Part shown: positions 1-64,000 of the stretch, one piece after another
How the letters are laid out: every line of letters begins with the position of its first letter
How positions within the stretch are numbered: position 1 is the stretch's first letter
Virus record (IMG/VR): IMGVR_UViG_3300031775_000001
Coordinates: 19,812 to 83,811 of that record
Direction: 5' to 3' (one strand)
Origin: a virus
Lineage: Duplodnaviria > Caudoviricetes
DNA length: 64,000 bases
Notes under the pieces: generated by a model
What the model was told of the DNA's origin: nothing
What the model saw: only the letters and a program-made list of their open reading frames with translations
Databases searched by the model: none
Position numbers and translations under genes: made by a program

Positions 1-214
1 TCTTTCTCCTCAAGTAACCACTATCTTCAAGAGTCCATGCCCAAGGAACAGAATTTTTTTTCGATTTTAAGGACTCGATATACTCATAGACAAAGTGAAG
101 GGCAACTACATAATCGTCACTCAATTCGCAATATCCCTCATTGTCAAGTTGGTTCATGTGCAGTTTGCAACCCTCGCAAACCTTTCCTAAATGATCTAGG
201 ATGTTTTCTTTCAT
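1..214 (-). CDS. hypothetical protein, runs off window start (MKENILDHLGKVCEGC...)
   Basis: Manual translation; ATG at 214 overlaps the upstream stop (TAATG); not in ORF track. Confidence 0.6.
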   Translation of the reverse strand, partial: MKENILDHLGKVCEGCKLHMNQLDNEGYCELSDDYVVALHFVYEYIESLKSKKNSVPWAWTLEDSGYLRRK

Positions 215-384
215 TATTTGGGGTCGTAGTGGTAATCGTTCTCGTAGTTTTTGAATTGATAACCATATTCATCATAAAAACATTTAACCATCTTAACTGC
301 TTCCATAACGTTCTCGTTGCCATCTCCAAGTGCAGATGACTCTGCCTCGTCCATAACTAAATCCATTGCTTCTTCAAGAGTCAT
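214..384 (-). CDS. small acidic hypothetical protein (MTLEEAMDLVMDE...)
   Basis: Track ORF 214..540 trimmed to ATG 384 so it does not sit inside the upstream gene. Confidence 0.55.
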   Translation of the reverse strand: MTLEEAMDLVMDEAESSALGDGNENVMEAVKMVKCFYDEYGYQFKNYENDYHYDPK

Positions 385-607
385 TATTTGAATCTCCAAA
401 AAGATTGTTCCACTCGTCACGAACATCAATGTCATCCATGTTCTCAAGCCCTTCAAATCCATTAAGAAGTAACTCCATAATATCAGAATGTTGCAAAGTG
501 TCTGCTTCTTGCTCTGCCAAATCTTGACGCATTTCATCAATGGTTATAGGTCGGAGGGGAGAATCGGGATACTCTCCTCGTCTTAGGTGTCTATTAGTTG
601 TTCTCAT
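374..607 (-). CDS. hypothetical protein
   Basis: Co-oriented ORF abutting neighbours. Confidence 0.65.
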   Translation of the reverse strand: MRTTNRHLRRGEYPDSPLRPITIDEMRQDLAEQEADTLQHSDIMELLLNGFEGLENMDDIDVRDEWNNLFGDSNNDS

Positions 608-803
608 TATATAAGTCTCCTTTTCTGTAGTGGGCTATAGCTTCAAGAGTTTCTTGTGCAATTCCTATTGCGGTATGGGCGCTATATTTGTCATCTCCAG
701 TAACCTCTACAATAGTCTCAAGACCATCTTGCAGGATTGCCGAAAGTTTAGCTTCGTTATTAAGTTTTTCTGTGAGAAATTCTATCTCTTTATTTGTGTC
801 CAT
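594..803 (-). CDS. hypothetical protein
   Basis: Co-oriented ORF, overlaps neighbours. Confidence 0.7.
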   Translation of the reverse strand: MDTNKEIEFLTEKLNNEAKLSAILQDGLETIVEVTGDDKYSAHTAIGIAQETLEAIAHYRKGDLYNENN

Positions 804-1099
804 TATAGTGTGTTCCCATGTTCATCATCGCAAATTGTGCTTTCATCTAATGTCCCATCACTTTGATATATAGAATATTTTGTGTGATGTTCTCCCCTTG
901 CTTGAGCCAAAAGGTCTTGGCTCATTTCATTTGGAATGTCCCTGCCTTTTACTTCATCAACATGAGTGATATTGAAATCACAATCCATTAAAGTATCATA
1001 CACATCCAACTCTCTTACTTTTTCTTCTGCCTCTTCTTCAGAATTAGCCTCGACTTCAAAGCTATTGTAAATTTTTACTCCTACTTTATATTTATTCAT
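803..1099 (-). CDS. DpnD/PcfM-like small protein
   Basis: KYKVGV...FEVEANSEEEAEEK motif. Confidence 0.65.
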   Translation of the reverse strand: MNKYKVGVKIYNSFEVEANSEEEAEEKVRELDVYDTLMDCDFNITHVDEVKGRDIPNEMSQDLLAQARGEHHTKYSIYQSDGTLDESTICDDEHGNTL

Positions 1100-1101
1100 A
1101 A

Positions 1102-1428
1102 TTAATTTTTATTAAATCCCCAATTGTCGGAAGGGCGAGGATTATAATTTAAAAATTCTTCCTCATTGAATGGGTTTTCTCTGATTTTATCCACATCCCC
1201 TTTGGTGAACAACTCTGAATTTTCGTTTTGGAATTTACCTAAATCTTCTTTCGTCTTTATCCAATCTACTTCGATTGCATTGAACTCGTCCACTTGAGTG
1301 GATATTTCTCCATACTTCATCATTGTTTCTAAACTTTGATTGTCAAATTTTTCCCTTGCACCCTCTTCGGACTCAGCTTCAATGTAATGTATATTTGACA
1401 TTTTAACTGCCACTTGATATTTTTTCAT
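1102..1428 (-). CDS. DpnD/PcfM-like small protein
   Basis: MKKYQVAV...YIEAESEEGAREK motif. Confidence 0.65.
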   Translation of the reverse strand: MKKYQVAVKMSNIHYIEAESEEGAREKFDNQSLETMMKYGEISTQVDEFNAIEVDWIKTKEDLGKFQNENSELFTKGDVDKIRENPFNEEEFLNYNPRPSDNWGFNKN

Positions 1429-1727
1429 ACGCATTCTCCCCTAATAAATTTACCGAATTCATTGTTATCCATTTGGGAAGTATCAACAGTCTTTTTCGCT
1501 TTCTTTCTTCCAGTAACATCCACGAATAAAGTCTCTCCGGTCTTGGAAGCACCAAATATTACCCCTCCTCCATTACCTTCATAATCGCAACTAGGGAATA
1601 GCGTTCCTCCGCAATCAAGTTCAAGAACTAAAATCGGGGAATTTGGATTTTGATACCAACCTTCTCGATCACATTCTGATTGATTCATATATCTGATCTT
1701 AACTATTTTCTTTCCTATTATTTCCAT
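1425..1727 (-). CDS. hypothetical protein
   Basis: Co-oriented ORF; phage-type IVKIRYM...W...DYEGNGGG pattern. Confidence 0.7.
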   Translation of the reverse strand: MEIIGKKIVKIRYMNQSECDREGWYQNPNSPILVLELDCGGTLFPSCDYEGNGGGVIFGASKTGETLFVDVTGRKKAKKTVDTSQMDNNEFGKFIRGECV

Positions 1728-1743
1728 TTTGAATTTTCCTCTA

Positions 1744-2037
1744 TTATTTTTTCATCATTTTTTCTGCTTCCATAAGAATATCGCACACTTCTCGGATATT
1801 GTCAACCGGAATCTGAAAGAATTTATTATGACTCAACCCATGACTTGTAATCGCAGTAACTCCAACGAAATCACTAAAATCAAAAGCCTTGATACTGAAT
1901 CCGCTCAAGCCACTCCAATCTTTTGAGCTAGACCAAGAGGTTTGTTTCTTAATTTCTTCATTTGTTCTCCCTTTAGACCAAACAACTTCCTTTTCCAACG
2001 ATTTATGTTTATCTGAATTCATTTTATTATCATACAT
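1744..2037 (-). CDS. hypothetical protein
   Basis: Co-oriented ORF. Confidence 0.65.
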   Translation of the reverse strand: MYDNKMNSDKHKSLEKEVVWSKGRTNEEIKKQTSWSSSKDWSGLSGFSIKAFDFSDFVGVTAITSHGLSHNKFFQIPVDNIREVCDILMEAEKMMKK

Positions 2038-2039
2038 AT

Positions 2040-2360
2040 TTATATAACCTCTAATTTGTAATACCCATGAGAAAGCAAAGCATCAGTAGAAAGTTCTTTA
2101 AGACCATTATAGTCTTCATAGATTTCCCTTAGCTTACCTAAGTTCATTCCAATGTAATATGATGCTCCTTCTATACTAGGGTCTTGCCTTCTATTTTGTC
2201 TATCCACCTCAAGGCAATACTCAAGCATTTTTTGGGAATCGACATTCCAAACAAATTTAACTTTGCGATTCCTGTCATCGCTAATTGTTTTTCCACAAGT
2301 ATTTTTTTTAATTATTTCTTCCTTAGAGGTCGAACTATCTATCATTTCTATTCTTTTCAT
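2040..2360 (-). CDS. hypothetical protein
   Basis: Co-oriented ORF. Confidence 0.65.
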   Translation of the reverse strand: MKRIEMIDSSTSKEEIIKKNTCGKTISDDRNRKVKFVWNVDSQKMLEYCLEVDRQNRRQDPSIEGASYYIGMNLGKLREIYEDYNGLKELSTDALLSHGYYKLEVI

Positions 2361-2375
2361 ACTATCACTCTATTA

Positions 2376-2609
2376 TCAGTTCTCGGACTTGTCAAGAATT
2401 TTTGACACCAGATCAAAAGTTTTTGGATTTTCTATCTCCTCCTCTATTATTGAATGGTCAACTTGAAATGATCCCTCTATGTATTCTCCTTCCGGTAATG
2501 AACATTCAGAACTCTCTGCTATCTCAATAGCCTCATCCCACGAATCTGCTTCTACTTCTGCATGACCATACAACTCCCACGAACATGGTACTTTATAATA
2601 ATTTTTCAT
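2376..2609 (-). CDS. DpnD/PcfM-like small protein
   Basis: YYKVP...AEVEADSWDEAIEIA motif. Confidence 0.65.
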   Translation of the reverse strand: MKNYYKVPCSWELYGHAEVEADSWDEAIEIAESSECSLPEGEYIEGSFQVDHSIIEEEIENPKTFDLVSKILDKSEN

Positions 2610-2755
2610 TGATCTTCTTTAAATAATTTAATGGTTATTTGTACATACTCGTTTTCTTCGGCAGGAAAAACCCACTCAAACGACTTGTCCTCATGGAGCA
2701 TTGCTTGAAGCTCTTGCTCATCAAAGGGAACTGTAATGGTGTAATCTTCGCTCAT
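2606..2755 (-). CDS. 49-aa hypothetical protein (MSEDYTITVPFDEQEL...)
   Basis: Manual translation; ATGA overlap with the next gene; below track length cutoff. Confidence 0.6.
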   Translation of the reverse strand: MSEDYTITVPFDEQELQAMLHEDKSFEWVFPAEENEYVQITIKLFKEDQ

Positions 2756-2764
2756 TGTTATTAT

Positions 2765-2938
2765 TTACCTTCTAATTAAATCGTTTTTGTAATCTAATAC
2801 AATCTCAAACGCTTCCTTGAGTTTGTCAAGATAAGGGCTTTCGCACTTCCCTTCCGTATGATGCCAATTATCAAAATATTCATCAATATCTATTTCGACT
2901 CTCTGCAACACAATATCAAATGCTTCTTTGGTAGTCAT
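2765..2938 (-). CDS. 57-aa hypothetical protein (MTTKEAFDIVLQ...)
   Basis: Manual translation; fills the gap between neighbours. Confidence 0.6.
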   Translation of the reverse strand: MTTKEAFDIVLQRVEIDIDEYFDNWHHTEGKCESPYLDKLKEAFEIVLDYKNDLIRR

Positions 2939-2941
2939 TAT

Positions 2942-3244
2942 TTATTCCTCGTACATATAAATTGGCGTATATTCACCTACATAAGCACCTGCAATATTGA
3001 AATCAAAAAATTCATAAGCCTCCTCGTAGGTCATGCCATCTCTTTGCATAAGAGTCCCAATAATTGCATCGACAAAGTAGATTGCCCTGCCTTGAGTGTC
3101 GTAACCCGCTAAAGCGTCATCGTGACCATCGACTAGCATTGCCATCTCATTGGATGCTACAATAGAATCCTTGAGTTCTTCAAGGCGTTTCTTTCGTCTA
3201 GCCATTATTTCTTGGTAAACATCTTCTCTTTTTTCTTCAATCAT
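2942..3244 (-). CDS. conserved phage hypothetical protein
   Basis: DGHDDALAG...DGMTYEEAYEFFDFNIAGAYVGEYTP pattern common in aquatic phages. Confidence 0.7.
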   Translation of the reverse strand: MIEEKREDVYQEIMARRKKRLEELKDSIVASNEMAMLVDGHDDALAGYDTQGRAIYFVDAIIGTLMQRDGMTYEEAYEFFDFNIAGAYVGEYTPIYMYEE

Positions 3245-3468
3245 AATATTTCCTTACATTCTTCTACTGATTGTGTGGCACTCCAAAGGTCGCCTTTATA
3301 CGAGTAAAGATGGTCGTCCACTCCGCTTACAGGATAAAACAATCTATCGCCACCATTTTCAGCAAGCATTCTTTTCGCTATGTAATACGCTTGAGCCTCA
3401 TCTTCTGCTTGAACTTGAATAGTTCCACGAAGTTTCTCTACGATTTCCATTTGAAATTTTTTAATCAT
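3241..3468 (-). CDS. DpnD/PcfM-like small protein
   Basis: KKFQMEIVEKLRGTIQVQAEDEAQA. Confidence 0.65.
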   Translation of the reverse strand: MIKKFQMEIVEKLRGTIQVQAEDEAQAYYIAKRMLAENGGDRLFYPVSGVDDHLYSYKGDLWSATQSVEECKEIL

Positions 3469-3697
3469 TTAATTTCCCACAATATACTACCGCTCTGTCT
3501 CCATGCTTCTGGTTGCCATGATATTTGGCTAAACTTTCGTAGGAAGCCTCCGCATTCCATTCGGGGTAGAAAAGTTTATCACAACCATATTCATTAAGCA
3601 ATTCTGCCCCAATCTCTTCCGCTTTTTCAGCACTCTCTGCTTCAATATCAATGCAACCTGCGATTTCCTCGTATAATCCGACTCTGTATTTTTTCAT
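3461..3697 (-). CDS. DpnD/PcfM-like small protein
   Basis: KKYRVGLYEEIAGCIDIEAESAEKA. Confidence 0.65.
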   Translation of the reverse strand: MKKYRVGLYEEIAGCIDIEAESAEKAEEIGAELLNEYGCDKLFYPEWNAEASYESLAKYHGNQKHGDRAVVYCGKLND

Positions 3698-3966
3698 GTT
3701 ATTTCCTCTATAAAATCTAAAACTTTTTTGTACTTCCTATGCACCAATCTTAACTTAACTTCCTTCGCTTTGTCAAGGTTTTTCGTCTTGTAATAAACAG
3801 ATTGTGACGAGGGAAGATGTGGGTTCATTAATATTTGATAATATTTTTGCCCATTTTTCATCCCATATTTAGAGTAGGGGATCAATTCTTTTTTGCGATT
3901 GGGGAGAAGTAGTGCATAACTGCCCCCTTTTAATTTGTTCCACCCGACTTTTAATTCAGCATTCAT
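3694..3966 (-). CDS. basic hypothetical protein
   Basis: Co-oriented ORF. Confidence 0.65.
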   Translation of the reverse strand: MNAELKVGWNKLKGGSYALLLPNRKKELIPYSKYGMKNGQKYYQILMNPHLPSSQSVYYKTKNLDKAKEVKLRLVHRKYKKVLDFIEEIT

Positions 3967-4015
3967 TATCCCAACATATTAGAGGGATCATGGCAACTCG
4001 TCAAGTATTTATTTA

Positions 4016-4291
4016 TTAAAAATCATTTTGTATTTCTTCCACGTAATTACGTAACCAAGATAAAAATTTCTTCAAATCATAACAGAATCTTTTAGCATCA
4101 TTCCTTTTAAGCCAGAATTCCGTCTGAGATAAAAGAGAAGCCATTTTCTCTTGAATCATTGATAATTCCTCTTCATTGAAGAATCCAGAACATAAATCCG
4201 ATTCCACAATAGCACTAAGACTCTTAATGTCTTTATCTATTTCCGGTTCATATTTGACCCAATCCTCAAGGTCTTCATCTCTTGCGTCCAT
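4016..4291 (-). CDS. hypothetical protein
   Basis: Co-oriented ORF. Confidence 0.65.
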   Translation of the reverse strand: MDARDEDLEDWVKYEPEIDKDIKSLSAIVESDLCSGFFNEEELSMIQEKMASLLSQTEFWLKRNDAKRFCYDLKKFLSWLRNYVEEIQNDF

Positions 4292-4404
4292 TCTAGTCCC
4301 TGTTGCTACAAATGATTCTTTCTACAATATCTAAGAAATATTTATTTAACTCCGTTTCTAATTCATTTAAGATTAAGTCTGTAGAATCTTCAGAGAGAGA
4401 ATAT

Positions 4405-4629
4405 TTATTCAAAACTTTTAGTATTATTTCCTTCATTGATTTTTTTTAGAACATTATTAGCTTCCTCTATAGCCTTCTTGTAATCTTTTTGATTCATAAA
4501 AAATAAAATAGAATCATACATCGTTACTAATTCCTCATTCAAATCTTCTTCCATAATAAAATCTGGCGAACCTACAGTCTTTATTATTTGCTGAGAAAGG
4601 TCAAGCAATTTCTTTTCTTCATCCTCCAT
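4405..4629 (-). CDS. hypothetical protein
   Basis: Co-oriented ORF. Confidence 0.65.
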   Translation of the reverse strand: MEDEEKKLLDLSQQIIKTVGSPDFIMEEDLNEELVTMYDSILFFMNQKDYKKAIEEANNVLKKINEGNNTKSFE

Positions 4630-4679
4630 ATTTGTTTATTCTTTCGTTCTATTTGTTTTCGTTGTCCATCTGGTCTTGA

Positions 4680-4892
4680 CTATTTTTTGCCGACTATTTT
4701 CATTTCAACCGGCTGATATACTATCATTTCATCAACAGGATCATTAAACTCATCACCAAGTTCCCATACTCTGATTGACATAGTATCAGTTGAATTATTA
4801 ATTTTTACCGAAAGATTGCCGACTGTAATCCATGCGTGTTTGCCCGATAGGATAAAGTCCTCCCCATCACTCCCATGAGGTTTAATATTCAT
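4680..4892 (-). CDS. hypothetical protein
   Basis: Co-oriented ORF. Confidence 0.65.
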   Translation of the reverse strand: MNIKPHGSDGEDFILSGKHAWITVGNLSVKINNSTDTMSIRVWELGDEFNDPVDEMIVYQPVEMKIVGKK

Positions 4893-5217
4893 TATTATTT
4901 GCCTCTATTTCTTCTGCAATTAATTCTATTGCTTCTTCGAGTTTTTTCCACTCAAGCCTTCTATCTATTATTAAATCTTGAATGCGAGCATTCTTGGGGA
5001 CGATTGCTTGTTGTAAATGACCAATCAAGGATATTGACTTAATAAGCCCTTGTTGATAACCTTCTTGCCAATCGGGAGTATTTGCACGAATACTCTTTGG
5101 GTTTATTACGCCTAATTCTTCTGCTCCGTATTTCTTATTTTCATTTGTGTATATTTGTGCTTGTCGTTCATTGCGAACCCCATCCTCATAACCTGCATTG
5201 TAGTCACTTCCACTCAT
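4882..5217 (-). CDS. hypothetical protein
   Basis: Co-oriented ORF; Y..GY..G repeats. Confidence 0.65.
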   Translation of the reverse strand: MSGSDYNAGYEDGVRNERQAQIYTNENKKYGAEELGVINPKSIRANTPDWQEGYQQGLIKSISLIGHLQQAIVPKNARIQDLIIDRRLEWKKLEEAIELIAEEIEANNNEY

Positions 5218-5495
5218 GTTATTTGTTCCTTCTCTATGATAAATTTATTTAAAGTTCCTTCTTCTATATGTAATTCGGATTCTATCATGGGAATTAAGGT
5301 TTCCCCTATTTCTATTTGATTGTCAACGCAAGACAGGGACTCAAGTAATGATACTAGACTTTTCCCTGTATTAGTCCTACTCTCTTGCCCACTAAGAAAT
5401 AAATTATCAGCAGTTACAAGCATAAGATCATCAAGTTTAATAATGATTGCATTTACTGCATCTGAACTACCTCTTATTCCTAGTTTAACCTTCAT
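5214..5495 (-). CDS. hypothetical protein
   Basis: Co-oriented ORF. Confidence 0.65.
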   Translation of the reverse strand: MKVKLGIRGSSDAVNAIIIKLDDLMLVTADNLFLSGQESRTNTGKSLVSLLESLSCVDNQIEIGETLIPMIESELHIEEGTLNKFIIEKEQIT

Positions 5496-5763
5496 GGCAC
5501 TTTTCGTTTTCTATAACCTCTTTAATATAATCTGTATCATAAGTGTTATAAATATATTCTTCCATTACTTGAGAACACTCCGAAAGCCTTTCCGGTATGC
5601 AAACCCATTCGTCTTCATAAGACTCTATAAAATCTTCGCGTTTCCAATTCTTTCTTATTGAACATAATTCTTCTACTAATTCTCCATGCGTTTTCATAAT
5701 TCTATATGGGTTATTTAAAGTTTGTCTGATTATTCCTGCTATTGTACTCATAATTAATTCCAA
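5485..5763 (-). CDS. hypothetical protein
   Basis: Co-oriented ORF. Confidence 0.6.
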   Translation of the reverse strand: MELIMSTIAGIIRQTLNNPYRIMKTHGELVEELCSIRKNWKREDFIESYEDEWVCIPERLSECSQVMEEYIYNTYDTDYIKEVIENEKCHEG

Positions 5764-6053
5764 TCAAAATCTATCGAATAAGCAAATGCCATTCTATCTT
5801 TCCAAGGTTCTCCATATTTATCTTCTTTAGTAGGATCGGTAATCCTTACTATAATACCCATACCTTCATACAATTCCTCACCATCGGTAGAGAATATGCA
5901 GTCTATATTTAGAGTGTCTGTTTGGAATACATGAACATCCTCTTTGTAATCAAGAAAATGAACAGGCACTCCCAAGTCATCTGCCACTAAATCATTTCTG
6001 ATAGTTAAGTGACTGCCATCATGCTCTAAGGTCTCTGTGTTTACCGCTCTCAT
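5754..6053 (-). CDS. hypothetical protein
   Basis: Co-oriented ORF. Confidence 0.65.
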   Translation of the reverse strand: MRAVNTETLEHDGSHLTIRNDLVADDLGVPVHFLDYKEDVHVFQTDTLNIDCIFSTDGEELYEGMGIIVRITDPTKEDKYGEPWKDRMAFAYSIDFDWN

Positions 6054-6214
6054 TTCTTTTTCTTTTTTTTGTTATTCTTACAATACTGAAGGAAAGTCAT
6101 CTTTTTGTCAAGTCCTAATCGCACCCATTCTTTATACAAATTCATTCTTTGAGACCGGTGCTTGCCTGTACCCTTTGAAAACTCTCTTGATGTCTTATTG
6201 TCAAACCCTCCCAT
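6050..6214 (-). CDS. small basic hypothetical protein
   Basis: Track ORF trimmed to MGGFDN start to avoid overlap. Confidence 0.55.
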   Translation of the reverse strand: MGGFDNKTSREFSKGTGKHRSQRMNLYKEWVRLGLDKKMTFLQYCKNNKKKKKK

Positions 6215-6219
6215 ATCGT

Positions 6220-6402
6220 TTACTCCTGTTCCCCCCAAGACTCTACCCAAGGAGGATTGTCGGGGTCATATTCCATGCTACCCTCATAGTCTCCTATGTT
6301 ATTTTCAGCAATCTTTAATGCCTCATCTTCGCTTTCAGCTTTAATGAGTTCTGTACCTGTTGCATGGTAGTTTTTGACCCATGCTATCTCGTATGTTTTC
6401 AT
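6220..6402 (-). CDS. DpnD/PcfM-like small protein
   Basis: KTYEIAW...ELIKAESEDEALKIA. Confidence 0.65.
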   Translation of the reverse strand: MKTYEIAWVKNYHATGTELIKAESEDEALKIAENNIGDYEGSMEYDPDNPPWVESWGEQE

Positions 6403-6423
6403 GTATTCACTATATGCGAATAG

Positions 6424-6693
6424 TTATTTGATGTCAAGAACTAATTCTGGATAAATCGCTTTAATGAAATCTTCAGAGGCAAACCAACCATCGGGTACAT
6501 AGAAATCTTTATTTGATTGTTTTTTCATTGCAATATACTTTTCCCACAATCTGGGATTCGATACTCTACAATCTAATTCGACCAAGTGTTTGGCGTTAGG
6601 GAATTCTAGGTCTTCTTCTGTATCACTCATGCCACTAAAGGGAACTCCTATCTCTTTAAATAGTTCGTATTTGGCATCTAATGGTTCACTCAC
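6424..6693 (-). CDS. hypothetical protein
   Basis: Co-oriented ORF. Confidence 0.65.
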   Translation of the reverse strand: MSEPLDAKYELFKEIGVPFSGMSDTEEDLEFPNAKHLVELDCRVSNPRLWEKYIAMKKQSNKDFYVPDGWFASEDFIKAIYPELVLDIK

Positions 6694-6785
6694 TTAAATG
6701 AGGTGAAGAGTATTGCACAAAATAATATTACCAATACAATTCCCATCCCTACGCTATTTGCTATAAGTATATCCGAAAAACTCAT
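6690..6785 (-). CDS. 31-aa single-TM peptide (MSFSDILIANSVGMGIVLVILFCAILFTSFK)
   Basis: Manual translation; hydrophobic; fills the gap. Confidence 0.5.
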   Translation of the reverse strand: MSFSDILIANSVGMGIVLVILFCAILFTSFK

Positions 6786-6794
6786 ATTACAAAT

Positions 6795-7010
6795 TTAAGT
6801 TTTCTTTCTTTTCTTAGATGTCTTTTTGGAATCTTGCTTCCAGTCAGCCTCCACCCAATCTTCGCCCTTTTTTTGAGACGCATAGAAACGATTCAAGACC
6901 CCGGCATCTTCATAAGTGATATATTTAGAACTTAAAACTTTTTTAGTTTTATGATCTATTAGGTTGTACCTAGATACATTTTTATTCCAAACTTCTTTGT
7001 TAAACATCAT
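6795..7010 (-). CDS. hypothetical protein
   Basis: Co-oriented ORF. Confidence 0.65.
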   Translation of the reverse strand: MMFNKEVWNKNVSRYNLIDHKTKKVLSSKYITYEDAGVLNRFYASQKKGEDWVEADWKQDSKKTSKKRKKT

Positions 7011-7021
7011 ATATTTAATTT

Positions 7022-7597
7022 TTAGATCGAGTAATCATAATTGTCGTGATGCTCCATCAATTCTTTAATTTTATTTCTTGCTTTATACCAAATCTCTTTA
7101 GAGTCATCTTTAATTTGAGCTAGACCATAATCATGCCATACTTTGCATATCTTGTCAATATTTTTATCATTGGCGTAAACAACGAAGTGATTCCAATTCT
7201 TTTCTCCGTCTATTACTTCTTGTTCAATCCATTCGGCAGGATACCCTTCTGAGAAATACAACACGGCATTATCTTCCGCAAACTTTCTAGCGAGAGACAC
7301 GAAACTATCTTCTATATCATGTGACTCGTAGAGGTCGGCATCTTCATGCCAAGACTCATAAACGCTAATGGTGAATTTAAAAGTATCTTTGATAGCAACT
7401 GCTTCTCGTTGCCACTTCGCTAATTCTTCGTCACCATGCTCCATCATCTCAACGCTATGATCGTTGCCGTACCGCTTCATTTGCTTTGTGACAGGACTCG
7501 CATAGATAATCTTTTGAAACTCTCTAAGGAGTTGCTCGTTAGACTTTGTAGTCTCTGGTGTCCTTCTAAAACTTACTGATAATCCTTCTCCGCTCAT
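7022..7597 (-). CDS. hypothetical protein (191 aa)
   Basis: Long co-oriented ORF. Confidence 0.75.
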   Translation of the reverse strand: MSGEGLSVSFRRTPETTKSNEQLLREFQKIIYASPVTKQMKRYGNDHSVEMMEHGDEELAKWQREAVAIKDTFKFTISVYESWHEDADLYESHDIEDSFVSLARKFAEDNAVLYFSEGYPAEWIEQEVIDGEKNWNHFVVYANDKNIDKICKVWHDYGLAQIKDDSKEIWYKARNKIKELMEHHDNYDYSI

Positions 7598-7839
7598 TAT
7601 TTTAACCCCACTTCTATTTTTGATTCTATTTTCTTTTTGGTTATTAAATGCAAGTAGTCCACATACCTTATATTTAGTGCTTTAGCTTGAGCTTTTAGAT
7701 ACTCTTCGTTCTCGATGGCTCTCTCGGCGGTAATCGGGCAATCATCTCCCATCATAGGGTAGTTATGAAGCGTGTCAACACTTTTATTTGACGAACATCC
7801 TACCCCAAAGGTCATAACTGTAAAAAGTATTTTGTTCAT
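7597..7839 (-). CDS. putative lipoprotein
   Basis: MNKILFTVMTFGVGC signal peptide with lipobox-like Cys. Confidence 0.55.
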   Translation of the reverse strand: MNKILFTVMTFGVGCSSNKSVDTLHNYPMMGDDCPITAERAIENEEYLKAQAKALNIRYVDYLHLITKKKIESKIEVGLK

Positions 7840-8072
7840 TTAGCGCTCTCCCAAGTTTCTTTGAGGGTAGCCTTGCGATAGTCTTGAGAACTCATATCTA
7901 AATCCCCAAGAATATCTGCCCCTCCTCTCTCCTCTAAAATTTCTCTTGCTTCTTCTTCCGTATCCGCATCTATCTGATAAACATAAGTCGCAGGAACGCT
8001 AAAAATATAACTGTTCTTTTTGCTTAAATCCCAATCGTAATCCATATTGTAATACATCTCGCAATCAGTCAT
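7836..8072 (-). CDS. DpnD/PcfM-like small protein, close paralog of 12540..12722
   Basis: YIFSVPATYVYQIDADTEEEAREILEERGG. Confidence 0.65.
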   Translation of the reverse strand: MTDCEMYYNMDYDWDLSKKNSYIFSVPATYVYQIDADTEEEAREILEERGGADILGDLDMSSQDYRKATLKETWESAK

Positions 8073-8241
8073 TCTTTATTCTTTCTCCTAATTTAATAAG
8101 CATTTCTTCCACATCTGTCATGGTATCTCTAAAATGACGAGAGCGATATTCCGAAGGCGTGTCTTGGTCTGCCTGTTCAAAAAGATCATGCAAAAGATTG
8201 ACAACCTTATCGAATGTTTTCTTTTTTATTTTTTTATTCAT
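8065..8241 (-). CDS. 58-aa hypothetical protein (MNKKNKKKTFDKVV...)
   Basis: Manual translation; directly downstream of a sigma70 promoter. Confidence 0.6.
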   Translation of the reverse strand: MNKKIKKKTFDKVVNLLHDLFEQADQDTPSEYRSRHFRDTMTDVEEMLIKLGERIKND

Positions 8242-8250
8242 AATGCCATA

Positions 8251-8279
8251 ACATTAAAACCTTTCCCCGGAATTGTCAA
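8251..8279 (-). promoter_or_regulatory. sigma70-type promoter
   Basis: TTGACA-17-TAATGT, 9 nt before the ATG at 8241. Confidence 0.6.
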
Positions 8280-8297
8280 GGCTTTTTTTTGTTTTAA

Positions 8298-8654
8298 TTA
8301 AAAAGGCGTATATCCATCGTCATCAATCTTCCACATTTCCTCTCTAGCTTTTTTATTTTCATTACAATATTTGGCAAAACCTTTAGATTGAGCTTTCGTC
8401 ATTAAATCTTCTACATCTTTACGGGAGAACCATCTACCAACATCATCCTCTTTAGTTAAAGCAAAGAAATTATCATTATCACCAATAATTGCAACCTCGT
8501 AAGTATCATCTTCGATTTTGCCTCCAAAGTCATTAGTACCCCCTTCTTGGCGTGAAATGACGGATATTGTACGATTTCTGCCTAGACTAAGTTTTGCCAC
8601 AAACCCTTCTTTGCGACTATCGAGGGAAAACTTTAAGTCTTCAAATTTTTTCAT
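8298..8654 (-). CDS. hypothetical protein (MKKFEDLKF...)
   Basis: Start trimmed from 8723; GYEVAI-like phage motif YEVAII. Confidence 0.65.
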   Translation of the reverse strand: MKKFEDLKFSLDSRKEGFVAKLSLGRNRTISVISRQEGGTNDFGGKIEDDTYEVAIIGDNDNFFALTKEDDVGRWFSRKDVEDLMTKAQSKGFAKYCNENKKAREEMWKIDDDGYTPF

Positions 8655-9063
8655 TTTCAGAATCCGGAAATACTCGTCCCCCAAACAAACAATATTGAAG
8701 CAATATATTTGCATCCTCTTCATTCCACTTATTTAAGACAAATTTAAAATATCTTTTAAAGTCTTTTGATTTTAATTGTTTTAACCCATCTATAAACAAT
8801 CCAAGGGTTAAAATCCAAGGGTTTTTTAAAGAACCTGTAGCTCCGAATCTGTTTTTATATGTTTTTTTTCCGTATATTAAATACCCCGGAACTGTAGTTG
8901 AATCGTCATGGAAAAGAATTTCCTCCATCGGAACATCTTTTCTTGACCCATTAGTCTTGTAGTCTTTAATCCAATCTAAATTAGCCTCCATCAAGGCAAC
9001 CGCAAGAATTTCTGAAAGATTCCCTCTCTGGAAGGAACAATCTCCTAAATCAAATTTTTCCAT
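8641..9063 (-). CDS. hypothetical protein
   Basis: Co-oriented ORF; D...ADxILQYCLFG-like C-terminal motif. Confidence 0.7.
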   Translation of the reverse strand: MEKFDLGDCSFQRGNLSEILAVALMEANLDWIKDYKTNGSRKDVPMEEILFHDDSTTVPGYLIYGKKTYKNRFGATGSLKNPWILTLGLFIDGLKQLKSKDFKRYFKFVLNKWNEEDANILLQYCLFGGRVFPDSENEKI

Positions 9064-9123
9064 ATTTTATATCCTTAATATCTATACAGTAAGCCCAAGA
9101 AACTTAAATGTCAAGAAAAAACT

Positions 9124-9558
9124 TTAAATCAAGATTTCCGGTTCTTCCTCAAATTCGTGCATACAAGACCAACTTACTCCCGACTCTTGCTCCGAATCAT
9201 CTGAAGTTGTTAAATCAATAGAGAACTCCCGGATTGCCTTGGCGATAGGTCTAGGAGCGTCCCAAGCGGTATCAAAAATATATTCAATGTGATTGCCGGA
9301 CTCAGAACTTATTTCCGATCTTACGGAATTCCATTTAGTACCCCAATTGTCTGAACTCCAACGATACCAATTATTAATACTGTCTAGTTGTTCGGAACTA
9401 ATATTTCCTGTAGCCTTAAAGTCTTTTGAATTAGGAGGCATAGGAATGATTTTATTAAAATCAAAAACATTATCTTTGGATTCAAATTTCTTTTTGAGTT
9501 CTTTTATTTTGTTTTTAGACCCTTCAAATCTTACTATGTTATGTGTCCAGTTCGGCAT
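9124..9558 (-). CDS. DUF1281/YubB ferredoxin-like protein
   Basis: MPNWTHN, WYRW...NWGTKWN, FDTAWDAP signature. Confidence 0.85.
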   Translation of the reverse strand: MPNWTHNIVRFEGSKNKIKELKKKFESKDNVFDFNKIIPMPPNSKDFKATGNISSEQLDSINNWYRWSSDNWGTKWNSVRSEISSESGNHIEYIFDTAWDAPRPIAKAIREFSIDLTTSDDSEQESGVSWSCMHEFEEEPEILI

Positions 9559-9579
9559 TGTATTATAGGTTAATATTTA

Positions 9580-10344
9580 TTATTTAGACATTTCAAGTGC
9601 GAAATCAACTTGATCGTTCCATTCTTTTATTTCTTCTAAAGCTATTTCTTCTGCCCTCTTAACTTTTACTTCGGGAGGTTGGAAAGGATGATAATCATGG
9701 TAAAGAGAGTAGACATCACAAAGCCTATCTTTTATTTTAAAAGGAAAATTTTGAGCTATGTTGTCGCACCTTGTGCGAACTCCAATACAATGAGCGAAAA
9801 GCCTTTTGCTTATTTTACCATTATGTAATTTTTTTGCATAAAACTTCATTATTTTATGATTAGCGCCCTTTATGTAAGTAGCTTCCTTGTTTTTTGACCA
9901 TGAAGTTCCTTCGTTACCCTTGATTTTGGAGCATGATGGTTTTTCCTTTTTAGTATGATCTGCAACCTTACCCCCTTTGACATCAAAATAATAATTAGTT
10001 GACATGATAAGTCTGCCCTCTAGGTCTTCAAGAAGGTCAACCCCCACTCCATCATCTTCGCCTTGGGCATAATAATAATAAATAGTTTTTACTTGTTTAT
10101 TTTCCAAACAAGCGGTTTGAATATAATACTCGTAATACCTGCCATTTGGCAAGTCTCTGTATGCAAAAGTAGAGGTATTCCGATCAAGCAAAGTGATAGC
10201 TTTGCCCCTCTCTTTTTTTATTCCTCTTGAGTTGTGGAGGTTGGGGCGAGAACTGCAAAGGTATAAACGATGACCGGCATCTCTGGCACTCCAACGAAAC
10301 TTATGAGTCTTCGATCTTTTTAACTTATTTGACAAGTCTTTCAT
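9580..10344 (-). CDS. basic hypothetical protein (254 aa)
   Basis: Long ORF, no family recognised. Confidence 0.75.
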   Translation of the reverse strand: MKDLSNKLKRSKTHKFRWSARDAGHRLYLCSSRPNLHNSRGIKKERGKAITLLDRNTSTFAYRDLPNGRYYEYYIQTACLENKQVKTIYYYYAQGEDDGVGVDLLEDLEGRLIMSTNYYFDVKGGKVADHTKKEKPSCSKIKGNEGTSWSKNKEATYIKGANHKIMKFYAKKLHNGKISKRLFAHCIGVRTRCDNIAQNFPFKIKDRLCDVYSLYHDYHPFQPPEVKVKRAEEIALEEIKEWNDQVDFALEMSK

Positions 10345-10517
10345 CCTCTGCCTAATACTCTAGCTTTTTCGGATTCGGGTATAGTTCCATCATGGACATA
10401 TCCCGAAGCATCTTCGGCTTTCTTTAGCCCAAGAGGACGAACTATCCAATAAACAATTTCGCTCAAAGGATGAGCAACCATATTGTGAATAAACCAATTT
10501 TTATATAACTTTTTCAT
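10341..10517 (-). CDS. 58-aa hypothetical protein (…NWFIHNMVAHPLSEIVYW…VHDGTIP…)
   Basis: Manual translation; ATGA overlap with the next gene. Confidence 0.65.
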   Translation of the reverse strand: MKKLYKNWFIHNMVAHPLSEIVYWIVRPLGLKKAEDASGYVHDGTIPESEKARVLGRG

Positions 10518-10532
10518 GAAGTGATTGATATT

Positions 10533-10835
10533 TTATTCATCTAACAATTTATCTAAGTCGTCTATGTCAATAGACTCCAACTTTTCATTAGGGTCAAACA
10601 AATCTTTGAACTCTATTTTGTCTTTTTCTAAAACCAAGATGTTATCCATTTTATTTGAGCCTTGATGTTTCTTTGCGTCACCAAGCATAAGTTCTAGGGA
10701 TTTAGTGATCTCATCTACGCTTTCTCCGATAACATCGGGGTTTTCAGAATGAAGGGCTATTTCGCCTTTTTCATTATAGAAGACTTCGTGTAAACCATAA
10801 GTATCACCATCTTTGATTATCCTATAATTCCACAT
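10533..10835 (-). CDS. conserved phage hypothetical protein
   Basis: MWNYRII...YGLHEVFYNEKG pattern. Confidence 0.7.
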   Translation of the reverse strand: MWNYRIIKDGDTYGLHEVFYNEKGEIALHSENPDVIGESVDEITKSLELMLGDAKKHQGSNKMDNILVLEKDKIEFKDLFDPNEKLESIDIDDLDKLLDE

Positions 10836-10836
10836 C

Positions 10837-11148
10837 TTAATCCTCGAATTCTGTTATAATTAGACTTCCGTCAGAATTTTCTGATACTTTCCCTTTCGAG
10901 CTTCTATAGTAATAATCATCTCGATTGTCCTTTGTAGGGGTTTCTGCCGACATCATTTCGGTTTTTTCTTCTAAATCTGGAAACCACTCCCCTTCAGCAC
11001 CCACAAAGTAATCGTCAACGGAACTAGGGTGGAATCCAACGGAGACCATCATACCTTTAATGATGCTGACCATCTCTGCGATGTCTTGATCGTCCCTCTC
11101 TGTCTCGTAAGAGGTTGTATTGCCATAGTGTGTTATTGATATTTTCAT
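10837..11148 (-). CDS. hypothetical protein
   Basis: Co-oriented ORF; ATG chosen over TTG 11157. Confidence 0.7.
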   Translation of the reverse strand: MKISITHYGNTTSYETERDDQDIAEMVSIIKGMMVSVGFHPSSVDDYFVGAEGEWFPDLEEKTEMMSAETPTKDNRDDYYYRSSKGKVSENSDGSLIITEFED

Positions 11149-11312
11149 TTTTCCCAATTTATTTTATCGTAATTTTTTTTAAAAACAAGAGATATATTCC
11201 GGGGGGAATCTCCCTTGCCATTTCTTGATGCAGTTTTCTTGCTACCCGATTCTTTTTTATTCCCCGATTCTTTTTTGCTAGGAGGAGAAACTTTCTTTTC
11301 TTTCTTTTCCAT
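11145..11312 (-). CDS. 55-aa basic protein (…GKGDSPRNIS…KNYDKINW…)
   Basis: Manual translation; internal 14-nt tandem repeat encoding KKESG x2. Confidence 0.65.
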   Translation of the reverse strand: MEKKEKKVSPPSKKESGNKKESGSKKTASRNGKGDSPRNISLVFKKNYDKINWEK

Positions 11313-11343
11313 AAGATAATCTTAAGTCTAGTATTAAGGGTCG

Positions 11344-11377
11344 TAAAGCCTCCCGATAGAAGAATCGGGAGGCTTTA
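11344..11377. terminator. perfect 14-bp inverted repeat, probable terminator
   Basis: TAAAGCCTCCCGAT-AGAAGA-ATCGGGAGGCTTTA, 14 nt after the stop of 11392..12459. Confidence 0.75.
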
Positions 11378-11391
11378 ACAAATTCCCTTTC

Positions 11392-12459
11392 TCAGCTATA
11401 CTTCTCAATTAGTTCGATTTTATCGTAGGTCTCGAAAAAGTGCTTTCGCACAAGATGGTAGTCCTGCTTTTTCTGACCCGTACCACTATCTACAACCGGA
11501 GCATTATAAAGAGCCAATGCGAGATTATTAAAGTCTGCCTTTTCTTTTTCCTTAGTAGTTTCCAAGAGTAAATTTTTAGCTTCATCTGGATACAATTTGA
11601 GGAGTTCTACAAAAGCACAAGACATCCCTTTTCTGGATAGCGACCTATGATTCTTAGGGTGTGTTTCCGAATCGGGCAAAACACTAGCGACATACTTGAT
11701 TTGGGATTCATACTTATTATAAGCCAATCGTGAAGAAGAAGTGGAAACACCCTTCCCCCATTGAATAGAAACCTTTCCTGTCTTTTTGCAATTTCTTTCT
11801 CTGGCTAATTCTACTTTGGCTAAATTTTCCGCAATTTCATTCACTTCCCTATCGGAACAAACACCATCAAGAGAATTGATATGATTAAAGGTTCTCTTTC
11901 TTCCTGTATCAATTTGAACCTTATGGTCAGACGAAACACCCAATTTAAATTCAACTGGAATTTTGAGGTCTTTATTATTCTTTAAAGCCCTCTTTAAAGC
12001 CCTTAAAGCCCCTTCTCCCCTATGTTGCATATCAGCCAGAGTTCCATCTTCTTCAAAATCTCCAGAACTGACGCTGGATTCCCAGTTGCCATCATACATA
12101 TCTTTGGCATATTTGGCAACATAAGCCATATTCAATGGTCTATTACTAATATTCCATCCCCCTTCTGAGGCATCGGTACTCACAAGCCTCTCAAGCAGAT
12201 GAATATCATGGGAACTTGTTGTGAAAATGTAATTTACGCAAGACAAGTATACACATGAAGCGAAAGGATTTCCTTCCAAGTCTGTCGTGTCGAAATTACG
12301 AATTCTTTCTGATGCTTCGGCTTCCAAAATGGCAGTCACCACTTTATTTGAAAACCTTGACTGTTCATCGGTACTTAATGTTTCATTAAGACAGTTCTCT
12401 ACTGATTTAAGAATCGCAGACGATTCTGAGTTGTTACTCATTGCATTTGTATCGCTCAT
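11392..12459 (-). CDS. ParB/Srx-like (DGQHR-type) domain protein
   Basis: NRPLN..YVAKYAKDM..G.W, LADMQHR, IDTGRKRT. Confidence 0.6.
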   Translation of the reverse strand: MSDTNAMSNNSESSAILKSVENCLNETLSTDEQSRFSNKVVTAILEAEASERIRNFDTTDLEGNPFASCVYLSCVNYIFTTSSHDIHLLERLVSTDASEGGWNISNRPLNMAYVAKYAKDMYDGNWESSVSSGDFEEDGTLADMQHRGEGALRALKRALKNNKDLKIPVEFKLGVSSDHKVQIDTGRKRTFNHINSLDGVCSDREVNEIAENLAKVELARERNCKKTGKVSIQWGKGVSTSSSRLAYNKYESQIKYVASVLPDSETHPKNHRSLSRKGMSCAFVELLKLYPDEAKNLLLETTKEKEKADFNNLALALYNAPVVDSGTGQKKQDYHLVRKHFFETYDKIELIEKYS

Positions 12460-12539
12460 AATTAATTATATTTTGTTTTAAAATTGGCGTAATTGCCATT
12501 ATTCTTATATTATCTTACATAAAGTAAGAGAAGTCAAGT

Positions 12540-12722
12540 TTATTTCGTAATTTTTTCTTCTAATTCTGCATTTAGATAATCTTTATGAGTCATTTCGCAA
12601 AGATTACCATCTATTGCTGTTCCACCTTCTTCTTCAAGAATGGCTCTGGCTTCATCTTCTGATTTAGCCTCGACCTCATAAATGTAAGTGGCGGGAACTG
12701 AAAAAATATATATATCAGTCAT
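12540..12722 (-). CDS. DpnD/PcfM-like small protein
   Basis: YIFSVPATYIYEVEAKSEDEARAILEEEGG. Confidence 0.65.
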   Translation of the reverse strand: MTDIYIFSVPATYIYEVEAKSEDEARAILEEEGGTAIDGNLCEMTHKDYLNAELEEKITK

Positions 12723-13059
12723 GGAATTTCACATCTCCATTTTTATAAGTAAACAAACTAACCATGTGGTCAGTATTGATTCTCGCAAACTCCTTATCAT
12801 CTAATTCAACCGCATAAGCGGAGCAGTTCCACTCCATTGGCTCGTCTTCTTCCCTCCACTCATCATTGCCGAAATTAGCCTCGCTTACATTAATGTCAAC
12901 ACGATCATTGAAAGCCAACCAAGCGTCATAAGGGTCTGTATGGTCAAACTCAATGTCAGGATCAGTCTCAACCATTTTAATATGAGTTAAAGCCTCATCA
13001 ATGATCTTTAATTTTTCTTCATTCTTTAATTTTAGTAACATTATTATATTATCCCCCAT
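12715..13059 (-). CDS. acidic hypothetical protein
   Basis: Co-oriented ORF; start uncertain. Confidence 0.65.
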   Translation of the reverse strand: MGDNIIMLLKLKNEEKLKIIDEALTHIKMVETDPDIEFDHTDPYDAWLAFNDRVDINVSEANFGNDEWREEDEPMEWNCSAYAVELDDKEFARINTDHMVSLFTYKNGDVKFHD

Positions 13060-13382
13060 TCCTTTTTCTTTTGTTCTCTCTCTTCGTCAGTATAATTATC
13101 CCATTCTTCTTGAGTCTTCTCCTCGCACCCTGCTAGAGTATCCTCTCCGAAGTCTTCTACAGACCTACCTTCGGGCATTAAGGATTGAATGGTTTCCAAA
13201 ACCTTCTTTCCCACAATATCGTGAACTGCCCCGAAATCATAAGTCCACATATCTTTGTCGCTACCATAACCAAATTGAATATTAATGTAGCAATCGTCAA
13301 TGAAGTCGGTTCTATTTGTTACAGGGCATCTAGGAACGCCATCATCGCTTATTAGGGTGTCTTTGTATTTCGTCATTTTCAA
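13044..13382 (-). CDS. hypothetical protein
   Basis: Co-oriented ORF; CPVT, FGYGSDKD. Confidence 0.65.
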   Translation of the reverse strand: MKMTKYKDTLISDDGVPRCPVTNRTDFIDDCYINIQFGYGSDKDMWTYDFGAVHDIVGKKVLETIQSLMPEGRSVEDFGEDTLAGCEEKTQEEWDNYTDEEREQKKKEWGII

Positions 13383-13451
13383 AAATCCATTCGTAAATTT
13401 TTATTCCAATATAATAACCTATGCAAAATGCAACGATATAATCCACATAAA

Positions 13452-13718
13452 CTATTCGCCACGATGTACTTCTGCACTATTGATAACTTCGCTAAAGTCT
13501 TCCCAATCATCGGAATACGGATTTTTTCTTTCTATAGAAATTAATTCTATATCCCAATTTTTATGTTCAATCATTTCTTTCTGAAATTCCAATGCTTGCT
13601 CTGCTGATTCGCAATTATAGTAATGATAATTGGTCATGATAGAATCTTCGGAACTATACTTTATCCGAAAATCATAGAGTCTAGGGGTTTTGTTTTTCTT
13701 GCTTTTTTTCATCCGCAC
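13452..13718 (-). CDS. hypothetical protein, distantly DpnD-like
   Basis: LYDFRIKY...YNCESAEQALE. Confidence 0.6.
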   Translation of the reverse strand: MRMKKSKKNKTPRLYDFRIKYSSEDSIMTNYHYYNCESAEQALEFQKEMIEHKNWDIELISIERKNPYSDDWEDFSEVINSAEVHRGE

Positions 13719-14026
13719 TCCTTTTCAAAATCTGATTTAATCAAAAAATCTTTCACGGACTCTTCTACTAATTCATTAAAGGTTATACCCTTTTCATGGG
13801 CGTATGTCATATATCTTAAAAGCTCATCATCACTAAAGTCAAGTTCAATAGTTGAATATTTCGATTTCAGATCTTTCTTTATCGTGAAGCTACCATTTTT
13901 ATTGTCAATAAACTTAAGATTATCTCCTTTTTTACAACCTATAGATTCAAGAAGATCACTATGCAACTCAAAGCATAGTTCACCCCCTGAATTCTCTAGT
14001 ATTTCAACTATAGAATGAACTTTCAT
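13709..14026 (-). CDS. AbrB/SpoVT-like plus RHH-like DNA-binding protein
   Basis: ELCFELHSDLLESIGCKKGDNLKFIDNKNGSFTIKK; C-terminal AHEKGITFNELVEE. Confidence 0.6.
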   Translation of the reverse strand: MKVHSIVEILENSGGELCFELHSDLLESIGCKKGDNLKFIDNKNGSFTIKKDLKSKYSTIELDFSDDELLRYMTYAHEKGITFNELVEESVKDFLIKSDFEKECG

Positions 14027-14241
14027 TTTAAATTCCCTTGTTTTATTAACTCCTCAAAGGTAGACCACATTTTTTGGTATCTAGTCTCATGTAATTGCTT
14101 CATCCCGATAAGCATATTCAACAACTCATCTTCTGTTGCAGGTTCGGGAGCATCTCCAACGGCATAAATAACTGTATCAATATCATTCGGAAATTGAGCC
14201 ATCTGCCCTATCGCTTCTTCTAAATCATGTCTGTTTTTCAT
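14023..14241 (-). CDS. conserved phage hypothetical protein
   Basis: RHDLEEAI...NMLIGMKQLHETRYQKMW pattern. Confidence 0.65.
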   Translation of the reverse strand: MKNRHDLEEAIGQMAQFPNDIDTVIYAVGDAPEPATEDELLNMLIGMKQLHETRYQKMWSTFEELIKQGNLK

Positions 14242-14242
14242 T

Positions 14243-14851
14243 TTATATTACTCTTTCAAAGGATGACTTTTGCCAATCAGCAGGAGAATCTTTCCCTAGA
14301 TCATCATATTTCACTATATAGCATTCAATCATAGAGTCAAGGAAAATATCTTCTATTATCGCTTTTATTATCTTCCAGTTGCCTCCTGCAAGCCCACAGG
14401 AGATGCCGTAAGGCAAGCCTACCACTTGTCGGATATTAAGCTCATGTTGGTTGAAAAGCAAGTCTTCTTGCATTGCTTTCAATGCTTTCCAGAAATATTC
14501 ATAGTTGACTTGCCTCTCCTTTGTTGAATATCCCGATTGGGTGTAGAGATTATAGATGGTTGCATGAGGCAAATGAGTCCATTGAGTCTCTATCACCGCT
14601 TTAGAATAATCTCCTATTTGGCATCTCCAATTCCCGCCATCATTGTATTCATTGCTCCAACGCTCTGCATCCGCTTCAAAGGCTTGAGGATAGCGATCCT
14701 TTATTTGCTTGGCGATACCTGCACCCATAACATTCTGACAGTTACAAGAGTGTGCAATATTATTTATACCAAGAAAGGTATCCGGATCGGTTGTACAATG
14801 GGTGGGAAAGTCTAAAAGATTTCCACCAATAACTGGAATTTCACTCAACAT
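14243..14851 (-). CDS. macro domain (ADP-ribose processing; Poa1p/DarG-like) protein
   Basis: IAHSCNCQNVMGAGIAKQIK, NLYTQ, YGISCGLAGGNW. Confidence 0.85.
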   Translation of the reverse strand: MLSEIPVIGGNLLDFPTHCTTDPDTFLGINNIAHSCNCQNVMGAGIAKQIKDRYPQAFEADAERWSNEYNDGGNWRCQIGDYSKAVIETQWTHLPHATIYNLYTQSGYSTKERQVNYEYFWKALKAMQEDLLFNQHELNIRQVVGLPYGISCGLAGGNWKIIKAIIEDIFLDSMIECYIVKYDDLGKDSPADWQKSSFERVI

Positions 14852-14857
14852 AATACC

Positions 14858-14886
14858 ACTATATTATATAATAAGTGGCGCGTCAA
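14858..14886 (-). promoter_or_regulatory. sigma70-type promoter, likely leaderless
   Basis: TTGACG-17-TATAGT ending 6 nt before the ATG at 14851. Confidence 0.6.
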
Positions 14887-14909
14887 GCTTTTTATTTAAG
14901 AATACTTAA

Positions 14910-15053
14910 TCAAAATAAAATAGTTAAGACGAATCCTAGCGCCTTGCAAACTTTAAGCTCAGGCAAAGAAGCAAACTTAAAAAAACGTTTACAGGTCTCT
15001 TGGGAAAGGAGTTTTCCTCTATAAAGGCTATATTTAGAAGATAAATATTTCAT
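14910..15053 (-). CDS. 47-aa hypothetical protein
   Basis: Manual translation (MKYLSSKYSLYRGK...). Confidence 0.4.
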   Translation of the reverse strand: MKYLSSKYSLYRGKLLSQETCKRFFKFASLPELKVCKALGFVLTILF

Positions 15054-15065
15054 ACTTTAATTAAG

Positions 15066-15338
15066 CTACCAACTATTGATGGTTGTGTTTTCTCTATTAG
15101 ATAAATGACTTTCAAGCTCTTGGGATATTTCGGTCAAAGCGGTTATCTTGAACTGATAGGCATGATACATCTTACCTTGAGTTCTTAATTTGCCTTGTCT
15201 TTCTTTGTATCTTTCAATAGCTTGGGAAATAATTTCCCTATCAAACCTACCTTTATAAGACCAACCTAAGTCAAAACCTCGGCGCAAACCTTTTTGGTGA
15301 GCCTCTTCAAACTCGTTGGATACTCCGTCATCATACAT
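15066..15338 (-). CDS. hypothetical protein
   Basis: Co-oriented ORF. Confidence 0.65.
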   Translation of the reverse strand: MYDDGVSNEFEEAHQKGLRRGFDLGWSYKGRFDREIISQAIERYKERQGKLRTQGKMYHAYQFKITALTEISQELESHLSNRENTTINSW

Positions 15339-15348
15339 AGGATACTCT

Positions 15349-15855
15349 TTATTTTTGGTTCGATTTTACAATTTCTTTAGCCACATTAGCCTCATGCCAG
15401 TCAAATACTTCTACTGTTTTATTATTTAAATCCTTATAGTGAGCAAAAAAGTTTTGGCATATTTTTAAAAAGTTAGGATCAATGTCAGCTAATGACCTAT
15501 ATTCTTTAATATGAGAAATTGGAGTGGCTAATATCTTGTAATCTTTAAAGCCCTCGTCCTCCATATCAAGGACGCCAATAACTCTGGACTCCACTAAAGT
15601 TCCTGTATTTATTGGTGTCGCATTATATATCATAACATCTAGCGCGTCTCCGTCTTCTGCTAAGGTTTGAGGTATAAAACCATAACTCGCAGGGTAGACC
15701 ATAGCGCTCAGCAGACTTCTATCATAAGTAAAAACTCCTAGTTCGGAGCTATATTCATATTTTACATTAGTATCTTTCGGTATCTCAATAATCGCATTAA
15801 CTCTCTGAGGGCTTTGAGGGTGGGAGGGGATATTATATAAATTCATTTCTTCCAT
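15349..15855 (-). CDS. ppa: soluble inorganic pyrophosphatase (family I)
   Basis: IEIPK, KYEY, DRSL, YPASYGFIPQTLAEDGDALDV, DEGFKDYKI, FFAHYKDL. Confidence 0.95.
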   Translation of the reverse strand: MEEMNLYNIPSHPQSPQRVNAIIEIPKDTNVKYEYSSELGVFTYDRSLLSAMVYPASYGFIPQTLAEDGDALDVMIYNATPINTGTLVESRVIGVLDMEDEGFKDYKILATPISHIKEYRSLADIDPNFLKICQNFFAHYKDLNNKTVEVFDWHEANVAKEIVKSNQK

Positions 15856-15933
15856 AAACTACAAATTATATCATAAGTAAAGCATAGAAACACTACAACT
15901 GCAACATAAAAAAAAGGATCAGAGATTATTGAG

Positions 15934-16125
15934 TTATGTAGATTCATCCCCCGGTTTCCAATTTATGCACCATTTGTAACTCCGAACCTCTGTTATACTG
16001 CTCTTTTTGTCCTTCGGCAAGGCAGATGCGGTAGATTTAAGGTTGGTTTGTAATGTGTCTATAAGCACATATAGCTCGTTTATTTGTTTTTTTAATTCGT
16101 GTATTTCTAAGTCTTTATTTTTCAT
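15934..16125 (-). CDS. coiled-coil hypothetical protein
   Basis: Co-oriented ORF. Confidence 0.6.
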   Translation of the reverse strand: MKNKDLEIHELKKQINELYVLIDTLQTNLKSTASALPKDKKSSITEVRSYKWCINWKPGDEST

Positions 16126-16175
16126 GTTGAGAGTATTAATTAATCGCTCTCTTTTAATACACCCTAAACTAAAGC

Positions 16176-16568
16176 CTAAGACCTTTCATAATCATCTTCT
16201 ATTCTTGTAATATCATCCTCGCCAAAGTAAGACCCTGTTTGAACTTCTATAAGAATCATGTCACTACTAGTGCTTGGATTAGCCATCCGATGCTTATCGC
16301 CAAGAGCTATCAGCACAGTCTCTCCTTCATGGTAATTTCTTGTTACATCATTTAATGTAACCTTTGCCACTCCCTTTACTACAGTCCAAGCTTCTCGGCG
16401 TTTGTTATGATATTGATAACTGAGCCTTTGTTTCGGTTTTACGCATATTATTTTTACCTTACAGTATTCTTCGTCTAATAAGACTTCGTAATGACCCCAA
16501 GGTTTATTTCCAATCATTGTTCTTTTGAATGTATTAGAAATAGATTCTCGTTCATTGTTTTCGTTCAT
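16176..16568 (-). CDS. mannose-6-phosphate isomerase type II C-terminal-like cupin
   Basis: KPWGHYEVL, LSYQYHNKRREAWTVVKG, HRMANP, IEVQTGSYFGEDDITRIEDDY. Confidence 0.9.
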   Translation of the reverse strand: MNENNERESISNTFKRTMIGNKPWGHYEVLLDEEYCKVKIICVKPKQRLSYQYHNKRREAWTVVKGVAKVTLNDVTRNYHEGETVLIALGDKHRMANPSTSSDMILIEVQTGSYFGEDDITRIEDDYERS

Positions 16569-16577
16569 TATCGCATT

Positions 16578-16605
16578 ATTGTAAAAGGTCTATATTGAAT
16601 GTCAA
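16578..16605 (-). promoter_or_regulatory. sigma70-type promoter
   Basis: TTGACA-16-TACAAT, 9 nt before the ATG at 16568. Confidence 0.55.
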
Positions 16606-17009
16606 GGCAAAATTTCAGGATGATAACGGGAAATTATTTCACGAAAAATATGAGCAAGCATTTTATCATTCTCTAACTTAAAATTATTATTACAAGGGCT
16701 TTCGTATGCCACCTCGATACCGGCATCCATCAACTTTCCCAAAGAATCAAAATTAGAAATGATTTCGTTTTTAGTGATATTGGAATAAAAAGATATATTT
16801 ATTTCCTGTTCTTTTTTTATTAAAATTATAATCCTAGCATCTTTATTTGGCTCAAAAGATTTTGATATTAAATTATTCCATATATTCAAACATAAAAAAT
16901 CTATAGATTGAATTTTTGAAAGAGATTCCTCCTTGTAGTATTCTTTGTATAAAATATTAAATACTGGCTTATACCTGCATTCCTTGATTAAATCACGAAG
17001 GGTCATCAC
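16602..17009 (-). CDS. hypothetical protein
   Basis: Co-oriented ORF. Confidence 0.65.
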   Translation of the reverse strand: MMTLRDLIKECRYKPVFNILYKEYYKEESLSKIQSIDFLCLNIWNNLISKSFEPNKDARIIILIKKEQEINISFYSNITKNEIISNFDSLGKLMDAGIEVAYESPCNNNFKLENDKMLAHIFREIISRYHPEILP

Positions 17010-17268
17010 GATTTAATGTATATAGAAAAGACCTGTAATTCTCAATCGTTACGGAAATTTCTAACCCCGAAGAAATGTCTTCGCATAAATCAATATATAA
17101 ATCTCCCTGCCGGATGATTTCTTTGATCGTAGAAATATACGCCTTATTTAAGCCCCTAACCTTTTCTGGGTAATATTCCGTGGGATGTCTTTTTAGGTCT
17201 TGGCGAATAAGCCTAGCTCTAGTTATTCCTTCTTGAATGGCGTCATAATGAAGTTGTATGTTCACCAA
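16993..17268 (-). CDS. hypothetical protein
   Basis: TTG start preceded by GTGTAA motif. Confidence 0.6.
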   Translation of the reverse strand: MVNIQLHYDAIQEGITRARLIRQDLKRHPTEYYPEKVRGLNKAYISTIKEIIRQGDLYIDLCEDISSGLEISVTIENYRSFLYTLNRDDPS

Positions 17269-17280
17269 CTACATTACACA

Positions 17281-17493
17281 TTAAATACCATTACCAAATA
17301 ATTCATCCCGAACCAAAGAAAAAGAATTAAAGTCAGGGATTATTATATGTTTGTCATTTTTTAATACAATTTTAAAAATTGATTTTGAGGAATTATCTGG
17401 ACAATTTTGCTTTAAATATGCAATATTATTTTTATTTATATAATAAATTTCTCCAATATTGTCTGTAATCTTTATGAAATCCGAATTATTCAT
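17281..17493 (-). CDS. hypothetical protein
   Basis: FIKITD...YYINKNNIAYL beta-rich pattern. Confidence 0.65.
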   Translation of the reverse strand: MNNSDFIKITDNIGEIYYINKNNIAYLKQNCPDNSSKSIFKIVLKNDKHIIIPDFNSFSLVRDELFGNGI

Positions 17494-17986
17494 TATCTAG
17501 ATATTCTCCTATACTTAATATCATTTTTTCTTTGTTATGTTTGTGCTTGTGGAGCAACTTTAAAATGCTTTTCTTTAATGAATGTAAAGGTTTTCTCTTA
17601 ATTCTTCTATTCTTTGGAATGCTATAAGGGTTTTCTGAATAGAAGTCCAATATTTCCCCTATGACATTAATATGCTTTTTATAAAATTCCAAGAGATTAT
17701 CACTTATCTTGTTAATGCTAGAAATTAATTCTTCCTTATTTACGGGAGTATTTCCCTCATCGTATTCGCCCAATAAACTTTCTATCTCCTTAATTTGTTC
17801 TAAAGGGAGAGACTTAGAAAATTCCGGGTCTTTTTGCATTAATATAAAACTATCAATAACAGGCTGAATAAAATATTGTTGGGTTCTACCGCACAAGAAT
17901 TCATACTCCCCTTCAAGGGTTTTAATATTATTTGCATAAAAATCAAAAGTATTCCACAACAATTCAACCTGATCTTCTTTTTTCAT
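17486..17986 (-). CDS. hypothetical protein
   Basis: Start trimmed to MKKEDQ. Confidence 0.65.
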   Translation of the reverse strand: MKKEDQVELLWNTFDFYANNIKTLEGEYEFLCGRTQQYFIQPVIDSFILMQKDPEFSKSLPLEQIKEIESLLGEYDEGNTPVNKEELISSINKISDNLLEFYKKHINVIGEILDFYSENPYSIPKNRRIKRKPLHSLKKSILKLLHKHKHNKEKMILSIGEYLDNE

Positions 17987-17991
17987 TCCAA

Positions 17992-18231
17992 TTAAAATGC
18001 TCCATGAATTACTGCCGAATCTGATTCGCAAAAGCCCCAATTATCCTGATCTAGAGAATGAAAAGATTGGTATCTTGCATCTATATTATAACAAAAATCG
18101 CTCAAAGTAGTATCTTCTAAGTTGTGCTTCTCCATATATTCCGACACTCCTTCTGCTATGATCTTGGCTCTAAAGGGGTCTCCATCCAATTTTAAGTGAT
18201 GTTCTGATATTGTAATATGATCTATTTTCAT
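17992..18231 (-). CDS. hypothetical protein
   Basis: Start trimmed to MKIDH. Confidence 0.6.
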   Translation of the reverse strand: MKIDHITISEHHLKLDGDPFRAKIIAEGVSEYMEKHNLEDTTLSDFCYNIDARYQSFHSLDQDNWGFCESDSAVIHGAF

Positions 18232-18259
18232 AATATTTTTTGGTTTTGGAAATAACTTT

Positions 18260-18679
18260 TTACCACCAAGAATTATAGTAAACCTTTTGCCCATCAGTAA
18301 TTGCTTCTCTTGCCTCTCTGATGAACTCTAGGTCAGTTTCCTTGTGGAAATAGTTATTACCCTCATAAGGCTTGCCATCTTCGTTTTCCCAATCGAAAGA
18401 ATCATCTCCAAAAAAGAACCCACCTGTTTCGGGCATAGTCTTGTTTGATACATGAGCCTCAAGTTGCTCAAGGTCTGACAAAGTAATCTCCAACTCAACG
18501 CAATTGAAATCTCCCATTGCTTGAGAATCAGCTTCCTCGAAGTTAGGTCTGCCCTTGTCCTCCCAAAGTTGTTCCATCCAACCTTGAAGCCGGTTGTGTT
18601 TTCTCCATTCGGAGATAGTTATGTTGCTCTCACTATCTTCATCTGGCAATCTCCTATATGCGTATTGATCTAACCCCAT
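18260..18679 (-). CDS. conserved phage protein (MGLDQY...WRKHN family)
   Basis: MGLDQYAY, WRKHNRLQGWM, GGFFFG, VYYNSWW. Confidence 0.8.
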   Translation of the reverse strand: MGLDQYAYRRLPDEDSESNITISEWRKHNRLQGWMEQLWEDKGRPNFEEADSQAMGDFNCVELEITLSDLEQLEAHVSNKTMPETGGFFFGDDSFDWENEDGKPYEGNNYFHKETDLEFIREAREAITDGQKVYYNSWW

Positions 18680-19098
18680 GACATTTCCTCCTTGCTAGTA
18701 AATTTTTCTTCATTATCTATCTCGTCTTCCCATCGTTTGGCATTTAACCATGAACTTGCATGAGGAATGAATCTCCTCTCTTGCCCACCCCAAAATTCTA
18801 AATGATCTTCTAATACAGAAAAAATATCATCTATTTCTTTTTTGGTCAATCTTAAAAACGCCATCCTGCTTTTTTGCTTGGACTTTTTTAAGGGATAGTC
18901 TCGCCAAAACCTATCGAAACTCTCCTCTTTAGAATTTTGGGGAATATCATCAGAACCGGAGTGGTCTGGTTCAAGGATGGAAAGCAAATATTTATTCCTG
19001 CTAACACCCCTTTCTTTCGCTAAGTTCATCCATTTCTTGGACAACTCAGTAGGAACGCTAATTCTTACTATGCTCATATTTTTTTTGATTTTATTCAT
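18670..19098 (-). CDS. RHH-like N-terminus plus phage replication-initiator C-terminal-like domain
   Basis: FDRFWRDYPLKKSK...FIPHASSWLNAKRWEDE; start trimmed to MNKIKK. Confidence 0.6.
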   Translation of the reverse strand: MNKIKKNMSIVRISVPTELSKKWMNLAKERGVSRNKYLLSILEPDHSGSDDIPQNSKEESFDRFWRDYPLKKSKQKSRMAFLRLTKKEIDDIFSVLEDHLEFWGGQERRFIPHASSWLNAKRWEDEIDNEEKFTSKEEMSWG

Positions 19099-19375
19099 AA
19101 CTACGCTTCTGTTTGGTTTCTTTAAAAGTTCTAGTATTGTGGTGAATGTAAACCTTATTGCCGTATTGGTCAAGAGTATTATTGCAAACTGCATAACCAA
19201 GTTTACGCAATGCCTCTAAATTAGTAGAGGTGTAAACAGTTTGACCTGTTAATTCCGCAAGGTGTTTGGTGTGAGGATGACTGGTGATCTCCCATCTTCG
19301 ATCCAAAGTTTCATGGCAAAGACCATCAACTGGAGTGACCAGAATTTCATCAACCATGTATGATTTTAAATCCAT
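19091..19375 (-). CDS. hypothetical protein
   Basis: Start trimmed to MDLKSY. Confidence 0.6.
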   Translation of the reverse strand: MDLKSYMVDEILVTPVDGLCHETLDRRWEITSHPHTKHLAELTGQTVYTSTNLEALRKLGYAVCNNTLDQYGNKVYIHHNTRTFKETKQKRSYE

Positions 19376-19377
19376 TA

Positions 19378-19596
19378 TTATTTTCTTGCACTTAAATTGC
19401 CACTCCACCAAGATGGCTTAACCATAACTTCTCCACCTCTGACCTTGACCAATCGTCTTGGTGCATCATTCAAAACATATTGTTTGTTATGTTCTTTGGC
19501 GGTTTTCGGCTGAAAGAAATATCTTTTTGAAGCATCTATTTCCTCATCGTTAGTTGAGGTCAACTTGTACTCGTAATATTTTATTGTATCACTCAT
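19378..19596 (-). CDS. hypothetical protein
   Basis: Co-oriented ORF downstream of a TTGACT-17-TATTGT promoter (19633-19661). Confidence 0.65.
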   Translation of the reverse strand: MSDTIKYYEYKLTSTNDEEIDASKRYFFQPKTAKEHNKQYVLNDAPRRLVKVRGGEVMVKPSWWSGNLSARK

Positions 19597-19679
19597 TGTT
19601 AATCAGTATCATATCTCATTGTTAATACTATTACAATACTTAAGGAACTCAAAGGAGTCAAGAAAATAATGAGAAACAA

Positions 19680-19877
19680 TTAAGAATTATCAATTTTTTC
19701 TTCCAATAAAGAGGAAATGAATTCTTCTGACTTTTGAAATACTTCCGGGTGATATTCCTTCACCCACTCTAGAACCCATTCGCGGACATAAGAGTTCACT
19801 ACTTCCTCTTTTGATAAGTCTAAACGGTATTTATTTAACTCTTGATTGTTTTCTATTTTCTTCTGATTCATTCCCAT
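19680..19877 (-). CDS. hypothetical protein
   Basis: Co-oriented ORF. Confidence 0.6.
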   Translation of the reverse strand: MGMNQKKIENNQELNKYRLDLSKEEVVNSYVREWVLEWVKEYHPEVFQKSEEFISSLLEEKIDNS

Positions 19878-20142
19878 AGTAAGGCATTAACCATCCCAAA
19901 TGAATATCTTCTGCGGAAACAGGCTTAATATTCTCCGCTCCTATTTTATTAACGAAATAAACAATTTCTTTTTGATTTAAATCTACCCTCTTGCCGTTAA
20001 CCCAAACAACATAAGCCCTTCTTCCATTTATATCAAAAGGAGGAGGAATGCTATTTATTTCAATCATTGCGTTTTCTGGAAAATTACTACCAGAAAAACA
20101 AGAAGAACAAAACAAGCAAAGTAGAAAATATGAAGATCTCAT
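19831..20142 (-). CDS. putative secreted/lipoprotein
   Basis: Hydrophobic Cys-containing N-terminus. Confidence 0.55.
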   Translation of the reverse strand: MRSSYFLLCLFCSSCFSGSNFPENAMIEINSIPPPFDINGRRAYVVWVNGKRVDLNQKEIVYFVNKIGAENIKPVSAEDIHLGWLMPYYGNESEENRKQSRVK

Positions 20143-20143
20143 T

Positions 20144-20470
20144 TTATTTCTTTTTCTTCAATTTCTCTTCTATAACTTCTATTAACTTTTCCATCTTCTT
20201 TTTAGGCAATCTTTTATACCCTAATAGGAAGTCAATTATTTTATCTACAGATTTTTCTCCAAAAACCAACTCATCATTAAACGCTTTTCCTTTTGACAAT
20301 ACCTCCCAGCAGTATCTAATCCTATCCCTCCAAGATAAAGGTCGATTAGAAAGCCCGGAACTCCAGTAGGAAAAATAATACAGGCGATCTTCTACATCAT
20401 AATCAATGCCCATCCCTTCTCCTTGGCATTCGCATTTAATAAATATTGACCTGTCTTTATTTTCATTCAT
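20144..20470 (-). CDS. hypothetical protein with CxC...E motif
   Basis: IFIKCECQGE...WRDRIRYCW; GGAGG SD upstream. Confidence 0.7.
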   Translation of the reverse strand: MNENKDRSIFIKCECQGEGMGIDYDVEDRLYYFSYWSSGLSNRPLSWRDRIRYCWEVLSKGKAFNDELVFGEKSVDKIIDFLLGYKRLPKKKMEKLIEVIEEKLKKKK

Positions 20471-20505
20471 TATTTTTGCCTCCCATAACTGTTCTTAGTA
20501 CATTC

Positions 20506-20533
20506 ATTATAAATAAATAAAAAACAAAGTCAA
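20506..20533 (-). promoter_or_regulatory. sigma70-type promoter just past the CRISPR trailer
   Basis: TTGACT-16-TATAAT. Confidence 0.65.
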
Positions 20534-20589
20534 GATTAATCGACAAGGGTTGTCTCGTTATCCTCTATATTTTGGAAATTGATCAAGTA

Positions 20590-20758
20590 GTTTCGTTCTC
20601 CCTCCTTATTTGAAGGAGTGGAAACCCATTACTGGCAATGGATTGCCTCTCAATTAGTTTCGCTCCCCTTCGTATTTGAAGGAGTGGAAACCAGAGGAGT
20701 ACTGCATCAGCATTTCCTATGCGTTTCGCTCCCCTTCGTATTTGAAGGAGTGGAAACC
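20590..20758 (-). CRISPR. CRISPR mini-array: 3 repeats, 2 spacers
   Basis: Minus-sense repeat GGTTTCCACTCCTTCAAATACGAAGGGGAGCGAAAC (36 nt), identical at 20723-20758 and 20657-20692, degenerate terminal copy at 20590-20626; 30-nt spacers; hairpin repeat ending GAAAC. Confidence 0.9.
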
Positions 20759-20864
20759 CGAAGCTCCTAACCCCTTAATATGAAAGGAGATGCCCCTCGA
20801 TAAAATCTAAGGGCTTTTAGTTCCCCACCGAACATGGAAGAACATCAAACTGTAAAAGAACAAA
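20759..20864 (-). ncRNA. putative omegaRNA/tracr-like scaffold (leader) between nuclease stop and array
   Basis: 106-nt structured segment with three predicted hairpins; position equals that of the TnpB omegaRNA. Confidence 0.5.
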
Positions 20865-22073
20865 TTAGCCAAATGCCCTCTGGCGTACAACCTCGGCGGC
20901 ATTAGGGTCTCGAAAAAGATGAGTGCCACATTCCGGGCAATCCCATTCCCTTTCGTCTAGAGTGAGGTTTCTATTAATGAAACCACAACAAGAACAAGTC
21001 ATAGAGGTATATTTAGGATCAACCATCTTACAGGTTTTTCCCTCAAGCTCTGATTTATATTGAATTTGTGAAATAATTTCTGCCAGCCCACCGCCGACAA
21101 GTTTTTTGTTTGTGGCTTTCTTCACTCGCCTTAATGTTTTCTTATCTTCCTCTGTCTTTTCTACTATTTTCTTAACTTCAAAATCTTCAACGGCGATGCC
21201 ATCATTTTCGGAAACTATCTGACGGCTAATGGCATGTCTTGCATGTTTTTTCTTATTTGCTTCATAATGTTTTAGCCTTGCAATCTTAGACTTTATTTTT
21301 CTAAAATTCTTTGACCCCTTTTTGCAAAGAGCCAATTTCTGATTAAGTCTAGCCTGACGAGCTTCAACATCTTTATAGGTCGGAATATGGAACGTATTGC
21401 CCTTATTGTCCGTAACATGATCCTTAATTCCAAAATCTAAACCGATTGTTTTTTTAATTTTAACCTTCTTCTGTATGGTTTGGGATTCTCCAACTATACA
21501 TACATACCATTTTCCGGCTTGATGTTTAATAGTTGCGATTTTGGGCTTTCTTCCATCAAGAGAACGATGCATAATAAGTTTGACCTTATGAGGCTTCACT
21601 CTGTTTGCAGGGTTAGATAAGAAAATATGGCTTTTCTTCAACTTGTCTTCATTTATTTCTAATTTATATGAATCAGTTTGAAAACTATTTGCCAACCTCA
21701 AAGGTTTAGGTTTCAGTCGAGAACCACCACCCTTGGTAAAGAAATTACCTCTGAGTTGATTAGCAATATGATTTAGATCTCTTGAGGGGCATTTTCTTAA
21801 AAGCTCAATACCCCAATTGTTTCCTTCTTCATCCAAATACCTATCCTCAAATCCTTCACCATAAGTTCTCCATCTCGTTATATTCCTATTATAAGCAGTA
21901 AAATTAGGCTTTTTTTCTTCCTCATTGTCCGCTTCAGCCAGAAAGATATACTCATTCTTAACTAATTGAGAAGCTCTGCAACAATCATATAGATATTCTT
22001 CCTGCTCCTTGTTTGGCTTAATTGCGAACTTGAAGGTTTTCAAATTCTTATTGTTTTTCTCTTTGGATTTCAT
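20865..22073 (-). CDS. tnpB: TnpB-like / compact type V (Cas12-like) RNA-guided nuclease, 402 aa
   Basis: FKFAIKPNKEQ N-terminus; RuvC-I IGLDFG, RuvC-II IAVEDF, Zn finger CSCCG...CPECG, RuvC-III RDPNAA; ATG 22073 preferred to TTG 22076. Confidence 0.92.
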   Translation of the reverse strand: MKSKEKNNKNLKTFKFAIKPNKEQEEYLYDCCRASQLVKNEYIFLAEADNEEEKKPNFTAYNRNITRWRTYGEGFEDRYLDEEGNNWGIELLRKCPSRDLNHIANQLRGNFFTKGGGSRLKPKPLRLANSFQTDSYKLEINEDKLKKSHIFLSNPANRVKPHKVKLIMHRSLDGRKPKIATIKHQAGKWYVCIVGESQTIQKKVKIKKTIGLDFGIKDHVTDNKGNTFHIPTYKDVEARQARLNQKLALCKKGSKNFRKIKSKIARLKHYEANKKKHARHAISRQIVSENDGIAVEDFEVKKIVEKTEEDKKTLRRVKKATNKKLVGGGLAEIISQIQYKSELEGKTCKMVDPKYTSMTCSCCGFINRNLTLDEREWDCPECGTHLFRDPNAAEVVRQRAFG

Positions 22074-22130
22074 CAAAGAACTCTAGTTTCGTTCTTAAGA
22101 CCACATGTCGTTGTTTCGTTCATTTGGTAT

Positions 22131-22180
22131 AGATGCCTATTTGAATTAAGCTTTGACTTCCCCTCCGAACAAGGAAGAAG
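22131..22180 (-). repeat. upstream copy of the two-hairpin module duplicated at 20788-20843
   Basis: 22-nt core with 2 mismatches (22158-22179 vs 20821-20842), compensatory changes, shared GGCATCT. Confidence 0.8.
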
Positions 22181-22209
22181 CAAGGGTAAACCTTGATTTT
22201 GAAAAAAAA

Positions 22210-22503
22210 TCATTCTTGAGGACTCCAATAAATCCCCTTAAATAAAACCAATTTAACATTGTCGCCATCGTCCACATCAATCCCTATAAGCTCACCCTCT
22301 GGAACGACAGATTTTGTGCTTTCATAAAAGAACTCCTTGGATTCAGAAGCATAGACTACTTGATCTGAGTGATATGGTAGCTTATCGAAGAAATCCGGAT
22401 TATCCTTTTCCCATTTCTTAAAGTTTTCATATTGACTCGCTTTAGAAGGAAAATAACTACCGGACTCTAATTTGCCCACAGTCTTTTTTTGTTGTTTGCT
22501 CAT
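22210..22503 (-). CDS. hypothetical protein
   Basis: Co-oriented ORF. Confidence 0.7.
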   Translation of the reverse strand: MSKQQKKTVGKLESGSYFPSKASQYENFKKWEKDNPDFFDKLPYHSDQVVYASESKEFFYESTKSVVPEGELIGIDVDDGDNVKLVLFKGIYWSPQE

Positions 22504-22508
22504 TTTAT

Positions 22509-22760
22509 TTAAAAATCTATGGATTCGGAAAAAGAAGTTCTAATGTCATTCACTAATTGAGACCGAGAATCACCCAAGGAACATTCGTCCCCTTCAATAT
22601 AAAAAGAACTACATATATCGCTTATAGGGTCACCCCTAGATTCCCACCAATCCGGATTTTCTTCCATTGTTGAGAGCAAGACTTCTTCTATAAAACTTGA
22701 TATTTCTTCTATCCTGCTAAAATTGATTTCTTTATTTGTATCACTATTGATTAACTTCAT
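22509..22760 (-). CDS. hypothetical protein
   Basis: Co-oriented ORF. Confidence 0.65.
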   Translation of the reverse strand: MKLINSDTNKEINFSRIEEISSFIEEVLLSTMEENPDWWESRGDPISDICSSFYIEGDECSLGDSRSQLVNDIRTSFSESIDF

Positions 22761-23178
22761 TTAAACCCTTTTCGTTTGAATTATCTTTAGATAAAATTTC
22801 CATCAACAAACTCACCGCTTCATCATCGCTCATTGTCGCAATAAAAGGATTGTCATTCCCCCATTGGCTAAGAGCCGCATGGTAACCATCTCCATAATCC
22901 TGCAAGGAACCATCATAAAGGAAAGCTATTCCAGCTTGTGTCCTTCCATCCTCGAAGCCTTTTTGGTAACTTTGTGACGACCTAACTTCTGTTTCATTAA
23001 TCACATCAGCCAACTGAGCTTCTAATATATTAGTTTCTGCATCGTAAGTTCTCAATAAAAATTGAAAATCCTTAATCCTGCTCTCTTGGTAGTTGTAAAA
23101 ATATACGCCACCAAAAAAGCACAATACAAGCAAATTAACCATCGTTAATGTCCAAATAATTCTCTCTTTATGATTCAT
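22744..23178 (-). CDS. membrane-anchored protein
   Basis: N-terminal TM helix; Y..G..DG repeats. Confidence 0.7.
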   Translation of the reverse strand: MNHKERIIWTLTMVNLLVLCFFGGVYFYNYQESRIKDFQFLLRTYDAETNILEAQLADVINETEVRSSQSYQKGFEDGRTQAGIAFLYDGSLQDYGDGYHAALSQWGNDNPFIATMSDDEAVSLLMEILSKDNSNEKGLNEVNQ

Positions 23179-23181
23179 AAG

Positions 23182-23712
23182 TTATGCTGATTTTGAAAAA
23201 TCTTCAGAAGATACATGTAGCGACTCCAAAGCTTCGACGGATGCGGTCATAGAGCCGTAATAACCACTGGAATCTAATTTTTCATAAATTTTCATAAGAA
23301 AATCCACGCATTCATCATAATCCATCTTTCTGCAGTTACTCAATATATTAACCCAAAATCCATATGTAATTCGTTTTCTTATTATTTTTCTGTTATCGCT
23401 TTTTACATCTTGCAAATTAAAAGATAGTTCTTTTTCGATTTGGTCAATACACCGGGAGTCAATCACGGTCTCTCCGTCCTTATTAATGCCAGAAGACAAA
23501 TATGTTCTCTTTAAAATATTAATTAATCTGCGACATAATGTTTTGGGCGTCCTATTAATTGAAAGCTCTGAGTCCTTTTTCTTGGGGAACGACCCGATTT
23601 TGAGTCTAACTCCGTGAGCTAAACAATTCCTGACTCCTTTTGTTTTCCTAAAAGAAAAATTGTTGCGAGATGCCCCGAAACCGGCTTTATATCTTGAAGT
23701 ATTATAGTTCAT
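23182..23712 (-). CDS. basic hypothetical protein
   Basis: Start trimmed to MNYNTS. Confidence 0.65.
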   Translation of the reverse strand: MNYNTSRYKAGFGASRNNFSFRKTKGVRNCLAHGVRLKIGSFPKKKDSELSINRTPKTLCRRLINILKRTYLSSGINKDGETVIDSRCIDQIEKELSFNLQDVKSDNRKIIRKRITYGFWVNILSNCRKMDYDECVDFLMKIYEKLDSSGYYGSMTASVEALESLHVSSEDFSKSA

Positions 23713-24010
23713 TTTGGATTTTTGGATCGATATTCCTAGCAATCTCAGACAATTCTACGAAATTTATTTCCGCTTGGTCTCTATTGGCAAGAGATTTACT
23801 TTCTTGTTCTTTTTTTAAAAGGGTTGGCTTTTTTTGAGGTTTTCCTCGTAACCAGTTACGTTGCATAATTCTAGTGAAAAACCTATGCAAAGAAAATGAA
23901 TAAATTTTATTTAAATTAACTGTATTGCCATCGGAGTCAGTAATTGACAAGACGGCAGTTTCATCGTCATATGCAAACGATCCATGCATTAATATTTTTT
24001 CTATTTTCAC
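23702..24010 (-). CDS. hypothetical protein
   Basis: Co-oriented ORF. Confidence 0.65.
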   Translation of the reverse strand: MKIEKILMHGSFAYDDETAVLSITDSDGNTVNLNKIYSFSLHRFFTRIMQRNWLRGKPQKKPTLLKKEQESKSLANRDQAEINFVELSEIARNIDPKIQNEL

Positions 24011-24062
24011 TCTTTGATTGATTTACTATAAATGTTAAAGAAATGCAGAAAGGAAGTCAAGA

Positions 24063-24239
24063 TCATTTTTGGTATCTTTCGAGGAAAGTGCATAATGAAC
24101 AATACATAGCCATCAAAAAAGAAAAAAAGAATAAAATACTATCATTTAGACCAAAAAATATTGAAACCGACAAATTTACAAACACCAATACGAAAAGGAG
24201 TTTCCCTTTGTTATTTAAACGATGCCAAGAAACAATCAT
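24063..24239 (-). CDS. 58-aa two-TM membrane protein
   Basis: Manual translation (MIVSWHRLNNKGKLLFVLVFVNLSVSIFFGL...); ATGA overlap with the sigma gene. Confidence 0.55.
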   Translation of the reverse strand: MIVSWHRLNNKGKLLFVLVFVNLSVSIFFGLNDSILFFFSFLMAMYCSLCTFLERYQK

Positions 24240-24970
24240 TCCGGAACGTAATGGTTTTTATTTAAATTTATTTCTTTCGGAAGTCGGGAAGTTTTTTTTA
24301 TTTGTTTTATTCTGCATTTGTCTGCCTTATTGAAAATCCCGGCCAAATATTTAGCCGACTCATTTGCTTCTGAAATATCATTTTTATTCTCATCCTCAAC
24401 TGTCATGCCTTTATAATGATGTCTTAATTTTTCAAAAATTCTAATTTTGCAGATATTAACTGCTTGTCTAGTTATTGAATGTTTGGTTGCTATTTCTTTT
24501 TCGCTCTTACCTTTTAACATCATTCCAAAGGTATCCTTTTCAATTTCCGTCAATATATGAGAATATTTTTTAATAATATCAACAATAACCTTCAGTTTTG
24601 CACCTTCATCAAAGAATGCAACATCTTCCTCTACTCCTATTTGATCGCATATCCAATCAAACAAAGAAACTTGCCCATCATCAGTTTCATATGTCCCGTC
24701 AGCAAGATTTTTAGAATAATGAAATTCTTTTATGCCCTGCCAGTTCGTTACATTCCTTGCATACGCATATGCCCATTTAGTGAAGTCTGCCTTAGAGAAA
24801 TCATAGCCTAATTTATCAAAAAACTTTTGTTTCGTTTTTATTAAATTAAAATTAACTTGACCTACCATATCATCAACGGTAGAACTCGCATTTTGGGAAA
24901 TATGCTTTCCTACTATTTTCCTAAGGTCTTCCTGATACTCTACTAAAAAATCATCAAATCTAGATTTCAT
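24236..24970 (-). CDS. phage RNA polymerase sigma factor (ECF/sigma70-like)
   Basis: Region 2 DDMVGQVNFNL...FTKWAYAYARN; region 4 LTEIEK...KSEKEIATKHSITRQAVNICK. Confidence 0.75.
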   Translation of the reverse strand: MKSRFDDFLVEYQEDLRKIVGKHISQNASSTVDDMVGQVNFNLIKTKQKFFDKLGYDFSKADFTKWAYAYARNVTNWQGIKEFHYSKNLADGTYETDDGQVSLFDWICDQIGVEEDVAFFDEGAKLKVIVDIIKKYSHILTEIEKDTFGMMLKGKSEKEIATKHSITRQAVNICKIRIFEKLRHHYKGMTVEDENKNDISEANESAKYLAGIFNKADKCRIKQIKKTSRLPKEINLNKNHYVPE

Positions 24971-26189
24971 TTTCTTTTATAAATTTAAATAACCTAACGT
25001 AATTGGAAATTGGCATATTAAGATACTTCGCCGCCTGTAGGGCGACTTTATTATTTTGATGATAGGCTTCCAATATTGAGCTTTTCATCTCTTTTGCATA
25101 TTTAATTCTATTTCTTTTCCTCGCAGACAACCTATTGGCGAGCCTAATCTCATCAACACTATCCAAAAAATCTCTTTTAAAATCAGGATAAGCCCTACCC
25201 ATTTGATTCATTGTTCTTCTTAGGGTGTTTACCGCCAATCCGAATTCTTTTGCAACAGATTTTAATAAGTGATTATTCCTTTTTAAGCTTTCCTCTAATT
25301 TAGGTTTTAGCTTCTCCAGCCTTAAAGAAAGCCTTATTTTGTTATTCTTTTTTCGAGTTTCTAGCATCTTCTTTCTAACTTCGGGGTCTTTTAGGTTGGA
25401 CGGAATTAAGTTCCCATTCTTTTTCCTTGTCTCCAAGGCTTTAATCTTCCCCATCTCTAATTTCTCCGGATCATAAACAGGGTCTCTAGCGGGAGGATTT
25501 GGGTATCTTTTTTTCCAATTAATTCCTTCAAAAAAAATCATCCTGTTCATCAAGGATCTATGACTAATGCGAAGTATATCTTTCGCGTGATTAACATTTC
25601 CTTTGGTTCCATCCATTACAAAGAGTATTGATTCTAATTCTTTTTCTGCGACCTCAGAATCATTATAGTTCGTCCTCCCTCTCTTGTCCGAATGGGATTT
25701 CCCGTATTTGCTTAAAGCGGAAAACCAATTTTTTGTTTTATTTTTGTTGTGTTCTCTTCCGGCTTCTATGAAAATCCTTATCTCTTCATCGCTTTTTTTA
25801 TAATTTTTGGGGGGAGACCAATTTCTTCGACCTACCTGACCTTCAAACCTCTTTTTTTCGATTTTAAAGAGCTTATCAAATTCATTGGGGAACGCCGTAC
25901 TTCTTACCGCATCCCAGAACGCAATTCTACTTGAGCCTACAGAATTTTTTCCATATTCTTTATGTAGGATGTATATATGAGACGCTTTCCTTTTTGAGAA
26001 ATTTTTATTTTCTGAAAGTTTTAAATCTAATATATTAAGAGCTAATTTAGCTGATTTAGCCTTAAGAAAAACTTTAAAATCTCTTTCGCTTTTATCTTTA
26101 TAACATTCAGTATAATGAAGCACCCAATATTGATTATGAGCAAATTTCTTCCTAAACGATCTAAACTGAATATTTTTTCCTTTTCTCAT
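24960..26189 (-). CDS. basic protein with three Fis-type HTH motifs, paralog of 26186..27403
   Basis: GNVNHAKDILRISHRSL; NHLLKSVAKEFGLAVNTL; ILEAYHQNNKVALQAAKYLNM. Confidence 0.65.
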   Translation of the reverse strand: MRKGKNIQFRSFRKKFAHNQYWVLHYTECYKDKSERDFKVFLKAKSAKLALNILDLKLSENKNFSKRKASHIYILHKEYGKNSVGSSRIAFWDAVRSTAFPNEFDKLFKIEKKRFEGQVGRRNWSPPKNYKKSDEEIRIFIEAGREHNKNKTKNWFSALSKYGKSHSDKRGRTNYNDSEVAEKELESILFVMDGTKGNVNHAKDILRISHRSLMNRMIFFEGINWKKRYPNPPARDPVYDPEKLEMGKIKALETRKKNGNLIPSNLKDPEVRKKMLETRKKNNKIRLSLRLEKLKPKLEESLKRNNHLLKSVAKEFGLAVNTLRRTMNQMGRAYPDFKRDFLDSVDEIRLANRLSARKRNRIKYAKEMKSSILEAYHQNNKVALQAAKYLNMPISNYVRLFKFIKENEI

Positions 26190-27403
26190 TGAAGCCCCTC
26201 CCTAATGTCTTTAACGAAATTGCGAAAAGTACCTGGGCTCATGCCTAAATACTTAGAAGCTTGGCGAGAATTTCCGTCAAATTGATGATAAGCCTCAAGG
26301 ATATTATGCTTGCAGGAATTCAATTGATGCTCCCTCCTCTTTTTTTTGGCAAAAGAATGATTTTCATTTCTTTTTTTATCCTTCACTTCGTCAAATTCTT
26401 TTTTAAAATTGGGGTAGAAAATCTTTAAGTCTCTGATTACATTAGAAACCCATGCGACACTCATGCCCAACTCCTCGCTTGTCCTGATTTGATGAAAATT
26501 ATTTTTTCTTAGAGCATCCAAAAAAGGAGTTTTTATCTTTTTTAAATTTTCCTCTTTCTTTTTTCTCCATGTCTTTGCTCTTGTTTTTTTAGCTTTATTC
26601 AATACCTCTTCTTTGTTCTTGAAATTAAAAAACTTATGCCCACGAGACTTAAGTGTTTTGACCGCCTCTATATGACCGATCCTTTGGGCTTCAGTATTCT
26701 TTTTTCTCTCTCTGGTTCCGGTTAAAGGATATTCTTTATTCCAATCAACTCCGTCAAACTTTTGCAAATAACGCCTGAAGGCAGATGAACCAATGCCTAA
26801 CTCGTCACCGCAAGCACTTTTATTCCCCTTGTTTTTTTTCATTAACCCTTTAAGGAATTTAGTTTCCATTCCTTTGAAGGTAAGATCCTTTAAAGAAACA
26901 TAAGAATTTTCTCCAAATCGTTTTTTTGCTTCTGGGCTTTTGGGCAAAACACAACCTCTCTTTTTGTCAGAAAACTTTTTTAATCTGGCAATTCTCTCAT
27001 TATTTAATTCTTTGGAAGGGCGCTGTTCCCCCCTTCCCATTGGATGCAAATAACTATATTTCTTATCTTTTTTAAGTTTGAATATTTTATTAAATTCATT
27101 TGGGAAGCTTATCTTCCTTATGTGATCCCAAGTCGAAATAGAGGAACTTAATTTAACCCCGGAAAATCGACTAAATCCCTTATGAAAAAAATAAAATAAT
27201 ATTGAGATTAACTTGATATTCTCATTCTCTTCTGAGATTCTTTTTAGCAGAATTTCTTTAGCCATCTCCCCGGACCTAGCCTTAATGACAGTTCGGTAAT
27301 TCCCTAATAATTTCCCACCGAGCATTTCCGAAAAATGCACAACCCAATATTGGTTGCTAGAAAATTTCTTAAATCTATATTTGTTTTGAATGTTGGATTT
27401 CAT
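26186..27403 (-). CDS. basic protein with three Fis-type HTH motifs, paralog of 24960..26189
   Basis: GNKSACGDELGIGSSAF; NFHQIRTSEELGMSVAW; ILEAYHQFDGNSRQASKYLGMS. Confidence 0.65.
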   Translation of the reverse strand: MKSNIQNKYRFKKFSSNQYWVVHFSEMLGGKLLGNYRTVIKARSGEMAKEILLKRISEENENIKLISILFYFFHKGFSRFSGVKLSSSISTWDHIRKISFPNEFNKIFKLKKDKKYSYLHPMGRGEQRPSKELNNERIARLKKFSDKKRGCVLPKSPEAKKRFGENSYVSLKDLTFKGMETKFLKGLMKKNKGNKSACGDELGIGSSAFRRYLQKFDGVDWNKEYPLTGTRERKKNTEAQRIGHIEAVKTLKSRGHKFFNFKNKEEVLNKAKKTRAKTWRKKKEENLKKIKTPFLDALRKNNFHQIRTSEELGMSVAWVSNVIRDLKIFYPNFKKEFDEVKDKKRNENHSFAKKKRREHQLNSCKHNILEAYHQFDGNSRQASKYLGMSPGTFRNFVKDIREGLQ

Positions 27404-27457
27404 TAAGTCATCAATGAAGATAACTTATTATCGCAAAAAACAATATCTTAGTCAAGT

Positions 27458-27649
27458 TTATAAACCATCATCAGCAAAAAAATCTTCTCCCGGATCAAAA
27501 TCAATTTCCCCTCTTTCCGAAAGTTCTGTCATTTTCTCATGCAACGCGCCCACAATAGTGAAAGTGTTAATATCGAACTCTCTTAGATACCTTTCTATAA
27601 GGTTCTCCAAGTCAAACCTAAATGCGTCTGTTTGTTCATCGAAGTCCAT
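27458..27649 (-). CDS. small acidic hypothetical protein
   Basis: ORF preceded by GTGTAA motif. Confidence 0.65.
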   Translation of the reverse strand: MDFDEQTDAFRFDLENLIERYLREFDINTFTIVGALHEKMTELSERGEIDFDPGEDFFADDGL

Positions 27650-27670
27650 GCCTTATATAATTACACCATA

Positions 27671-27708
27671 AAACAAAAAAGCCGCCCCCTAGAGGACGGC
27701 TTTTGTTT
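27671..27708. terminator. rho-independent terminator (bidirectional)
   Basis: AAAAGCCG...CGGCTTTT stem with A/T tracts on both sides, downstream of 27760..28005. Confidence 0.75.
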
Positions 27709-27759
27709 CTGATCCGATGTTAACCCTTATTACTAATAAGAGAACAACTTCAGCAATGA

Positions 27760-28005
27760 CTACTTGCCTGCCGAATCAGATTGCTTCTGAAGCAATGCAA
27801 CAACAAGGAGCAAGGTAATTAAACCTGCAAGACTTGCCGACTCCCCGACGAAGCCATTGACAATTCCTTGAATGTTAGCAATAACATTCATTCCGGCTTC
27901 TTCACCGAACACAACTTGTGAAAGAACAAGGAGTCCGATGATTGACGTTAATACTGCAAAAAGGCCACCAACGGCGCCTTTGACTGTTTTTACTACGTTA
28001 TCCAT
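27760..28005 (-). CDS. small two-TM membrane protein
   Basis: Two hydrophobic Gly-rich helices. Confidence 0.75.
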   Translation of the reverse strand: MDNVVKTVKGAVGGLFAVLTSIIGLLVLSQVVFGEEAGMNVIANIQGIVNGFVGESASLAGLITLLLVVALLQKQSDSAGK

Positions 28006-28029
28006 AATAATTATTTGTTTTATTTATAT

Positions 28030-28698
28030 TTAGAATTTAACACTCAAGCCAACTCCCCAAAGAGTCTCGCTATCCCTGTCGTCTGTATCAGACAGGGAAA
28101 CATCGGCATAAATGTCAACATTTTCACCAATAGTCTTTGAGGCTGTAACCTTTGCCCCAAGGTAGGTACTGTCATTGGTGGCGCTAGAATCGGTATTTCC
28201 AAGAATACCGGCGATCTCAAGCCCAACCAAATCAATATCTACATCGTAGCTCAATTGGCCCTCGAATGTATAAAGAGCATCCTCTGTATCCCTAAAGACG
28301 CTAATCCTTGGGGACAATGGGAGATTTGCCTGAAGAGACACAAATGCTTCCAAAGAAGATTCCTTTCCGTCAGTATCCGTATTGTACACCCCTAGATAAG
28401 CATCAAAAGAGCTATCAAAAAGAGATGTAGCAACCCCAACAGTGACTTCGCTAGTATCAGAAGCTCCAGTATCGGTGCCATGATTCTTGAGGAAGTCCCC
28501 GAAGACATCCGCCCCCAAAACTTGGGTTGAGAAGCCTATTTGGGCTTGGATTGCTTCTGCAGACAAAACCTCTCCTCTTCGGTGATAATCGGAAGCAAAT
28601 TTAGTTCCGACATTCCCATTGAGAGAAGGCACTTCTGCTGAAGCGGCGTTAACTAATATGGCCCCAAAAAGGGCCGCTGTCATTATGATCTTGTTCAT
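28030..28698 (-). CDS. outer-membrane beta-barrel protein (TIGR02001/gcw_chp-like porin)
   Basis: Sec signal ending ASA, SDYHRRG motif, alternating beta strands, C-terminal Phe (GVGLSVKF). Confidence 0.75.
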   Translation of the reverse strand: MNKIIMTAALFGAILVNAASAEVPSLNGNVGTKFASDYHRRGEVLSAEAIQAQIGFSTQVLGADVFGDFLKNHGTDTGASDTSEVTVGVATSLFDSSFDAYLGVYNTDTDGKESSLEAFVSLQANLPLSPRISVFRDTEDALYTFEGQLSYDVDIDLVGLEIAGILGNTDSSATNDSTYLGAKVTASKTIGENVDIYADVSLSDTDDRDSETLWGVGLSVKF

Positions 28699-28864
28699 AA
28701 GTTTTTATTTAAAACAAAAATTCAAATAATCAATTTTGCAATTCCTGTATAATGCCGTCCCATATAATAACACAAAAAATAAAAAAATTTAACTTTTTTA
28801 TTAAAAAATAATAAATAGAAGTTGTAAAGGGTTGACTGTTAATGTTTAAGAGAAAGGATATTTA

Positions 28865-29074
28865 TCAATTAAAGTCAGAATTTAATTCAGGATCATGTAC
28901 TCCAACCGCATGACCTACATTAAAATTAAATCTATCAATAAAATAAATCATAAATAAAATTGCTATCTCGCACCCAGGAATGACACCTATACCAAGAAAC
29001 AATAAAAGACCAATAACTATATATGGGCAAAATTTATTTAATATGTAATCTAAAACTGGTTGGAAATTATTCAT
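28865..29074 (-). CDS. small membrane protein
   Basis: Hydrophobic; start trimmed to MNNFQP, downstream of TTGACT-16-TATCAT. Confidence 0.6.
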   Translation of the reverse strand: MNNFQPVLDYILNKFCPYIVIGLLLFLGIGVIPGCEIAILFMIYFIDRFNFNVGHAVGVHDPELNSDFN

Positions 29075-29119
29075 GTTTAGGTATAATGATAGCAGATTAA
29101 GAAAGCGAGTCAAGTCTTT

Positions 29120-29314
29120 TTACTCCCGGTACATTATTATAATGTTATTCCCTATTATTCCAGAATGCACTTTTTTCCCTTTTAAGAGGAGAGATAATTC
29201 AAAATCATTTAGTTCTTCAGAATCTACCCCGATAATTCCATCATAAAATTTTTTAATTTCCCTTTTGATGACAAAGTCGTCATTATCGATGACAGATGCG
29301 ATGAATATATGCAA
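29120..29314 (-). CDS. hypothetical protein
   Basis: Co-oriented ORF. Confidence 0.55.
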   Translation of the reverse strand: MHIFIASVIDNDDFVIKREIKKFYDGIIGVDSEELNDFELSLLLKGKKVHSGIIGNNIIIMYRE

Positions 29315-29354
29315 CGTTTCCTTCCGCTATGTGTATGAACAAGAGCTTTATCTG

Positions 29355-29540
29355 TTAATTGTTGGAATAAGTCGCCTCTCTTGCAACATTGGTTCTACCA
29401 GAGATCGCAGTCCTGCCTTCTCTCAACCGATTTATCCAATAAAAAGGCATGGACGCACTCCAGCCAAATGAAAGTATAAGAATATGAAAACCAATAAATA
29501 CCCAAAAATCACTAAAAATAAACTGCAAAACCTCAATCAT
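29355..29540 (-). CDS. small membrane protein
   Basis: FIFSDFWVFIG TM pattern. Confidence 0.6.
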   Translation of the reverse strand: MIEVLQFIFSDFWVFIGFHILILSFGWSASMPFYWINRLREGRTAISGRTNVAREATYSNN

Positions 29541-30024
29541 TATTAGCCTCCGAATTCCTGAGCCATTCCAGTGGATTTCTAATTATATTTATAATGTTAC
29601 TATAAGGCTCAAGGGAATATTTTAAAATCTCCAATACTATAGGCCAATGCCCTCCAGCTTCTCCGCATCCAATTTTATAAGGAATGGCAATCTTAGGCGG
29701 GGAAGAGAGGGTTTCTAGGTAAGCGAGGGCAGAAGAATAGGATTTAAGGAAATGTTCATAATCTAATTTTCTACTCATAGTTTCCTTTTCGCAATATAAG
29801 GAAACTATTAATCCTAATTCAGTCTTATGGCAAAAAAAACCACCTAAAAGAGAATCCCCTCCTTCTGCTACTATTTTTTCGTGTTCAGTGTGCAAAGCGG
29901 GAAATCTATAAGATATTTGTTTCGTAGTATTATTATTTTTCATTTCTCCTGATATGTCACAAGAATGCAAAATAGCACCGGAACCCAAAGGAAATGTTAA
30001 AATATCTCCATCTATTATATCCAT
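29533..30024 (-). CDS. divergent macro domain protein
   Basis: IIDGDIL, ILHSCD, IAIPYKIGCGEAGGHW. Confidence 0.7.
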   Translation of the reverse strand: MDIIDGDILTFPLGSGAILHSCDISGEMKNNNTTKQISYRFPALHTEHEKIVAEGGDSLLGGFFCHKTELGLIVSLYCEKETMSRKLDYEHFLKSYSSALAYLETLSSPPKIAIPYKIGCGEAGGHWPIVLEILKYSLEPYSNIINIIRNPLEWLRNSEANND

Positions 30025-30068
30025 GATATACTCATATTAAGAAAAAGAACCAAAAAATCAAAAAAAAC

Positions 30069-30341
30069 TCACTCATACGCCCAATCTGGCAGTATTAATG
30101 TTGGAGTATTTATGAATTCATGCAAAAAAAACCTATATGCATCATAATCTTGATTCTCTTTTGCCGATTTTATTTCTTGAATATAAATTTTTTGCCATTT
30201 TTTATTATCTTCGGCTTTTTCTATCAAGTTATCTATTCTATCTTGAAGGTCTTTTGATCTTGAGGGCAAAGTATCCTTAGGGGCAGGGTTATGTGTGGAT
30301 ATACATCCACAAAGCAAAAGAAAGGGTAATACTCTAAGCAC
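30069..30341 (-). CDS. putative lipoprotein
   Basis: GTG start, LPFLLLCGC lipobox; GTGTAA motif upstream. Confidence 0.65.
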   Translation of the reverse strand: MLRVLPFLLLCGCISTHNPAPKDTLPSRSKDLQDRIDNLIEKAEDNKKWQKIYIQEIKSAKENQDYDAYRFFLHEFINTPTLILPDWAYE

Positions 30342-30377
30342 ATAATAATATTACACCCATAAAACTTGGTTCAAAAT

Positions 30378-30620
30378 TCAATCGAGACTCATGGGCTCGA
30401 ACCACGCAAAGCATTTTTCCTTATGAATATCATTTTGTACTTGAGTGCAACAATACCCTATTTCAAGCATTCTTTCTACCAATCCAGTAAAATGATCGAT
30501 ATTCATAGAGCATTTTAATTCCTCCACTTCGCATAAAGTATAATCATTAAGCTCTTTTATTTTACTAGAAACAGAAATGTCATCACAAAATTCCTGACAA
30601 ATAGATTGAGCGCTACTCAT
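30378..30620 (-). CDS. hypothetical protein
   Basis: Co-oriented ORF. Confidence 0.6.
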   Translation of the reverse strand: MSSAQSICQEFCDDISVSSKIKELNDYTLCEVEELKCSMNIDHFTGLVERMLEIGYCCTQVQNDIHKEKCFAWFEPMSLD

Positions 30621-30778
30621 TGCTTCTTGGAGTTAGGGCAATCGCAATCAACACAAGATCCAAGGTTGCATTCTGAACACCTACAAATCCGGTCCCCATT
30701 GCACTTGAAGTCCATTTTTGTGTGTTGGCACCCCGAAAATATCAAAAACATTAGAGTCGAAAAATATATTTTACTCAT
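30617..30778 (-). CDS. 53-aa Cys-rich, metallothionein-like putative lipoprotein
   Basis: Manual translation MSKIYFSTLMFLIFSGCQHTKMDFKCNGDRICRCSECNLGSCVDCDCPNSKKQ; ATGA overlap downstream. Confidence 0.65.
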   Translation of the reverse strand: MSKIYFSTLMFLIFSGCQHTKMDFKCNGDRICRCSECNLGSCVDCDCPNSKKQ

Positions 30779-30781
30779 AAA

Positions 30782-30958
30782 TTATTTGGTTTGTTCATGG
30801 TTTAGCGGATTAATATAAAAAGAATCTTTCAGTGATTTGATTTCTTTTGATTTCTTTTTCGGTTTCCATTCTTTCATTATTTTATTCCCATTATGAGGAT
30901 TCCTTTTCGACCCTTCGGCAAACATATTCATGTCTGCTAACTTTCTTTTATTCTTCAT
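30782..30958 (-). CDS. 58-aa basic hypothetical protein
   Basis: Manual translation (MKNKRKLADM...). Confidence 0.5.
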   Translation of the reverse strand: MKNKRKLADMNMFAEGSKRNPHNGNKIMKEWKPKKKSKEIKSLKDSFYINPLNHEQTK

Positions 30959-30977
30959 GGAGAAATGATTAAAATAC

Positions 30978-31919
30978 TTAGGAGTCGCTATTTAAAGCTA
31001 CAATTAATCTTTTTCCCTTCGTGGTTATTTTTCGCTTCGTATCAATTTCCATAAGATTTTGACGAATGAGGTATTTTTCATGATCGCAACGCAAAGCAGT
31101 TGAACTTAATCCAGTCTTAGCCGCCAACATACTCAAAGTACAAGCACCCTTCTCATTGAGAATTTCTAAAACTTCCCTTTCTGTACATGTAATACCTTTT
31201 GGTAAAACACCCAAAGTGTCACGAAATTCATCGTATTGCTTCATGCCGAATCTTCTAATACCCTTTGAAACGCAATAAAGAATAACATTCTTTGCTGTCA
31301 TGACCGCATTGCGAGCATTGCCTCTAACCGTGTCACTCAAGAGTTCTAGAGCTTCACTATTGTATTGAACCTCTTCAGAGCTTTTACGTAAGATTTGTGC
31401 TAAATGATGCCCTTTGTAAGGCTCAAAATCAATAGGAGTCAACCTATCTTTAAGGGGAGGGAATAATTTGTCGCTTTCTGTCGTAGCAAAGAAGAAAGTA
31501 TTTTTCCTCATATCAAATACATAGTTGTCTCCTTGCCAATTATAAGAAACCGTCTGTTTTGCACCGGTATCCAGTATTGTCAATAATGCCATCATTATAT
31601 CCCTAGGAAGCTCATGAGCCTCATCGAAAAATATAGTAACACTATTATCAAGTACTACAGGCAAAATAATTTGCTCAAAGAATTGATTTACATTCTTCAA
31701 GCTAGAGCAATTGATCTCCACCATCGCCCTTTGACTGCCATCCACATTCTTTAATGAAGCTGCGAATTTTCTAGCGAAAATTGTCTTCCCTAACCCCTTT
31801 GCACCGACAAACAATAAATACGGAGCGGAACTCGTTTTATTAAAAGCATCCAAATAGAAATTAAGTTTCTTTTTGACATTTGACTGCCCAACTAACCCCT
31901 TAAATATATTATTTTTCAT
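30978..31919 (-). CDS. ruvB: RuvB-like Holliday-junction branch-migration AAA+ ATPase
   Basis: LVGQ..VKKKL, GAKGLGKT, FFDEAH, FATTE...PLKDR, RGNARNA, C-terminal wHTH; start trimmed to MKNNIF. Confidence 0.8.
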   Translation of the reverse strand: MKNNIFKGLVGQSNVKKKLNFYLDAFNKTSSAPYLLFVGAKGLGKTIFARKFAASLKNVDGSQRAMVEINCSSLKNVNQFFEQIILPVVLDNSVTIFFDEAHELPRDIMMALLTILDTGAKQTVSYNWQGDNYVFDMRKNTFFFATTESDKLFPPLKDRLTPIDFEPYKGHHLAQILRKSSEEVQYNSEALELLSDTVRGNARNAVMTAKNVILYCVSKGIRRFGMKQYDEFRDTLGVLPKGITCTEREVLEILNEKGACTLSMLAAKTGLSSTALRCDHEKYLIRQNLMEIDTKRKITTKGKRLIVALNSDS

Positions 31920-31920
31920 A

Positions 31921-32211
31921 TTATTCTTCTCCGTTAAATATTTTAAAATCAACCTTGTCTTCAGGCACAGAAGGATCATCCTCATGGGACTTAAGGGGTA
32001 TATCAGGGCATGAGCTCAACGAATTGAGATCAGGAGCCTCGATTTTGAAACCCAAAGACTCTAGCCATACTCGGCTGATAGTCATTGGGACTTGTTCGCT
32101 TATATATCCTTTAAGGTCTGAGAAGCGAACCTTGACGAAAGAATTCGCACCCTTCTTTTTTCCGCCTCTTTTGCGAGGGGACTCATTTTTTTTAATAACT
32201 GCTTGATTCAT
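31921..32211 (-). CDS. basic hypothetical protein
   Basis: RGGKKKGANSFVKV pattern. Confidence 0.7.
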   Translation of the reverse strand: MNQAVIKKNESPRKRGGKKKGANSFVKVRFSDLKGYISEQVPMTISRVWLESLGFKIEAPDLNSLSSCPDIPLKSHEDDPSVPEDKVDFKIFNGEE

Positions 32212-32266
32212 AACCCATATTATTATTCAATATGGTTCACTAGTCAAGAAGTTTTTTAAAGAAAAT

Positions 32267-32509
32267 TTAGTCTATTTCAATGCCGTCGCCCTTACTGGGA
32301 GACTCCATTTCCTCGGACTTATAAACGACAAGATCTGGAGCCCTATCATTTGCTTTGTTCTTATTGGAAAAAATAATGACCTTTGAGCCATCAATATGAC
32401 CAGAGTAAAACTTCATTCCTGCCTTACTCTCCTTGAGCCACAATGCCCCAAGCTCTCTTTTCTTCCATTCGGATTCTTGCTCCGTACTTTCTGAATCTTT
32501 ATCACTCAT
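32267..32509 (-). CDS. DUF736-like protein
   Basis: ELGALWLKESKAGMKFYSG...RAPDLVVY. Confidence 0.65.
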   Translation of the reverse strand: MSDKDSESTEQESEWKKRELGALWLKESKAGMKFYSGHIDGSKVIIFSNKNKANDRAPDLVVYKSEEMESPSKGDGIEID

Positions 32510-32514
32510 GATTA

Positions 32515-32697
32515 TCACCCTTTGTTTGTTTGGTTATTAGAATAAAATTTTTCAAGAAGGTCGAGAAAATCCTTTCTCCCTTCTTCGCTAAGTTTTTTGT
32601 ATTGATTCTTCGCCCTATCGTAATCGCGTTTTACAAAACCCAATTCTGCATTTGACGTGATTATCTTTCTGATTTTTTTTGAAACCCTTGCGTTCAC
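32515..32697 (-). CDS. basic hypothetical protein
   Basis: GTG start behind a consensus promoter. Confidence 0.65.
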   Translation of the reverse strand: MNARVSKKIRKIITSNAELGFVKRDYDRAKNQYKKLSEEGRKDFLDLLEKFYSNNQTNKG

Positions 32698-32711
32698 TTT
32701 TCGTTGCTCTT

Positions 32712-32740
32712 ATTATAAGATATTGATACTAAAATGTCAA
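32712..32740 (-). promoter_or_regulatory. consensus sigma70 promoter
   Basis: TTGACA-17-TATAAT. Confidence 0.8.
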
Positions 32741-32745
32741 CTAAA

Positions 32746-32910
32746 TTATCTGCCATAATATGGGTCTTTTCTTCTTTTTCTGCGCATGTAATCCCTTTTC
32801 TGCTTGCGCCTTCTTTCCGGGTCTCTATCGTCATAAGCCTTACGCGCGCGCACAAGAGCTTCTTTACCTTTGTCTGTCTGAAAGTAATCTTTTTGATGTT
32901 TATCATTCAT
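32746..32910 (-). CDS. 54-aa Arg/Lys-rich protein
   Basis: Manual translation MNDKHQKDYFQTDKGKEALVRARKAYDDRDPERRRKQKRDYMRRKRRKDPYYGR; better fit than track ORF 32694..32906. Confidence 0.6.
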   Translation of the reverse strand: MNDKHQKDYFQTDKGKEALVRARKAYDDRDPERRRKQKRDYMRRKRRKDPYYGR

Positions 32911-32974
32911 ATATCGTCCACCCCCAGTGGAAAACCTGTCGAATATTTTTTTTTGAAATTGAAGTATTCAAGGT

Positions 32975-33538
32975 TTAGCGAAATTCCTTTTGAAGTAATC
33001 TCCAGCGATCACTGTCGATCTCTTTCTCTCCAGAATCTATATCTTTAATCATTCCCACCACTTCTTCAATGGAATCATAAATATATTTATGGGGGAACAT
33101 TGCAAGCATCCATAAAGGAGTTTTATCCTTCCCCCCTTCCATACTAACAAAAATAGGCTTCTTCATGCGAACTGCTGTTGTAATTTCTTCTGCACTCCCC
33201 CAGCTTGCAACCTCCGGAACTAAATGAGCTATAATAAAATCAGAACGGTCCACCAGATTTAAATCATAAGATCTGACCGTCTTCATTCTTTTGGTAGCCT
33301 CATCATAGTAACCCTTTTCCATCATTTTTAGAAGCTCCACCCGGACTGCCTCATCTTCGTCAACATCCTTTACGAAGGGTTTTTTATAAGGATCAAACAC
33401 TGTTATATTAATACCCTCTAATTCTTCCCCCACATAATCCCTCCAATTTCTTCCACTTGCATACTGCATGTGACCAACTAAGTAAGTTTTAGTCTTACTT
33501 AGAAGGTTGGGATGCTTTTTCTTGATGTATTTATCCAT
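32975..33538 (-). CDS. nucleoside 2-deoxyribosyltransferase-like protein
   Basis: YLVGHM, VFDP, DLNLVDRSDFIIA, SWGSAEE. Confidence 0.75.
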   Translation of the reverse strand: MDKYIKKKHPNLLSKTKTYLVGHMQYASGRNWRDYVGEELEGINITVFDPYKKPFVKDVDEDEAVRVELLKMMEKGYYDEATKRMKTVRSYDLNLVDRSDFIIAHLVPEVASWGSAEEITTAVRMKKPIFVSMEGGKDKTPLWMLAMFPHKYIYDSIEEVVGMIKDIDSGEKEIDSDRWRLLQKEFR

Positions 33539-33728
33539 CCACCTCGGGAGTATGCCAAAGCCTTATTATGCACCATATCGTTAGCCCTATGGATGCGAGT
33601 TGGATTGCCCAACTGTACAATCCGGTCATCGGAATTTGATTATAGCCATGCCAAAAACCCCAGCAGAATGTGAATACAAACCAAACTGTCCATAGTTTGG
33701 CGAGTTGTTTATTTGTTAATTTTGCCAT
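33531..33728 (-). CDS. two-TM membrane protein
   Basis: Two Trp-rich hydrophobic helices. Confidence 0.65.
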   Translation of the reverse strand: MAKLTNKQLAKLWTVWFVFTFCWGFWHGYNQIPMTGLYSWAIQLASIGLTIWCIIRLWHTPEVDG

Positions 33729-33732
33729 ATTA

Positions 33733-34476
33733 TTATTTTTGTTTTAAAGTTGCAAGAATCTTTCTCACATCCTTAGGATCAATAGATTTGAAATTCGCCC
33801 ATTCTCCTTGGTCTAAGTTATTTAACTTTCCATTGGATTGTAGCTCAGAAATTTTTATTTTAAAATCATCAAAAGAACAAACACCGATATTATTACAAAA
33901 TAACTCTAAAGTCCCATGAGGGTCAATCATCTTATTGCTTGTTGAGATTGGCTCTGATCGAGATACTGGAGCCTTACCCCTTAAGGAGGCGAGTTCATCT
34001 TTCCCTACGATATTAATATTCAAGAAATTTCTAACAGCCCTAACGAATGCCCTGTTCTCTGCTATGGGGGCCAAATAATGAACACCTCCTATAGCTGATG
34101 TATTGCCGAAAGAGGCATCCGCGATAGAAGAAAAGCTTATCTCTTGTTCTGCTGTCTCAAAGTTAGGAATCCACTTGATTGTACAGGTAACTACTACGTA
34201 TTCTTGAGAAGGGGCCGATACTGAATAATCAATTGAGCTATACCCTCTGATGCGAGCCAATTCCTTTATTCCTCCCAGTAAAATACATAAATCCCTATCT
34301 TCCATCTTGGAAACATCTGTTTCTGTAATACCTTTTCCAGGATTAGGGTATAGCCATTTGTCTTTGACCATTTTTCTCCAATCAATCAAGCCATCTTGGC
34401 TAAAGATATACTTTGTCCCGATAAGCAATCCTTTCTTGTCTCTCCTTGGGGAGTTATTATCGTTTTCAAGTATCAT
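33733..34476 (-). CDS. Rad52/Sak-like single-strand annealing protein (tentative)
   Basis: LLGGIKELARIRG, VVVTCTIKW, IAENRAFVRAVRNFLNI. Confidence 0.5.
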   Translation of the reverse strand: MILENDNNSPRRDKKGLLIGTKYIFSQDGLIDWRKMVKDKWLYPNPGKGITETDVSKMEDRDLCILLGGIKELARIRGYSSIDYSVSAPSQEYVVVTCTIKWIPNFETAEQEISFSSIADASFGNTSAIGGVHYLAPIAENRAFVRAVRNFLNINIVGKDELASLRGKAPVSRSEPISTSNKMIDPHGTLELFCNNIGVCSFDDFKIKISELQSNGKLNNLDQGEWANFKSIDPKDVRKILATLKQK

Positions 34477-35638
34477 TTTTCGTATATATTATGTAGTAAT
34501 CGAGATCTTCCCAAAAGTCTACAGTATCAATGACCTTTTGCTCCGAACCATCGAAGTCAACCCCCGTGATCCAGTTAGCTTTTGATTGAAACTTTTTTCC
34601 ATTTGAAAGAATTAATTTGCCCGACTTAAAGAAAGTATTATCTCCTATTTCTACATCAGGGTCAAGATCTTTCTTCGATTTTTTTTCTATCAAAGGAACT
34701 TCGAGGTCTATATTGAGCAACCTAACTTTATCCACAATATTTTCATCATCACAGAAAAAATTAGGAGAAATTCCAACCCTCCTAAGAGCTGTAAGATAAT
34801 TCTTGTCAAATTCCCCCGTCAAATTAAAGAAAACAGATTTTAAGGAACTTCTTATTTTTAAAAGAGCCGAAGGATCAATAGGTTTATCTTGGGGCAAAAA
34901 TAAAGATAAGTTTTTACCCTTAGCCCATGCAAATAAAAATTTATAATCTGGATGATAATCAAACCTAAGATTAAGTACTGACTTGGGCAAAAAATGATCA
35001 GAGGGGACAAAGTCCGGTATTACTTCAATAACTTTAGATGAATACAGGGATCCCATATGAAGGTAACTTAAATTATTAAGGTCATTCTCTATTTTTAATA
35101 AACTTAAAATAGATTTAGCTACATCCAGTGGGCTTATTTCGTTTATGGTTTTGGGGAATTCAACATAAGAATGAGAGGGGATATTATCTATGTCTGGAGT
35201 TATATTTAGACGTTTAGATTCGTCCCCCCAATAGCATACATCTTCATCTGGATGTATGTCAGAATACAAAGTAACGCATGGGACATCATAGACGCCAGAC
35301 AAAACAGAAAATAAACCCGTGGAGCAACATACTAACTCTGCATTTTTCATTAAAAAACAACGATGACCAAACTGAGTACCGCTTTTGAAATCCAAAGTTC
35401 CCTCTATTCCCGGAGCACCTGATTCACTTATGTCCAATATAGAAATGTCGTGATCCCTTAAAAAGGGAGTTATTAATGATACGACTTCAGATAAATAATT
35501 GTACTTTCGACTATCAATAATATGTTCAGAAAAAATACAAATATATTTATTCGAAACGACAGGGAAAAATAACTCATTAACTATTGGTTCTTTTATTTTA
35601 AGAGCCGAATGCAAACTAAGCTTTTCTAATTTATTCAT
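34466..35638 (-). CDS. glycosyltransferase family 9-like (C-terminal half) fused to an unknown domain
   Basis: RKYNYLSEVV, MKNAELVCCSTGLFSVLSG..DVPCVTLYS. Confidence 0.6.
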   Translation of the reverse strand: MNKLEKLSLHSALKIKEPIVNELFFPVVSNKYICIFSEHIIDSRKYNYLSEVVSLITPFLRDHDISILDISESGAPGIEGTLDFKSGTQFGHRCFLMKNAELVCCSTGLFSVLSGVYDVPCVTLYSDIHPDEDVCYWGDESKRLNITPDIDNIPSHSYVEFPKTINEISPLDVAKSILSLLKIENDLNNLSYLHMGSLYSSKVIEVIPDFVPSDHFLPKSVLNLRFDYHPDYKFLFAWAKGKNLSLFLPQDKPIDPSALLKIRSSLKSVFFNLTGEFDKNYLTALRRVGISPNFFCDDENIVDKVRLLNIDLEVPLIEKKSKKDLDPDVEIGDNTFFKSGKLILSNGKKFQSKANWITGVDFDGSEQKVIDTVDFWEDLDYYIIYTKNDT

Positions 35639-37527
35639 AAAATAGAAAATTGATTATTAATTGTACCATAACAAGAAGAGTCTCTATCAAATACGTCAGT
35701 TACATCGCAAAAATAATCAAAATAAGGGTCTTTAGATCCAAACCCCAACATAAGTGATTCCTTTCTAATGCTCTCCCGAAACGGAAGCAGCTTATGCACT
35801 GAAGGGTGGCCTGATATTAAATGATGATAATCATTTTTGCAGGAAACATATAAATCATAATTTGGATGGGATTCAGTGAAAGATTTAAATATTGTTGTAC
35901 ATAAAATCAAATCAGAAGCTGAACCACCAAAAACCAAAAGAGCTCTCTTGTTTCCTGTGTCATCTAGGAATTCATCAAACTCAATTTGCTTAGAGGATTC
36001 ATTCTGAGACGCGATCTTCTTGAAGTAATTTAACACCTCTCCCCTATCTAAGTCTGACTCCAGCCTAGCGATCCAATGTTTTACCCCTTCGTCGTCTGGC
36101 CCGACCTTTCTGAGCAAAATGTTCTTATACAAATCAGTCACCCATTCAATATCCGAAGTTATTTCGGGGGGATTGTAATTAGGGTTTCCTTTCGGGGCTG
36201 AGAAATTAAAATCCCAATCAACCGCTGGCATGGAATCTATAATACCTTCCAGCTCTTTACCTACAGCTTGAATCGAATAATTTTCAAGAATATATTTTCT
36301 CGCCTTCTTTCCTAGAGCTTTCCTCTTGGCTTGAGGCATCTTTAAAATTTTCTCAAGATACTTTGCTATGGAATTTTTATCCGTGCTCGCCTTGATGAAC
36401 TGGGTTCCTGGTTCTCGATATTCAGACCATTTAAGTGGAAACCCAGCACTATCAGAAGAACTAGAGTCCGTCCCACATGCATAGTCCGTAACCAGAGTTA
36501 TTAGTTCTGTTAATTTAGCCTCTTGAATAGGTAATTCCTGACCGCCAGATGTAAACGGGTGGCAGTACACATCCATTAGGTTATAAACTTCGTTCAGTTG
36601 TAGCTCATCCACCCCGGCGGAGACGGAAACGGTTGATTGAGACCCTTTTGATCCACAAAACCTGCAATCGTTTTCATTTGAAGTGAAAGGCTTAACCTCA
36701 TACGAGTTACATTTAGAGCAAAAGTAAGTAGCAAGAACATCTTCCTTGTCAATACTCTTCTCCTCTATTAATCTTGGAATGTCCCACCCTTCTGTCCAAT
36801 TCGTATGAAGTAATAGTTTTGCTTTGCTTTTCGGGTTTCTTTTTTTAAATATAGAAAATCCATCTAACAGATACGGAACAGACTTCCTTAATTGATTCCT
36901 AAAGACAAACCCAATAACAAAATCATCCAAGTCTATCCCATTTGCTTGCCTAAGAGAGCTCCTCTTTTCATCCTCTAGTCTGTAAAAATTAGAAGGGTCT
37001 GTTGAGCCGTGCAATTTCTTGACATGACCAAACCCTTTTTCTGCCAAGGCTTTCTGAGCAAAAGACGCCCACACATAATAGTTTTTAATCTCAGAGGCAA
37101 CCCTTAAAGCTTCCGGTAAAATAGGCAGACTATCTAAGGTCGTCCAGACCATACAGTTTATCTTATTCCACCAAGGCTTTTCATAATATCCAGAAAAAGC
37201 CCAAATATCCTCAACTCCTATGTATACATCTGGTTTGACTTCTTCTATTACCTTATCTATAACAAGACCTCCATACCCTGCGGATCTTTTAAGAGCAGGA
37301 TCTTTTGAAGCGGAATCCAATTCGGCCTGTGTATTGGGCAAACCACCGAGGGTTCGCCAAGGCATAGTTTTTAATTCTGAATGAGAATGGGATATTCCAT
37401 TCGCGAGTTCTATAACTTCATATTTCCCAGTGTCCGATAAATATTTTAAAATATTTTTAGAATTTTTACCAAAACCAGTTAAAAGCCTAGAATGATTGCT
37501 ATGTATTAATACTTTTTTCTTTTCCAT
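35635..37527 (-). CDS. GT4 glycosyltransferase with Zn ribbon, DUF4214-like and GT9 N-terminal domains
   Basis: FVFRNQLRKS, LNEVYNLMDVY..P..SGGQELPIQEA; CSKC..CRFC; LYKNILLR..DDEGVKHW; SDLILCTT. Confidence 0.8.
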   Translation of the reverse strand: MEKKKVLIHSNHSRLLTGFGKNSKNILKYLSDTGKYEVIELANGISHSHSELKTMPWRTLGGLPNTQAELDSASKDPALKRSAGYGGLVIDKVIEEVKPDVYIGVEDIWAFSGYYEKPWWNKINCMVWTTLDSLPILPEALRVASEIKNYYVWASFAQKALAEKGFGHVKKLHGSTDPSNFYRLEDEKRSSLRQANGIDLDDFVIGFVFRNQLRKSVPYLLDGFSIFKKRNPKSKAKLLLHTNWTEGWDIPRLIEEKSIDKEDVLATYFCSKCNSYEVKPFTSNENDCRFCGSKGSQSTVSVSAGVDELQLNEVYNLMDVYCHPFTSGGQELPIQEAKLTELITLVTDYACGTDSSSSDSAGFPLKWSEYREPGTQFIKASTDKNSIAKYLEKILKMPQAKRKALGKKARKYILENYSIQAVGKELEGIIDSMPAVDWDFNFSAPKGNPNYNPPEITSDIEWVTDLYKNILLRKVGPDDEGVKHWIARLESDLDRGEVLNYFKKIASQNESSKQIEFDEFLDDTGNKRALLVFGGSASDLILCTTIFKSFTESHPNYDLYVSCKNDYHHLISGHPSVHKLLPFRESIRKESLMLGFGSKDPYFDYFCDVTDVFDRDSSCYGTINNQFSIL

Positions 37528-38213
37528 CAATAATATGAAGACTCGTCATCAACAACCTTGTCATCTTCTTTGTTGTCTTTTTTTTGCTTTTTGTCTTTTT
37601 TTGGAGAAGAAACTTTTGGAAAGGAGTCTATGTCCAAAAACAAATCATCATTTTTCTGATCCTTTACATCATCCTTGGAGATTTCTCGGAAAGAATCTAC
37701 AGAAACTGGAGAATCTATGTAATCAAAGTAGATAGATAGAAACCTTTTGAAGTAATGAAGCATGTTTTGGCATTCACCGGGGGACAAAGGTATCTTTATG
37801 GGGCTAAAACTACCCTTCTTCAAGGACAACCCAAAGCTTGGAAGTATATCCCCAGAGGGTTCCTGCTGTTTTGTAGAGGGATTATACTTGGAAGACCTAG
37901 AGGGTTGATCCCACGGTGAAAAATTCAATGTGGTAGAACTGTCGTTAAAGGTATGAAAAGCACTGAACTCATGTCGGTTTTCAATTGAAGAAATAATACT
38001 TCCACATTCAATATGATTAATTTTCATATTAACCGTATGTTCTGGTTGGTCTTTATTACCAGCAAAAGATCCTCTTTTGCCAGAAGAACTCCAGCTGAAC
38101 TGCCTGATCATATTGATGAACAGCGTCGGTTCCTTGTCGCCAGGATTGGATATGTTTATATTAAGGGCTGACCCTTGATTCTTGCTGTTTGGTTTGTAAA
38201 ATGGTAAAGACAT
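37527..38213 (-). CDS. conserved large-phage protein, possibly ssDNA-binding (PC4/Whirly-like)
   Basis: FYKPNSKNQG...RQFSW...AFH, acidic C-terminal tail. Confidence 0.45.
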   Translation of the reverse strand: MSLPFYKPNSKNQGSALNINISNPGDKEPTLFINMIRQFSWSSSGKRGSFAGNKDQPEHTVNMKINHIECGSIISSIENRHEFSAFHTFNDSSTTLNFSPWDQPSRSSKYNPSTKQQEPSGDILPSFGLSLKKGSFSPIKIPLSPGECQNMLHYFKRFLSIYFDYIDSPVSVDSFREISKDDVKDQKNDDLFLDIDSFPKVSSPKKDKKQKKDNKEDDKVVDDESSYY

Positions 38214-38252
38214 GATTGTATATTTTTAATAGGAATAACCTATTGTAAAATA

Positions 38253-40697
38253 TCAATCGATATCTGTCAAGTCCAATTTGATCAAACCTTTCTTTTTTTT
38301 CAAAATCTTTTTCGATAATATATTTTCTATCTTATTTCGAATCAATCTATTTACTGGGCGAGCACCCATTTTCTCGGCAAAAGCTAAATCACTAAGGTGA
38401 CTCACAATGTCATCCCCAATAACCAATTTGATACCTTTTTTCTTTAATTTTAAAACCAAAGCTTTGATATGAGATTTTAAAATGAACTTAATATGATCTT
38501 TAGAGAAGGCTTTGAAGACAACAACCCCGTCAACCCTATTGATGAACTCTGGACTAAAAGTATCTTTTGCCTTTTCGGAAATTTTAGAATCAATGTTAGA
38601 CTTGTTATTGGAAAACCCTATAGAGGTCTCTTTGTCAAATAAATCAGCACCCAAATTACCGGTCATTATTATAATGCAATTCTTAAAGTCAGCAACCCTA
38701 CCCAACCCGTCGGTAATTCTACCTTCCTCTAAGACCTGCAAGAGAGTGTGAATAACAGATGGGTGAGCTTTTTCTATTTCATCCAATAAAAGAACAGAAT
38801 AAGGATTTTTTCTAATTTTTTCAGTCAATTGCCCTCCTTCTTCGTATCCAACATAACCCGGAGACGCCCCAACCAATCTAGATGTATTTGCTTTTTCGGA
38901 ATACTCGCTCATGTCTACATGAATAAGATTCTTTTCGCTTCCGAAAAATAATTTCGCTAAAGCCTTGGCTGAGAAAGTTTTGCCAGTGCCTGTTTCCCCT
39001 AGCAAGAGAAACGATCCTATTGGCTTGGAGTCATCTTTTAAACCGCTTTTCGCCCTCAAGATAGATTTGGATATAGTGGAGACGGCCTCTTCTTGGAATA
39101 AAATAACCTTATTAAGGGATTTTTCTAATTTAAGAAGCATGTCCGACTCTTTTTGTGAAATATTATTAACAGGAACTCCTGTTTTAGACGAAACCACATC
39201 ATAAATATCTTTTTGCGTCACATAAAAAGATTTTGAGAGCAAATCTTCCGACCAATCATTTAATATTTTCTCATACTTAATTAGCAAACCCTCTCTTTTT
39301 CTCTTTATTTGGGGATCAATTATTTCATTTTCGCCTTCTCGAACCAAAACTGCAATTTGATCTTCAATAACCAAGGCTTCAGGAGGCTTTACCAAGTTTC
39401 TCATTTTTACTCTAGCCCCAGCTTGATCTAAAATATCAATAGCCTTATCTGGCAAATACTTGTCGTTCATGTACTTAATGGACAAATCAACAGCCAGTTT
39501 AAATATATTTTTTCTGTATTTCACATGGTGAAACTCTTCATATTTAGGAGCTACCCCTTCTAGTATTTTTACAGCCTCAACACCGGAAGGCTCCTCAACA
39601 TTAACTTCCTGAAATCTTCGATCCAAAGCCCCATCTTTCATTATGGATCTGGAGTATTCTTTCGGAGTTGTCGCCCCAATACATCTAATATCACCTCGGG
39701 CCAAAGCAGGCTTTAATATATTCGCTGCATCCATACTCCCTTCGGCACTCCCGGCCCCTATCAGAGTGTGTATCTCATCTATAAATAACACCACATTGGA
39801 GGAAGACTTTGCCTCTTCTATTATCTGTTTCAGCCTTTGTTCAAATTGGCCTCTATATTTTGTGCCTGCTATCATCGAGGCCAAATCTACTTCGTAGATA
39901 ATTTTTGAACAAAGTAAATCAGAAGCTTTATTATTTACTATTCTCTCTGCTAAGCCTTCTACTAAGCTTGTTTTGCCCGTTCCGGGAAGGCCAATCAATA
40001 TGGGATTATTCTTATTTCTTCTGCATAAAATTTCAGAAATCTTCTCAAGCTCCCCTTCCTTGCAAATAACTTTATCAAATTTTCCTTCAGAAGCCAAAAC
40101 ATTATAATTCTTCGCGAATTTCTGAAGAGCCGAACCCTTCTCTGACCTTTTGGGTCTGCTTTGGCCCGGATTAAAGGATTCTTCCTGAGTAGGCTCATCT
40201 ATAGGCGCGGATGTTGATGGCAATAGGTGAGAATAATCACCTCCTATTAAAAACATTTTTAAAAACTCAGAAACATTGTCGCAATCCACACCTAATTCAT
40301 CGAAGTATTTGCGAAGAGGAGAACTCTTATCAACCAGCATTATAAAGAAAATATGCTCTAGCCCTACATAGCCATGATTCAACTCATTGGCGAAATCATT
40401 TGACTTATTTAATATTAATTGAAAATCCTTGGAGTACTTTGCCGTCTGAACCTGAAGCTCAGAGTCATCATAGCTAGGGTCTAATATGATATGATCTAAA
40501 ACAAACTCTTTAAAATCATTTATATCTATATTGATTCTTGAAAATATTTCTAATATAGCAGTTTGATCTGTATCCAAAACAGATATAAGTAAATGATCTA
40601 GACTTACATCCGAAGATTGTAGTTGAATAGCCTTCTGTTTTGCTAACTTAATGACCTCCTTAGCTCTAGGAGTGAAATTTGGCTTTGTTGACATCAT
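38253..40697 (-). CDS. clpC: ClpC/ClpA-family AAA+ unfoldase subunit
   Basis: Two Clp-N repeats, GLPGTGKT, FIDEIH, LARG, GETGTGKT, LLDEIEKAH, MGARP. Confidence 0.92.
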   Translation of the reverse strand: MMSTKPNFTPRAKEVIKLAKQKAIQLQSSDVSLDHLLISVLDTDQTAILEIFSRINIDINDFKEFVLDHIILDPSYDDSELQVQTAKYSKDFQLILNKSNDFANELNHGYVGLEHIFFIMLVDKSSPLRKYFDELGVDCDNVSEFLKMFLIGGDYSHLLPSTSAPIDEPTQEESFNPGQSRPKRSEKGSALQKFAKNYNVLASEGKFDKVICKEGELEKISEILCRRNKNNPILIGLPGTGKTSLVEGLAERIVNNKASDLLCSKIIYEVDLASMIAGTKYRGQFEQRLKQIIEEAKSSSNVVLFIDEIHTLIGAGSAEGSMDAANILKPALARGDIRCIGATTPKEYSRSIMKDGALDRRFQEVNVEEPSGVEAVKILEGVAPKYEEFHHVKYRKNIFKLAVDLSIKYMNDKYLPDKAIDILDQAGARVKMRNLVKPPEALVIEDQIAVLVREGENEIIDPQIKRKREGLLIKYEKILNDWSEDLLSKSFYVTQKDIYDVVSSKTGVPVNNISQKESDMLLKLEKSLNKVILFQEEAVSTISKSILRAKSGLKDDSKPIGSFLLLGETGTGKTFSAKALAKLFFGSEKNLIHVDMSEYSEKANTSRLVGASPGYVGYEEGGQLTEKIRKNPYSVLLLDEIEKAHPSVIHTLLQVLEEGRITDGLGRVADFKNCIIIMTGNLGADLFDKETSIGFSNNKSNIDSKISEKAKDTFSPEFINRVDGVVVFKAFSKDHIKFILKSHIKALVLKLKKKGIKLVIGDDIVSHLSDLAFAEKMGARPVNRLIRNKIENILSKKILKKKKGLIKLDLTDID

Positions 40698-40708
40698 AAA
40701 TAATTACA

Positions 40709-43273
40709 CTATTTTATATCTGATAATTTCATATAGATTTTTTCGTCCACAATAGAAAGCTTATCCAAGAACAAAATATCATCTCCTTTTTGCCCAGTAA
40801 TGATCACTATATTATCCTTTTTAGGGATCTTCCCCCCATTATTTGTATATTTAGATAAAGCTTTTTCTCTGTTATCCATCATCATTGCATCATAAGTACC
40901 ATACTCATCCGATATGGTCATCTTGATATAGGGTATATCTTTTTTGCTTTTCCTCTTGATGCAGTCCTCTATGACTCCAATGAATTTTCCCCTTTCTTTT
41001 AACTCTAAACCGAAAAAATGAATAGAATTATTTAGGCTTTCATTTTCACCAAACGAATCTTTTAGCTCGGTGCTATGACTAAATCCTAAAAGCTTTCTTT
41101 CGAAATACCAATTAGCAAATTTTTCATAACTTTTATTCCTGTCATAAATTTCTTTATAAGGGTAATATTTCTTTTTAAATGTTTCAAGCCTGCCCTCTGA
41201 GAAGATTACTCTCCCGTCATCAGCAATTAATGATTCTTTTATACATCCATTGATAGTATTTAAGCAATCATACTCAAATCTTTCTCCGAGTTCTATAAAG
41301 TTTCTTTTCTCTCTGTCTGTTAATATATTGAAAGATTGAGCCTCTAGAACCAGTCTAGATCTTTTTGATTTAAAATCAGATAATGCTCCAGCCTGTATTA
41401 GGGAAGAAAGGATTCCTATGTTAAGCCCTGCTTGTTTGGCAGAAATGAAAATTTCATATTTATTTGTGTTCTCAGAATTTCTAAATGAACGGAGGGCGTT
41501 TAATGACTTCTCGCTAATCCCCTTGACGCTGTTAAGGCCAAACCTTATGTTTTTATTGTCAAGAGAAAAGCCCATTTCTGATTGGATCAAGTCAGGAGGC
41601 AAGAGGGTTATATCAAAAAAGGAAAGCTCTTGGCTAATCTTATTGATTTCCTCTTGAGGAGAAGGTTCAAACTGAGTCATTTCCAGAAGAGACAAAAAGA
41701 ACTCTTTTGGATGATTGAACTTTAGGTAAGTAGTCCATGCCGCGAGAATGGAGTAGCAAATCGAATGAGATTTATTAAAAGAATAATTAGCACTATCTTC
41801 GGCAACCTTCCATAAAATAGAACCAATATTTTCATCTAGCCCCAAATCTTTTATTTTGTTCTCTATTTTTTCTTTCCACTCTGGCATCTGAGCCACTTTC
41901 TTTTTCCCAACGATTCTCCTCAATTGCTCTGCTTCATCCAGAGTAAAGCCAACCTTTACGGCCATCTTCATCAATTGCTCTTGATACAAAGGTATGCCTC
42001 CTGTATAGCTAAGGACATCATCGAAAAAACTATGAACACTTTGGAAAGCTCCTGAAGATACATATCTTTCATAGTAATCCATGAATTCTATAGCCCCTGG
42101 CCTCGCTATAGCAACCACAGCACTTAACTGGTCTAGATTTCTGGGTTTAATCTTTTTGCACACTCTAAAATCTGTATCCGCTTCAATCTGGAAAATTCCA
42201 TGACGACTTTTTAAATTTTGCAATGGTTTATAAAGAGAATCCTTTGATAAATCAACATCATAAATATCCATTCCTACATACTTGCATGTATTATAAATGA
42301 CGCTTAAGGTTCTCAGCCCTAGAATATCGAACTTAACCATTAGCTCTGCGACCCAATTCATGTCATAGCCAGTGACTAAAGCCCCTTCTGATGTCTTTTG
42401 GACCGGGCAAATATCTGAAAGTTTTTCGAAGGATATGGCTATTCCAGAGGGATGCACTCCCACATTTTTATTTAACCCCTGAAGTTTTAAGGCTATTTTG
42501 TAAACTTTTTCATTAGAATCAGCCCACGATCTAAATTTTTCACTTTCTTCATAAGCCTCTGGCAAGGGAACTACTAACCCAAATTTCTTTGGGATACTGT
42601 CGCTTATTTCATTTACTTCTTGTTCGCTCATCCCCCCTACGAGTTTACCGCACTCTTTTGCGCATAATTTACCACTAAGAGTCGTAAGGGTTAATATCTT
42701 TGAGGTTCTGCCCGGATATTTAGACTCAATATATTCGATAACCTTATACCGATGTTCATAAGCAATATCATTGTCGACATCAGCCAAGAGGCTACCATCT
42801 AAATAAGAAATCCCATCTTTTTCTACTGTTTTTGCCCGGCTTTTAGATACAAACCTCTCGAAAAATAACTCGTATTTTATTGGATCTACCTGTGTTACTC
42901 CTATCAGGAACAAAACAAGCGACCCAGCCGCCGAACCCCTCCCCGGGCCAGCAGGAATGCCTTCCTCCCTGCAGAAATTAAGAACATCCCAATTAAGAAG
43001 AATATAATCAATAAAACCCAGATCGGAAAGAATTGATAACTCCATGTCGAGCCTGTCAGTATACTCCTGCTTGTTGTGCTTCTCGTTGATTTCATATTTA
43101 TTTTCTCCAGATACGCATAGAGCCTTAAGGAAGTCCAAATTAGAAACTTCATTGGAAATACCAAGTCTTTTGTAATGCCTCTGCTCTATGACGATCTTAG
43201 GCAATCTAACTCCCGGTGGGGAGCATCCTTCATAAGAAGAAAAGTTATTATAAAAAGAGTTTTTTGTCATCAA
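40709..43273 (-). CDS. dnaE: DNA polymerase III alpha subunit core (palm/thumb/fingers/OB), lacking PHP
   Basis: GPGRGSAAGS, ERF, DVDND, HPSG, KFDILGL, YQEQLM, FNKSH. Confidence 0.92.
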   Translation of the reverse strand: MMTKNSFYNNFSSYEGCSPPGVRLPKIVIEQRHYKRLGISNEVSNLDFLKALCVSGENKYEINEKHNKQEYTDRLDMELSILSDLGFIDYILLNWDVLNFCREEGIPAGPGRGSAAGSLVLFLIGVTQVDPIKYELFFERFVSKSRAKTVEKDGISYLDGSLLADVDNDIAYEHRYKVIEYIESKYPGRTSKILTLTTLSGKLCAKECGKLVGGMSEQEVNEISDSIPKKFGLVVPLPEAYEESEKFRSWADSNEKVYKIALKLQGLNKNVGVHPSGIAISFEKLSDICPVQKTSEGALVTGYDMNWVAELMVKFDILGLRTLSVIYNTCKYVGMDIYDVDLSKDSLYKPLQNLKSRHGIFQIEADTDFRVCKKIKPRNLDQLSAVVAIARPGAIEFMDYYERYVSSGAFQSVHSFFDDVLSYTGGIPLYQEQLMKMAVKVGFTLDEAEQLRRIVGKKKVAQMPEWKEKIENKIKDLGLDENIGSILWKVAEDSANYSFNKSHSICYSILAAWTTYLKFNHPKEFFLSLLEMTQFEPSPQEEINKISQELSFFDITLLPPDLIQSEMGFSLDNKNIRFGLNSVKGISEKSLNALRSFRNSENTNKYEIFISAKQAGLNIGILSSLIQAGALSDFKSKRSRLVLEAQSFNILTDREKRNFIELGERFEYDCLNTINGCIKESLIADDGRVIFSEGRLETFKKKYYPYKEIYDRNKSYEKFANWYFERKLLGFSHSTELKDSFGENESLNNSIHFFGLELKERGKFIGVIEDCIKRKSKKDIPYIKMTISDEYGTYDAMMMDNREKALSKYTNNGGKIPKKDNIVIITGQKGDDILFLDKLSIVDEKIYMKLSDIK

Positions 43274-43766
43274 TAGGTTTCCCCATAACAGAAAGAGGGA
43301 CTATATAGTTGATCGGCATCCCTTTTCCATATTGTTTTTCTATTTTAAATTGATCGAATGATTTTTTTGAAATCGTCCCAAGGATCTCAACGGTATTATT
43401 AAGGCGCAATTGCTCTTTATTTATCCTAACCAATACATAAAGGGACGGATCTCTAGCTTCATATTCTGTTTTTTTAATCTTTAGTTCCGGCTCGCCCTTA
43501 CCGATATAAGTAATCGCTTTTACTTCTACATTGGGGAAATCCTCCCCTGGGTCTCTGACTGGATATATGTTTTTATCTATTTCTTGATTGCTGTATTTAG
43601 CCCATGCAAGTTCCCCAAGAATACCTATTGTATGAGCAGCATACTCAGATTCGTGATTTCCCAACCGATAGGAATTCCTAAAAGAAATATCTTTTGCATC
43701 ATGCCTTTCTCTAGCAAGATCTCTTGCCTCGCGTAAGTCATCATCACTAAAGCATATCTTAATCAT
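43248..43766 (-). CDS. putative PD-(D/E)XK nuclease
   Basis: GILGELAWAKY...D...D...VEVKA. Confidence 0.5.
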   Translation of the reverse strand: MIKICFSDDDLREARDLARERHDAKDISFRNSYRLGNHESEYAAHTIGILGELAWAKYSNQEIDKNIYPVRDPGEDFPNVEVKAITYIGKGEPELKIKKTEYEARDPSLYVLVRINKEQLRLNNTVEILGTISKKSFDQFKIEKQYGKGMPINYIVPLSVMGKPIDDKKLFL

Positions 43767-44404
43767 ACTTCAAATGCCCAGATTAATTTCTGGAAAACCT
43801 CAAAGTTTTTCTCTATATCGTATAAGGCATCGTGGAGTTTTGAGGGGTCAAAATCTATATCATAATCCACGCATAGTTGTTTTAAATTAGTCTTTACCCC
43901 TCTTTGTCTAATGCCTACCATTCTGTATTGCCATGACAATAAGTCATCATCTTTATCTAAATTAATTCCCATTTTTATGCCCTTGGCGATGCAATTTGTA
44001 TCAACCAAGCGATTCACATAAGAAAAATCAGTATCTTTATTTAATAAATGACGGTTAATATTATGGATGTAAACATCAAATCCTAATAGATTATGACCCA
44101 CGCTCATATATTCTTCGTCGTAAAGATATTTCTCGAAAAGTTCAAGAGGTTTCTCTGGGGCAACCGCAAGTTTTTTATATTTAGATTTAGTCCACCCTGT
44201 TATTCTGGCTGCGTCTGGAGATACCTCAATATCGTCCCAATGCAACCAATAGTTATGGCGAGATAAAATCTTTTTACCCTCGCACAAAAGGAACGCAAGT
44301 TGCCAAGGCTTATTAGATAGTGACCCTAGGTTTAAGCCACAAGTCTCATAATCAAACACCAAGTACTTTTGGCGATTTCGGAATCTAAGAAGGTTTTCTT
44401 TCAA
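43763..44404 (-). CDS. dnaQ: DEDDh 3'-5' exonuclease (Pol III epsilon-like)
   Basis: FDYET, VGHN..GFD, LVDT, HDALYD. Confidence 0.88.
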   Translation of the reverse strand: MKENLLRFRNRQKYLVFDYETCGLNLGSLSNKPWQLAFLLCEGKKILSRHNYWLHWDDIEVSPDAARITGWTKSKYKKLAVAPEKPLELFEKYLYDEEYMSVGHNLLGFDVYIHNINRHLLNKDTDFSYVNRLVDTNCIAKGIKMGINLDKDDDLLSWQYRMVGIRQRGVKTNLKQLCVDYDIDFDPSKLHDALYDIEKNFEVFQKLIWAFEV

Positions 44405-44407
44405 TAC

Positions 44408-45421
44408 TCAACAAATCTCGTAAGAAACATCCTTTAGGTAATCAAGTGATTTCCCTCCGGCATAACTTATGGAAGACCTCAAGTCTTCTTCTATTTCATT
44501 TATTTTAGAAAGAAATGTCATACTTGAAACTGGTATGTTTTTCATTACCCCTTCTATATGTGAACTATCCCCTTTGTTGTGTACCGAAGCGGAACCGAAA
44601 TAAGCTTTATGCGGACAACCTTCGATAATAATAGTTTCCGCTGGGCTATCGAGACACTGCGCAAAAAGACTACCCGACATCACCATGTCAGCACCAGCAA
44701 CTAATGCCTTGGCTATATCTCCATTGCAAGAGACTCCACCATCTGCTATAATGGGAACTCTTGAAGGCAAATCAAAGTCATTTTTTATATTTCCAGTAGC
44801 AATAGATATGAAATCACCCGAAGATGTCATAGCTGAATGAGCGCAGTTCTTGACGCAACTAAACATAGGAATGGTAAATCCCGTCTTGTCTTTTGTTGTG
44901 CAAGGGCTACCCTGACCTATGCCTACTTTGATTGCATCTGCACCCCAAGAATATAAATCCCTAACGCCTTCTTGAGTTGCTACATTACCGGCAATAAGAA
45001 ATGATTCAGGAAGTTTTTCCTTTATGAATTCTATCATTTCCTTCATGGAAGAACTATGGCCATGTGCAATATCTATTGTAATATAGTCTATGCTTAGCCT
45101 AGAAGAAGCAGCATCTCTAATAAAATCAAAATCTTTGGGCTGAACGCCTATACTTATTGACACATATTTCCATTGGTTTCTCTCTGCATTCTCTATAAAT
45201 TTCCTAAGGTCAATCCCAAAGCGGTGCATTACGTAAAAGTAACCATTTTGGGATAATTTATAACATAAATCTTCATTAATTACAGACTTCATATTGGCGG
45301 GAATAATAGGACACTTAAAAGTCCTACCCCCCAATGAGACTGAAGTGTCACAATTGGATCTGCTTTCACAGTCCGAAAACTTCGGAACTAAACATACGTC
45401 TGAATATTTAAGCAATTTCAT
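44408..45421 (-). CDS. guaC: GMP reductase (IMPDH/GMPR family)
   Basis: PANM, IDIAHGHS, IAGNVAT, KVGIGQGSPCTT, IIADGG; no CBS domains. Confidence 0.88.
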   Translation of the reverse strand: MKLLKYSDVCLVPKFSDCESRSNCDTSVSLGGRTFKCPIIPANMKSVINEDLCYKLSQNGYFYVMHRFGIDLRKFIENAERNQWKYVSISIGVQPKDFDFIRDAASSRLSIDYITIDIAHGHSSSMKEMIEFIKEKLPESFLIAGNVATQEGVRDLYSWGADAIKVGIGQGSPCTTKDKTGFTIPMFSCVKNCAHSAMTSSGDFISIATGNIKNDFDLPSRVPIIADGGVSCNGDIAKALVAGADMVMSGSLFAQCLDSPAETIIIEGCPHKAYFGSASVHNKGDSSHIEGVMKNIPVSSMTFLSKINEIEEDLRSSISYAGGKSLDYLKDVSYEIC

Positions 45422-46166
45422 TTTGTTTTTCTAAAAAACTTTGGAAAGAAAAAGCCCTGCTTCCGCAGTGCTCTAAATTAGGTTTACTTAAGCTAATACT
45501 CCGGCCAAATTTCCGACTGCATATACATTTGTAAGTTTGAAATGCTTCGAAATCTGTTTTATTCCTATAGTAAATGCTCTTCGCTGTCTCTGTATTATAG
45601 TTGTTAGCCTTACAGAAGTCAATAATTTTCTTCTCTATTAAGGAGTCGAAAGGGAGATCATTATCCTCTATAAAAAAAGTAGGATTTAAAAAAGAGAAAT
45701 TGGGAACACAATTAGAAAATGTCAAATTGTTTTTAAAAATAAATGAATCATAAAAAGGGACGAACAAAAGTAAACTGTCTTCTTCCCAAAGTATTTTCAA
45801 GTTTTTAAAGTCTATTTTCCCAAACCCCTCCGCGAAAGCCTTGCTATATATCTTGGTTAAATTCTTATAACCCTCCGGGTTTTTGCAAAAAATTATCACC
45901 TTATGCTCATTGTTTGATTTTTCATTAAACATATCGTCGCATATTGAAAGGCGCAAACCGAAAATAAGCTGGATGCCTAGCAGCGAACTATTCTTTAGGG
46001 CTTCAAGGAAGCCCGTTAGGGAATCTTCGACCAAAACAACTTTGTCCAATTTATTTTCTACACAAATATCAAAAATACTATCCGCAGAAAGTGAATCTTC
46101 AGCTGGAGGGGATAAAGTTAAAATGCTCCTGCCTATTGAAAAGTGAGATTTAAATAAAGGTATCAT
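45408..46166 (-). CDS. dnaE: stand-alone DnaE N-terminal PHP domain
   Basis: LFKSHFSI..SIL, IFGLRL, HKVIIFCKNPEGYKNL; start trimmed to MIPLFK. Confidence 0.8.
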   Translation of the reverse strand: MIPLFKSHFSIGRSILTLSPPAEDSLSADSIFDICVENKLDKVVLVEDSLTGFLEALKNSSLLGIQLIFGLRLSICDDMFNEKSNNEHKVIIFCKNPEGYKNLTKIYSKAFAEGFGKIDFKNLKILWEEDSLLLFVPFYDSFIFKNNLTFSNCVPNFSFLNPTFFIEDNDLPFDSLIEKKIIDFCKANNYNTETAKSIYYRNKTDFEAFQTYKCICSRKFGRSISLSKPNLEHCGSRAFSFQSFLEKQNEIA

Positions 46167-46232
46167 ACTTGCGAATAAAACATGATAACATAAAAAAAAT
46201 ATAAACGTCAACATTAAAGTGTAACTACATAT

Positions 46233-46886
46233 ATGCCACACACAGCAGAATCGTTTTCATTCCTGCCTCCGGATAGAGGATTCCCCGTGTTTTTAGAGCC
46301 TGTTGATTCCCCTATCAATTGCTCAAAACTCACAGACCTTGACGAGAGGGTTAATGAATATTGGAATGCCGCAGAAATAAATCTTTCATTCGATATAGAT
46401 ATTACAACAGCCCCGGGAAATGTAGATTATGCAAATTCAGAAGTTTTGGGCTACGACGCCTTGAAATATTTTGCAGTTAAATCGAACTCTGATCTGCAGC
46501 CAGCAAAGCCAATTTTAGAAAGCGGTTCTTCTAGGGTGCCACCTAATAAGCCACAGTTTCCATCTTTAAATTCTAATTTGGTTGCCAACGAAATGAGGGT
46601 TCAATTTGCGGATGGATCAAGATTTGCAAACGGAGGAATGTTTATTTTTGAAGATGGTTTATATTATTCTATAACAATAAGCAAAGCTCCAGAATTTTTG
46701 ATAACATCAGACAAAAAAGTTGCTCAATATATGGTCTCTAACCAATCAGGTACATCGAGCTCATTTAATGTATCATATTCAGGCAAAAATGGAACCAAGA
46801 CATTTTCTTGGTACTTAGTATCTAAGAATTTATGGTCATTCCAAGTTAACTCCGCAACAATGAGCGTGGAGTATTTTACTTATTGA
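46233..46886 (+). CDS. hypothetical protein, probably virion-related
   Basis: 217-aa plus-strand ORF preceded by AGTGTAA motif. Confidence 0.7.
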   Translation: MPHTAESFSFLPPDRGFPVFLEPVDSPINCSKLTDLDERVNEYWNAAEINLSFDIDITTAPGNVDYANSEVLGYDALKYFAVKSNSDLQPAKPILESGSSRVPPNKPQFPSLNSNLVANEMRVQFADGSRFANGGMFIFEDGLYYSITISKAPEFLITSDKKVAQYMVSNQSGTSSSFNVSYSGKNGTKTFSWYLVSKNLWSFQVNSATMSVEYFTY

Positions 46887-46887
46887 A

Positions 46888-48960
46888 TTACCACTCTTTT
46901 TTGAGCGAACAATTTACTGTTGTGGATTGGTATTGAAGATCCTTACCTTCCCTGAATACTATTGGAGAAGCACTAGCATCGAAATCGGTACCTGTACTGC
47001 CCCCAGCAACTACAAAAGAATTTAACCCTGCATTCGCAAGAAGAGTCATTATTTGGTCCGTATTATAGGATGATGCATTTCCGGAGAGTTCGATAGTAAT
47101 GTTCGAGCCTCCGTTATCGTAAGCCATATCTGAATCAGTGTTTTCTGTTACCGATATGCTTAGGCTAGAGCCTTGCGTCCCCGGCAGAGAATCTTTTTTA
47201 GCGGTAAAATAAATATCTTGAAATAAATATTGATATTCTAAAGTCCCGTACATTCCGTACATTCCTTGGGTTGTCTCCATTGATGCCGTATTAAGGCTCG
47301 TGGAATCCCACGTAAGAGAACTGGGGTCACTTTCCCAATCAATGTTTAAATGATCCACGGAAAAAGGGTCGCCCCCGGAAGTAACGGCTGGACTATCAAC
47401 ACTGAATCCTCCAACTGAAATATTGAAAGACCACGATTTGCCGTCTGAATTCGGGCACCCTTCCCATTCTAGTTTACTCCCATTTAGGTTTCCACCATCA
47501 CCACAGTAAAAACCTCCTTGAACATTCGTAAAATTATCATCCCATAATAAAACCCCTTCAGCATAACCATTGTATAAAACAGAACCTAAATTAGTAGAAT
47601 GCTGAGTCCCTTCAGAATCAAAATCACTTGCTGTTTCGAAAGTGATCCAAGCTCCTGGGTTATGAAGATCATCAGCATCTAGTTGGGCTGAGATTTGGCA
47701 AATGCAATTAAGATAATTGCTAGATCCCATATAATCGCCATTGTTCTCGTAAGCGGCATAGTCCGCAAGATGATAGCAGTCATCGGAAAGAGGGGGGTCC
47801 GCAGGAGAACTGTTGATTGTCCAAGACGGGGAACTCAAAGAATATTGAGAGCTTCCATTCCCGTAAGAAATCGTATCATCAATATTAAAACTATTCCCGG
47901 CAAAATTAGAGTATGCCGGACTAACAAATGAGGTGACTTGACCAACACTATTTCCATCATAATTGAGAGTTAAGTCTCCCCAGAAGAAAATCCAATATCC
48001 CAAATCATTGGAATTACTACCATCTGATTTTTCTGATGTTCCATTTCTATTAAAAGAAAAAGAAACTGGATCATCATCGATGAACCAAGGAGCATTGGGA
48101 TAATCTCTAGCCCTAGACCCAAAATCCAAAATATAAGAACAAGGTGTCATACTGTCGGGGTGCCCAAAGTCTCCACTAATAGATAACTGCCTCCATAAAT
48201 AAAAATCAGAACTAAAAGTTGATCCAAAACTATCTGTTTGTCCAGCCGTAAAATCCAAATAAGCCGTCTCTTGTCCAGGCAAAGACTGTGCATAACCATC
48301 TTTATGAAATAATTCAGATGTATAACATTCGCATTGCGAGCAAGATTGGAAAGGTCCTCCTATTACATATACGTTATAATTTGGATCCGGCCAAGTCCCC
48401 CCATCTCCATCTGAAGCCCCCGGAGAAAACGAAGGAATATTCTCCTTCCATTCTACACATCCTTGGAATATATCCTTCTCGAAATGCAGCGGGGAAGTAT
48501 GCCACGTCGGAGGAGTTATTATCTCGTCCCTAAGGCTTTTGTGATGCCTCTGCCACGTCTCGCCAATAGGAGGGTCGTTCCAACTGGAAGGCCCTGGCGG
48601 ATAATTAGCCTCTAAAATACCACTAGCCCAAGGCCTATCATGTCTGTGCTCGATTGCAACTGCACTAAACTGTCCTTGCGGTCCGAACTGATTATCATCC
48701 CCATAATAGGAGTAACCCCATGCTGTGTGATTCGTATCTGTGCATGAGGCGTCTCTGAGTAATTGGGCATCTGGCCAAACAACGGGATACCCAGCGATTG
48801 CCGAAGCATAGCTATCAACCATCTTATCATAACAAACCTCAAATTTCTGAGCTTCATCCGGGAGATAAGTTAAATTAACTCCTCCGGGATCATTTTGAGA
48901 CTTTAAAATTAAATGAGGAGTGTAATTATATAATGCGTTGCCTGAATTAATGACAGTCAT
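46888..48960 (-). CDS. large acidic Ser/Gly/Asp-rich protein, probably a virion/tail component
   Basis: 690 aa, beta-rich composition; GTGTAA motif upstream. Confidence 0.65.
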   Translation of the reverse strand: MTVINSGNALYNYTPHLILKSQNDPGGVNLTYLPDEAQKFEVCYDKMVDSYASAIAGYPVVWPDAQLLRDASCTDTNHTAWGYSYYGDDNQFGPQGQFSAVAIEHRHDRPWASGILEANYPPGPSSWNDPPIGETWQRHHKSLRDEIITPPTWHTSPLHFEKDIFQGCVEWKENIPSFSPGASDGDGGTWPDPNYNVYVIGGPFQSCSQCECYTSELFHKDGYAQSLPGQETAYLDFTAGQTDSFGSTFSSDFYLWRQLSISGDFGHPDSMTPCSYILDFGSRARDYPNAPWFIDDDPVSFSFNRNGTSEKSDGSNSNDLGYWIFFWGDLTLNYDGNSVGQVTSFVSPAYSNFAGNSFNIDDTISYGNGSSQYSLSSPSWTINSSPADPPLSDDCYHLADYAAYENNGDYMGSSNYLNCICQISAQLDADDLHNPGAWITFETASDFDSEGTQHSTNLGSVLYNGYAEGVLLWDDNFTNVQGGFYCGDGGNLNGSKLEWEGCPNSDGKSWSFNISVGGFSVDSPAVTSGGDPFSVDHLNIDWESDPSSLTWDSTSLNTASMETTQGMYGMYGTLEYQYLFQDIYFTAKKDSLPGTQGSSLSISVTENTDSDMAYDNGGSNITIELSGNASSYNTDQIMTLLANAGLNSFVVAGGSTGTDFDASASPIVFREGKDLQYQSTTVNCSLKKEW

Positions 48961-48970
48961 GATATATTTG

Positions 48971-50056
48971 TTACACTAAATCAAACACATCTCGCTCTAA
49001 TTTCGACATCCAATAAGGACAACCCTCATAATACCTCTCCTCTGAAGACTCTCCGTCTTTAATATTTAGCTCATCCTTTGAGTATGCGGACCTCTTTACT
49101 TTATTATCTTTTCCAAGAATAACCCAGTATTTGAAGGGCAATCTGTATTGACATATATACGCAGGAACCTTGTCTCCTTTTTTGTCTAAGACAAATTCTC
49201 CTTTGGATTTTTTATAGCCTTCCCTCCCGCATTGAAGGCGACCTCCGAAGGTTCCGTCCTTAGGGTAACCTCTATTGTCAGCATGTTGTTCTGCCGCATA
49301 ATTACTTTTCCCGGCCTCTTCATCAAAGCTTTCTAGATAGGATTGATACATCGTCAATTGATGCTCGAATCCCTCTAGTTCATCATCAGAAAGAGATTCC
49401 ATTTGAACTATACCTTTCCCTGGCTCATCAAATAAATTTTTCCCAAGATCAAATTTTAAAAATATAAATTCTGCTTTTCTATTCTTATATTTAGAGTATA
49501 TATGTTTAACCGCGAGACAATACATCAAGTCTTGCATATTGTCTTCTATTTCTTTGCCCTTGAATACCTGCTTGCTTGACTTGAAGTCCCTAATAATTGC
49601 TTTTCGTTTTTTTGAATAAAGAAATAATTTATCAATAAATCCTCTTATCCTGTATCTTTTTTCTCCATCATCCACTTTGATATCAAATGATTTTTCCGAA
49701 ATAGCTTCGGTGGGTTTGCCCTCATCTTCCCCGAAGAAATCATAAAGTAATCCGCTAACTATCATGGAATCCATGTCTTCAAAGTCTTCTCTTTCTGTTA
49801 CGCCAAGCTTTTTTGCGTAAGTATTAACTAAACGCTCCACCGCTCCAGAGCAAGAAACCTCCCCTCCCTTAGTAATGAGATTAAAGTGCTTTTTATGTCT
49901 TTTGTTCCCGAGTAATTCAAAAACATTATGACAAATAGTACCCTTCTTCGCCCCAAGATTGCTTTTATCCGGTAACCCCAGTTTATATTTGCACCAATAA
50001 ACCCAGCTGCATTGCTGTGCTGTTTTAATTCTACTAGCTGATAGCGCGATATCCAT
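48971..50056 (-). CDS. PD-(D/E)XK RecB/Cas4-like exonuclease
   Basis: SASRI..C, GTICH..FE, RGFIDKL, IRDFKSSK, Y..AV, C-terminal Cys. Confidence 0.8.
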   Translation of the reverse strand: MDIALSASRIKTAQQCSWVYWCKYKLGLPDKSNLGAKKGTICHNVFELLGNKRHKKHFNLITKGGEVSCSGAVERLVNTYAKKLGVTEREDFEDMDSMIVSGLLYDFFGEDEGKPTEAISEKSFDIKVDDGEKRYRIRGFIDKLFLYSKKRKAIIRDFKSSKQVFKGKEIEDNMQDLMYCLAVKHIYSKYKNRKAEFIFLKFDLGKNLFDEPGKGIVQMESLSDDELEGFEHQLTMYQSYLESFDEEAGKSNYAAEQHADNRGYPKDGTFGGRLQCGREGYKKSKGEFVLDKKGDKVPAYICQYRLPFKYWVILGKDNKVKRSAYSKDELNIKDGESSEERYYEGCPYWMSKLERDVFDLV

Positions 50057-50058
50057 AA

Positions 50059-51153
50059 TCAAGATATAAATTTTCTTAACCTATTAACTTTTGACTTATA
50101 AGAAGCAGGGAGAAAACCTGACTTAAGCAAAAGATCCGAAGACTCAAGTATTTTTTCTTGTTGTTTTTTCTGATCAATCTCAATCCGTTTTTCTTGCCAT
50201 TCCTTAAAATCAGATTCATCCATGTCTCCGAAATCATTTTTAACAGGGAGGCAAATACTTAACTTATTAACATCAAACCCTCCTATTAATTTTAAATAAT
50301 TTTTTATGGACGCTCTTAATCCTGTGTTTTCTTCCTTGGAGTCATCGTTGTTGAGCGAAAGAATGATGTTGTTAACGTTAAGGGAAACCAAAGAACAAAT
50401 AAGAGAAGGAGATACCTCAAGGCCAAATATTACCAATACATTTCGAATGCCAGCCTCATGAAATCTCAACATATCTCCTAGACTTTCAACCAAAATTACT
50501 TCTCCTGCGGATTCTATTGCATCTTTAACTGGAAATTCTCCATCTTTTTCTGAATAAAGAGGGTAAATCCATTTGCTTTTAACGCCTATATGTTTCCATT
50601 TTGGACGATTGCCGGAGGAATTGTCGGTCATATCTCTGCCTGAGAACCCATGTATCTCCCCGTCTTCGTTGAAGATCGGGAATACATACCTTTGGTACAT
50701 CTGTCCAGCAGTCGCCATTCCCCCGTCGAAGAAACGAAGGGTTTCTGAACTAACCCCCTTCTCATTGTAAAACTTATCATGAGGAAGCAGTTTGCTTAAA
50801 TATGATTTGGGATATATTTTTTCCATTTCTAATTTCTTAACCTGCTCCGTAAAGAAAGACGACTCTCCTGAAGAGTATTTTTTAATAAATTTTGAAATTT
50901 CATTAGAATCGTTTGTTTTTAAACTGGCGGAAATCAGCTTCTCGAAAGGAAGAAATGGGGTCTGAGCAACATAATCCCTCCAGCATCCTGTATCTTTATA
51001 GATATGCAAAGAGGTTTGGTTGTCCCCACCTCTATATACCGCCGAAGTTCTCCAGTATCTACCATTGTCATTGAGTTTGTAGCCTAAAGACTGAAGAATC
51101 TCTTTGATTTCCTCAGTTGTTATCTCTGAATAAGTCTGGTACGTCGTCGTCAT
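50059..51153 (-). CDS. dnaG: DNA primase (DnaG-type TOPRIM)
   Basis: RYVFPI..G.I.GFSGR, KWKH, LYP, ILVESLGD; start trimmed to MTTTYQ. Confidence 0.8.
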   Translation of the reverse strand: MTTTYQTYSEITTEEIKEILQSLGYKLNDNGRYWRTSAVYRGGDNQTSLHIYKDTGCWRDYVAQTPFLPFEKLISASLKTNDSNEISKFIKKYSSGESSFFTEQVKKLEMEKIYPKSYLSKLLPHDKFYNEKGVSSETLRFFDGGMATAGQMYQRYVFPIFNEDGEIHGFSGRDMTDNSSGNRPKWKHIGVKSKWIYPLYSEKDGEFPVKDAIESAGEVILVESLGDMLRFHEAGIRNVLVIFGLEVSPSLICSLVSLNVNNIILSLNNDDSKEENTGLRASIKNYLKLIGGFDVNKLSICLPVKNDFGDMDESDFKEWQEKRIEIDQKKQQEKILESSDLLLKSGFLPASYKSKVNRLRKFIS

Positions 51154-52642
51154 GGTCTGTCTCTGGGTGATGGTCTCCAACTCCACGGTGAACCAATAAA
51201 TCCCGAAGGTCGCCTGTTTCAGTGATCCCGAAATTACTAAAATCCAAATTAATAAAATTTTTCTTCAAAGAGCCATCTTCCATTCTAATGGGCTGAATAG
51301 CTCCATCAATATCTTGACCTAAATGCCTCGCCTTTACATTTATTAATTTATGAGAACCAAAATTATTATCTTCCACTAATTCCTCAGTGACTTTTTGCCT
51401 TAGGATAAACATATGAGAACAGAACTGGGTTATTCTGTCTGAAAGCGACACTATGCTCTCGTCATCTACCACATTACTGGAATTCCTATTGTTTGTTATT
51501 CCATATCTGTTGCTCTGCACACTTGTAATCATGGAGACAGTCGGACCATTGTCAAAAGAAAGCTCTTTTTGTATTAACCTTTTGAACTTATCCACCATTT
51601 CCCCTACTATTTGCCACTCCCCTTTGGAAGAAGCAGCCTTCTCCGAAGTGGTTTTAATATAATCAAAGCTAAATATCATGGGATTTCCCCTCCCCACCTT
51701 GGAATAATAAAAACGACGAATCGAATTTGCCATAGAATCCACTGTATCTCCCCCGCAATTGTAATAATGGAGGTTCATATCACGAACCTTAGGCCAAACG
51801 CCTCTGACGCGCTTGCACACCTCTTTACCGGCATTTCTCCAGTTTCCTGTTTCAATTAGGTGCATGGGAACGCGACTTAAGGACGCACATTGACGACACA
51901 TCAAGTCCTCTTTGCTCATTTCTCCGTTATCAAAGTGAAGAATAGGAACATTTTTATGTTTTTGAGAGACTTTTGTTGCGAAATCCAAGCAAAATGTAGT
52001 CTTACCTACTCCTGATCTAGCAACAATGACAGTTATGTCTCCGGGCCTCAATAGAGAACCGTAAATTTGATGAAGTCTATCATGAGGGCCCTCATACCCA
52101 AAATCAGAAATAGGATTATTGCCTCTCTCTTCTACGAATTCCTCCATGGTCTCAAAAAGATTTTCAGGAACGTTGTCGGAAGAGTCGTAAAGACTTATTT
52201 GTTCGTTGTATAATTTATCCGCCTCCGAAACTATAGTTTCATAACTAGAATCGGCATTCATGTTTTTCATTTTTTTAGAAACTGTTTGACAAGTTTCAGA
52301 TATTTCCCTTCTAACAGTAATCTTCTTTAATTCTTTTGCAGATTTAATAACACTCTCAGGAGTTGTCGTCCTCATAGAAAGGGCTTTGAGGTAATCCGAT
52401 ACGTTTATATTATCTTCAAAAGATATGCCGAGAGAATTAATTCGCTCAGATAAAATCACATGATCTATACCATCGCAGGACTCAAGAGCGTTTCTTAATA
52501 AACAGAATATCGTTTGATGGACACTAGTTCCATCTGAATAAAAGTCATTTTCCCCAATAAACGGAGCTATCTCCGGGTATTTTTCTTGATGTTTTAGTAA
52601 TGAAGCTAAGAAATGCTGTTCTAATTCGTAATTGAAAATCAT
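51113..52642 (-). CDS. dnaB: replicative DNA helicase
   Basis: N-terminal ELEQHFLASL, ARSGVGKT, FDNGEMS, FDYIK, SVQSNR. Confidence 0.9.
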   Translation of the reverse strand: MIFNYELEQHFLASLLKHQEKYPEIAPFIGENDFYSDGTSVHQTIFCLLRNALESCDGIDHVILSERINSLGISFEDNINVSDYLKALSMRTTTPESVIKSAKELKKITVRREISETCQTVSKKMKNMNADSSYETIVSEADKLYNEQISLYDSSDNVPENLFETMEEFVEERGNNPISDFGYEGPHDRLHQIYGSLLRPGDITVIVARSGVGKTTFCLDFATKVSQKHKNVPILHFDNGEMSKEDLMCRQCASLSRVPMHLIETGNWRNAGKEVCKRVRGVWPKVRDMNLHYYNCGGDTVDSMANSIRRFYYSKVGRGNPMIFSFDYIKTTSEKAASSKGEWQIVGEMVDKFKRLIQKELSFDNGPTVSMITSVQSNRYGITNNRNSSNVVDDESIVSLSDRITQFCSHMFILRQKVTEELVEDNNFGSHKLINVKARHLGQDIDGAIQPIRMEDGSLKKNFINLDFSNFGITETGDLRDLLVHRGVGDHHPETDHDDDVPDLFRDNN

Positions 52643-52686
52643 TATTTACTATGAAAACAGAAACAAGCGGAAAGGTCAAGTTTTTA

Positions 52687-52956
52687 TTACTCGATTTCGT
52701 CCAGCCCATCCATGTTGTTCATAGAATTTTCCTGCTCTTCAATCTGTACGAGGTATTTCTCCAAAGCCTTTCTTAATCCCATGTCAACTATTTGACTACT
52801 ACTATTATTGAAGACCAAAGCTCTCCCCGAATCATCAACGAAGCTTAATATAAATCCTTTTCCAATGTCTTCTCCCCCTGTGAATTCATAAAGTTGATTC
52901 AAGAAGGTCTCCGGTATCGTAAAATCAGGAAGATTGTCTGGATCGAATTCTTTCAT
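52687..52956 (-). CDS. small acidic hypothetical protein
   Basis: ORF preceded by AGTGTAA motif. Confidence 0.7.
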   Translation of the reverse strand: MKEFDPDNLPDFTIPETFLNQLYEFTGGEDIGKGFILSFVDDSGRALVFNNSSSQIVDMGLRKALEKYLVQIEEQENSMNNMDGLDEIE

Positions 52957-52972
52957 GCTTTGTATTACACTA

Positions 52973-53383
52973 TTATATGTCCATTCCTAGTTTTTTAAAC
53001 AAATCTTTAGTTAAATTATCCCCCTCTAGTATCTCCACCAGCAAAACATCATTCATCTCACAATATTTCTTCTTGTCTAAGTCCCGCTTAACCTGATTTA
53101 AATAACCCATCTTTCTCTTGCCGTGGAAGTAAGGGACGTATTTATGGTGCTGTCTCCCTTGAACTTCTACCGCTATTTTCTTGGTGGCGTTATAGAAATC
53201 CAAGGTCATCTTCGTGCCTGCCACGGGAAACTCCTCGAAGACGGCATGGTTTTTCCAATATGAATACAGAAAATCCTTTGCGTTTTTCTGGAGAATGCTT
53301 CTGCTGGGCTTCTCCCAGTCTATTAAATACTTATTTACCTTGGGGATTCTTCTCTTCGCTCCCCAAATTGTAATAAACTGCAT
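52973..53383 (-). CDS. Vsr/DUF559-like endonuclease
   Basis: EEFPV, LDFY, AVEVQGRQH, D..KK.YC..N. Confidence 0.8.
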   Translation of the reverse strand: MQFITIWGAKRRIPKVNKYLIDWEKPSRSILQKNAKDFLYSYWKNHAVFEEFPVAGTKMTLDFYNATKKIAVEVQGRQHHKYVPYFHGKRKMGYLNQVKRDLDKKKYCEMNDVLLVEILEGDNLTKDLFKKLGMDI

Positions 53384-53427
53384 ATGGTTATATTAAAAAA
53401 CCAAGTAAATATTTCAAAATATTAATC

Positions 53428-54120
53428 CTAAATAGCTGTGCCTTCTATAAAAAAACCATCATGAGGCAATTCTAACGGAAAATTAATACCATTAATTACG
53501 TTATAGTCCGCTTCAACCGCAACTCCAAGATTGTTAACATTAAGGGTTCGCAAATCAAGATTAAACACCTTAATGGAATCAACGCCGTATTCTTTACCCC
53601 CTCCTTGGTATATATACCAAGAGTGAGCGGTTACATATGTATTATTTGTGTTATTATTGAACATACCCTCATAGGTTCCGTCATAAACTCCGACTTTAGT
53701 ATTTGGAGGCAAAATGATAGTTGTGTAATGCCTGCCTTCATTTATTTGCCTATTGACAAACTCGACATTCTCTATGACATATGTATTATTTGTTACATTC
53801 TTGAACTCCAAAGGAGAACCATTTTGAGGGAAATTATTATGAGCGGTGGGCTGTATTAAATCAGCCGGATCCGGCAATGAATGCCCAGCATTATTTATAT
53901 GCGTATGGGTCCAGTTATTCCCACTACCACCAGAATTAAAATCCACCCTTCCCAAGAATTCTCCTGCTCCGGTAGAGGAGCCGCCACCGGAGAGCCCCGA
54001 AGAAAGATCAGACCACAATATCTTCTTTGTCTTGTCATCGGCGGCATCCACCACCAAGTAATCCCCGGCGTCCATTGAGGTCGCCGTGTCGGAAAGATCT
54101 TTTATGCGTTTATTGGCCAT
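53428..54120 (-). CDS. fibre/virion protein with KISDL-type N-terminal module
   Basis: MANKRIKDL...D...V...TKKI..SDL. Confidence 0.6.
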   Translation of the reverse strand: MANKRIKDLSDTATSMDAGDYLVVDAADDKTKKILWSDLSSGLSGGGSSTGAGEFLGRVDFNSGGSGNNWTHTHINNAGHSLPDPADLIQPTAHNNFPQNGSPLEFKNVTNNTYVIENVEFVNRQINEGRHYTTIILPPNTKVGVYDGTYEGMFNNNTNNTYVTAHSWYIYQGGGKEYGVDSIKVFNLDLRTLNVNNLGVAVEADYNVINGINFPLELPHDGFFIEGTAI

Positions 54121-54123
54121 TTG

Positions 54124-54624
54124 TTATATCGCTCCCCAAACCTCGACTATTCCGCACTCCTTGGCGCCGTTACTACTGTCTCCCCCAGTATAAAGAATTC
54201 CCCCGTAACGCTTATATTCATAAACGGAATAACCAACCAATGTCCACGGATAAGTCGCATTAGGATTAGTCTCAGGCAAATTATGAATTGTAGGGTTCTC
54301 ATTAGCATTGCCCTTCAAGTAGGAGGTGCCTTTATCTATTAGGACCTTAACTATATCACTTGAAGAATAATTAGGCACTAATGAATTTAAATTATATTGA
54401 AATCCATTATTGCCGAAAAATTTTGCCACAAATCTGCACTTAAGAACGGGGGTTGATAGCCTAGCCTCTAGAGATGTAATTTGATTTAAAAGGCCTATCT
54501 CTGAAGCCATATCGCTCCACTTGATACTACATGTATCGGTAGTCGAATTAGTCGCCACAACAAAACAATCATCGTCATCCAATGATCCGGTAACAGGCAG
54601 GTTTCTTATCTTCGTATCAGCCAT
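54124..54624 (-). CDS. fibre/virion protein with KISDL-type N-terminal module
   Basis: MADTKIRNLPVTGSL. Confidence 0.6.
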   Translation of the reverse strand: MADTKIRNLPVTGSLDDDDCFVVATNSTTDTCSIKWSDMASEIGLLNQITSLEARLSTPVLKCRFVAKFFGNNGFQYNLNSLVPNYSSSDIVKVLIDKGTSYLKGNANENPTIHNLPETNPNATYPWTLVGYSVYEYKRYGGILYTGGDSSNGAKECGIVEVWGAI

Positions 54625-54628
54625 GGCG

Positions 54629-55021
54629 TTAAAGCTCAGTATAAATTACACCAAGGTCGGATGCATTCTCGGCGGCATCTATGCCCTTTTGAATCTCGGC
54701 GTACTTAGTCCTTATCTTTTGTCTTTGTTTTTCCGCATAAGTGGCTTCGGAAGGAATGGTCATCTTGACGTCCCACTTCGAGAACTTTTCCTCTCGGACT
54801 TCTCGGCGGCGAATATGACATTGCTCCCGGGCTTTATCCAGATTGACGGAAACCTTTTCGCCATTGAGTTCCCATGAATTACGGAAAACCCTGTCTTCAG
54901 GGAGGTCGGAAACCTCCATTATGCAGGCATCATCCAATTTGGAAGCGATTGATTCCACGTCCTGATCAACAGGATAAGTAATGCTAACCCCGGTAGAATT
55001 TTTATGTACGACGACTTTCAT
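54629..55021 (-). CDS. tail fibre assembly/chaperone-like protein
   Basis: DLPEDRVFRNSW...VNLDKAR...RR..R pattern found beside fibre genes in aquatic phages. Confidence 0.55.
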   Translation of the reverse strand: MKVVVHKNSTGVSITYPVDQDVESIASKLDDACIMEVSDLPEDRVFRNSWELNGEKVSVNLDKAREQCHIRRREVREEKFSKWDVKMTIPSEATYAEKQRQKIRTKYAEIQKGIDAAENASDLGVIYTEL

Positions 55022-55023
55022 TT

Positions 55024-56964
55024 TTAAAATACTACCAGATTAACAACTGGAGGATCAACATAACTTCCTAAATTTCCATTACTATCTACTGCATGACAGT
55101 AGATTCTTATTTCTGTCTGATTTTCTACTTCAGGGTGGACTACCACAGTATTGATTGAGCTAATGGAACTTCCAAGCCTCTTAGAGCTGGCAACTGTTAC
55201 CGCATCAGTTACTGCATTAGTTAAGTTAACCCTATAAAATCCAACCCCATTATCCGTTATACTGTCCACATTAAAACTCTTGGTGATGCTTGCCGTCAAA
55301 TCTGCAGAAGTTCCATCAAAGGCGACGTATGCACGGGGGCCGGAACCGCCGCCGGAAGCCGTGCCCGCTGCTAGGACTACGACTTTTATGTAGCAATTGG
55401 CAAAACTTGTCACGGCACTCGTTTCACCGGAACTATCAAACAACAAAGCGCCATCCGATGATAGCTGTAAAGTTAAACTATTAGATGACAAATCTTTTAC
55501 TTGGGCTCCGTATTCCCATGTAAAAGTAGAGGTAACGCCGCCACCGGATGTGATCTCCTGCGCACCACTATCGGATGCCGCAGATGTATTTACATACGCC
55601 TTGACAATAACGTCTGTAGTTCCTAAATTATGAGTAATTGTGTGTGTGCTTCCGTTGGCTACAGCCACGCCACCATGACTCTGTTCCCAGCCTGAACTCC
55701 AAGAGTTATCGGAAGGGATTGGAAGAATCTTACCACTAGCCCTTAGATAGTTGATTCTCGCATAACTTCCGTACAAAACCACGTGTCTATATTGCCAGGT
55801 ACCATCTGAATCAATAGGTATAATCGCCTGCACAGCAGTAGCTGAACGGTCATTGCTGGTTCCATGATGTCTCAGGACCTCTACAGAAGTAGAATTTGAA
55901 TTTGCCCTGACCTCAAAAGCTTGGCCAGTGTTGCCGGCGGTATCTCCATCATATAAACCCATGGATATAATGATATTCTCCGCTCCGGCCCAAGCGGGAT
56001 CACTTGGAACTGTAACCCAAGCTCCTGTGGCATTCGACCAGTTACCGCCGGAAAGGTCGTCGGCAAGGATTTCAACCGTATCAAAAAACTCAATACCTAA
56101 ACCGGGACCGGAAGAGCTTGAAGAACTTGAACCTCCTCCAATGTCTATCGTTGGGGTCGAACCATAAACAGTCAACATACCACCGAAAGTTCCGGGGGGC
56201 AAAAGAGAATTGTCGCTATTTACCCATTTAGTTCTAAAACCGGAAGTGGTTTTTTGATCTATGTCAATTAAATGCTGGTCATATGTTTCTCTATCCGTTA
56301 CTACGTAGTAATCCGTATCCGGTTGAGCAGTGTCAAAGGTCACCTCAACATAACCATTATTATAAGCCCCCCAAGACATTCCAATTCCCGTCCCGGCATT
56401 ATTCGTAAAGATTCTTGCGTGGGCAAATGGTAATATTGCAGAAGTGGTCCCGGAAGAACTTGAACCGCCGCCAGCAATATAACCCTCCACATAAAATTTG
56501 GCAAATGATCCGGATCCCGCGCCGATGATGACGCTTTTTAAGTCTATCGTCGACGTATACGGTATTATGAACGTATTATGAGTCGATCCGGAGCCGTAAC
56601 TATTATCAGCATAAGTATGTGATGCCAACCGTTCCGTTATTTTTGAACTTCTTAAATATACTTTAACATTTCCAGACGTTCCGGATCCCCCGTCAGTTGA
56701 ACCATATGCAGTCACTATTATACCAGACGCAGTACTCGGAATGGTTGATGGTATATCAATGACCTCCCAATCATTTGTGACTGTCCCGGAGGCAAGCATT
56801 TTGTCATATATCTCCGTCTGATCAATATACGCCACCTCCGTACTACCCCCGGTACCTAAATCACTCGCCTTGACACTATAATTCGCCCCGCCGTACTCCA
56901 AAGGGAAAACAGCATCCGCAGGAAGAGATCCTGTAACCGGCAAATCTGATATTTTAGTGCCCAT
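55024..56964 (-). CDS. modular tail fibre / receptor-binding protein
   Basis: MGTKISDL start (trimmed from 57003); several beta-domains joined by GGGSSSS linkers; ITHNLG and SITDNGVG.Y.VN motifs. Confidence 0.7.
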   Translation of the reverse strand: MGTKISDLPVTGSLPADAVFPLEYGGANYSVKASDLGTGGSTEVAYIDQTEIYDKMLASGTVTNDWEVIDIPSTIPSTASGIIVTAYGSTDGGSGTSGNVKVYLRSSKITERLASHTYADNSYGSGSTHNTFIIPYTSTIDLKSVIIGAGSGSFAKFYVEGYIAGGGSSSSGTTSAILPFAHARIFTNNAGTGIGMSWGAYNNGYVEVTFDTAQPDTDYYVVTDRETYDQHLIDIDQKTTSGFRTKWVNSDNSLLPPGTFGGMLTVYGSTPTIDIGGGSSSSSSSGPGLGIEFFDTVEILADDLSGGNWSNATGAWVTVPSDPAWAGAENIIISMGLYDGDTAGNTGQAFEVRANSNSTSVEVLRHHGTSNDRSATAVQAIIPIDSDGTWQYRHVVLYGSYARINYLRASGKILPIPSDNSWSSGWEQSHGGVAVANGSTHTITHNLGTTDVIVKAYVNTSAASDSGAQEITSGGGVTSTFTWEYGAQVKDLSSNSLTLQLSSDGALLFDSSGETSAVTSFANCYIKVVVLAAGTASGGGSGPRAYVAFDGTSADLTASITKSFNVDSITDNGVGFYRVNLTNAVTDAVTVASSKRLGSSISSINTVVVHPEVENQTEIRIYCHAVDSNGNLGSYVDPPVVNLVVF

Positions 56965-56969
56965 TGAGT

Positions 56970-57467
56970 TTATAAGTCTATAGCCGTAGCAAAAACCGTC
57001 CAAACACTGCCGAAGTTTTGTTTTACGTTCAAATAGATATTCTCAGCCCCATCTCCATGAAAATGTATCGTCTTCGGTTGCGGGTCCGTTGACCAATTAG
57101 TAGAGATAACAGTCGTTGTTGTCGGGATTGGTGTATTATTACTCAACCCTTGAAAACCGTTGGATGGCTCGCCCCAGCCCTGAAGAGCAAAAGTCTGAGT
57201 CCCTTCGTCCACAATTAACAGAAGGGTGGCGGCATGTACGGCAGGCGCCCAAAGAAAAATCATTGTGCGGCGTCCACTAGGCAATGAATAAGAAAACTCA
57301 GGCCCGTTCCCGGTGTTGAACTGATGAGTGGTCACTCCCAACCCGCCGCTAAAGCCCCCGACATTAGAAGGGGCCACCTTATAATTCTCCCCATTGTGAG
57401 CCAAAGGAATATAAGAATCCGCCGGGGCGCTCCCGGTGGTAGTCATCTCTGATATTTTAATACCCAT
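56970..57467 (-). CDS. fibre/virion protein with KISDL-type N-terminal module
   Basis: MGIKISEMTTTGSA; GTGTAA motif upstream. Confidence 0.6.
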   Translation of the reverse strand: MGIKISEMTTTGSAPADSYIPLAHNGENYKVAPSNVGGFSGGLGVTTHQFNTGNGPEFSYSLPSGRRTMIFLWAPAVHAATLLLIVDEGTQTFALQGWGEPSNGFQGLSNNTPIPTTTTVISTNWSTDPQPKTIHFHGDGAENIYLNVKQNFGSVWTVFATAIDL

Positions 57468-57490
57468 CTTCAGTTAGTGTTACACTTTTT

Positions 57491-58051
57491 TTAGGAACAA
57501 ACAGCCAAATCAAGAGAATTAACCCCATCCGCCAATAAAATACAACTCGCATCGACCAATTCTATGCAACAAGTGGCGCAAGATTCAGCATCAACAGTGC
57601 TTTCGCCCTCAGTCAAGACACAACCCAAGGAACCTTCCGAATCTATGCAACAAGAAGTATCTTGCCCCCCACAAGAAATAGTATCTCCGGAACTAGTCAC
57701 ACAATCATCAAGCAAAAGATTATCACCGGAATCCATAAGGACGTATGATCCGTCATCCATTAAAATAGAACAGGAAGAACTAGTAATAAAGGTGTCACCA
57801 TTATGAGTCCCCAATGAACAAGCATCTCCACACAGCATGGCGTAAAATTCACTCATGCTATAAGGAGCGGCAAAATCTCCATTCGGGAATTCAATCCCTT
57901 CGTTCTGAGCCAGTTCCACCAAGGCCTTCAAGGAATAAGGAGCATCAGGAGAGGTTCCCCCGCAATATCCTATAAAATAAGATATGGATTTATCCGTACC
58001 CAAGGAATCCCCTAGGGAAATTGGTCCGTCAGTTGGAAAATTGTCAGGCAT
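57491..58051 (-). CDS. Cys-rich acidic virion-like protein
   Basis: GPISLG, APYSMSEFY motif, I/L-x-x-D-G repeats. Confidence 0.6.
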   Translation of the reverse strand: MPDNFPTDGPISLGDSLGTDKSISYFIGYCGGTSPDAPYSLKALVELAQNEGIEFPNGDFAAPYSMSEFYAMLCGDACSLGTHNGDTFITSSSCSILMDDGSYVLMDSGDNLLLDDCVTSSGDTISCGGQDTSCCIDSEGSLGCVLTEGESTVDAESCATCCIELVDASCILLADGVNSLDLAVCS

Positions 58052-58095
58052 GATACAAATAATAAGAGATACTATCCCTCATTACTTAATTACAC

Positions 58096-58548
58096 CTACG
58101 GGATCGTTACAGAGGTTTTTGTGGAAGAAGTTTTTACGAGGTCACTAAAATCTTCTACGCCTGTATATTTAAAAATAGAACAATTGATAGTATAATCATC
58201 TGCTCCTAAATCTTGAGTCACGACAGTGGTTAATAAACTTCCGTTCTCCCATTTTATTCTTTCTTCCGGCAATTCTATTCCGCAAGATGAATCAACAATA
58301 GTATAAGCCCAATCATGATCTTCAGAATCAAGCAAATCCGAATGAATGGTTATTTCTATCTTGGAAGTATTGGAATATCTTTCAGCTATGATGCAAAAAC
58401 CTTCGGGGTCTTCAACGACAGGATTGTGCTCCATGTCGTAAAACTCCGACATCTTGTGCGGAGCCGAATAAGAAGACCCGGCCTTCTTTAGTTCTACCCC
58501 CTTCCCTTCAGCGTCGGAAAAAAGGCCCGTTAAGCTGACTTGGGGCAT
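58096..58548 (-). CDS. virion-like protein with Ig-like C-terminus
   Basis: APHKMSEFY motif shared with 57491..58051. Confidence 0.55.
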   Translation of the reverse strand: MPQVSLTGLFSDAEGKGVELKKAGSSYSAPHKMSEFYDMEHNPVVEDPEGFCIIAERYSNTSKIEITIHSDLLDSEDHDWAYTIVDSSCGIELPEERIKWENGSLLTTVVTQDLGADDYTINCSIFKYTGVEDFSDLVKTSSTKTSVTIP

Positions 58549-58557
58549 TGTGAAATC

Positions 58558-60015
58558 TTACAATACGGGAGATACTGGAAGAATATCAGTCGCAGGAACA
58601 AGAAAGAAACTAGTGGCCATAGTATTTCTAATAGCTGGCCAGGAGGCATTGTGCTGTACGCTTTGGTACTCCAAAAAATAAATAGTATTATTCGCGTTCA
58701 TGCCCGAATTATCTGCTCGTCCCTGTTCAGGGGCCGACGTCCAGTGAGCATCCCATTCCCCCCCGGTAGCCGGAGACGTAAGCATGCCGTCTGCCTGCCC
58801 TTTTGTACAGGAAAGGGGTTTTGCTCCGTAACCCCAACATCCACCTACGTTGGTATTGTAATTCGAATATACAGCATACGGAGCATCGTTGTAGTCACTT
58901 TGGTCGCGAATGTAACTATGATGAAGGTAATGAGGAACCCTCATAATAGGTGAAAGACCACCTACTTCACCAACTGTTGATGTTAAATCCTGAACGGAGC
59001 CCATGGATGGAAAAGCATCATTAATAAGAAGGGGAGTACTAAAATTATTTCCAGCATCTTTAACCGTTTCATTAAGAAGGAAATACGACCAACTCGCGGA
59101 GCCGCCGCTGGTAAGGGACCTTGTTGCCCCAACAACAAACCAAATACCGGGAACCGCAACAGATACACTACTCGCATGATAACCGGAGGTGGAATAAGAG
59201 TGAGCGCTACTCCCCCAAACGCTACCTGCTCCAGCGTTTCGGTACTCATTTTCTGAATACCCATTCGCGGATGAATGATTGGAGGAATGGTAATTATAAA
59301 ATAACGGAGCAGAAGGATCCAAGTGCATTCTGGGAGGCTTATTGATAGACATTGAGCCCAATGGGTTTGCCGCAGTACTATAATCCCAGCCGGGAGTCGC
59401 GGGGCTATTCTCTGAAAAAATGTGTTTATTCGTCGCTCCACCAAGATTTTTGTCATTACCGTCGGTACCAATGGGTCCAACGATAAAGGGCTCCACCGTA
59501 TCAATTCTAATAGTACCTCCTGTAAGAACAAGAGCACTACCGGCAGACGGACTATACGCAGGCTGAGCTCCTTGAATTTGTACAGTGTCACCAACCTTAT
59601 ACATTTGACCGGGATTCACGATATCCAAGGCCGTAATTTCACCGTTGAGGATGGAGACAACTTTCAAGTGCAATCCTTTGGCTATATAATCCTTGGGATT
59701 ATACCCATGACTTTCATCGGATGTAGCCCTTGGGACGTTAATTGATTTATGGGTAGCGATAAATATATCACCCACGGAAACCGGTGGACTACCGCTTGCC
59801 TCGGCAGGATTTTCATCGATTGAGATTTTACTTGGAACTCCATACAAGGAGGTTTTTTGTAAAAATCCTCCCGGGGCGTCTCCGTCTCCTGCCGGAGCCT
59901 CAATTAATTGGCAATACTGACTGACGCTCATTTTAGTTGTTACGCCTTCTTTAACCACTGGAAAAATGGAATCAGACGATGGATTTAAGGATGTAAGATC
60001 TGTAATTCTTGTCAT
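58558..60015 (-). CDS. fibre-like protein, paralog 1 of 3
   Basis: RITDL; AKGLHLKVVS...IVNPGQMYKVGD; NLGGA. Confidence 0.7.
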   Translation of the reverse strand: MTRITDLTSLNPSSDSIFPVVKEGVTTKMSVSQYCQLIEAPAGDGDAPGGFLQKTSLYGVPSKISIDENPAEASGSPPVSVGDIFIATHKSINVPRATSDESHGYNPKDYIAKGLHLKVVSILNGEITALDIVNPGQMYKVGDTVQIQGAQPAYSPSAGSALVLTGGTIRIDTVEPFIVGPIGTDGNDKNLGGATNKHIFSENSPATPGWDYSTAANPLGSMSINKPPRMHLDPSAPLFYNYHSSNHSSANGYSENEYRNAGAGSVWGSSAHSYSTSGYHASSVSVAVPGIWFVVGATRSLTSGGSASWSYFLLNETVKDAGNNFSTPLLINDAFPSMGSVQDLTSTVGEVGGLSPIMRVPHYLHHSYIRDQSDYNDAPYAVYSNYNTNVGGCWGYGAKPLSCTKGQADGMLTSPATGGEWDAHWTSAPEQGRADNSGMNANNTIYFLEYQSVQHNASWPAIRNTMATSFFLVPATDILPVSPVL

Positions 60016-60040
60016 GACTTAAGATTTTAATTATTATAAT

Positions 60041-61405
60041 TTAACTAACCGAAGGTAATATGGCATATGCGGGAACGCAATAGAAACTATGACAGAATGA
60101 ACCATTTGTTATTCTTGTATCGAAAAATGCGGTTCTGTCTATATGGCTTCCTCCTCGGGCAGCAGGAGTGAGCATAGCATCCCACACGCCGAAAAACTTT
60201 CTGGAGCTAAAGCTCCCTCCGGCGGGAGCATATAAGCCCCAATTCGTAGCATCCGTTTCGAGAAAACTAGGAAGAGATCCCATGTTATTCTTGGCATCAG
60301 TAAAAGTTGATTCAATATTTTTTGAACAATAAGTCAAACAAGAATTGGCATAACTACCCATTGAATTAAAATCTCCACGGAGGTCGGAAAGAGAGGTATG
60401 GGCATTGAAATTTACATTGATTACTCTCGCACCCCCAACATTCATAGCAGATGTACTAGTGTCGGAATAAACGTTCCCTGCAGACGGAATTAACGAATCA
60501 GACAAAGCAGGCACTTGGGTATTAGCAGCCGTATAGCTAAATCCGGATGTGCCGCCCTCCTTGGTGTCGGAAGCAATTTTTGTATGATGGACCAAAAACC
60601 AATGGCCAGGAAGGGCAATTGAAAGTTGCCCGTTGCTTGTGGAGTTATGCCTAGGCCCCAACCACGTCGATCTTGTTCCTGATTGATGCCAATCTTCATT
60701 GTCAATCTTATTAAAGGTTTCTTGAAATAAAGTTGCGGAAGAATCCTCTTGCATTACGTACCCTTTTAATCCATCCGCATTCGTTATTCCTGTGTTCGGG
60801 TCATGAGGAGTAGATACTCCATTATCGTATAAATTTTGAACACTACCCCCCAGGTTATATTGAATGCCGTAGCCGACAACGAAAGGGTTAACTTCGGTAA
60901 CCTTGATTTTACATAATTCGGTTATTGTCGTGTCTGTTTCTCCCGAACCTGAGGTATTATAATGAACTTTCCATGGACTTACTTCCAGCAAGTCCCCGAC
61001 CTTGTATAATTGACCTGGATTAGTTATTTCCAGAGAAGTTACAGCACCCGAAGCCCCTACCGTCACAACCCTTACGTGCAATCCTCTTGCGATAAACCTT
61101 TGGCAATTATAAGTGGCATTATTTATTCCCGGGACTTTATTGAATGAAGTATCATCATGAGCCGCAGCATATGTAATATCGGCGGTGTAATTAGCTCCTC
61201 CCGATTCGATAGAAACCGAAGCGACAGTTCCATACATTTCATCAGGAGAAACCAAACCCCCGAAGGTGCTTGAACTACCACCCGTATTACAAACCCCATT
61301 TAAGTTTCCTACGGTGGCCTTATATGTCGCATTATTTGATACAACCGGCAAGACAGCCGAATTATCAACAGAAGTGTTTATATTTAATTGACTTATTTTT
61401 GTCAT
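60041..61405 (-). CDS. fibre-like protein, paralog 2 of 3
   Basis: KISQL; ARGLHVRVVT...ITNPGQLYKVGD; NLGG. Confidence 0.7.
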   Translation of the reverse strand: MTKISQLNINTSVDNSAVLPVVSNNATYKATVGNLNGVCNTGGSSSTFGGLVSPDEMYGTVASVSIESGGANYTADITYAAAHDDTSFNKVPGINNATYNCQRFIARGLHVRVVTVGASGAVTSLEITNPGQLYKVGDLLEVSPWKVHYNTSGSGETDTTITELCKIKVTEVNPFVVGYGIQYNLGGSVQNLYDNGVSTPHDPNTGITNADGLKGYVMQEDSSATLFQETFNKIDNEDWHQSGTRSTWLGPRHNSTSNGQLSIALPGHWFLVHHTKIASDTKEGGTSGFSYTAANTQVPALSDSLIPSAGNVYSDTSTSAMNVGGARVINVNFNAHTSLSDLRGDFNSMGSYANSCLTYCSKNIESTFTDAKNNMGSLPSFLETDATNWGLYAPAGGSFSSRKFFGVWDAMLTPAARGGSHIDRTAFFDTRITNGSFCHSFYCVPAYAILPSVS

Positions 61406-61425
61406 GTCTAATTATATTTATTGAT

Positions 61426-62952
61426 TTAAATAGAGAACTGAGGTAATAGTTTATATGTGGGAACCAAGTAGAAACTATTACAAAAATATAGCCAACTGTC
61501 GACAGTGTCTGAATCATTATAGCCGGCGGACTTAAGTCCAAAAATGGTATTATTAAAATTAGTATTTGGAGTGGGAGTTCCGGCAGCTTGGCCCCTGTAG
61601 TTTCCCCCTGACGAAGTATCCCAAATCCCTTTTAAGTTTGTACCGTTTAAATTATAAATTAATGGATAGCGAAGCGTCGCCCCCATCAACACGTTTGCGT
61701 CGGTTTTATTTTGGGATAATTGTTTAGAAGAATATTTCCACACGGAAATATCCATATTTACTTTGAAGCCTGGATAATCCTCGTAGGTGTTGTAGTAGGC
61801 GGTGCTGTGAGAGCCGGAATTTGGAGCCTCAACACGAGTATATATAATAGTATCACTGCCAGAAGGAATTGGTTTAATTCCCGATATGTCCAAAGCTTCA
61901 TCTGCCCCGGGAGCATCAACCAAGTCAGGAAATCCCGAGCCGGCGCCAAGAATTGGGTGCTCCCAATTGGGATTTGAAATTGAATCTGAATCAAGATCGA
62001 AGTCTACGCCGCTGGTCGAGGCTATGCATCGAGATATATAGACAACCGCCCAAGACCCCGGAACTGCACATGATATACTTTGTTGATAGTAATTGTCTCC
62101 CTCGTTTATCCCTGGGCTCATTCTAACGCTTTTGCCACCGTTAGAATGAAAAGCTTTATTTGAATCTGAGACATTGGACCAAGCTTGATTATAATTATTC
62201 TGAAAATATAAAGGAGATGCAGGATCATCATGCATTGCATACCCAACGTCTGGAGATGCATCTGATCCATCATAGGCGTGTGGGGAAGATGCGTTTGAAC
62301 TCAAAATATCAATACATCCATCATTCGTCGCTCCTCCCAAATTATAACCACTTGAGCCGGACTGATTAATGGCCCCGCAAATAAAAGGATTTACTTTTGT
62401 TATTTTTACCCTAGCATTAGGGTGTGTAAGGCTGGACTTATCGTCTACGCTACTACTATTGGAAGCTAAAATTCTCGTTATTTGTAATTCATCTCCAACT
62501 TTATATAATTGACCCGGAGTAACTATCTCAACACCAGCCACGCCGTATTTGTTGGTAACTGAAGTTACTTTTAAGCTCAATCCTCTTGCTACGTATGGAG
62601 AAGCGTCGAAATCACCACCATTGGTATTTGCGCCGGGAACGTCTCTTATTGTGGAATGCGCACACAAGTAAATCCCGCCTGCTCTATAGCCCGAATCTGA
62701 AACATTAGAATCTCCCTCGAAAGTTATAGTTAAGTTTTGGGGGACTCCATAAAGACAATCGCTTTGAATAAAACCTGATGGAGCACTTGAGCTTGACCCG
62801 CTAACCGCATTGGAAATCATAGACTGAAGGGGAACCTTGTAGGTAGTTCCGCCTGCCACAACAGGAGCTACTGCCGCCTTCCATTCAGCTTTATCATTCT
62901 CTGCGATAGGCTGTCCGTTATTAGAAGCTGGTAAATCACTAATTTTGGTCAT
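61426..62952 (-). CDS. fibre-like protein, paralog 3 of 3
   Basis: KISDL; ARGLSLKVTS...IVTPGQLYKVGD; NLGGA. Confidence 0.7.
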   Translation of the reverse strand: MTKISDLPASNNGQPIAENDKAEWKAAVAPVVAGGTTYKVPLQSMISNAVSGSSSSAPSGFIQSDCLYGVPQNLTITFEGDSNVSDSGYRAGGIYLCAHSTIRDVPGANTNGGDFDASPYVARGLSLKVTSVTNKYGVAGVEIVTPGQLYKVGDELQITRILASNSSSVDDKSSLTHPNARVKITKVNPFICGAINQSGSSGYNLGGATNDGCIDILSSNASSPHAYDGSDASPDVGYAMHDDPASPLYFQNNYNQAWSNVSDSNKAFHSNGGKSVRMSPGINEGDNYYQQSISCAVPGSWAVVYISRCIASTSGVDFDLDSDSISNPNWEHPILGAGSGFPDLVDAPGADEALDISGIKPIPSGSDTIIYTRVEAPNSGSHSTAYYNTYEDYPGFKVNMDISVWKYSSKQLSQNKTDANVLMGATLRYPLIYNLNGTNLKGIWDTSSGGNYRGQAAGTPTPNTNFNNTIFGLKSAGYNDSDTVDSWLYFCNSFYLVPTYKLLPQFSI

Positions 62953-63020
62953 TTCTTTTAAAAAGTGTTAGATTTGTTATTTATAGATACACGAACAAAC
63001 AAAAAAGTGTATATAAAATT

Positions 63021-64000
63021 GTGAGCAAGTTTAAAAATAGCGGAGAAGTCAAACTTTCTGAAGTTAAGGAGTGGATTGACGCACTAACTGAAAGCGGAGG
63101 GGGTTCTGGCGGTGGAGATTGCGAGATAAACAGCATCCTTTTTAACGTTGAAGCATTAACTGGATATGATAAGTGTCAAAAATTAAAGATAACCCTTTCC
63201 GAGCCCTCATCTGATCTAAATTTATATTCGTGGGCTTTTAGGATATATCAAAATGTAAAATCTTCTTGGATAAAAATCGGAGACGATCTAAGAATAGACG
63301 ATGGATCCTTGGAGGTAATAACGGAGAAATTAACAAAGGGAGATTTTAGAATAGAAGGAATTTTATACGAAAAAAGCTCTAATTTTGAATGCGAATTAGC
63401 CAAGACAATAAGATATCAAGGCAATCAAGAATGCGAATCTGAGCCGCCTATTGATGATAAAATAAATTGTTTCGACGAGAATTGCGATCCCCCATGCTTA
63501 TGCCCCAATGAGGGGGTTGACGGGTCAGGATCAATAACTGTAAAATTAAATCAAGACGAAATTCCTGAAAATGGTTATTTTATTTATGAAATACTTAAAT
63601 ACGAAACAGATTTAGAACAAGAAGATGATGATGAATTAATATTCGAGGACGAAGGGTTTTGCTTGGAGACTGAAGCCGGAAAAAAACTCCAACGAGACTC
63701 TCTGCGCGAAGATTTAGATGGCACATGTTTATCATACCAAGGTTTTGTCCCGACTTTTGGAGACACTGGACTTGTCGAAGATATTGTGGCGATAGGGGAC
63801 TGTATAGAGCCTGAGTTTTCAACATCTAGCGATCCTCATCAGCTGACAACCGATCATACTATTAATAACTCCTTGTCTTGTTTGAACACTCAAGGAGTCG
63901 CCTCTGATATAGATCAAGAAATAGCTATTCAATTAGAAAACAGCTTCTTTCTTCAAAGAGAAAACGAATTATCCATAGATATTCAAGGTGGCGCCCCAAA
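63021..64000 (+). CDS. acidic Cys-rich protein, probably virion; runs off window end
   Basis: GTG start after AGTGTAT motif; frame open to 64000 by manual translation; not in ORF track. Confidence 0.7.
   Translation, partial: MSKFKNSGEVKLSEVKEWIDALTESGGGSGGGDCEINSILFNVEALTGYDKCQKLKITLSEPSSDLNLYSWAFRIYQNVKSSWIKIGDDLRIDDGSLEVITEKLTKGDFRIEGILYEKSSNFECELAKTIRYQGNQECESEPPIDDKINCFDENCDPPCLCPNEGVDGSGSITVKLNQDEIPENGYFIYEILKYETDLEQEDDDELIFEDEGFCLETEAGKKLQRDSLREDLDGTCLSYQGFVPTFGDTGLVEDIVAIGDCIEPEFSTSSDPHQLTTDHTINNSLSCLNTQGVASDIDQEIAIQLENSFFLQRENELSIDIQGGAP

Follow-up and report, generated by a model that had tools for sequence, protein, structure and literature searches.

The analysed stretch, called the window below, comprises 64,000 nucleotides of large marine phage DNA; the phage context assumed in an earlier sequence-only reading of the locus is supported. 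The locus lies on the minus strand and consists of a nuclease gene, a guide module directly behind it that leads into a short repeat-spacer array, and a second module, shortened, that precedes the gene. In the direction of transcription its features are:

22084..22184, minus strand: second module, shortened, located 5' of the gene, hairpins SL1' and SL2' with compensatory changes
20865..22073, minus strand: gene of a TnpB-family RNA-guided nuclease, 402 aa, RuvC triad and CxxC..CxxC zinc ribbon
20845..20864, minus strand: conserved 5' box GTTCTTTnnCAGTTTrAT, directly past the stop codon
20820..20843, minus strand: scaffold hairpin SL1 (UUCUUCC..GUUCG..GGGGAA), which folds and shows compensatory changes
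20792..20814, minus strand: scaffold hairpin SL2, preceded by a conserved UAAAAG linker
20759..20791, minus strand: anti-repeat part of the scaffold, predicted to pair with almost all of repeat 1 via a UUCG-type loop
20723..20758, minus strand: repeat 1, 36 nt, 3' end GAGCGAAAC
20693..20722, minus strand: spacer 1, 30 nt
20657..20692, minus strand: repeat 2, identical to repeat 1
20627..20656, minus strand: spacer 2, 30 nt
20590..20626, minus strand: degenerate terminal repeat 3, 37 nt, 3' end GAACGAAAC

The nuclease ORF has 402 aa when counted from the ATG and 403 aa from an upstream TTG. It carries the motifs GLDFG (D213), VED (E296), RDPNAA (D389) and CSCC...CPEC. The residues D213, E296 and D389 as well as the cysteines C360/C363 and C379/C382 are invariant across the 12 relatives compared, which bears out the full RuvC triad and the zinc finger that had been read from the sequence. 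Two Pfam domains were found, PF01385 (OrfB_IS605, 61.8 bits) and PF07282 (Cas12f1-like_TNB, 68 bits). The NCBIfam model NF040570 (guided_TnpB) matched residues 14-398 with 182.6 bits at a cut-off of 100, while the score for NF038281 (IS200_TnpB) was 138.6, below the cut-off of 425. An AF2 model with a mean pLDDT of 79 predicts a compact TnpB-like fold (WED-REC-RuvC-TNB) in which REC is not enlarged. When solved structures were compared using Foldseek, ISDra2 TnpB ranked first (8h1j, E 6e-18, TM 0.65/0.71) and ISFba1 TnpB (8iaz) was also among the best matches, with Cas12f and LaTranC (rank 17) below the TnpB structures. A profile comparison gave E 2e-21 for LaTranC versus E 1e-33 for ISDra2 TnpB, and the matches in the ESM Atlas were generic TnpB clusters only. 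Judged by its sequence, the nuclease is a complete member of the TnpB family with conserved catalytic residues. The structural matches agree with the earlier view that the protein stands closer to TnpB than to evolved Cas12.

The array starts 106 nt beyond the nuclease stop on the same strand. Its 36-nt repeats, two 30-nt spacers and distal degenerate repeat are as previously described, and so are the folding of the repeat and its GAAAC end: the repeat is self-complementary at its ends (GTTTC/GAAAC) and in its core (CTCCTTC/GAAGGGG), and its last letters are GAAAC. The exact repeat 35-mer occurs twice in the window compared to 0.00 occurrences expected from shuffles, and no occurrence of the exact window repeat was found in IMG/VR. 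DNA contigs from two independent marine studies (X3, X5) contain exactly the window's array. The sequence behind the terminal repeat is common to the window and strain L079.

Between gene and array lies a conserved scaffold. The 5' box forms the 5' boundary of every duplicated guide module among the relatives and may be the 5' part of the RNA or a dedicated promoter; that it is a general phage promoter was rejected given its single occurrence in 64 kb. In SL1, 5 of 9 pairs show compensatory changes. For the full structure of scaffold and repeat 1, 80% of the cells were paired versus 71% in shuffles; compensatory pairs numbered 13, and a slide control reached its maximum at 0. All covariation tests are based on few and related sequences. 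Folding predicted the same layout of SL1, SL2 and a long stem in 5 divergent modules. Duplexes between scaffold and repeat had a mean energy of -21.3 kcal/mol for cognate and -17.3 kcal/mol for non-cognate partners (permutation p 0.0005), and the complementarity of the anti-repeat extends past the palindromic stem arms, e.g. 12 bp in L085. An anti-repeat complementary to the repeat, as it characterizes the scaffolds of TranC and type V-U systems, is thereby found in a set of few, related sequences. Since the anti-repeat is predicted to pair with repeat 1 via a UUCG-type loop, the module would provide a natural single-guide arrangement. As the last scaffold hairpin is itself repeat-like, the complementarity could partly reflect common descent. 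Repeat 1 fills the anti-repeat in cis, such that the use of spacer 2 would require processing or a free scaffold. No Rfam family matched the guide module.

In the upstream module SL1' and SL2' are followed by GAACGAAAC, 18 nt and again GAACGAAAC, with the end located 14 nt before the start codon. It is due to this shortened scaffold copy (22084-22184) that the range of the sequence-only reading reached to position 22180. Homology among the duplicated modules starts at the box, right behind the stop codon, and does not reach into the ORF. An omegaRNA that overlaps the 3' end of tnpB and runs up to the right end of a transposon is therefore not what is found here. A remnant of the 3' end of the gene in the gene-less module L007-B was considered and rejected for the same reason, i.e. 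that homology begins at the box.

We found about 10 lineages of relatives (35-96% identity) with similar arrays, all of them on marine phage or metagenome contigs, and at least 10 studies of marine metagenomes contain the locus. A protein search of 185,579 species genomes returned no family members. The arrays of the relatives have a period of 65-66 nt, lie directly behind a homologous scaffold and often flank the gene on both sides. Because about 10 related lineages carry similar arrays, the linkage between nuclease and array goes beyond chance. An array that adjoins the gene and is conserved among homologs is one of the marks of TranC and type V-U systems, and it is present here. The repeat sequence varies along with the protein clade. 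With cognate arrays in homologs and a repeat that co-varies with the scaffold, the assignment of the array to the nuclease has held up. Since the linkage is common to relatives down to 35% identity it is old in the lineage, and the system is thus not nascent; the "recent" transition that had been proposed is not supported. On two contigs with a 97% identical nuclease gene the module is wholly absent.

Within the clade the spacers are renewed quickly. Their lengths peak sharply at 30 nt, the value of 39 among 93 spacer-like intervals, and none of the 60 long spacers occurs more than once. In three strain pairs the genes are 95-97% identical and no spacer is shared; a pair with 99.6% identity is set apart by a single swapped spacer and a single unit. 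Among the relatives many units are cut short and have spacers of only 14-23 nt, unlike what is typical of arrays built by Cas1-Cas2. In strain L079 the repeats of one array are just 69-92% alike, and in L007 one unit is present twice in tandem. Gene-less modules of a foreign repeat type adjoin the nuclease in L007, L012 and L083. Array units as miniature transposon copies that insert after GAAAC were considered and rejected, since the long spacers are all unique and no TnpA was found in the parts checked.

Searches for spacer targets were carried out at three levels. Exact 24-mers from both window spacers had no target in IMG/VR. A blastn comparison of the arrays of the window, L007, L084 and L083 with 50,697 phage records gave only noise and similarity to tnpB genes. 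Finally, when all 149 spacer-like pieces were compared with the window and with 127 loci, they matched nothing beyond the arrays themselves. None of these searches gave a protospacer for any spacer, such that no PAM/TAM could be derived.

In the parts checked, the genomic surroundings are not those of a mobile element or of an adaptive CRISPR-Cas system. Neither tnpA nor cas1 was seen among the window ORFs scanned, Cas1 and Cas2 were not found in the relatives G001 and G002, and Y1_Tnp was not found in the 96.7-kb relative G001. The earlier statement that tnpA, cas1 and cas2 are missing thus agrees with all parts checked. In G001 a single gene with a TNB domain is present, i.e. the nuclease is single-copy. 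Neither a TnpA nor several copies per genome, as for a mobile IS200/IS605 or IS607 element, nor the cas1 and cas2 of a canonical adaptive CRISPR-Cas system (G001, G002 and scanned window ORFs) were observed. Phage sigma and HTH regulator genes lie near the locus. Strict synteny across the clade was considered and rejected, as an AAA+ gene occurs on differing sides and the sigma-like neighbours are non-homologous. INPHARED contains no phage close to the window; the hosts are likely marine bacteria.

The analysis established the anatomy of the locus and how it is conserved, covariation in the RNA, turnover of the spacers and a predicted fold like that of TnpB, and on these grounds we consider it probable that the locus is a domesticated, phage-borne, TnpB-derived RNA-guided nuclease, an intermediate like TranC and type V-U when classed by its described features. 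Counting against this reading are the failure of the searches to give any protospacer, the dissimilar repeats of L079, the many truncated units, the cis pairing of repeat 1 with the anti-repeat, the repeat-like last scaffold hairpin, the few and related sequences behind the covariation tests, and the two contigs that lack the module. For RNA processing, DNA cleavage, targets and spacer acquisition we infer the following picture. The guide module would be transcribed from the box past the stop codon, with or after the nuclease gene. The RNA would fold into SL1, SL2 and an anti-repeat of about 30 nt paired with repeat 1, providing a natural single guide with the 3' end ...GAGCGAAAC followed by spacer 1. 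Further repeat-spacer units would be excised and would pair with scaffold copies in trans, like a crRNA with a tracrRNA. The 402-aa protein would bind the guide RNA, and its RuvC domain would cut DNA that matches the spacer beside a 5' motif. The phage could deploy the system against other mobile elements or co-infecting phages. The sequence-only reading had suggested a use against competitors or host DNA, which would be conceivable; a role in conflicts between mobile elements is probable.

Such a half-way stage between transposon and CRISPR is a kind described since 2023, with V-U6-45 published in 2023, TranC in 2025, and CauTranC9 and Cas12r in 2026. Because TranC, CauTranC9, V-U6-45 and phage Cas12r are already published, the system is not a new kind. 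TranC are transposon-CRISPR intermediates (Jin et al., Cell 2025;188:6283, doi 10.1016/j.cell.2025.09.004). As far as they are described in PMC13565253, bioRxiv 10.64898/2026.03.27.714800 and PDB 9jfo/9jfq, they share with the window system a TnpB-derived RuvC nuclease of near TnpB size that adjoins a CRISPR array, with no adaptation genes, and a guide RNA that looks like the right-end RNA of a transposon divided into a tracr-like scaffold and repeat-spacer units. Compared to TranC as given in these sources, the window system has kept its first repeat joined to the scaffold, and complete modules lie both upstream and downstream of the gene. Also, the window nuclease matches LaTranC less well than ISDra2 TnpB. 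CauTranC9, a member of TranC clade 9 from a Caudoviricetes genome, is likewise phage-encoded with a short array (5 repeats) and no cas accessory genes, and its clade resembles the window nuclease in having a mean of 414 aa, no ISDra2-type C-terminal domain and REC/WED not enlarged (bioRxiv 10.64898/2026.03.27.714800). Compared by description, its repeat has 38 bp versus 36 bp in the window. CauTranC9 is active with a compact PAM and its spacers match phages (same source), whereas for the window spacers no targets were found in the searches made.

The active Cas12r-CRISPR system of Thermus Lalka phages (Trofimova et al., bioRxiv 10.64898/2026.04.20.719267) similarly combines a TnpB-like phage effector with a short downstream array of degenerate repeats, lacks adaptation genes and differs in spacer content between close phages. 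Its terminal repeat with the flank also gives a guide, and a role in mobile-element conflict was proposed. Cas12r has 564 aa, 29-bp I-E-like repeats, spacers of 31-33 nt and no tracrRNA, and comes from a thermophile (same preprint). With 402 aa, 36-nt repeats and a conserved scaffold of about 110 nt that includes an anti-repeat, the window system falls outside this type. The candidate subtypes V-U6 to V-U45 are 40 TnpB branches, many from metagenomes only, which are consistently tied to downstream CRISPR arrays without cas1/2/4; their arrays are thought to stem from duplicated omegaRNA segments (Altae-Tran et al., PNAS 2023, PMC10691335). These arrays lie almost always downstream of the gene (PMC10691335), while many members of the window clade also have an upstream module. 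The TnpBs of ISDra2 and ISFba1 (PDB 8h1j, 8exa, 8iaz), the best structural matches, agree in size, in RuvC and zinc-ribbon layout and in that the guide follows, on the 3' side, a structured RNA whose sequence lies behind the gene. In contrast to them, the window system has, in the parts checked, no TnpA or identifiable transposon ends and is single-copy; its RNA module begins past the stop codon rather than in the ORF and holds several guides where they have a single one. By sequence, the N-terminal half of the window nuclease cannot be aligned with theirs. Virus-borne mini-arrays that use host Cas proteins also comprise one or two spacers carried by a virus that has no adaptation genes, and usually serve competition between related viruses (PMC11656645). 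They have the host's repeat and no effector of their own (PMC11656645), whereas the window array is joined directly to the scaffold of the nuclease beside it, with which it co-varies.

The locus could also be an ordinary omegaRNA-guided TnpB with one working guide, given by the first unit or by the sequence behind the terminal repeat, and with the array as a by-product. The 3' end of the omegaRNA would then have been tandemly duplicated and have decayed by slippage or inter-module recombination, leaving the spacers as inert filler. Such an origin fits heterogeneous, truncated repeats at irregular intervals of 14-23 nt, entire modules that duplicate and decay around the gene, the tandem copy of one unit in L007, the adaptation genes not found in G001 and G002, and a terminal repeat whose flank looks like the native layout of omegaRNA and guide. 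It fits poorly with spacer lengths that peak sharply at 30 nt and units that recur every 66 nt across many independent lineages, with 60 unique long spacers that are wholly replaced between 95-97% identical strains, and with an anti-repeat complementarity beyond the palindromic stem arms (12 bp in L085). Also the single-copy gene, the absence of any TnpA found and the module that begins after rather than inside the ORF speak against it, and we regard this explanation as unlikely.

Repeats of 36 nt with spacers of 30 nt are the array dimensions of types II, V-A and VI-B, which counts for an array whose repeats copy a host CRISPR, built by the host's Cas1-Cas2 and perhaps read by host Cas proteins besides or instead of the phage TnpB. 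The precise 30-nt ruler demands some explanation, and for the Cas12r arrays of phages a use of host I-E adaptation was proposed on the same grounds (bioRxiv 10.64898/2026.04.20.719267). The repeat is, however, fused and complementary to the TnpB scaffold and varies with the TnpB clade, and we give host construction only a small chance. Highly improbable in our judgement is a regulator or decoy in place of a cutter, i.e. TldR- or Cas12m-like binding without cleavage, or gene-less modules that soak up or hijack the nuclease of a competitor. The foreign-repeat, gene-less modules beside the nuclease in L007, L012 and L083 and the nearby sigma and HTH regulator genes would suit it, but neither the RuvC triad nor the zinc ribbon varies across the clade, and spacer turnover suits changing enemies better than a fixed regulation.

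Beyond the domesticated, array-using nuclease that we favour, the marine-phage clade might constitute an undescribed, independent TnpB-to-CRISPR lineage, a tentative proposal to which we assign a low probability. Here, the whole guide module of box, scaffold, anti-repeat and array would be what duplicates on both sides of the gene, the 30-nt spacers, precise in length, would be renewed without an adaptation gene, and gene-less modules with foreign repeats would hijack or decoy a rival nuclease. The 30-nt spacers could arise via Cas1-independent capture or via the exchange of units between co-infecting phages. The clade sharpens the question of how 30-nt spacers are rapidly replaced in phages where no adaptation genes were found.

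Two short contigs touch on transcription. The 151-nt contig X15, from a library guessed to be RNA, covers scaffold, repeat 1 and the first spacer of an L079-type array, and the metatranscriptome contig X19 covers 151 nt within the nuclease gene. We rejected both as evidence of expression, since contigs cannot show ends or exclude DNA.

If active, the 402-aa protein would rank among the smallest RNA-guided nucleases that use an array, and the single guide that is naturally fused in this system could be copied directly for engineering. Within the clade, terminal hairpins that are not split, anti-repeats joined to a repeat, complete arrays and modules that are decaying or lack a gene exist side by side. 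With these stages coexisting, the step from omegaRNA to tracrRNA and crRNA can be traced within one phage lineage.

We compared the nuclease product of the locus with Pfam and NCBIfam models. The locus comprises the following features:

22084-22184, upstream of the nuclease gene: second, short module, whose end lies 14 nt before the start codon
20865-22073, minus strand: TnpB-family nuclease gene, 402 aa
20723-20758, minus strand: repeat 1, 106 nt past the nuclease stop
between repeats 1 and 2, minus strand: spacer 1, 30 nt
20657-20692, minus strand: repeat 2, identical to repeat 1
between repeat 2 and the degenerate repeat, minus strand: spacer 2, 30 nt
20590-20626, minus strand: degenerate repeat, 37 nt

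The sequence-only reading had described a 402-aa ORF with RuvC motifs and a zinc finger, followed 106 nt past its stop by an array, and this description was correct. The exact repeat is found in two copies in the window versus 0.00 expected by chance. The protein carries the motifs GLDFG, VED and RDPNAA as well as a zinc ribbon (CSCC...CPEC). It matches Pfam OrfB_IS605 and Cas12f1-like_TNB and, over its full length, NCBIfam guided_TnpB (182.6 bits, cut-off 100). Its C-terminus directly follows the final RuvC motif, such that it is without the ISDra2-type C-terminal domain. An AlphaFold2 model, built from a shallow alignment of 12 sequences, had a mean pLDDT of 79. Its best structural match was ISDra2 TnpB (8h1j; E 6e-18, TM 0.65/0.71), followed by ISFba1 TnpB and then Cas12f, with LaTranC, Cas12p, Cas12m and Cas-lambda ranking lower. 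These top matches agree with the earlier proposal that the protein is nearer to TnpB than to evolved Cas12. In sequence profiles of the C-terminal RuvC half, Cas12n (9j09) was about as close as ISDra2 TnpB, and LaTranC was clearly more distant. The last codons of the gene form a terminator-like hairpin (20868-20884), with a T-rich box as its tail.

Within the array, a stretch spanning the end of repeat 2 (3 nt) and the start of spacer 2 (12 nt), at 20645-20659, matches the antisense of the nuclease gene (21960-21974) at 14 of 15 positions, which is too short for cleavage and probably due to chance. A strong sigma-70-like promoter (TTGACT-16-TATAAT, 11/12; 20506-20533) lies just behind the array and faces the next gene; the arrays of most relatives are likewise trailed by TTGACA-type promoters.

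Relatives were collected from ENA, JGI, IMG/VR and Tara marine assemblies. The protein search returned a close family of 396-402 aa with 97%, 88%, 51% and 46% identity and a sister group of about 450-470 aa with 35-40% identity. The N-terminal HTH_OrfB_IS605 match typical of ordinary TnpBs is absent from every family member. Three members reside on IMG/VR viral contigs, and a search of 185,579 species genomes found none. The array is linked to the nuclease. That homologs might never be linked to this repeat clearly does not hold: wherever the flank suffices, arrays of ~36-nt repeats with a 65-66 nt period are present 3' of the gene, in about ten lineages, and often also 5' of it. Several assemblies break within the first repeat. 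The array link is shared by relatives down to 35% identity, and the term "nascent" given to the system is therefore unsupported. Repeats of all clades have complementary ends and are directly followed by a variable segment, while their 3' ends vary by clade (GCGAAAC, GCAAAAC, CTCAAAC or CTAAAAC). The exact array of the window also occurs on contigs of two other marine studies, and the version of a close relative (contig L079) in a third run.

Two contigs from different samples (L002:2091-2266 and L003) carry a 97% identical gene with no scaffold or array. They part from the window ~10 nt past the stop, inside a conserved box, and continue with unrelated sequence and a convergent ORF; either this strain has lost the module, or the assembly jumped at the repeated box. 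A different TnpB (P0016, 387 aa, L129:3950-5310, ENA GROS21-1 scaffold_276, 65 kb) has the N-terminal HTH_OrfB_IS605 and 38% identity across the RuvC half. Behind it, another 36-nt repeat occurs in 19 copies at irregular 56-99 nt spacing; this appears to be a distinct second lineage of array-linked TnpBs in marine data. No array accompanies a further relative, P0021 (L132).

A homologous segment of ~110 nt precedes every array. It consists of a conserved GTTCTTTnnCAGTTTAAT-like box, a hairpin SL1 with a GTTCG-type loop, a UAAAAG linker, a hairpin SL2 and a stretch complementary to the first repeat. At two-module loci the homology starts exactly at the box, just past the stop codon and outside the ORF. 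The box occurs once in the window and is therefore part of the module; this single occurrence rules it out as a general phage promoter. A sigma-70-like promoter is seen immediately 5' of the box in some of the relatives' upstream modules. The module had no Rfam match. Among 15 modules, SL1 showed compensatory changes in 5 of its 9 pairs. Minimum-energy folds of five divergent modules shared a layout of SL1, SL2 and one long stem, formed between ~30 nt of scaffold and almost all of the first repeat. Counted on the alignment, 80% of the cells were paired in this layout versus 71% in shuffles; 13 pairs were compensatory, and the maximum lay at slide 0. Scaffolds of ten module types paired with their own repeat at -21.3 kcal/mol versus -17.3 kcal/mol with foreign ones (permutation p 0.0005). 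The scaffold:repeat duplexes of two relatives (L085, 12+5 bp; L084, 8+6 bp) far exceed the repeat's own hairpin, so that the complementarity is not merely that of two copies of one palindrome; for the window-type module (repeat ending in GCGAAAC) it could stem from shared palindrome copies. The picture is that of a right-end RNA whose last hairpin is opened into anti-repeat and repeat, the first unit staying fused to the scaffold as a natural single guide.

The short upstream module contains SL1' and SL2' with compensatory changes, followed by GAACGAAAC, 18 nt and again GAACGAAAC. It is kept in the 88% and 96% relatives, and in distant ones (L084, L085, L087, L007, L012, L083) the upstream module is complete with an array of its own. 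Three or four modules are present at some loci, among them gene-less modules with another repeat type; L013, L082 and L004 have extra modules too. Window-type modules, complete or decayed, are seen at L007:4919-5330, L007:2640-2950, L012:2340-2940 and L083:1600-2345, in phages whose own nuclease's repeat ends in CTCAAAC or CTAAAAC and which have no matching gene near the extras. Possibly one protein reads two scaffold types, another part of the genome encodes a second nuclease, or the extra modules serve as decoys or for hijacking.

Most likely the locus represents a domesticated TnpB that uses a scaffold and repeat-spacer guides, of the TranC or type V-U kind, carried by a large marine phage lineage. 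The main rival explanation holds that just a single guide works, the other units being a decaying duplication of the omegaRNA end. The units are indeed heterogeneous and truncated: repeats of the L079 array are 69-92% alike among themselves, and a minor class of 14-23 nt intervals accompanies truncated or degenerate repeats, mainly at distal ends. Against this stand a 30-nt ruler, unique spacers and spacer turnover. Among 93 spacer-like intervals 39 were exactly 30 nt long, the remainder mostly 29-31 nt, and all 60 of 60 long spacers were unique. L079, whose gene is 95.5% identical and whose flank past the terminal repeat is the same, has six repeats and five spacers, none in common with the window. 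L084/L091 (96.5% identical genes) and L087/L092 (96.7%) likewise share no spacer, such that spacers turn over much faster than the gene. In the L081/L086 pair (99.6% identical) one 30-nt spacer has been swapped and one array carries an additional unit; duplicated and lost units distinguish L007 from L008.

Another rival bears on how spacers are acquired, not on how the system works: the repeat may mimic that of a host CRISPR array, with host Cas1-Cas2 adding spacers. Sizes of 36 nt for repeats and 30 nt for spacers would suit type II, V-A or VI-B arrays, in line with this idea. The nuclease is single-copy in a 96.7-kb relative (CheckV 69% complete), which has no Cas1, Cas2 or Y1 transposase; none was seen among the scanned window ORFs either. 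Host Cas1-Cas2 spacer addition was proposed likewise for Cas12r of Thermus Lalka phages, whose spacers match integrative elements (bioRxiv 10.64898/2026.04.20.719267).

No spacer had a match in the searched collections. By analogy with the spacer targets of Cas12r and of CauTranC9, which match phages (bioRxiv 10.64898/2026.03.27.714800), the nuclease may act in conflicts with other mobile elements. This kind of system is already published: 40 V-U branches of array-linked TnpBs (PMC10691335), TranC (Jin et al. 2025), the phage-borne TranC clade 9 of ~414 aa (bioRxiv 10.64898/2026.03.27.714800) and phage Cas12r. Particular to the window clade may be the modules on both gene sides, the gene-less foreign-type modules, a module starting outside the ORF, and fast 30-nt spacer renewal with adaptation genes not found in the parts scanned.

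The window resembles a large phage, with all genes on one strand. It encodes a DNA polymerase, DnaB-type helicase, primase, PD-(D/E)XK nuclease and Clp-like ATPase, besides a tail-fibre match and many small family-less ORFs; an AAA+ protein shares 53% identity with its L008 phage counterpart. An upstream operon (24236-27403), kept in the relative L001, encodes two paralogs of ~405 aa that contain Fis-type HTH domains, together with a GerE/sigma-like protein of 244 aa, to which the Sigma70_r2 neighbours of distant relatives are not homologous. At 44408-45421 lies an IMP dehydrogenase / GMP reductase family gene (Pfam IMPDH, E 1e-59), an auxiliary nucleotide-metabolism gene of the phage. In L004, genes for DHFR and AdoMet decarboxylase adjoin the nuclease.

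What the first reader, a model, noticed from the sequence alone, without database searches (positions are those of the whole stretch)
20788..22180. Duplicated two-hairpin module with compensatory base changes flanks the nuclease on both sides
Seen (minus sense): the downstream copy is G-TTCTTCC-A-TGTTCGG-T-GGGGAA-C (20820-20843) and the upstream copy is C-TTCTTCC-T-TGTTCGG-A-GGGGAA-G (22157-22180). All four differences are two compensatory pairs (G-C to C-G, A-T to T-A) in a 9-bp stem with one bulged T and a GTTCG loop. The G-T wobbles work only on the minus strand. Each copy is followed by a second hairpin (GCCCTT..GAGGGGC vs GCTTA..TAGGC) and the same GGCATCT. Inference: structure is under selection in both copies. 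Either these are IS200/IS605 left/right-end imperfect palindromes (non-autonomous element mobilised in trans), or the omegaRNA scaffold has duplicated into an upstream tracr-like RNA and a downstream array-linked RNA.
Basis: partly seen in the sequence, partly recalled or inferred. Interest (0 to 1): 0.8.

Follow-up and report, generated by a model that had tools for sequence, protein, structure and literature searches.

The report
Duplicated guide-RNA scaffold around phage nuclease
The repeated two-hairpin sequence is the structured handle of the guide RNA of a very small RNA-guided nuclease carried by a marine phage: one copy sits before the gene as a compact single-guide unit and one after it at the head of a small CRISPR-like array, a layout shared by distant relatives.

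Summary
Two 24-nt hairpins (22180-22157 and 20843-20820, minus strand) differ only by two compensatory pairs. Each is followed by a second hairpin and the motif GCATCT.

They are not IS200/IS605 ends. They are two copies of the 5' scaffold (omegaRNA/tracrRNA-like) of the guide RNA of a 402-aa TnpB-fold nuclease with intact catalytic residues.

A covariance model finds 46 copies in 23 of the 30 sequences searched (24 of them related loci), all on the nuclease strand. There are 0-2 copies upstream and 1-3 downstream of the gene. In every unit I read, the copy heads a guide array, and this holds in relatives with only 35% protein identity.

Hairpin 1 is 99% paired, with compensatory changes at 5 of 9 pairs. 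Hairpin 2 covaries too.

Against an 88%-identical relative, silent sites are 60% identical, while the upstream unit is 92% and the downstream scaffold 97% identical. Both copies are therefore under selection.

The downstream copy runs through an anti-repeat and a UUCG loop into a 3-repeat array that varies between strains. The upstream copy is a self-contained short unit ending 12 nt before the nuclease start codon.

This is a new variant of the known TnpB-to-Cas12 intermediates (TranC, V-U). The several scaffold-plus-array cassettes per nuclease were not found described in the papers searched. First readers of this scan noted the same stretch independently.

The parts
22181..22195 (-). Small 5' hairpin of the upstream unit (5-bp stem, loop UUUAC). 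It takes the place of the conserved 5' segment of full-length scaffolds.
   Evidence: Fold; listed as a stem. In L001 an inserted A and a C-to-T change add one more pair (alignment).
22157..22180 (-). Hairpin 1, upstream copy
   Evidence: covariance-model hit 22212-22117, 46 bits
22135..22151 (-). Hairpin 2, upstream copy (short form), followed by ATCT at 22134-22131
   Evidence: In L001 a U.G pair becomes C:G.
22100..22128 (-). Closing hairpin of the upstream unit: an 8-nt stem around a 13-nt loop that contains a copy of the guide-adjacent motif
   Evidence: The same hairpin has entirely different stems but the same loop type in L002 copy 3 and L004. In L001 a mismatch becomes a wobble.
22086..22094 (-). 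Guide-adjacent motif GAACGAAAC of the upstream unit. The sequence after it (22085 onward) takes the place of a guide and runs into the nuclease start codon (22073-22071).
   Evidence: The sequence after the motif differs between the window and L001, which has about 45 nt more.
20865..22073 (-). 402-aa TnpB-fold RNA-guided nuclease with an intact RuvC triad (D213, E296, D389) and two CxxC pairs
   Evidence: Pfam OrfB_IS605 and Cas12f1-like_TNB; invariant residues; model matches ISFba1 and ISDra2 TnpB at TM 0.66-0.73
20844..20861 (-). Conserved single-stranded 5' segment of the downstream scaffold, starting 3 nt after the stop codon
   Evidence: Invariant GTTCTTT and a T-run in all full-length copies
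20820..20843 (-). Hairpin 1, downstream copy
   Evidence: covariance-model hit 20866-20774, 82 bits
20792..20814 (-). Hairpin 2, downstream copy, followed by ATCT at 20791-20788
20759..20789 (-). Third hairpin / anti-repeat region, ending in a UUCG loop that joins it to repeat 1
   Evidence: This is the only region that gives the best scaffold-to-repeat duplex in all five types tested.
20590..20758 (-). CRISPR-like array: three 36-37-nt repeats (the last degenerate) and two 30-nt spacers
   Evidence: The 96%-identical strain L166 has six repeats and five other spacers between the same flanks.
20506..20533 (-). Sigma-70-like promoter for the genes after the locus. It is the only such promoter on this strand between 22800 and 20400.

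Best explanation
The module is the conserved 5' part of the guide-RNA scaffold of the phage's own TnpB-like nuclease. Its order is: a single-stranded 5' segment, hairpin 1, a UAAAAG linker, hairpin 2, GCAUCU, then a third hairpin or anti-repeat. The locus holds two guide-RNA genes on the nuclease strand.

The downstream gene starts 3 nt after the stop codon, where a transposon TnpB keeps its omegaRNA. Its 3' end is an anti-repeat joined by a UUCG loop to the first of three repeats. For the first spacer it therefore reads like a natural single-guide RNA. For later spacers it most likely serves as a tracrRNA-like partner (inferred).

The upstream gene is a compact version: a small 5' hairpin, hairpin 1, a short hairpin 2, its own closing hairpin, and the guide-adjacent motif GAACGAAAC. 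It ends 12 nt before the nuclease start codon. It is either a fixed single-guide RNA, or a scaffold in the 5' UTR through which the nuclease binds its own message, or both (inferred).

Shown here: the structure, the copy number, the strand, the link to arrays, selection on both copies, and an intact nuclease. Inferred: transcription, processing, which RNA-RNA contacts form in the complex, and the targets.
For: 1. Covariance model R1 finds 46 copies in 23 of 30 sources, all on the nuclease strand. Both-sided layouts occur in L007, L171, L172, L012, L170, L174 and L100, whose nucleases are about 35% identical.
2. Hairpin 1 is 99.3% paired, and 5 of 9 pairs have compensatory changes. The covariation score is 0.325, against 0.075 for shuffles and at most 0.094 for slid partners. 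The outer stem of hairpin 2 takes six different complementary forms.
3. In every unit read, the copy is followed by repeats or guide-adjacent motifs.
4. Window versus L001: 4-fold sites are 60% identical, the upstream unit 92% and the downstream scaffold 97%. The changes preserve the structure.
5. The scaffold tail is complementary to its own repeat: an 11-nt exact complement in L172 (cognate repeat only) and 8 nt in L171. The best duplex lies at the same scaffold position in all five types.
6. The array varies between strains inside fixed flanks.
7. The nuclease has the TnpB fold and an intact catalytic triad.
8. The first scaffold begins 3-10 nt after the stop codon in every locus read.
9. 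The L100 upstream unit has a TTGACT-17-TGnGATAAT promoter ending 4 nt before the scaffold.
Against: No direct evidence of transcription or processing was obtained. RNA-library contigs overlap both units, but they may be DNA carry-over and show no ends.

No protospacer was found for any spacer, so the target and TAM are unknown.

The window's upstream unit lacks the invariant 5' segment of full scaffolds, and no promoter of its own was found.

For the window itself, the scaffold-to-repeat duplex is no better than for shuffled repeats (37 of 200 shuffles reach it). The third hairpin resembles the repeat hairpin, so complementarity partly follows from common origin.

The proposed pseudoknot between the U-run of the 5' segment and the AAA of the guide-adjacent motif rests on invariant bases and cannot be tested by covariation.
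Confidence: 0.8

Rival explanations
1. The two copies are the subterminal imperfect palindromes of the left and right ends of a non-autonomous IS200/IS605 element that a TnpA supplied in trans can mobilise.
For: The nuclease belongs to the TnpB superfamily. Two similar hairpins on one strand flank the gene. One strain variant (L005, L006) breaks off right after the stop codon, which shows rearrangement at that point.
Against: Copy number and position are not those of a pair of ends: L002 has three copies, all downstream and none upstream, and L007 and L100 have four. The units read are followed by guide arrays. No transposase domain was found in the 13 neighbouring ORFs scanned. There is a single nuclease copy in 64 kb, and the locus GC equals the phage GC. 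The locus stays next to the phage sigma-factor genes in relatives at 35% identity. The L005 break lies at the 5' start of the scaffold, not at its 3' end where a right end would be.
Confidence: 0.03
2. The upstream copy is mainly a cis-regulatory element. The nuclease binds the scaffold in the 5' UTR of its own message and hides the start codon 12 nt after the guide-adjacent motif, giving negative feedback rather than DNA targeting.
For: In the window the sequence in the guide position is the start of the nuclease ORF itself. No sigma-70 promoter lies between the unit and the gene, whereas by my reading of the sequence L171, L172, L012 and L007 show promoter-like TTGACA/TATAAT hexamers there (the consensus scan of L171 did not list one). 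The unit is conserved at 92% against 60% at silent sites.
Against: In L001 about 45 extra bases separate the motif from the start codon, so the overlap is not conserved. In relatives the upstream units carry real multi-spacer arrays. Nothing was tested at the RNA level. This reading does not exclude a guide function.
Confidence: 0.15
3. The upstream copy is a trans-acting tracrRNA that serves the downstream array.
For: It shares hairpins 1 and 2 and GCAUCU with the array-linked scaffold.
Against: By inspection of the sequence, its region after GCAUCU pairs with itself and is not complementary to the downstream repeat. It ends in its own guide-adjacent motif. The downstream array already has a scaffold fused to its first repeat.
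Confidence: 0.05
4. The upstream copy is a decaying relic of a former upstream scaffold-array cassette and has no present function.
For: It lacks the invariant 5' segment, its hairpin 2 is shortened, and it scores only 46 bits against 82 for the downstream copy. Relatives have full arrays at this position.
Against: It is 92% identical between phages whose silent sites are 60% identical. The few changes are structure-preserving: a new pair in the 5' hairpin, U.G to C:G in hairpin 2, and a mismatch to a wobble in the closing hairpin.
Confidence: 0.05

Closest known systems
omegaRNA (reRNA) of IS200/IS605 TnpB, e.g. ISDra2 (PDB 8H1J, 8EXA; PMC10097598)
   Same: The protein has the same fold and size (TM 0.66-0.73). 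The RNA begins at the 3' end of the gene on the same strand. It has several stem-loops, a last stem next to a short guide-adjacent strand, and then the guide. The ISDra2 RNA is described as a natural single guide with a tracr-like and a crRNA-like half joined by a tetraloop. This matches the UUCG junction here.
   Different: No transposase and no transposon ends are present. The 3' part is repeated as an array, and the whole scaffold occurs in two copies here (up to four in relatives). There is no sequence similarity to the ISDra2 RNA and no Rfam family match.
TranC, the transposon-CRISPR intermediates (LaTranC, PDB 9JFO; phage-borne CauTranC9 in bioRxiv 10.64898/2026.03.27.714800), and the V-U groups of Altae-Tran et al. 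2023 (PMC10691335)
   Same: A TnpB-sized nuclease is linked to a short CRISPR array without adaptation genes. The guide is thought to be an omegaRNA split into tracr and crRNA. Some members are carried by phages.
   Different: Sequence similarity to LaTranC is limited to the C-terminal 140 residues (E 7e-9). Clade membership could not be tested, because no sequences were available. The papers read here describe one tracrRNA per locus; scaffold-plus-array cassettes repeated on both sides of the gene, or very short repeats, were not found described in them.
Cas12f tracrRNA:crRNA (PDB 7C7L, 8J12)
   Same: A miniature effector uses a long multi-stem tracrRNA. Its anti-repeat pairs with the repeat, and its 5' region forms a pseudoknot with the guide-adjacent bases.
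   Different: Cas12f acts as a dimer with a larger REC/WED region, and the model here fits it less well (TM 0.55-0.59, rmsd 8-9 A). The Cas12f tracrRNA is a single separate gene.
IS200/IS605 left-end and right-end imperfect palindromes
   Same: Similar hairpins on one strand flank a tnpB-type gene.
   Different: See the membership test: copy number, position, link to arrays, absence of TnpA nearby and conserved synteny all argue against it.

Membership tests
TnpB/Cas12 superfamily of RNA-guided nucleases | RuvC-like domain with a D-E-D triad, plus a zinc-ribbon insertion | tested here: met
   Pfam OrfB_IS605 (9e-17) and Cas12f1-like_TNB (8e-19). D213, E296, D389 and four Cys are invariant in 11 homologues. 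The fold matches 8IAZ and 8H1J.
TnpB/Cas12 superfamily of RNA-guided nucleases | A structured guide RNA encoded next to the gene on the same strand | tested here: met
   The scaffold starts 3 nt after the stop codon. Covariation supports hairpins 1 and 2.
IS200/IS605 transposon (autonomous or not) | Exactly one left and one right end with subterminal hairpins bounding the element | tested here: not met
   There are 0-2 copies upstream and 1-3 downstream of the gene, all direct, and the units read are followed by guides.
IS200/IS605 transposon (autonomous or not) | Y1 (or serine) TnpA nearby, and multiple copies or empty sites | tested here: inconclusive
   No transposase domain was found in the 13 ORFs scanned within about 5 kb. 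There is one nuclease copy in 64 kb. Synteny is conserved in relatives. The rest of the window was not scanned for TnpA, and no whole genome is held.
Type V CRISPR-Cas (V-U / TranC grade) | An array of direct repeats with variable spacers next to the effector | tested here: met
   Three repeats and two spacers lie at 20758-20590. Strain L166 has six repeats and five different spacers.
Type V CRISPR-Cas (V-U / TranC grade) | Adaptation genes cas1, cas2 or cas4 | tested here: not met
   None was found in the neighbouring ORFs. These genes are also absent from most V-U groups, so this does not exclude membership.
TranC (as defined functionally) | The nuclease uses both a CRISPR RNA and a single omegaRNA-type guide | not testable with these tools
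   The locus encodes both kinds of unit (array-linked and single-guide), which fits, but use of them needs biochemistry.
tracrRNA | An anti-repeat complementary to the CRISPR repeat | tested here: inconclusive
   It is clear in the relatives: 11 nt exact and cognate-specific in L172, 8 nt in L171, and 1-4 of 200 shuffles reach the duplex energy in L007_D, L171 and L172. In the window there are 7 + 4 bp with wobbles, no better than shuffles (37 of 200).
Any Rfam family | A covariance-model match | tested here: not met
   No relevant hit at E up to 1 in 19500-23500.

The most novel reading that the evidence does not exclude
One TnpB-sized nuclease is served by several cis-encoded 'scaffold plus guide array' cassettes. 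The scaffold works in cis at the head of its own transcript. Only the 7-12-nt guide-adjacent strand would then need to be repeated for a new guide to dock, as in the very short-repeat arrays of L100, L007 and L002. That would be a multi-guide omegaRNA, a step between a transposon's single guide and a true CRISPR array, kept alive in a lineage of marine phages. In the window the 5'-UTR copy would also let the nuclease throttle its own translation.
Probability: 0.25. Interest if true: 0.8.

Novelty: new variant of a known kind. Interest (0 to 1): 0.6.

Why it matters
How transposon TnpB with one long omegaRNA became Cas12 with a tracrRNA and an array is currently explained by 'RNA splitting' and by serial duplication of the omegaRNA 3' end (PMC10691335, PMC10097598, and the TranC work cited in bioRxiv 10.64898/2026.03.27.714800).

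This phage lineage shows the proposed stages side by side in single loci, all built on one covarying scaffold:
- a single-guide unit;
- arrays whose repeat is little more than the guide-adjacent strand;
- 36-nt palindromic repeat arrays fused to an anti-repeat.

That makes the order of events, and the question of whether the scaffold acts in cis or in trans, directly testable with a 1.7-kb natural locus. It also gives a 402-aa nuclease with a defined, compact candidate guide (about 105 nt of scaffold). Finally, it shows that CRISPR finders will miss arrays with 7-12-nt repeats.

Tried and rejected
- Close DNA relatives in cultured phages: none. A single-protein scan of IMG/VR also found none. 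Relatives came only from the protein search and the alignment-based scans.
- Rfam: no family.
- Scans of viral contigs with 5'-segment patterns returned mostly chance matches. L014 and L015 are chance. L057 and L095 have a promoter followed by a look-alike start but no nuclease was seen, and I did not follow them up.
- Protospacers: candidate guides from all family loci found nothing in the held loci. The first 20 nt of both window spacers have no exact match in IMG/VR. No TAM could be derived.
- The idea that some fixed guides target tRNA genes: a 20-mer from L002 copy 3, which looks like a T-arm plus acceptor end, has only 3 exact matches in 185,579 species genomes. One lies inside a 14-tRNA cluster. 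There is no conserved host target, so I dropped the idea as an explanation.
- A pairing between the 5' segment and the repeat 3' end works for the window type but not for the second repeat type of L007. I did not use it.
- RNA libraries: contigs from four RNA or RNA-labelled runs overlap 20740-20925, 21262-21579 and 21765-22300. They are assembled contigs that show no ends and no strand level, and DNA may be present. They count as no more than a hint.
- L005 and L006 as an 'empty site': they lack only the part downstream of the first 10 nt after the stop codon, and the replacing sequence matches nothing held here. This is not an empty site.
- Supplementary sequences of the TranC-related preprint are not held, so identity with CauTranC9 could not be checked. 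Motif searches of the literature found nothing.
Full report
WHAT IS THERE

On the minus strand the region reads, from 5' to 3':
- a 97-aa ORF (22503-22210);
- an upstream RNA-like unit (22195-22086);
- a 402-aa ORF (22073-20865);
- a downstream RNA-like unit (20861-20759);
- three 36-37-nt repeats with two 30-nt spacers (20758-20590);
- a sigma-70-like promoter for the next genes (20533-20506).

They differ at four positions that form two compensatory pairs, and they fold as stated only on the minus strand. A degenerate pattern for the hairpin occurs twice in 64 kb against 0.06 expected. The second hairpin and the shared ATCT are also as described.

THE PROTEIN

The ORF matches Pfam OrfB_IS605 and Cas12f1-like_TNB. 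In an alignment with ten homologues the RuvC residues D213, E296 and D389 and two CxxC pairs are invariant. By sequence its nearest solved relatives are RdCas12n (9J09, E 1e-18), ISDra2 TnpB (4e-17) and, far weaker, LaTranC (7e-9). An AlphaFold model (pLDDT 79) matches ISFba1 TnpB and ISDra2 TnpB best, at TM 0.66-0.73. The Cas12f and LaTranC matches are worse. It is therefore a TnpB-grade, probably active, RNA-guided nuclease.

The neighbours are two Fis-type HTH proteins, a phage sigma factor and a replication initiation protein. No transposase or cas adaptation gene appears in the 13 flanking ORFs scanned. The window has one copy of the gene, and the locus has the same GC content as the phage.

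RELATIVES

Close relatives exist only in marine metagenomes. They are at 97%, 96%, 88%, 51% and 46% identity, plus a group at about 35% identity with 450-495 aa. The stretch itself occurs in marine or seawater metagenome runs of at least 11 studies.

THE MODULE IN RELATIVES

I aligned 17 copies and built a covariance model covering the 5' segment, hairpin 1, the linker and hairpin 2. It finds 46 copies in 23 of the 30 sequences searched, every one on the strand of the nuclease. Copy positions relative to the gene:

| Locus | Upstream | Downstream |
|---|---|---|
| Window, L166, L001 | 1 | 1 |
| L171, L172, L012, L174 | 1 | 1 |
| L170 | 2 | 1 |
| L007 | 2 | 2 |
| L100 | 1 | 3 |
| L169 | not stated | 2 |
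| L002 | 0 | 3 |

So 'one copy on each side' is not special to this phage, and it is not a fixed pair. It is one arrangement of a variable number of direct copies.

STRUCTURE IS CONSERVED BY COVARIATION

Over 32 distinct copies, hairpin 1 is paired in 99.3% of cells. Five of nine pairs show changes on both sides. The closing pair is A:U, C:G or G:C, and the top pair is U:A, A:U, C:G or G:C. The covariation score is 0.325, against 0.075 in shuffles and at most 0.094 when partners are slid.

Hairpin 2 always closes between the G-C of the linker and the G-C before ATCT. Its outer stem takes six different complementary forms, and its length ranges from 17 to about 50 nt. RNAalifold on ten copies returns hairpin 1, hairpin 2 and a third hairpin, with 8 compensatory pairs. 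The single-stranded parts are nearly invariant: GUUCUUU, a U-run, UAAAAG and GCAUCU.

EVERY COPY I READ HEADS A GUIDE ARRAY

In L171, L172 and L012 both the upstream and the downstream copy are followed by arrays of four to seven 36-nt repeats with different spacers.

In L100 (upstream unit), L007 (second unit) and L002 (third copy) the scaffold is followed by very short repeats. These are little more than the motif that ends every long repeat, at 31-39-nt spacing in L100. Five copies of a 7-mer in about 230 nt is far more than chance, which would give about 0.03 by my own estimate.

The first downstream scaffold always starts 3-10 nt after the stop codon, which is the place of the omegaRNA in transposon TnpB. 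The L100 upstream unit has a good promoter ending 4 nt before the scaffold.

THE TAIL OF THE SCAFFOLD IS AN ANTI-REPEAT

In all five scaffold types tested, the best RNA-RNA duplex with the cognate repeat uses the last 32 nt or so of the scaffold. L172 has an 11-nt exact complement to positions 9-19 of its own repeat and to no other repeat type. L171 has 8 nt at the same place. L171 and L172 have identical hairpins 1 and 2 but different repeats, and their scaffold tails differ in step with the repeats.

In the window the tail pairs with the 5' half of repeat 1 over 7 + 4 bp closed by a UUCG loop. That duplex is no stronger than with shuffled repeats (37 of 200). In addition, the third hairpin resembles the repeat hairpin in the same sense. 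For the window alone the anti-repeat is therefore plausible but not proven.

The published ISDra2 structure describes the omegaRNA as a natural single guide. A tracr-like and a crRNA-like half are joined by a tetraloop, and a pseudoknot forms between the bases just before the guide and a 5' region. The order of elements here fits that picture. The U-run of the 5' segment and the AAA of the guide-adjacent motif are candidates for the pseudoknot. Both are invariant, so covariation cannot test this.

THE UPSTREAM COPY IN THE WINDOW

It lacks the invariant 5' segment and has instead a small hairpin with a U-rich loop. After hairpin 2 and ATCT comes an 8-bp hairpin whose 13-nt loop contains one copy of the guide-adjacent motif. 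Five bases later comes the motif again (22094-22086).

What looked like 'repeat-spacer-repeat' is therefore better read as a closing hairpin plus the guide-adjacent strand. The same hairpin, with a wholly different 10-bp stem and the same loop type, follows the short third copy in L002 and occurs in L004. In L001 a mismatch in it becomes a wobble.

The sequence in the guide position runs into the nuclease start codon 12 nt later. In L001 about 45 further bases lie between them. No sigma-70-like promoter lies between 22800 and the gene. By my reading of the sequence, the relatives with full upstream arrays show promoter-like hexamers just before the gene, although the consensus scan of L171 did not list one.

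BOTH COPIES ARE UNDER SELECTION

Between the window and L001, 4-fold degenerate sites of the nuclease are 60% identical and third codon positions 70%. The upstream unit is 92% identical and the downstream scaffold 97%. The few changes in the upstream unit add or keep pairs.

In contrast, the array is the variable part. The 96%-identical strain L166 has the same upstream unit and the same flanks, but six rather heterogeneous repeats and five spacers, none shared with the window.

WHAT IT IS NOT

The transposon-end reading fails on several counts: copy number, position, the link to arrays, the lack of a nearby transposase, the single copy, the matching GC content, and conserved synteny next to the phage sigma-factor genes.

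The variant in L005 and L006 comes from two samples that differ by single bases, so it is a real allele. It diverges 10 nt after the stop codon, at the start and not the end of the scaffold, and it continues into sequence not held here. It shows rearrangement, not an empty site.

MECHANISM, WITH STATUS

Shown:
- a covarying multi-hairpin RNA-like element on the nuclease strand;
- its presence in several copies per locus, with an array after each copy read;
- selection on both copies in this phage;
- an intact TnpB-fold nuclease;
- strain-variable spacers.

Inferred:
- the elements are transcribed, the downstream one with or from the nuclease message;
- the nuclease binds the scaffold;
- the first spacer is used in cis, and later spacers after pairing of their repeat with the anti-repeat of a scaffold molecule;
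- the upstream unit acts as a fixed single guide and/or as a binding site on the nuclease's own 5' UTR;
- the system serves competition between phages or attack on host DNA.

Transcription evidence is weak. Contigs from RNA libraries of different studies overlap the downstream scaffold together with an L166-type first repeat, and also the upstream unit, but DNA carry-over cannot be excluded.

COMPARISON AND NOVELTY

The kind is known. TnpB-sized nucleases with arrays and a split omegaRNA include TranC, with one member from a tailed phage, and the V-U groups. By fold the protein is nearer to transposon TnpB than to LaTranC or Cas12f.

I did not find the RNA side of the locus described in the papers searched. 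It has the full scaffold repeated at the head of each array, up to four cassettes around one gene. L007 carries two different scaffold and repeat types. Some arrays have repeats shrunk to the guide-adjacent strand. I could not check whether this clade equals a numbered TranC clade. I therefore class it as a new variant of a known kind and score interest at 0.6.

Noticed in passing
L007:1715-4830: One nuclease gene is flanked by four scaffold-array units of two different types. The two types differ in the hairpin 1 stem and have unrelated 36-nt repeats, with one unit of each type on each side. Either one protein accepts both guide families, or a second nuclease lies elsewhere in that phage.
   Followed up: partly
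L100:2668-2960; L007:2135-2440; L002:2804-2960: These are arrays whose repeat is only about 7-12 nt (the guide-adjacent motif), at 31-39-nt spacing in L100, directly after a scaffold. Standard CRISPR finders would miss them.
   Followed up: partly
L005:2092-2266 and L006:2092-2131: In two independent samples a 97%-identical strain keeps the upstream unit and the gene but diverges 10 nt after the stop codon into unrelated sequence with an ORF on the other strand. No downstream scaffold or array is present at that place.
   Followed up: partly
L166:3440-3800 versus window 20758-20590: The array content turns over between 96%-identical strains (five spacers against two, none shared). The repeats within L166 differ from one another at many positions, which is unusual for Cas1-Cas2-made arrays.
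   Followed up: partly
L002:2905-2935; L100:5068-5092; L216:5940-6025: Some sequences in the guide position look like the T-arm plus acceptor end of a tRNA, with T-stems that differ in a compensatory way between loci. A 20-mer from L002 has three exact matches in the species-genome collection, one of them inside a 14-tRNA cluster that ARAGORN leaves partly unannotated. The window's own post-motif sequence begins with the same 7-8 letters.
   Followed up: partly
L002:752-830; L004:238-316; L168:205-290: In the 46-51% identity clade the nuclease gene is preceded not by the module but by another conserved non-coding element of about 75 nt. It has predicted hairpins and also contains ATAAAAGC. Only two distinct versions were available.
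   Followed up: partly
L057:1150-1300 and L095:2165-2320: Two viral contigs (221 kb and 16 kb) have a perfect TTGACA/TATAAT promoter followed 15 nt later by the same 5' segment and a hairpin plus AAAGC. No nuclease gene was seen in the part read. This may be a stand-alone scaffold or a chance look-alike.
   Followed up: no
window 22800-20865, minus strand: No sigma-70-like promoter precedes the nuclease in the window, although by my reading several relatives have promoter-like hexamers just before the gene. The window's gene may be read from the upstream operon or from a promoter of the phage's own sigma factor (24236-24970).
   Followed up: no
window 24236-27403: Two about 405-aa paralogues with a Fis-type HTH and a sigma-factor-like gene lie just upstream. 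The same trio, or a sigma factor plus an HTH/HNH protein, precedes the locus in L001, L007 and L012.
   Followed up: no
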